DNA from: an uncultured archaeon | GTDB lineage: Archaea > Altiarchaeota > Altiarchaeia > IMC4 > SCGC-AAA252-I15 | DNA: 14,397 nucleotides | Assembly (NCBI GenBank): GCA_964587725.1 | Contig: CAZPLO010000029.1 | Span: 1 to 14,397, forward strand | Direction of reading: 5' to 3' | Part shown: positions 1 to 14,397 of the stretch, one piece after another | Position numbering within the stretch: the stretch's first letter is position 1 | Layout: every line of letters starts with the position of its first letter | Notes under the pieces: model-generated | What the model saw: the letters and a program-made list of their open reading frames with translations, nothing else | The model's database searches: none | Told to the model about the DNA's origin: nothing | Translations under genes and position numbers: made by a program

Positions 1-63
1 CCGCCCCTGGGGACTCATCCTGAAGAACCTCTCGAGAAGGTCCGAAAGGCGTTTCCACCGCAA
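1..63 (-). CDS. Possible N-terminus of a gene running off the left edge (MRWKRLSDLLERFFRMSPQGR...)
   Basis: TTG start at 63-61, preceded by SD-like GAGGTG (77-72, minus strand) and TATA-like ATTTATAA (154-147). The frame is open to the window edge but only 21 codons are visible. The region could instead be a structured RNA. Confidence 0.3.
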   Translation of the reverse strand, partial: MRWKRLSDLLERFFRMSPQGR

Positions 64-157
64 TGTAGCCGCACCTCTTGACGCCCCCGTTCATTTGGTC
101 GCGGAGGCCTTCGCAGGCGGGCGTTTAGTATAAGGGGAGGGGCAGGTTATAAATCAG

Positions 158-266
158 AGATTTCCACAGGTCTATTGACCGGTGGTGTTGGCCAGTGGAA
201 ATCTACTATCAAGAACCGCCTTAAAAGTATATCATACCGCCGGTCTATGACCGGCGGTTCTTGATA
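158..266. repeat. Two adjacent inverted-repeat units sharing an imperfect direct repeat
   Basis: AGATTTCCAC (158-167)/GTGGAAATCT (195-204). TATCAAGAACCGCC (207-220)/GGCGGTTCTTGATA (253-266). Nested ACCGCCGGTC-TAT-GACCGGCGGT (236-258). GGTCTAT(T)GACCGGYGGT occurs at ~169 and ~242. Confidence 0.8.
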
Positions 267-270
267 CAGC

Positions 271-1479
271 CTATTTGCCCCTGTAAACCTTTAGCGCGCA
301 GTATTCGCCGCACATCGTGCATTCCCCGCCTTCATCGGGTTTCTTGAACCGTTCCTTCACCGTCGGGTCCAGGGCAAGCTGGAACATCCGGTCCCAGTCG
401 AGGCGGTGTCGGGCCTCGCTCATATCATCATCCCTTTTGGTTCTGCCGAGCTTTACTATGTCGGCTGCGTGAGCCGCAATCTTCGACGCGATGACGCCGT
501 CTCTGACGTCGTCTACGTCCGGCAGACCCAGGTGCTCGCTGGGCGTCACATAACATAGGAAGTCGGCTCCGTGCATTGCCGCCATTGCGCCGCCGATGGC
601 GGAGGTTATGTGGTCGTATCCGACGGCTATGTCCGTCACCAGCGGCCCCAGCACGTAGAAGGGGGCGTTGTGGCATATCCTCTTCTGCAATTCCATGTTC
701 TCCCTTATCTGGTCCAATGGCACGTGGCCGGGGCCTTCGACGATAACCTTCACGCCCCTCTCCCAAGCCCGTTTGGTGAGTTCCCCCAGCTTCTTCAGCT
801 CATGCAGCTGCGCCTCGTCCGTGGCGTCATGGATGCTGCCCGGTCGGAGGGCGTCGCCTAGGCTGACGGTGACATCATATTCTGCCAACACGTCGAGTAT
901 GCTGTCGAATCCAGTGTACAGGGGGTTCTCATCCCGGTTCTTGGCCATCCATGCTGCGAGGAAGCATCCTCCTCTGCTGGTGACGGGTATGATTCTCTTG
1001 CCGGCGTGTTTCACACCCTCCTGTGTGACGCCCGCGTGGATGGTCATGAAGTCGACGCCTTCTTTGCACTGGCGTTCAATCTCCCGGAGGTAGTCTTCGA
1101 GGGTGAAGTCGAGTTTCTTTTCCGCGAACAACGGGTATATGGGCACCGTCCCCAGTGGTATGTCTGTTTTCTCCAGTATCATCTTCCGCGTGGGTGCGGT
1201 GTCTTCTCCGACGCTCAAGTCCATGAGGGTGTCCGCGCCGACTTCGCACGCCACCCGCGCCTTCAGCAGTTCCTCGTCTATGCCGCTTTTGTCTGGTGAA
1301 AAACCTATGTTGGCGTTGACTTTCGTGGTCACGCCGGCTCCTATGGCCAGCGGCTTAATATCTCTCCTGGGGTTCCGCACCAGCACCAGGCTCCCATCCT
1401 TTATCCTGCCCTCTAGCTTCCTCCGTGGAACGCCCTCTTTCTCTGCTGTGTAGTCTAAAGAGTCCATGGTTTCTGGCAA
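271..1479 (-). CDS. thiC: Phosphomethylpyrimidine synthase ThiC (short archaeal form; radical SAM)
   Basis: Motifs KVNANIG, GADTLMDLS, GTVPIY, EGPGHVP, YVTPSEHLGLP and C-terminal CTMCGEYC Fe-S ligands. Start is TTG 1479 or ATG 1467. The ThiC paralogue family BzaA/B/F cannot be fully excluded by eye. Confidence 0.93.
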   Translation of the reverse strand: MPETMDSLDYTAEKEGVPRRKLEGRIKDGSLVLVRNPRRDIKPLAIGAGVTTKVNANIGFSPDKSGIDEELLKARVACEVGADTLMDLSVGEDTAPTRKMILEKTDIPLGTVPIYPLFAEKKLDFTLEDYLREIERQCKEGVDFMTIHAGVTQEGVKHAGKRIIPVTSRGGCFLAAWMAKNRDENPLYTGFDSILDVLAEYDVTVSLGDALRPGSIHDATDEAQLHELKKLGELTKRAWERGVKVIVEGPGHVPLDQIRENMELQKRICHNAPFYVLGPLVTDIAVGYDHITSAIGGAMAAMHGADFLCYVTPSEHLGLPDVDDVRDGVIASKIAAHAADIVKLGRTKRDDDMSEARHRLDWDRMFQLALDPTVKERFKKPDEGGECTMCGEYCALKVYRGK

Positions 1480-1516
1480 CCATATGTATTAGGCGACCAT
1501 ATAATAAACGTTGACC

Positions 1517-2491
1517 TTAACCGCGTTTTCTGAATTCTCTCTCGAGATTTTGGAGTCTGGTGCCTGCGTTGTCTCCCGACTCTAATGCATTCTTCAGGAA
1601 TCTGCGGCCTTCTCCCTCCCCCAACGCATTTATCACGCCTTCGACTATGGCTTTCCGGGAGTATATTTCATCCGGCTCCAACCATCCCTCGGACGATCCG
1701 TCGATTCCCTCGTCATAGGGGGCCACCTCCATGTAGAAGAGGAACTCCTCCAACAGTTTTCTTGGAGTATACTTCCGTATGCTTCCCGTGTCTATAAGCT
1801 TCACATTAACCTTGTCTCCCTCCTCGAAGACTCTGAAATTGTCTTCATGCGGGTCTGAGATGAAGTACCCTCCTGTTTTAGACCAGAAGTCGACCATTTT
1901 TCTAACAACCTCCGTTTCAACGCCTTCGACTTTGTCCCCGTGCATTTCACGTATGAAGTCTCCCAGGTTCTCGCCGCCAACGTACTCCTGCGTCAGCACT
2001 ATCCTCCCGTCGTCCATGGCCCATACGCCCCCTATCTTGGACCCTAGGAGTTCGGTGGCGCTGACTTTCCTGCCCGTGTACTGGTGTATGTTCCCTGAAA
2101 TCGGTTGAACAGTGTTGGTCATTTTAGCGACGAAGTCGGGCAGCCCCCTTCCGTCTCTTGTTTCAGGGGAGACCCTGTAGGCGGTCCTGTATTGTCCAAT
2201 CGGGTAGAGTGCGTTGAACCTCAGGGTTTTGATGTCGTCAAGTCCCACATCAAGCCCGTGAACCCTCTTGTAGGTGGCTTCAACCAGGTTTGAACTGTTG
2301 ACCACTCTGGTCAATCCTTCGATGTCCCTGGTGTTCGGTTGTTTATCAAACACGCACTCCACGCCCCCGCGGTGAACCCTTTTATCGGTTGTTCCGCGGA
2401 CTTTGACCAAATCCAGCAGCCGGTCGAGGCTTGCGCGCATCCGCTGGTAGTCCGTGTCCAGGCTAAATTTTTCCGGCCCCCGGGACTCCAT
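1517..2491 (-). CDS. Atypical protein-kinase-like (PKL fold) protein
   Basis: Ordered kinase-like motifs: IGQYRTAY (degenerate Gly loop), FVAK (VAIK Lys), LTQEYVGG (hinge), SDPHEDN (catalytic DxxxxN loop, similar to ABC1/UbiB DPHxGN) and LIDTG (DFG-equivalent). TATA-like TATATATA at 2519-2526 lies upstream. Confidence 0.75.
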   Translation of the reverse strand: MESRGPEKFSLDTDYQRMRASLDRLLDLVKVRGTTDKRVHRGGVECVFDKQPNTRDIEGLTRVVNSSNLVEATYKRVHGLDVGLDDIKTLRFNALYPIGQYRTAYRVSPETRDGRGLPDFVAKMTNTVQPISGNIHQYTGRKVSATELLGSKIGGVWAMDDGRIVLTQEYVGGENLGDFIREMHGDKVEGVETEVVRKMVDFWSKTGGYFISDPHEDNFRVFEEGDKVNVKLIDTGSIRKYTPRKLLEEFLFYMEVAPYDEGIDGSSEGWLEPDEIYSRKAIVEGVINALGEGEGRRFLKNALESGDNAGTRLQNLEREFRKRG

Positions 2492-2498
2492 TATATCC

Positions 2499-2526
2499 TA
2501 TATAAAACACTACCTCCGTATATATA
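2499..2526. promoter_or_regulatory. Divergent TATA boxes for tRNA-Arg (+) and the kinase gene (-)
   Basis: TATATAAAA at 2499-2507 is ~36 nt before the tRNA. TATATATA at 2519-2526 is ~28 nt before the kinase ATG at 2491. Confidence 0.55.
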
Positions 2527-2542
2527 CACTCTAAAAACATTT

Positions 2543-2616
2543 GCCCTCGTGGGGTAGCCTGGATATCCTACAAGGTTGCGGACCTTGGGACCCGGATTCG
2601 AATTCCGGCGGGGGCA
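2543..2616 (+). tRNA. tRNA-Arg (anticodon GCG), no intron, CCA not encoded
   Basis: Acceptor stem GCCCTCG/CGGGGGC with discriminator A2616. D arm GGGTAGCCTGGATATCCT with A20. Anticodon arm CAAGG-TTGCGGA-CCTTG. T arm CCGGA-TTCGAAT-TCCGG. Confidence 0.96.
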
Positions 2617-2632
2617 TTGTTTCTGATTCCAC

Positions 2633-2673
2633 GCCGGATCAGGTGAGACTTGTTGTCTCGCGGTTGTTCCGGC
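2633..2673. terminator. Hairpin between the convergent tRNA and membrane-protein gene
   Basis: GCCGGA (2633-2638)/TCCGGC (2668-2673) enclosing GTGAGAC (2643-2649)/GTCTCGC (2655-2661). The function is inferred from position only. Confidence 0.3.
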
Positions 2674-2689
2674 TGAGCATCATACTCTT

Positions 2690-3022
2690 TTACACGGCTT
2701 CTGTGTTGTCCGCTGGTTTTTCCATGTCTATTTCTGTGTCTACGTACCAGCAGCAGCCTCTGAGGCTGTAGCCCTGCCCCCTTTTTTTCCTGACTGCAAG
2801 GTATGCCTCCAGTATAGTTATGCTGAACAGCAGTATGAACGGCAGGAGGTCGAATGCGACGTAGAAGAACCCTATGACTGTGTTGTCCGGGGGATAGTAG
2901 GCGCGGAGCAGCACGGCCGCGATATACAGTAGGGCGAGGGCTACTGCGAGGGCGAGGAACCTTCGCATATTCAGCCTGATTTTTATTCTCCCATCCTCCT
3001 CCGATACGTCGTGCACCAGCAT
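2690..3022 (-). CDS. Hypothetical membrane protein (2 predicted TM helices)
   Basis: Hydrophobic segments FLALAVALALLYIAAVLL and IGFFYVAFDLLPFILLFSITILEAYLAV. GGAGG SD lies upstream of the ATG. It sits 3 nt downstream of the Zn-finger gene, so the two are probably an operon. Confidence 0.7.
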   Translation of the reverse strand: MLVHDVSEEDGRIKIRLNMRRFLALAVALALLYIAAVLLRAYYPPDNTVIGFFYVAFDLLPFILLFSITILEAYLAVRKKRGQGYSLRGCCWYVDTEIDMEKPADNTEAV

Positions 3023-3025
3023 CGT

Positions 3026-3229
3026 TCAGCCCTCCGGTTCGGGGCAGGACATGTCCTCGCATCTCATGCAGACGGGGTGGACGTTGCCCTGGGTTATGGC
3101 CTTCGCCCAGCCGCCGCAGTATACGCAGCGTGCGAAACCTTTTTTAATGTACCAGCTGTCCGGTCTAGGGCGTATCTGCCTCACCTGTTTACTTGGTTGA
3201 GATAGCAATCTGCTGAGTCCCTCGAACAT
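3026..3229 (-). CDS. Small putative Zn-finger protein (CxxC...CxxC)
   Basis: CVYC-x15-CMRC. ATG at 3229 with upstream GGTGG and a TATA-like TTATATA at 3270-3264 is preferred over the ORF-track start at 3250. Confidence 0.6.
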   Translation of the reverse strand: MFEGLSRLLSQPSKQVRQIRPRPDSWYIKKGFARCVYCGGWAKAITQGNVHPVCMRCEDMSCPEPEG

Positions 3230-3281
3230 ACCTAACCACCCATTAAACAATGTATGTGTGGGGTATATAAGCTTGCAGAGT

Positions 3282-3890
3282 CTAGGATGTCGGCCACAGG
3301 GTGATGCTGCGCGCCACCAGCGTGTTCGGAGTCTCTAGCTTAATCACTGTCTTGGGGCCGTTTGCGGGTATAATCAGTATTTTAACGCTTTCGTCCTCCC
3401 TTATGCCGCCGCCGACTTTAACCGCTATTTTGGCGACGTCTCCGAGGTTGAGGTAGCCTGCCTCGTAGTATGTGCCTTCCTTGAGGTAGTAGACGTTGTA
3501 GAAGCTGGAGGTGGCTGCGTTGCATTCGCTGGCGCACGAGGTGTTGTAGAGTGTGGTCTGGCTGTATCTGCCGGTTTCAACGTATATCAGGGTGTTGTTG
3601 AAGGGTGTGGTTATGGTCCCCGGAAGCAGCCGCACCATTATGTGGATGTCGTCCACTACGTGGGGGGTTGGGCTGGAGACGTCCGCCCCCGTGCCTATGA
3701 CGCTGACCGCCTCCATGCCGGACACAACATTCTGTTTACCCTCCTGGCCTTTGCGGATGCTCTTCTGCTGCAGGCTGCCGCCGGATGTCAGCAGTATTAT
3801 CCCCGTCACCGCGCTCACCAACAGTATGGCTGTGACTATGATGAGGGCTCCGATGCCCATTATGCCTTTGGAGGAAGATGCAGTCATCAT
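3282..3890 (-). CDS. flaB: Archaellin (archaeal flagellin, ArlB/FlaB family)
   Basis: Class III signal peptide ...SSKG|IMGIGALIIVTAILLVSAVTG followed by LQQKS. Body motifs VRLLPG, LNLGDVAKI and IIPANG..T.I...TP are typical of archaellins. N-glycosylation sequons NNT and NTS are present. Confidence 0.85.
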   Translation of the reverse strand: MMTASSSKGIMGIGALIIVTAILLVSAVTGIILLTSGGSLQQKSIRKGQEGKQNVVSGMEAVSVIGTGADVSSPTPHVVDDIHIMVRLLPGTITTPFNNTLIYVETGRYSQTTLYNTSCASECNAATSSFYNVYYLKEGTYYEAGYLNLGDVAKIAVKVGGGIREDESVKILIIPANGPKTVIKLETPNTLVARSITLWPTS

Positions 3891-3926
3891 TCAATTTATC
3901 TGCGTCGGCGTTTAAATAAAACCGGG

Positions 3927-4079
3927 ATGGATGACGACGGCATGCAATGGGCCGACGTGCAGTTGGAGGAGCATTCCGACGAGGGTTTGCGTGGGAAACT
4001 TAAGTATGTGGCTGCGTTCTGGGATGAGGCTCTGGTGCTGTTGGTTCTCCTGTATCTTGCCTACCGGTTGCTGAACTAG
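3927..4079 (+). CDS. Small (50 aa) acidic protein with C-terminal TM helix
   Basis: MDDDGMQWADVQLEEHSDEG...ALVLLVLLYLAYRLLN. ATG at 3927 follows an AT-rich divergent intergenic region. The longer ORF-track version overlaps the archaellin antisense and is rejected. Confidence 0.5.
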   Translation: MDDDGMQWADVQLEEHSDEGLRGKLKYVAAFWDEALVLLVLLYLAYRLLN

Positions 4080-4351
4080 CCCTTACCCTCGCGTATCTTG
4101 CATTCCTGTATGAACTCCTGGAGTTCGGTGTTGTTCAAGTCCAAGTCCGCTATGTCCTCCTTCAGCAACCTGATGGACTCGTGCAGTTCCATGTGCAGCG
4201 TCCTCAGCTCGGCTATGTTCTCCTTCAGCAGACGGCCCTCCAACCCTATGCTCTTCATGTGGGCTAGGATTACTATGAGAATCAGGAGTTCGATGGTGAC
4301 AAGTATCAGCTCGACGGAGACGACGATGGTTTCGGTGAGGATTAAATCCAT
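4076..4351 (-). CDS. Hypothetical protein, N-terminal TM helix plus coiled coil
   Basis: Hydrophobic N-terminus with regularly spaced Glu. Repeated heptad segments RLLKENIAEL and RLLKEDIADL. TTTAATATA lies ~27-35 nt upstream of the ATG. Confidence 0.65.
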   Translation of the reverse strand: MDLILTETIVVSVELILVTIELLILIVILAHMKSIGLEGRLLKENIAELRTLHMELHESIRLLKEDIADLDLNNTELQEFIQECKIREGKG

Positions 4352-4388
4352 TTCATCCGTTGAAATATTACCCTGGAGTATATTAAAG

Positions 4389-4868
4389 TCATTCCCTGAC
4401 CATCCGTGCGTCCATGGAGGCAGTGAGGTTCTGGGGTATCACGCAGCTGATGAGCTGGCTGAAGGAGCAGTCGCGTATGCCGGACTGCACATACAGGCAG
4501 ACGTCTCCCTCCACCTTGGAGTGGCGTTCATCGTATCCTCCGGAGGGGTTGGCGAGAACGTATTCTACGGTTGCCTTAATCCACCCCCTCGACCACTCCC
4601 GGGTTGTTTTGCTCTGGCATACTGTCTCCACCATCTCGCTGGAGGTTATGTTGTCCCTGCACACGTAGTATGTCTGGGTGGTGGTCGTGGATGTCGTCGT
4701 CGTTGTAGTGGTGGTGGTCGTGGATGTCGTCGTAGTCGTGGATGTGGTAGTGGTGGTGTGCGTCAACGCAGGCTCCAGAATCAGTCCGGCGGTGACTCCG
4801 CCGGCTATTAGAGCCGCAGACCCCAGAAACAAAACAGACGCTACCTTAAATCGGACGTCATCAACCAT
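4389..4868 (-). CDS. Membrane-anchored or secreted protein with poly-Thr linker and small Cys-containing domain
   Basis: N-terminal hydrophobic helix, then a Thr/Ser run of about 27 residues, then a domain with 5 Cys. Confidence 0.7.
   Translation of the reverse strand: MVDDVRFKVASVLFLGSAALIAGGVTAGLILEPALTHTTTTTSTTTTTSTTTTTTTTTTSTTTTQTYYVCRDNITSSEMVETVCQSKTTREWSRGWIKATVEYVLANPSGGYDERHSKVEGDVCLYVQSGIRDCSFSQLISCVIPQNLTASMDARMVRE
4677..4733. repeat. 24-nt perfect direct repeat within the Thr-codon tract
   Basis: GGTGGTGGTCGTGGATGTCGTCGT at 4677-4700 and 4710-4733 (33-nt offset, in frame). Confidence 0.8.
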
Positions 4869-4896
4869 ATGATGTTATTGGATGCCGCGGTTAAAT

Positions 4897-5142
4897 TCAT
4901 GGCAAACGGGTCATCTTTTCACCCGTCAATAGGGTGTCGAGGTTGAAGTCGGACCCCATCAGATAAGTCAACGCTAAGTAGATGAGCACGAGAACGGCCA
5001 ACACCGTCATGGCGGAAATCAGCGTCGACTTCCACCCTGACTTCTCCTTGACGACCTCCGTGGTCTGCTTCCCTCCAGTTTCCTCTGGCTCTGCACTCTG
5101 CCCCTCCTCAACACCCTCAGGTGTCTTCTCGGCTTCGGCCAT
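4897..5142 (-). CDS. Small single-pass membrane protein with acidic N-terminal tail
   Basis: Glu-rich N-terminus, TM segment LISAMTVLAVLVLIYLALTYLM, and TTTTATAT (5170-5163) upstream of the ATG. Confidence 0.65.
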   Translation of the reverse strand: MAEAEKTPEGVEEGQSAEPEETGGKQTTEVVKEKSGWKSTLISAMTVLAVLVLIYLALTYLMGSDFNLDTLLTGEKMTRLP

Positions 5143-5175
5143 GTTAATGATTCGCCCCCCGCATATAAAAACCGG

Positions 5176-5925
5176 CTACGGCGTGCATGTTCCGCGGAAG
5201 AACTCTTCCGCCGGGCATTCCCCGCCTCTGCCGAACACGCAGAAGCCGTACGTGTATCCCCCAACCGTCCGTTCAACGTAGACGTACCCCCTTCTCTCAC
5301 AGTATTCTGCCGCTGCGTCTCCGACGTACCTGGACGTCAGGGTTGTAGTGGTTGTTACGGGACAGTCCCCTATCCTATATCCTGTTACGGACTCCGTCAG
5401 GGAGCCGTAGGTGCACGCCAGGCAGGGGTTCCTGAACGACCGCCACTTGACTGTCTCAACGGTATCGTTGCCGACCTCCACTTTGGCGCATACTGGACTA
5501 TACTCCTGCGTGCACACCAGTCCAGTGTAGTATCCTGCGCAGTCCGTGAGGTTGCCGGTGTCTGGTCCGCACCTGCCCTGTAGGTATGCTTCGGCCTCGC
5601 ACCATCCGTCGGGGAAAACACATGCGACATAGGTTATCCCGGTGGGCTGTTTCATCGTCACAGGCTCATAGCCGTCGCGCATGCAGTGGAGTGCGGCTTC
5701 GCCGGTCATCGTCGTGTTCATGCACCGTCCGCCTTCACAGTAGTACCTGATGCCGGATAAAGGGTTTTTTGGGAGGCAGTCTCCGTCTGAGACGCATTCG
5801 ACCGCGGCCTCGGTGGATGTTGTTGTGGACGTTGTCGTAGTGTATGTTGTGGTCGTCGGTGTTTCTCCGTTCCCTACGCACCCCGTCAGCAGAAGCAACG
5901 CCGCTAGCATGGTCTGAACGCGCAT
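5176..5925 (-). CDS. Lipoprotein with two DUF333-like domains, a Kazal-like module and Thr linkers
   Basis: Lipobox LLLTGC. DUF333-like segments HC..DG...ACVFPDGWCEAEAYLQGRC and YCERRG...GFCVFGRGGECPAEEFFRGTC. Kazal-like CTQEYSPVCA...FRNPCLAC. CVSDGDC motif. Confidence 0.8.
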   Translation of the reverse strand: MRVQTMLAALLLLTGCVGNGETPTTTTYTTTTSTTTSTEAAVECVSDGDCLPKNPLSGIRYYCEGGRCMNTTMTGEAALHCMRDGYEPVTMKQPTGITYVACVFPDGWCEAEAYLQGRCGPDTGNLTDCAGYYTGLVCTQEYSPVCAKVEVGNDTVETVKWRSFRNPCLACTYGSLTESVTGYRIGDCPVTTTTTLTSRYVGDAAAEYCERRGYVYVERTVGGYTYGFCVFGRGGECPAEEFFRGTCTP

Positions 5926-5978
5926 GGTAAGTATTTGGCGGCGTGTTTTTTAACCGCGTAAACCTTTTTTTTCATACC

Positions 5979-6578
5979 ATGAAGGCCAACTGGGTTGAGA
6001 AGCTTGTGCTCAACAACCTGTTCTGGGCTGCGGTGCAGCGGAGGGTTATAGCACCTTTCTGGGGGCGCAGCATACAGTTGCCCCAGAATCCACTGCTTCT
6101 GGAGATAGGATGCGGCAGAGGCTCTGGTGCGGTGATTCTCGTGGACCGGTTCAGTCCCTCAAGGGTGGATGCGTTGGACGTGGACGAGGATATGTTGAAG
6201 AGGGCTGAAGAGCATGTTCCCTCGTCCTACAGGGACAGGATACATCTTGTGCTCGGCGACGTCACCGATGTGCCGGCGGAAGACGCGTCATATGATGCAG
6301 TATTCGACTTCTTCACCCTCCAGCACGTCGGCGACTGGCGTAAGGGTTTGTCGGAGGTGTCGAGGGTACTGAAGCCCGGGGGTTTTTTCGCGTTCGCGGA
6401 ATCCTACGGCAGCACACTCCACATGTATCCCCTCCGCCACATACTGACGGGGCCGGAAGGGCGTTTCGAACGAGCGGACCTGGTCAAGGCGTTTGGCGAA
6501 GAGGGGTTGAGGCTCATGGAGGGCGGCCACAGCATGTGGGGGCGCGGCATCGTCGGAGTGGCGAGGAAGAATCAGTAG
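5979..6578 (+). CDS. Class I SAM-dependent methyltransferase
   Basis: Motif I LLEIGCGRG, acidic ALDVD, GDV, YDAVF and RVLKPGG. ATG at 5979 is preferred over GTG 5943. Confidence 0.9.
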   Translation: MKANWVEKLVLNNLFWAAVQRRVIAPFWGRSIQLPQNPLLLEIGCGRGSGAVILVDRFSPSRVDALDVDEDMLKRAEEHVPSSYRDRIHLVLGDVTDVPAEDASYDAVFDFFTLQHVGDWRKGLSEVSRVLKPGGFFAFAESYGSTLHMYPLRHILTGPEGRFERADLVKAFGEEGLRLMEGGHSMWGRGIVGVARKNQ

Positions 6579-7645
6579 TCAGTTAGCGTCATCTGGCCTC
6601 TGTATGCGCTGAGGTTACCTGCGATAACACCCACCCTCCGAACGTCCGCACTGTTTTCTTCGAGGAATTCGTTCAGCAGCTCCTTGGCGTTTTCAGCCAG
6701 CACCTCCCTGCTCTGGGTTTCGGCGGGCAGGGTCCTGCTCCTGCTTTTCGCCATGAGGTCCTCCAATACTACGAATAATGTGACGGTTCTGTATTGTCTG
6801 CCGCCGCCGACCAGCCGCCGGTGGACGTCGGATGCGAGCCCGTCCAATACCGAGCTGATTTCCCCGCAGTCTCTCGTGTCCTTCTTCAGCGACGCTATCC
6901 TCCCGTACTGTTTCTTCTCCCGCTCCACCACCGGTGATTCATCGACTCCCCGGGCGTAGTCGTGGAGCATCCTCCCCCTGGCTTCCCCGAACTCCCCCAG
7001 GAGTTTGTCGAGGCTCAGACGCTGCAGGTCCCTCACAGTGTCGACCCCCATCTCATGCAGTCTGTCGGCGGTCTTCGGCCCCACGCCGGGAAGCCTCCTC
7101 ACGTCTTTGGCCTCCAGAAAGGAGGTGGTGTCATCAGGCCGCACCACTGTCACTCCATCCGGCTTGTTCAACGCCGACGCCATCTTGGCCGTCAGCTTGT
7201 TGGCTCCCGCGCCGACCGAGCAGGTGAGTCTCTCCCGCCGGTATACTGCGTCCTTCACCTGTCGGGCGTATTCTCGGGCGGAGTCGAAATCAATCCTGGA
7301 TGTCACATCCATGTATGCTTCGTCCACGCTCACCTGCTCCAGTACGTCCGCGTAGTCCGCGAGAACCTCCATTATGCCGTCGGAGACCATGGTGTAGTAT
7401 TCTTTCCGCACAGGCAGGAACACCGCGTCGGTGATCTTCTTCTTGGCCTGGAAGCACGGCATCCCGGAGCGCACTCCCAGTTCCCTGGCTCGGTAGTTGC
7501 ATGTCGCCACGGAACCCATGCTGCCTTCCCGCGCCGACACCATGCACACCGCCACCGGCGTGTCTTTGAGTGAGGGGTTATCGCGTTCCTCCACCTGCGC
7601 GTAGAAGTAATCCATGTCCACGTGGAACACCGTCCGCGTCTTCAT
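6572..7645 (-). CDS. dinB: Y-family DNA polymerase IV (DinB/Dpo4/Dbh)
   Basis: HVDMDYFYAQVE, VATCNYRAR..GVRSGM, catalytic SVDEAY, KPDG, HhH LPGVGPKT and a C-terminal little-finger domain. Confidence 0.96.
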   Translation of the reverse strand: MKTRTVFHVDMDYFYAQVEERDNPSLKDTPVAVCMVSAREGSMGSVATCNYRARELGVRSGMPCFQAKKKITDAVFLPVRKEYYTMVSDGIMEVLADYADVLEQVSVDEAYMDVTSRIDFDSAREYARQVKDAVYRRERLTCSVGAGANKLTAKMASALNKPDGVTVVRPDDTTSFLEAKDVRRLPGVGPKTADRLHEMGVDTVRDLQRLSLDKLLGEFGEARGRMLHDYARGVDESPVVEREKKQYGRIASLKKDTRDCGEISSVLDGLASDVHRRLVGGGRQYRTVTLFVVLEDLMAKSRSRTLPAETQSREVLAENAKELLNEFLEENSADVRRVGVIAGNLSAYRGQMTLTDY

Positions 7646-7675
7646 CTTTTATTTATGGGATTTAATATTGGTTTT

Positions 7676-7873
7676 ATGGGGTTTGGGGATAAAAACCTGT
7701 CCGAGCGGGAGGGTCTTATGTGGTCTGCCGGCGGCTTCACAGCCATGATAATGGGTTTGTTCATAATGATAATGTCTCCCATTGGGGTGGTTGTGGCGGC
7801 GGTGGGTTTGGCGGCGGTCGCAGCGGGCCTGTATCGTTGGAGCCCCATCAAGGCCTTGGGTGGTAGCATATGA
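7676..7873 (+). CDS. Small membrane protein (2 TM)
   Basis: Hydrophobic hairpin. The stop overlaps the flavodoxin start (ATGA at 7870-7873). ATG 7676 follows the AT-rich TTTATTTAT; ATG 7655 is an alternative start. Confidence 0.55.
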   Translation: MGFGDKNLSEREGLMWSAGGFTAMIMGLFIMIMSPIGVVVAAVGLAAVAAGLYRWSPIKALGGSI

Positions 7874-8283
7874 AGACCGCCGTAATCTATTTCTCACTCA
7901 CCGGCAACACGGGAAGACTGGCTGAGATGCTGGACGTCGGCGACACCGACTTGATACGTCTGAAGAGGCGTCACGGACTGTTATCCCTGCTGGGGTTGGG
8001 TTCCGCTCCGAAGGTCGACAGCATAGGCTATGACCTCTTCATAGCGGGGTGTCCGGTGTGGGGGGAGGCTCCGGCGCCGCCGCTTATGAAGGTGTTGAAG
8101 AAGATGGATTTCGGCGGCAAGCAGGTTAACGCGTACGTGACATACGGCGTCAGGGCCGGCAAGTCTTTGGACAGGATAATGGAGGAGGTGGAGCGTAGGA
8201 ACGGGATGCCCGGCAGGCGGATGGCGTTCAACATGAGCAAGGAAATATCCGAGGATGAGGTTCGGAAGCTCCTTTCATTCTGA
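7870..8283 (+). CDS. Flavodoxin-like protein
   Basis: FMN phosphate-binding loop IYFSLTGNT..LA and YDLFIAGCPVWG. Confidence 0.85.
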   Translation: MKTAVIYFSLTGNTGRLAEMLDVGDTDLIRLKRRHGLLSLLGLGSAPKVDSIGYDLFIAGCPVWGEAPAPPLMKVLKKMDFGGKQVNAYVTYGVRAGKSLDRIMEEVERRNGMPGRRMAFNMSKEISEDEVRKLLSF

Positions 8284-8285
8284 AG

Positions 8286-9026
8286 ATGGCGTTGGAATAC
8301 GAAATAGTGGGGGATGACATGCAGGCGGTCGTATTCCGTCTGCGGAAGGGTGAACGCCTCCGCGCGGAAGCGGGGGCGTTGATGTACATGGACTCCGGCG
8401 TTAAGATGGAGACGTCCACCGGCGGAGGCATCGTGAAGGGTTTGAAGCGGATGGTGTCGGGGGAAAGCTTCTTCGTCCCCCACTTCGAATGCGTCGGCCC
8501 TTCCGGCGAACTGGGGTTCAGCGGCCCGTTCCCCGGCAAAATCATCCCACTGGAGATATCGCGGGGGAGGAAGATGCTGTGTCAGAAGGACAGCTACCTC
8601 TGCTCCACAGAAGGTGTGGAGGTGAGCATAGGATTCACCAAAAAACTGGGGGCGGGTTTCTTCGGCGGCGAAGGATTCATACTCCAGCTTCTTGAAGGCG
8701 GCGGGGAGGTGTTCGTACACGCCGGCGGCAGCGTGATTGAGCGCACCCTGGGTGACGGTGAGGAGTTGCGGGTGGACACCGGCTGCCTGGTGGCGTTCGA
8801 CGAGTCCGTCGACTATGACATCAAGTTCGTGGGTGGCGTGAAGAACGCGTTCTTCGGCGGCGAGGGCCTGTTTTTCGCGAAGATGCGGGGGCCCGGCAGG
8901 GTGTTCATGCAGACTATCCCGTTCAGCCGGCTGGCGGACCGGGTTATTTCGGCCAGCAGACTGGGTGCGGGCAGGGGTGAGGTCGGCGGCATACGCGGCG
9001 CATTCGGCGGGGACCGGGGATTCTAG
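8286..9026 (+). CDS. TIGR00266 / AIM24 family protein
   Basis: YEIVGDDMQ, AEAGALMYM, GESFF, FFGGEGFILQ, VDTGCLVAF, GGEGLF and GPGRVFMQT, with the family's three-fold internal repeat. Confidence 0.92.
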   Translation: MALEYEIVGDDMQAVVFRLRKGERLRAEAGALMYMDSGVKMETSTGGGIVKGLKRMVSGESFFVPHFECVGPSGELGFSGPFPGKIIPLEISRGRKMLCQKDSYLCSTEGVEVSIGFTKKLGAGFFGGEGFILQLLEGGGEVFVHAGGSVIERTLGDGEELRVDTGCLVAFDESVDYDIKFVGGVKNAFFGGEGLFFAKMRGPGRVFMQTIPFSRLADRVISASRLGAGRGEVGGIRGAFGGDRGF

Positions 9027-9955
9027 TCCCAGAACGCCAGCAGGTCGAATATGTTGGCCAGAAGTTCGAATGCGAGTTCCAGAGGGCTCTTGTAGATTAG
9101 TTTGTCTAATAGGCCGGGTTCCGGCTCCAGCGTCGTGGTCGTTGAGGTGGTGGTTGAAGTCGACGTGGTGGTGGTCATCCGCGTGGTGGTCGTAACCCGC
9201 ATGGTTGTGGTTGTTGTTCTGACGGTGGATGTGGTTGTCCGTATCGTCGTCGACGTTGTGGGGGTGGTAGACGTCGACACTGGCACGCACACTCGTCCGC
9301 CGGCATCCAAATATGCTTGGTCGCAGTATGTGGTTAGGCCGCACACGTCTTCGGGTTCGCTTTCCCGGTCCGTGTCCCCGTCTTCGCACACGTTGTCTAC
9401 GCAGTCGTATGTTGTAATGTACGTGTACACGTCTCCCCGGTAGCACCGGTACTCTACTTCCTCGCAGTCGTCGTCGTCTTCGCAGTAGTCCTCCTCGTCC
9501 ACGCACCTTCTCCTGCCGTCCACGCATTCCTCGTCGCCGCCGCAGTTGTCTTCAAGCTCTTCGACAGTCTCGTTTTCGACGCATGTGTGGTTGACGCAGT
9601 TGTACACGGTCCTTATCTCCCACACCTCCCATTCGTCGTCGTCCTCCCTGCACTCGTAGTCTACTTCGTCCCCGCAGTCGCTGTCGGAAACGCACTCCGG
9701 CGTAGTGGACGAGCTTGTTGTAGAGGAACTGCTTGAAGACGATTCGGTGCTGCTTGAGGTGGGTGAAGAGGAAGATGATGACGTCGTTGACGAACTGGTG
9801 GAGCTGGATGTCGTGCTGCTTGATGATGAAGTACTTGTTTCTTGAGTGCTGGTTGTGGATGTGGAACTCGGGGTTGATGTAGGGTTGGTTTGTGCGTCTG
9901 CTGCCGTGAACAGTATTACTATAACCAGCAGAATCAGCAGACTCTCACCCTTCAT
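9023..9955 (-). CDS. Secreted Ser/Thr-rich protein with two acidic 8-Cys modules and an amphipathic C-terminus
   Basis: Signal peptide (...TAADA|Q), a Ser/Thr stalk, two CxxDxDC-initiated repeats, a Thr stalk, and the C-terminal GLLDKLIYKSPLELAFELLANIFDLLAFWD. Confidence 0.8.
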   Translation of the reverse strand: MKGESLLILLVIVILFTAADAQTNPTSTPSSTSTTSTQETSTSSSSSTTSSSTSSSTTSSSSSSPTSSSTESSSSSSSTTSSSTTPECVSDSDCGDEVDYECREDDDEWEVWEIRTVYNCVNHTCVENETVEELEDNCGGDEECVDGRRRCVDEEDYCEDDDDCEEVEYRCYRGDVYTYITTYDCVDNVCEDGDTDRESEPEDVCGLTTYCDQAYLDAGGRVCVPVSTSTTPTTSTTIRTTTSTVRTTTTTMRVTTTTRMTTTTSTSTTTSTTTTLEPEPGLLDKLIYKSPLELAFELLANIFDLLAFWD

Positions 9956-10021
9956 CCTTCAGTTATTCGCGTATGTCGATTTAAAACCGTGTTTTTTATA
10001 TTATTTAAAGTTTCTTTTAAA

Positions 10022-10663
10022 CTATTTTGGTTTTTTCACGTCTTTTTTGGGGCAGAGTTTGTTTACGGGGCATTCCCCGCACAGGGGCTTGCGGGCCTGG
10101 CATGTCCTGCGGCCGTGTTCCACGAACACCCTGTTTATCACACCCCACTTCTCCCGCGGATACAGTCCCATCAAATCCCGTTCAATCTTCACGGGGTCCT
10201 TCTCGCCGGTCAAACCCATCCGGTACGACAGCCTTTTCACGTGGGTGTCCACGGCGATGCCCTCCACCCTGCCGAATCCAGCGTACAACACGATGTTTGC
10301 GGTCTTCCTCGCCACACCCGGCAGCCGAATCAATTCCCCCATGGAATCCGGCACTTCGCCGCCGAACTCGTCCACAATCATCCTCGCAGCAGCCCGGATG
10401 TTTTTAGCCTTGTTCCGGTAGAACCCGGTGCTTTTGATGTCCTCCTCCAGCCCCCGCAGATCCGCGTTCGAGAAATCCTCAGCGGATTCGTATTTTTGGA
10501 ACAGGTCCTCTGTCACAATGTTCACGCGTTTGTCGGTGCACTGCGCAGCCAATATGGTCGCGACCAGAATCTGCAGCGGATTCCTGAAGTTCAACGCCGT
10601 CCTGGGGGCCCTGGAGTACTCCTCCTTAAGCACATCCAGAATCTTCAGCGCGCGGTCGGACAT
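10022..10663 (-). CDS. nth: Endonuclease III (HhH-GPD DNA glycosylase, 4Fe-4S)
   Basis: LVATILAAQCTD, HhH LPGVARKTAN, VDTHV, and Fe-S motif C-x6-C-x2-C-x5-C (CQARKPLCGECPVNKLC). Confidence 0.97.
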   Translation of the reverse strand: MSDRALKILDVLKEEYSRAPRTALNFRNPLQILVATILAAQCTDKRVNIVTEDLFQKYESAEDFSNADLRGLEEDIKSTGFYRNKAKNIRAAARMIVDEFGGEVPDSMGELIRLPGVARKTANIVLYAGFGRVEGIAVDTHVKRLSYRMGLTGEKDPVKIERDLMGLYPREKWGVINRVFVEHGRRTCQARKPLCGECPVNKLCPKKDVKKPK

Positions 10664-10686
10664 GGTAAAGTAAACGCCTTAGCGGA

Positions 10687-10707
10687 ATAAAAGAAAACAC
10701 AGAAGAA
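10687..10707 (-). terminator. U-rich tract ending the putative ncRNA (may double as the nth TATA region)
   Basis: Minus strand TTCTTCTGTGTTTTCTTTTAT immediately after the closing stem. Oligo-U tracts are the usual archaeal termination signal. Confidence 0.45.
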
Positions 10708-10907
10708 GGGTGCTATAGGGTCAGGCAGGGTTTTTACACCCACCTTCCGGAGGAAGATATTCCCTGAAACACCATCTAGCGTAAGCTTGACGGTTTTTTA
10801 GACACCACATCACTCCTGAGAGCATCCAACCGGAGTTGGACAGACAGCCTCCTACAAGGCTGCGCATGGGATGTCTACCAGGTGAATCACCTGATTGCCC
10901 CGCACTA
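10708..10907 (-). ncRNA. Putative highly structured non-coding RNA (or long structured leader of nth), family unknown
   Basis: Seven or more helices within ~200 nt. G-U wobbles (A-C mismatches on the + strand) and a cUCCGg tetraloop point to the minus strand. It is flanked by BRE/TATA upstream and a U-tract downstream, and there is no credible CDS. Confidence 0.65.
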
Positions 10908-10931
10908 TTGGGATATCGTATATGAACACTA

Positions 10932-10948
10932 CTATAAAAGCTTTTCGG
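10932..10948 (-). promoter_or_regulatory. Archaeal BRE-TATA promoter
   Basis: Minus strand CCGAAAAGC-TTTTATAG, close to consensus BRE (cRNAANt) plus TATA (TTTAWA). Predicts a start near 10907-10910. Confidence 0.75.
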
Positions 10949-10949
10949 T

Positions 10950-10967
10950 TTGAACATTATTGTTCAA
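10950..10967. promoter_or_regulatory. Palindromic putative transcription-factor site TTGAACA-N4-TGTTCAA
   Basis: Perfect 7-bp inverted repeat directly upstream of the BRE, overlapping the JAMM stop codon. An extra TGAACA half-site is at 10923-10928. Confidence 0.5.
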
Positions 10968-11332
10968 TCTATTATCTCAAGGCCGAGGCGTTCGCCGTCC
11001 CGGCTGTAGCATGCGATGTCTTCCGCTCCACGGTATGGGTGGCGTATGATGAAGTGTGTGTCGCCCGTCTTGCTGAAGTAGCGGAGGTCCGTGGAAGACG
11101 GGCTGTTGTTCGACGACGGGTGGCTGTGGACGCTCCCTATGATGGAGCGGTCTAGGGGGACATGCATCCACCTGACCTGCGCGAAGCCGCCGCCGTATAT
11201 GCTCGCCGGCACGACGATGACCTCATCCACAGTATCCCTCACTCCGCGCAGCAGGCCCACGAACTCACGGGGATGCAGTTCCCTCGCCACACCCAGCATG
11301 AACTCCAACGCAGCCCTCCTCAAATAGACCAT
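10964..11332 (-). CDS. JAMM/MPN+ (Mov34) metalloprotease
   Basis: Catalytic Glu in PREFVGLL and JAMM motif HSHPSSNNSPSSTD (H-x-H-x7-S-x2-D). Single-domain archaeal size. Confidence 0.92.
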   Translation of the reverse strand: MVYLRRAALEFMLGVARELHPREFVGLLRGVRDTVDEVIVVPASIYGGGFAQVRWMHVPLDRSIIGSVHSHPSSNNSPSSTDLRYFSKTGDTHFIIRHPYRGAEDIACYSRDGERLGLEIID

Positions 11333-11378
11333 ACATATTAATCTGTCCCGGCATTAATTAACAGGAGGTGTCTGAAGG

Positions 11379-11786
11379 TTGAAGGCTCCGATCGGGCGCA
11401 GGATAACCGCCTACCTGATAGATTTGGCGGTTTCTATCGCCGTGGCAGCGGTTCCCGTACTCCCCGGAGCGTTCATATACCTCAGTTTCGGCGGGAGCCT
11501 GGCGTTCATGGCCGCTGCAGCACTGGTTCTCACGGGGTTGATAGCTTATGTGGCTTACTGGCTGGTCCGTGACGCGTTGAACGGCGGCATGGGGGTCGGC
11601 AAAAAGTATGTGGGCCTCCGGGTGGTGAAGGGCGACGGAAGCAGATGCGACATGATGTCTTCGTTGATGCGGAATGTGACATTCTTCATACCGATTCTAA
11701 GGTGGTTTGAGCTGATACTGCCGTTCACCGACCGCGAAGGATACAGGGTCGGCGACATACTAGCAGGCACCCAGGTGGTGGAGTAA
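11379..11786 (+). CDS. RDD family membrane protein
   Basis: RRITAYLID, GKKYVGLRVV and RVGDILAGTQVV. A strong SD (AGGAGGTG) precedes the TTG start. Confidence 0.92.
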   Translation: MKAPIGRRITAYLIDLAVSIAVAAVPVLPGAFIYLSFGGSLAFMAAAALVLTGLIAYVAYWLVRDALNGGMGVGKKYVGLRVVKGDGSRCDMMSSLMRNVTFFIPILRWFELILPFTDREGYRVGDILAGTQVVE

Positions 11787-11787
11787 T

Positions 11788-12465
11788 TCAATCAAGAAGC
11801 TCCAGCAGGTCGCTGAGCCTTGAGATTATGTAGTCAGGTTCCTCACCCTCGTCCACGGGCTCACGCAGCCTGCCGTCCGCGGCGAGCTGGACCGCCGTCA
11901 TGCCCGCGGCCTTGGCTCCGCGGACGTCCCTGTCCAGTCTATCCCCCACCATCATGCATTCGCCGGGCTTCACCTTCAATGCGGCGGCCGCATTCCGGAA
12001 CGACTTGGGGTTCGGCTTCTGGGCGCTCTCCTCATCGGTCACGGTCACGGCGTGGAAGAAGTCGCTTAAACCGAGCCTGATGAGCTTCTCCCACTGCTTC
12101 ACAGGCACCCCGTCCGTCACCACGCCAATCCTGTATCCCCTGTCCCGTATCTCAAGCAGCGTCGGCACCGTGTCCGGGTACGGCACCAGATACGCTGTTT
12201 TAGCGTCATGGTATGCTGCGACCCCCGCCGCAATCGCCTTCGGATCCGGCTTCAACCCCAACCGGGCCATCATGTCGTCGTAGTGGCGGCCGTAGTTGGG
12301 GCCTCTCTCGGACACCACATCCGCGAGGGCGGCGGCAGCCTCCTCGTAGTCTGCCTCCAGTCCGGCGGCGATCATAGCCTTCACCGCGTTCTCCCTCGCC
12401 AACGCAACCTGTCTGCCGGTGTCATAGAGTGTGTTGTCCAGGTCGAACAGTACCGCCCTCAGCAT
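11788..12465 (-). CDS. HAD-superfamily hydrolase (TIGR02253-like)
   Basis: Motif I FDLDNTLYD, motif II VVTDG..KQWEKL, KP and motif IV MVGDRLDRDVRGA. Confidence 0.92.
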   Translation of the reverse strand: MLRAVLFDLDNTLYDTGRQVALARENAVKAMIAAGLEADYEEAAAALADVVSERGPNYGRHYDDMMARLGLKPDPKAIAAGVAAYHDAKTAYLVPYPDTVPTLLEIRDRGYRIGVVTDGVPVKQWEKLIRLGLSDFFHAVTVTDEESAQKPNPKSFRNAAAALKVKPGECMMVGDRLDRDVRGAKAAGMTAVQLAADGRLREPVDEGEEPDYIISRLSDLLELLD

Positions 12466-12500
12466 GGTATTAATTAATTAGGTGGTTAATATTAGTGACG

Positions 12501-13838
12501 ATGGAGTATGAGAGCACCAACCGGAAGGCCCCGAACGTATCATTCAGGGAGGCGTTGATTAGGGGGCAGGCCCCCGACATGGGACTCTACTTCCCGGTTG
12601 AAATACCCCGGTTCAGCGAGGGCGAGCTGGATTCCTACCGGGATATGGAATACCATGAGATAGCGCACTCCATAGCGTTGAAGTATGTGGGAGAAGACGT
12701 ACCCCCAAAGGTGGTGGCGGGCATTGCCCGCGACGCATACGACTTCGACGTCCCCCTTGAGGAGGCGTACGACAGAGTATACGTTATGCGGCTGGACCGC
12801 GGGCCCACCGCATCGTTCAAGGATTTCGCGGCGAGGATGATGGCCCGCCTCATGAACCATCTCATGGAGGCGGAGGGCAGCGAATTACTCATACTCACCG
12901 CAACATCCGGTGACACCGGCAGCGCCGTCGCCAACGCATTCCATGGCCTCGACAGCATACGGGTGGTGGTGCTGTTCCCCGAAAACGAGGTCACCGCCCG
13001 CCAGAGAAAACAGATGACCACGTTAGGGGGCAATGTAACGTCGATTGCGGTGGACGGGAAGTTCGACGACTGCCAGGCGCTGGTGAAAAAGGCGTTCGCC
13101 GACCCGGCGATGCAGAACCTTCATCTGAGTTCAGCCAACAGCATAAACTTCGGCAGACTCATGCCCCAGAGCATATACTATGTGTACGCGTACACCCGTC
13201 TTGCTGAGGAAGGCGAAAAAATCACGTTCAGCGTGCCGTCCGGTAACTTCGGCGACCTCATGGGCGGGCTGCTCGCCAAGTACATGGGGTTGCCGGTGGA
13301 CCGTTTCATCGTCGCAACCAACGAAAACGACGAGTTCCCACGCTACATGGAGTCCGGAGAGTACAAGCCGCTGAAGCCTTCCAAGGCATGTGCGAGCAAT
13401 GCCATGAACGTCGGCCACCCCAGTAACCTGGCGAGGCTCTTCCACCTATACGGCGGTTGGATGGACGAGAAAGGCGTGGTCAGGGAGCACCCGGACCTTG
13501 AGAGGATGAGGGCGGAGCTCTGGAGTGAAAGCGTCTCCGACCCAGAGACCCGGGAGTCTATAAAACACGCCCACCAGCGATATGGTGTTCTCCTGGAGCC
13601 CCACGGCGCAGTCGGATGGAAGGCGCTCATGGACTACCTTGACTCCAACGATGCGGCGGTTTCGGTTTCCCTGGAGACCGCGGAACCCGCAAAGTTCCCG
13701 GAGGAAATAAAGAAGGTTCTTGGGGTGGAGCCGGAGATGCCGGATTCCCTGAAGGGATTAGATGTGCTGGAGGAGCAGGTGGCGTCGCTGCCGTCGGACT
13801 ACGGCGCACTGCGCGACTACCTGAAGTCAATGGACTGA
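12501..13838 (+). CDS. thrC: Threonine synthase (class II, PLP-dependent)
   Basis: YESTN N-terminal domain, G.APD.GLY.P, GPTASFKDF (PLP Lys), ATSGDTG, FDDCQ, SANSINFGRL, VPSGNFG, EPHGAV and TA.PAKF. Start is ATG 12501 or GTG 12495. Confidence 0.96.
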   Translation: MEYESTNRKAPNVSFREALIRGQAPDMGLYFPVEIPRFSEGELDSYRDMEYHEIAHSIALKYVGEDVPPKVVAGIARDAYDFDVPLEEAYDRVYVMRLDRGPTASFKDFAARMMARLMNHLMEAEGSELLILTATSGDTGSAVANAFHGLDSIRVVVLFPENEVTARQRKQMTTLGGNVTSIAVDGKFDDCQALVKKAFADPAMQNLHLSSANSINFGRLMPQSIYYVYAYTRLAEEGEKITFSVPSGNFGDLMGGLLAKYMGLPVDRFIVATNENDEFPRYMESGEYKPLKPSKACASNAMNVGHPSNLARLFHLYGGWMDEKGVVREHPDLERMRAELWSESVSDPETRESIKHAHQRYGVLLEPHGAVGWKALMDYLDSNDAAVSVSLETAEPAKFPEEIKKVLGVEPEMPDSLKGLDVLEEQVASLPSDYGALRDYLKSMD

Positions 13839-13876
13839 ACATTATTTATTCACAGAATCCCTTCTTTTTTCCCACC

Positions 13877-14397
13877 ATGTCCCCCTTGCTCGTTCTCGCC
13901 GCCGCCCTGCTGGGGCTGCTTGGAATCGGAGGAGCCGGCTACTTCGCCTACAGCCGACTGGCCAAGAAGAATCCGGAAGACGTTATGATGCACGTCGCAG
14001 GCGAGTTGAGAATCACCTACGAGCCCAAGAGGGAGGATAAGCCGGCGTTCGCGTCCGGAACCTACAGCGGCCGGGGCGTTACCCTGGATTTCCTGAACGA
14101 GAAAGGCTACATGGACCGGTGGCACCCCCACTCCCGCGTGGTGGTGTCCGTTGACAAGAGCGTCCGCGACACCCACATCGTCGCCTACAGGGGCCGGTTC
14201 TACAGCAGGAAACTGGGGGAAGTCAAAGTCGACAACACCCGGTTCAACTCCGACTACGTGTTCCTGTCGAGTTCCACCAAGAAGGGCGAGAAAATCGTGA
14301 TGCCGGAGGTGGCGAACTGGGTGGTCAACCTGGACATGCCCTTCATACTGTCGGACGGCCACATAGTATTCCACCAGGAGAAGCACTTCGAGGACAA
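13877..14397 (+). CDS. Hypothetical membrane-anchored protein, truncated by the window edge (missing from the ORF track)
   Basis: ATG 13877 opens a stop-free frame to the end: MSPLLVLAAALLGLLGIGGAGYFAYSRLAKK...IVFHQEKHFED. High GC at third codon positions. TTTATT TATA-like element ~30 nt upstream. Confidence 0.8.
   Translation, partial: MSPLLVLAAALLGLLGIGGAGYFAYSRLAKKNPEDVMMHVAGELRITYEPKREDKPAFASGTYSGRGVTLDFLNEKGYMDRWHPHSRVVVSVDKSVRDTHIVAYRGRFYSRKLGEVKVDNTRFNSDYVFLSSSTKKGEKIVMPEVANWVVNLDMPFILSDGHIVFHQEKHFED

What the first reader, a model, noticed from the sequence alone, without database searches (positions are those of the whole stretch)
10687..10948. Unannotated ~200-nt multi-helix RNA with its own promoter and U-rich end between JAMM and nth
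Seen: this is the longest intergenic gap in an otherwise tightly packed window. On the minus strand a near-consensus BRE/TATA (10948-10932) is followed by almost fully paired sequence. Helices, in + coordinates: CAGGUG/CACCUG (10893-10879); a four-way junction closed by UAGACAUC/GGUGUCUA (10877-10870 with 10806-10799) carrying CAGCCU/AGGCUG, UCCAAC-UCCG-GUUGGA (cUNCGg loop) and GCUC/GAGU; ACCGUC.AGC-UUAC-GCU.GAUGGU (10794-10771); CAGGG/CCCUG enclosing UAUCUUCC/GGAAGGUG; and a terminal GUGC/GCAC, followed by a U-tract. At least four stems contain G-U pairs that would be A-C mismatches on the + strand, which argues for selection on minus-strand RNA structure. Knowledge: it lacks the SRP helix-8 motif, the RNase P CR-I/CR-V signatures, the TPP core and tRNA loops. 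Inference: a novel stand-alone archaeal ncRNA, or a large cis-regulatory leader of nth.
Basis: partly seen in the sequence, partly recalled or inferred. Interest (0 to 1): 0.85.

Follow-up and report, generated by a model that had tools for sequence, protein, structure and literature searches.

The report
Circular structured RNA from archaeal gene
This intergenic stretch is a small archaeal gene whose transcript is cut at a tRNA-intron-type motif and joined into a 181-base circular, tightly folded RNA of a family not described before; what the RNA does is still unknown.

Summary
On the minus strand a BRE/TATA promoter (10947-10933) drives a ~200-nt precursor. Its closing stem is a canonical archaeal bulge-helix-bulge (BHB) motif: GUGC-GGGG-[CAA]-UCAGGUG ... 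UGCCUGA-CCCU-[AUA]-GCAC. Contigs from four marine-sediment metatranscriptome runs (one study) cover only 10714-10895. They carry a back-joint, 10894/5 to 10714/5, inside the two bulges, which gives a 181-nt circle. The genome encodes EndA and RtcB.

The RNA belongs to a family of at least 35 distinct sequences. It was found in 18 of 61 genomes of the phylum, whose named relatives are titled Candidatus Altiarchaeota. Copies occur singly, as two unlinked copies, or in tandem. In that family 58 of 67 base pairs show compensatory changes, and all 32 complete copies keep the BHB. Rfam 15 has no match. RNase P, SRP and 5S RNA genes lie elsewhere in the genome.

It is not a leader of nth, because downstream genes differ between copies and are often convergent.

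Biogenesis is well supported. Function is only inferred: most likely a trans-acting, compactly folded RNA, possibly locked by a loop-loop contact that spans the ligation junction.

The parts
10933..10948 (-). BRE/TATA promoter (ccgaaaagc + TTTTATA)
   Evidence: Read directly. All 11 stand-alone copies among the first 13 have TTTATA or TTATATA in the same alignment columns. The 2 downstream copies of tandem pairs do not. Promoter function is inferred from the archaeal consensus, which I recall; the transcription start was not mapped.
10896..10910 (-). Predicted 5' exon (leader). It holds the outer BHB strand GUGC (10905-10902), the central-helix strand GGGG (10901-10898) and the first two bulge bases CA (10897-10896).
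   Evidence: Sequence, pairing. The RNA contigs do not cover it. The start near 10910 is inferred from its distance to the TATA box.
10715..10895 (-). The mature 181-nt circular RNA, from the third base of the 5' bulge to the second base of the 3' bulge. 10894..10714 fits the data equally well.
   Evidence: Contigs of runs X1 and X2 are circularly permuted (record 1-92 = 10803-10894, record 93-186 = 10714-10807; joint 'goes back 181'). Contigs of X3 and X4 end at 10895 and continue with the plus-strand letters that start at 10715. Depth is zero outside 10714-10895.
10888..10894 (-). P1c 5' strand UCAGGUG, the inner BHB helix; it pairs with 10721-10727
   Evidence: 7 of 7 pairs have compensatory changes in 35 sequences (helix 4).
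10879..10887 (-). P2 5' strand AUUCaCCUG; it pairs with CAGGGAAU at 10759-10766
   Evidence: 8 of 8 pairs have compensatory changes and 83% of cells are paired (helix 5). The helix is also in the minimum-free-energy fold of the circle.
10801..10875 (-). Four-way junction. P3 is GACAUCcCAU (10875-10866) with AUGuGGUGUC (10810-10801). Hairpin A is 10862-10845 with loop UGUAGG at 10856-10851. Hairpin B is 10841-10824. Hairpin C is 10823-10812.
   Evidence: helices 6-9. Hairpins A and B covary at every pair. P3 and hairpin C are mostly conserved in sequence.
10771..10794 (-). P4 hairpin ACCGUC-a-AGC-UUAC-GCU-a-GAUGGU
   Evidence: helices 10-11; 6 of 8 pairs in helix 11 have compensatory changes.
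10728..10758 (-). P5 hairpin (10758-10742) and P6 hairpin, GGG at 10741-10739 with CCC at 10730-10728 and the loop UGUAAAAA
   Evidence: helices 12 and 13 (6 of 6 and 3 of 3 pairs have compensatory changes). In two relatives the P6 loop is replaced by a UUCG tetraloop.
10714..10720 (-). Central BHB strand CCCU (10720-10717) and the 3' bulge AUA (10716-10714). After ligation this becomes the 7-nt hairpin loop CCCUAU-A.
   Evidence: Central-helix variants seen are GGGG/CCCU, AGGG/CCCU, GGGG/CCCC, GGAG/CUCC and AGGU/ACCU.
10681..10713 (-). Predicted 3' exon: the outer BHB strand GCAC (10713-10710) followed by a U-rich tract. The tract is a likely terminator. Its TTTTATT may also serve as a promoter for nth.
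   Evidence: Sequence. The RNA contigs do not cover it. Terminator and promoter roles are inferred.

Best explanation
The locus is a stand-alone gene for a circular non-coding RNA.

1. Inferred: archaeal RNA polymerase starts about 25 nt downstream of the BRE/TATA box and stops in the U-tract, giving a precursor of about 200-230 nt.
2. Shown in the sequence and by covariation: the ends of the precursor form a canonical hBHBh' motif. It has an outer helix GUGC/GCAC, a 4-bp central helix GGGG/CCCU, two 3-nt bulges on opposite strands, and an inner helix UCAGGUG/UGCCUGA. The polarity is that of tRNA introns and pre-rRNA stems.
3. Inferred: the splicing endonuclease EndA cuts inside both bulges and the ligase RtcB joins the ends. 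Both genes are in the genome, and the cut sites fit.
4. Shown: the product is a 181-nt covalently closed RNA, seen in metatranscriptome contigs of a 95-99% identical relative.
5. Shown by covariation: the circle folds into three nested junctions. P1c, P2, P5 and P6 meet at the first. P2, P3 and P4 meet at the second. P3 and its three hairpins meet at the third.
6. Suggested: ligation turns the strand CCCUAU-A into a 7-nt hairpin loop. This loop can pair with the conserved UAGG loop of hairpin A across the ligation junction.

Function is my inference, about 0.45. I read it as a trans-acting, exonuclease-resistant, compactly folded RNA that works as the core of a ribonucleoprotein. It is not a cis element and not a guide RNA. 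A catalytic or ligand-binding role, about 0.2, is not excluded.
For: **The BHB motif.** All 32 complete distinct copies have a 3-nt 5' bulge and four standard pairs in the central helix. The outer, central and inner helices all covary.

**The circle.**
- 4 of 4 runs laid, all from one study, cover only 10714-10895 of the 601 bases laid. Depth is zero over the flanking nth and JAMM coding sequence.
- X1 and X2 each give a permuted 186-nt contig with the joint 10894>10714 ('goes back 181', 92 letters on the shorter side).
- X3 and X4 show the same joint as a loose end.
- Other 208-nt contigs in X3 and X4 match only parts of the stretch. Both ends of one of them match 10729-10752. By my reading that gives a period of 178 nt, which would fit a second circular relative.

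**Processing enzymes.** An EndA domain lies in a 176-aa open frame and RtcB is present.

**The fold.**
- 91.5% of cells are paired, against 73.3% in shuffles and 33-44% in slid controls.
- 58 of 67 pairs have compensatory changes, reached by 0 of 500 shuffles.
- An alignment not fitted to the structure gave 20 of 51 predicted pairs with compensatory changes.
- The fold of the circle has z = -5.7 and reproduces P1c and P2.

**A gene of its own.**
- The promoter is conserved in 11 of 11 stand-alone copies.
- The family was found in 15 of 21 genomes of the family, 18 of 49 of the order and 18 of 61 of the phylum.
- Flanking genes differ between copies.

**Not a known RNA.** Rfam gives no match. 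RNase P RNA, SRP RNA and 5S rRNA lie elsewhere in the genome.

**The loop-loop contact.** 24 of 32 copies allow at least 4 contiguous Watson-Crick pairs, and 19 of 32 allow at least 5. Shuffled loops give means of 4.7 and 1.1. Compensatory changes occur in the two copies of L071 (UUAGG with CCCUAAA) and in L057.
Against: **Limits of the RNA evidence.**
- It consists of assembled contigs from one study, and of a relative that differs at 5 positions, not of this genome.
- Contigs cannot show strand, ends or abundance.
- No raw reads and no RNase R data were available.
- The minus strand is therefore inferred, from the promoter, the G-U pairs and the BHB polarity.

**Limits on biogenesis.** Cleavage by EndA and ligation by RtcB are inferred, not shown. 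The exact cut is ambiguous by one base.

**Limits on the BHB.** 7 of 32 copies have at least one non-standard or gapped pair among the 4 outer-helix pairs.

**Limits on the covariation counts.** Searches used alignments fitted to the model's structure, and the sequences are related to each other.

**Limits on the loop-loop contact.** It is not compensated in L042 (both copies), L041b or L072. It is absent in L056, L058, L059 and L049.

**Nothing points to a function.**
- No protein partner is conserved next to the gene.
- The neighbouring SSB-like gene tracks the RNA only partly.
- The RNA was not found in 22 of 22 genomes of sister family f5, so it is not universal even within the order.
Confidence: 0.8

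Rival explanations
1. The circle is only a processing intermediate, as in pre-rRNA maturation. It is reopened elsewhere to give a circularly permuted linear RNA, which is the functional form.
For: Archaeal 16S and 23S precursors are excised at BHB motifs, circularised and then re-linearised (passages of PMC12918454). Thermoproteus SRP RNA is made functional through BHB circularisation of a permuted gene (abstract start only). Contigs cannot show RNA ends.
Against: No Rfam family matches even in tandem loci, which present the sequence in permuted order. The covarying fold closes on the inner BHB helix. The junction loop is among the most conserved parts, which suggests that the joined form is the one under selection. 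The X1 and X2 contigs cover the whole circle, with 92 letters on the shorter side of the joint.
Confidence: 0.1
2. It is a BHB intron in the 5' untranslated region of nth, and splicing controls nth expression in cis. The circle is a by-product.
For: The orientation is the same as nth, and the 3' exon ends 47 nt before the nth ATG. There is a precedent: a 46-nt BHB intron in the 5' UTR of HVO_1309 in Haloferax (abstract and passages of PMC7714728).
Against: Only the window's copy precedes nth. Other copies precede SSB-like, radical-SAM, glycosyltransferase, PPDK and other genes, and many of these are convergent. Three genomes have directly tandem copies. The 181 nt between the bulges are under strong structural selection, whereas the exons are conserved only in the BHB strands. 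A U-tract follows the 3' exon.
Confidence: 0.05
3. It is a selfish or mobile BHB element, an intron-like RNA or small repeat that spreads in the genome and has no cellular function.
For: There are one or two unlinked copies per genome, tandem duplications, varied flanks, and signs of exchange of flanks between the two copies in the two genomes of genus g1.
Against: No genome has more than two copies. Each stand-alone copy brings its own promoter. One locus, DUF357-RNA-SSB, is kept across genera. No terminal repeats or transposase were seen. Structural covariation runs through the whole RNA.
Confidence: 0.04
4. The 78-aa ORF 10721-10957 (minus strand) is a real small-protein gene, and the RNA structure is incidental.
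For: The ORF exists.
Against: It has no Pfam match. Its ATG lies upstream of the TATA box. Only 1 of 35 relatives is free of stops on the sense strand over the full length, with a median longest open run of 44 codons. Indels are not multiples of three, and substitutions are compensatory for base pairs.
Confidence: 0.01

Closest known systems
Archaeal BHB-excised circular RNAs: tRNA introns (including the tRNA-Trp intron that carries a C/D box sRNA) and circular pre-16S/23S rRNA
   Same: The motif is the same: a 4-bp helix flanked by two 3-nt bulges (passage of PMC7714728). The splice sites lie inside the bulges, the excised part is ligated into a circle, and the enzymes are EndA plus a ligase such as RtcB (passages of PMC12558985).
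   Different: The host transcript is neither a tRNA nor an rRNA. ARAGORN finds no tRNA here and Rfam finds no rRNA or tRNA. The 'exons' are about 15 nt and about 30 nt and carry nothing conserved except the BHB strands. The excised part is a 154-199-nt multi-junction RNA under structural selection and has its own promoter.
Permuted SRP RNA of Thermoproteus, made functional by BHB circularisation (PMC4731332; I saw only the search listing and the start of the abstract)
   Same: It is a structured, functional non-coding RNA whose active form depends on BHB processing and circularisation.
   Different: That RNA is a known family (SRP) with a rearranged gene. Here an ordinary SRP RNA gene lies elsewhere (158.6 bits), and the circle matches no Rfam family, not even in tandem, permuted-order loci.
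BHB intron in the 5' UTR of HVO_1309 (Haloferax volcanii; PMC7714728)
   Same: It is a BHB substrate outside tRNA and rRNA that was detected as a circular RNA.
   Different: That intron is 46 nt long and lies in an mRNA leader. Here the excised RNA is 181 nt, elaborately folded, multi-copy, and not tied to any one downstream gene.
Metazoan tRNA-intron circular RNAs (tricRNAs; PMC4536317; I saw only the search listing and the start of the abstract)
   Same: They are stable circles made by the tRNA splicing endonuclease and RtcB.
   Different: They are by-products of tRNA genes in animals. They are not products of dedicated genes and do not have a conserved complex fold.
Large conserved structured ncRNAs of unknown function, such as raiA, OLE, GOLLD and ROOL (recalled from memory, not tested)
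   Same: They are stand-alone genes with multi-junction folds supported by covariation and no assigned biochemical function.
   Different: Those are bacterial or phage RNAs and are linear. None matched here in the Rfam scans.

Membership tests
EndA (BHB) substrates / BHB-excised circular RNAs | A 4-bp central helix flanked by two 3-nt bulges on opposite strands | tested here: met
   In the window: GGGG/CCCU with bulges CAA and AUA. All 32 complete distinct copies have a 3-nt 5' bulge and four standard central pairs. The central helix covaries. The definition comes from a passage of PMC7714728.
EndA (BHB) substrates / BHB-excised circular RNAs | Flanking outer and inner helices (h and h') in the polarity of tRNA introns | tested here: met
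   The outer helix is GUGC/GCAC, and 25 of 32 copies have all four standard pairs. The inner helix has 7 bp and all 7 pairs covary. That this is the polarity of tRNA introns rests on my recall of the tRNA-intron layout.
EndA (BHB) substrates / BHB-excised circular RNAs | Cleavage inside both bulges and ligation of the excised part into a circle | tested here: met
   The back-joint 10894/5 to 10714/5 appears in RNA contigs of 4 runs from one study, with a one-base ambiguity. The evidence is assembled contigs of a 95-99% identical relative.
EndA (BHB) substrates / BHB-excised circular RNAs | The organism encodes the splicing endonuclease and an RNA ligase | tested here: met
   PF01974 scores 114 bits in a 176-aa open frame. 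PF01139 (RtcB) scores 589 bits.
EndA (BHB) substrates / BHB-excised circular RNAs | Cleavage of the precursor by purified EndA | not testable with these tools
   This needs an in vitro assay.
tRNA intron / tricRNA | The exons form a tRNA | tested here: not met
   ARAGORN finds only tRNA-Arg at 2542-2617 in the window. There is no tRNA match in Rfam.
Pre-rRNA processing stem | The BHB encloses 16S or 23S rRNA | tested here: not met
   There is no rRNA match in the window. The excised part is 181 nt long.
Known housekeeping RNAs (RNase P, SRP, 5S), possibly permuted | A match to the family's covariance model | tested here: not met
   There is no match at E <= 10 in the region or at E <= 5 in three tandem loci. 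The genome's own RNase P RNA, SRP RNA and 5S rRNA lie on other contigs.
C/D box sRNA (often circular in archaea) | C (RUGAUGA) and D (CUGA) boxes forming a K-turn near the ends; about 50-70 nt | tested here: not met
   The only snoRNA match is noise (snoR20a, E = 2.8) and lies mostly over the promoter. The GUGAUGU and CUGA strings sit inside covarying Watson-Crick helices P3 and P1c. The box consensus is recalled from memory.
Riboswitch / cis-regulatory leader | A constant position upstream of a functionally related gene on the same strand | tested here: not met
   Downstream genes differ between copies and are often convergent.

The most novel reading that the evidence does not exclude
This is the first dedicated gene family for a circular RNA whose native fold is completed by circularisation itself. 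The ligation junction creates a conserved 7-nt loop that docks onto a distant hairpin loop, giving a compact, A-rich-jointed, three-junction RNA. Such an RNA could act as a ribozyme or a ligand- or protein-binding machine specific to one branch of the Altiarchaeota. That would make it a new class of functional RNA, not a by-product of splicing.
Probability: 0.25. Interest if true: 0.9.

Novelty: new variant of a known kind. Interest (0 to 1): 0.8.

Why it matters
In the papers I could search, archaeal BHB circles come from four sources: tRNA introns, rRNA precursors, one mRNA leader, and one permuted SRP RNA gene. Here the tRNA-splicing machinery appears to be used as the normal maturation route of a stand-alone, promoter-driven, elaborately folded RNA gene. 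That gene is kept, and often duplicated, across three families of an uncultivated archaeal phylum.

This gives a natural example of a genetically encoded, structure-rich circular RNA. It offers a new RNA family to add to Rfam and to genome annotation, where it is currently left as 'intergenic'. It also offers a tractable test of whether circularisation can be part of an RNA's folding code. The motif and scaffold may interest those who build circular-RNA expression systems.

Tried and rejected
**Rfam.** I scanned the whole window at gathering thresholds (0 matches), the region at E <= 10 (only snoR20a noise), and three tandem loci plus the RNase P locus at E <= 5. Nothing matched the RNA.

**A divergent RNase P, SRP or 5S RNA.** Rejected, because all three are found elsewhere in the genome.

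**A cis leader of nth.** Rejected on the gene contexts. My first ORF call around the second copy picked wrong-strand ORFs that had no Pfam match. tblastn corrected this to DUF357-RNA-SSB.

**A protein partner by neighbourhood.** The SSB-like OB-fold gene next to several copies was searched across the phylum. Some OB-fold match occurs in 55 of 61 genomes. Close full-length matches (E < 1e-30) occur in 13 genomes, and in G025 only as two partial pieces, the better at E = 8e-28. Three of these 14 (G005, G039, G025) had no RNA match, and 7 RNA-positive genomes lack a close match. I draw no link from this.

**A diverged RNA at the same locus in RNA-negative families.** The DUF357 locus in 5 such genomes is tightly packed in 4. 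The fifth has a 536-nt gap with no Rfam match and no likeness to this RNA by eye.

**Searches in sister families.** A lax search with the model in 5 genomes of families f5, f7 and f9 gave only one match, at E = 4.3.

**The sense ORF.** Rejected. That script also showed long stop-free runs on the antisense strand in many copies (median 56 codons), but not in the window (43 codons). I did not follow this up.

**Other ideas.** Endless-ORF or rolling-circle reading is rejected: the circles range from 154 to 199 nt with no multiple-of-three pattern, and stops are present. Shine-Dalgarno mimicry by AGGAG strings is rejected by eye, because those bases are not conserved across the family and lie in helices.

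**Literature.**
- Searches (BHB, circular RNA and archaea terms; 'Altiarchae' plus 'circular RNA', 1 irrelevant paper) found no description of this RNA.
- One search was badly framed (any 2 of 6 terms) and says nothing.
- ('DUF357') returned other DUF numbers.
- Supplementary tables of PMC7714728 and PMC12558985, which list circRNAs, were not seen. They concern cultured species, not this phylum.

Full report
**1. The observation**

The stretch 10664-10963 is the longest ORF-free gap in the window. It lies between a JAMM/Prok-JAB gene (10964-11332, minus strand) and an endonuclease III gene (10022-10663, minus strand).

On the minus strand I read a BRE/TATA element, ccgaaaagc-TTTTATA, at 10948-10933. 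About 200 nt of helix-rich sequence follows, and then a U-rich tract.

The minus strand folds better than chance:
- As a 236-nt linear RNA it gives -85.7 kcal/mol, z = -3.45, and 1 of 200 shuffles folds as well.
- The plus strand gives z = -1.71, and 11 of 200 shuffles fold as well.

Rfam 15 has no match at gathering thresholds in the whole window. At E <= 10 in the region the only match is noise: snoR20a, E = 2.8, lying mostly over the promoter. ARAGORN finds only tRNA-Arg at 2542-2617.

**2. It is a family**

A DNA search of 41 related genomes found clear homologues (E <= 1e-5) in 9 of them, including a second copy in the window's own genome. nhmmer then defined 13 copies.

The promoter is part of the conserved unit. 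All 11 stand-alone copies have TTTATA or TTATATA in the same alignment columns. The two copies that sit directly behind another copy have none.

I built covariance model R1 from 7 copies and my own structure. It found the RNA in:
- 15 of 21 genomes of the family, and in 5 of 5 high-quality ones, 21 copies in all;
- 18 of 49 genomes of the order (f1 14/20 plus the window's own genome, f3 2/2, f4 1/1, f5 0/22, f2, f6 and f7 0/1 each);
- 18 of 61 genomes of the phylum (f8 0/4, f9 0/8).

A lax search of 5 genomes from f5, f7 and f9 found nothing better than E = 4.3.

Named relatives found by an exact-pattern scan are titled 'Candidatus Altiarchaeota' or 'Altiarchaeales archaeon' MAGs, or 'uncultured archaeon' (6 loci). 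A pattern scan of metagenome contigs added 11 contigs. Together these gave 37 model matches, 35 of them distinct.

Copies occur singly, as two unlinked copies, or as pairs. The directly adjacent pairs are in G004, G013 and G018, with spacers of 2-17 nt. Two metagenome contigs carry pairs about 240 nt apart.

**3. The fold**

RNAalifold on a plain MAFFT alignment of 13 copies gave 51 pairs, 20 of them with compensatory changes.

The alignments fitted to the model give stronger numbers:

| Measure | 24 sequences | 35 sequences |
|---|---|---|
| Cells forming a standard pair | 91.3% | 91.5% |
| Same, in shuffles | 73.6% | 73.3% |
| Same, in slid controls | 32-43% | 33-44% |
| Pairs with compensatory changes | 55 of 67 | 58 of 67 |
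| Shuffles that reach this | 0 of 500 | 0 of 500 |

Two cautions apply. These alignments lean towards the structure, and the sequences are related to each other.

The local hairpin CAGGUG/CACCUG and the helix CAGGG/CCCUG are not conserved. Instead:
- UCAGGUG (10894-10888) pairs with UGCCUGA (10727-10721). I call this helix P1c.
- AUUCaCCUG (10887-10879) pairs with CAGGGAAU (10766-10759). I call this helix P2.
- GGG (10741-10739) pairs with CCC (10730-10728). I call this helix P6; two relatives have a UUCG tetraloop there.

**4. The key feature: a bulge-helix-bulge motif**

The closing stem reads 5' GUGC-GGGG-[CAA]-UCAGGUG ... UGCCUGA-CCCU-[AUA]-GCAC 3'. It has a 4-bp central helix, two 3-nt bulges on opposite strands, and an outer and an inner helix.

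The evidence across the family is as follows:
- All 32 complete distinct copies have a 3-nt 5' bulge and four standard pairs in the central helix.
- The central helix covaries: GGGG/CCCU, AGGG/CCCU, GGGG/CCCC, GGAG/CUCC and AGGU/ACCU.
- The outer helix covaries: GUGC/GCAC, GCGC/GCGC, AAGC/GCUU, GUGU/ACAC and GGUGU/AUACC.
- Against this, 7 of 32 copies have at least one non-standard or gapped pair among the 4 outer-helix pairs.

The genome encodes an EndA domain in a 176-aa open frame and RtcB.

**5. The product is a circle**

One search for RNA runs found four metatranscriptome runs of one study, labelled marine sediment, each holding 14-17% of the sampled words.

I laid them on 10500-11100 at 85% likeness or better:
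- Their contigs cover only 10714-10895. Depth is zero over the nth and JAMM coding sequence laid alongside. This internal control argues against DNA carry-over.
- In X1 and X2 a 186-nt contig (depth about 43; 5 differences from the window) is circularly permuted. Record positions 1-92 match 10803-10894, and 93-186 match 10714-10807. The joint is reported as 'goes back 181', from 10894 to 10714, with a one-letter ambiguity.
- In X3 and X4 a contig ends at 10895 and continues with the plus-strand letters that begin at 10715. This is the same joint.

On the minus-strand RNA the joint lies in the two bulges. It reads either CA|A and AU|A (circle 10895..10715) or one base further on. That rule is from my recall of the tRNA-intron layout; the papers I read say only 'inside the bulges'.

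Genomic tandem copies cannot explain the joint. Their repeat unit includes the exons and a spacer, about 207 nt in G018. The contig lacks exactly the roughly 20 nt of outer and central 5' strands.

By my reading, the five differences in the contig are structure-neutral or compensating. U-G becomes C-G in P5, A-U becomes G-U in P3, one change lies in a junction base, and two changes in P2 lose one G-C pair and gain another.

Other 208-nt contigs in X3 and X4 match only parts of the stretch. Both ends of one of them match 10729-10752. By my reading that gives a period of 178 nt, which would fit a second circular relative.

Limits: these are assembled contigs from one study. They show neither strand, nor ends, nor abundance.

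**6. The circle's own fold**

Folded as a circle, the 181-mer gives -68.9 kcal/mol against -47.6 +/- 3.8 for 300 dinucleotide shuffles (z = -5.7; 0 of 300 as good). Its minimum-energy structure reproduces the covarying helices P1c and P2 rather than the local hairpin.

Predicted circles across the family are 154-199 nt long.

After ligation, the freed strand CCCUAU plus the A from the 5' bulge becomes a 7-nt loop closing P1c. This loop is complementary to the conserved UAGG-containing loop of hairpin A.
- 24 of 32 copies allow at least 4 contiguous Watson-Crick pairs, and 19 of 32 allow at least 5. Shuffled loops give means of 4.7 and 1.1, with maxima of 11 and 7 in 500 shuffles.
- In 9 copies the pairing reaches 6-7 bp.
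- Compensatory changes occur in both copies of L071 (UUAGG with CCCUAAA) and in L057 (AUGG with CCCCAU).
- The contact is not compensated in L042 (both copies), L041b or L072. It is absent in L056, L058, L059 and L049.

I rate this contact as suggested, not shown.

**7. What it is not**

It is not RNase P RNA, SRP RNA or 5S rRNA. All three lie elsewhere in the genome:
- RNase P RNA at C1:97691-97888, 48.7 bits, with recognisable conserved regions in the printed alignment;
- SRP RNA at C3, 158.6 bits;
- 5S rRNA at C6.

It is not a permuted known family, because the tandem loci give no Rfam match.

It is not a leader of nth. The flanks of other copies are:
- DUF357-RNA-SSB-like OB in the genome's second copy, G013 and G018;
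- DUF357-RNA in G002;
- JAMM-RNA-SSB in G001;
- CTP synthase-RNA-glycosyltransferase in genus g8;
- various others, often with a convergent downstream gene.

It is not the 78-aa ORF.

No protein gene is consistently adjacent. The SSB-like gene tracks the RNA only partly. One copy, in G007, lies next to a gene with an MJ1316 domain, which Pfam names an RNA cyclic-group-end recognition domain. This is a single case.

**8. Mechanism and function**

*Shown:*
- the BHB motif and its conservation;
- the covarying fold;
- a circular RNA joined at the bulges;
- EndA and RtcB genes in the genome;
- multiple independent gene contexts.

*Inferred:*
- the transcription start and the terminator;
- that EndA and RtcB do the cutting and joining;
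- that the circle, not a reopened form, is the end product.

*Function.* Nothing in the data names one. The RNA has three nested junctions, A-rich joining strands, invariant loop sequences and a possible junction-spanning loop-loop contact. These point to a compact tertiary fold acting in trans. I put about 0.45 on a ribonucleoprotein core or scaffold made exonuclease-proof by circularisation. I put about 0.2 on a catalytic or ligand-binding RNA. The rest is spread over the rivals listed.

**9. Comparison and novelty**

The papers I could search or read in part describe archaeal BHB circles from:
- tRNA introns, including the C/D-box intron of tRNA-Trp;
- 16S and 23S precursors;
- the 5' UTR of HVO_1309;
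- the cbf5 mRNA intron;
- the permuted SRP RNA of Thermoproteus.

These come from PMC7714728 (abstract and passages), PMC12558985 (passages), PMC12918454 (passages) and PMC4731332 (listing only).

Searches found no stand-alone, promoter-driven gene family for a large structured BHB circle, and nothing on such an RNA in Altiarchaeota. The library lacks most subscription journals, and supplements were closed, so 'not in print' is provisional.

I file it as a new variant of a known kind: a known maturation pathway with a new kind of product and a new RNA family.

Noticed in passing
G000:C1:97691-97888 (L035:1501-1698, minus strand): The genome's RNase P RNA is short (198 nt) and scores below Rfam's gathering threshold (48.7 against 84 bits, E = 2e-11). 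It lies about 800 nt downstream of the 3' end of the 23S rRNA on the same strand, so it may be co-transcribed with the rRNA.
   Followed up: partly
window 10681-10709 (minus strand): The U-rich tract after the RNA contains TTTTATT about 20-25 nt before the nth ATG (10663). It may serve both as terminator of the RNA gene and as TATA box for a leaderless nth mRNA.
   Followed up: no
L048:1168-1440 (G007), divergent from the RNA copy at L048:1501-1698: A 90-aa gene with the MJ1316 'RNA cyclic group end recognition' domain (PF04457, E = 2.8e-13) sits next to one copy of the RNA. EndA products carry 2',3'-cyclic phosphate ends (my recall). This is a single case and may be chance.
   Followed up: no
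G000:C5:14726-15746 and the window, compared with G001 (L002, L032): The two copies seem to have exchanged flanks between the two genomes of genus g1. G000 has JAMM-RNA-nth and DUF357-RNA-SSB. G001 has JAMM-RNA-SSB. This suggests recombination between the paralogous RNA genes.
   Followed up: partly
family alignment A5 (35 sequences), antisense strand: Many copies have long stop-free runs on the antisense strand (median 56 codons; several are open end to end). The window's copy is not among them (43 codons). This is probably a composition effect of the G-rich sense strand, but I did not test it.
   Followed up: no
runs X3 and X4, records 3/6 and 4/7: Further 208-nt RNA contigs match only parts of the stretch. 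Both ends of one match 10729-10752, which I read as a 178-nt period. This would fit other circular members of the family expressed in the same sediments.
   Followed up: no
window 2542-2617 (+): ARAGORN calls a tRNA-Arg (GCG) gene here. It overlaps the start of a 164-aa minus-strand ORF in the mechanical ORF list, so that ORF's start is probably wrong.
   Followed up: no
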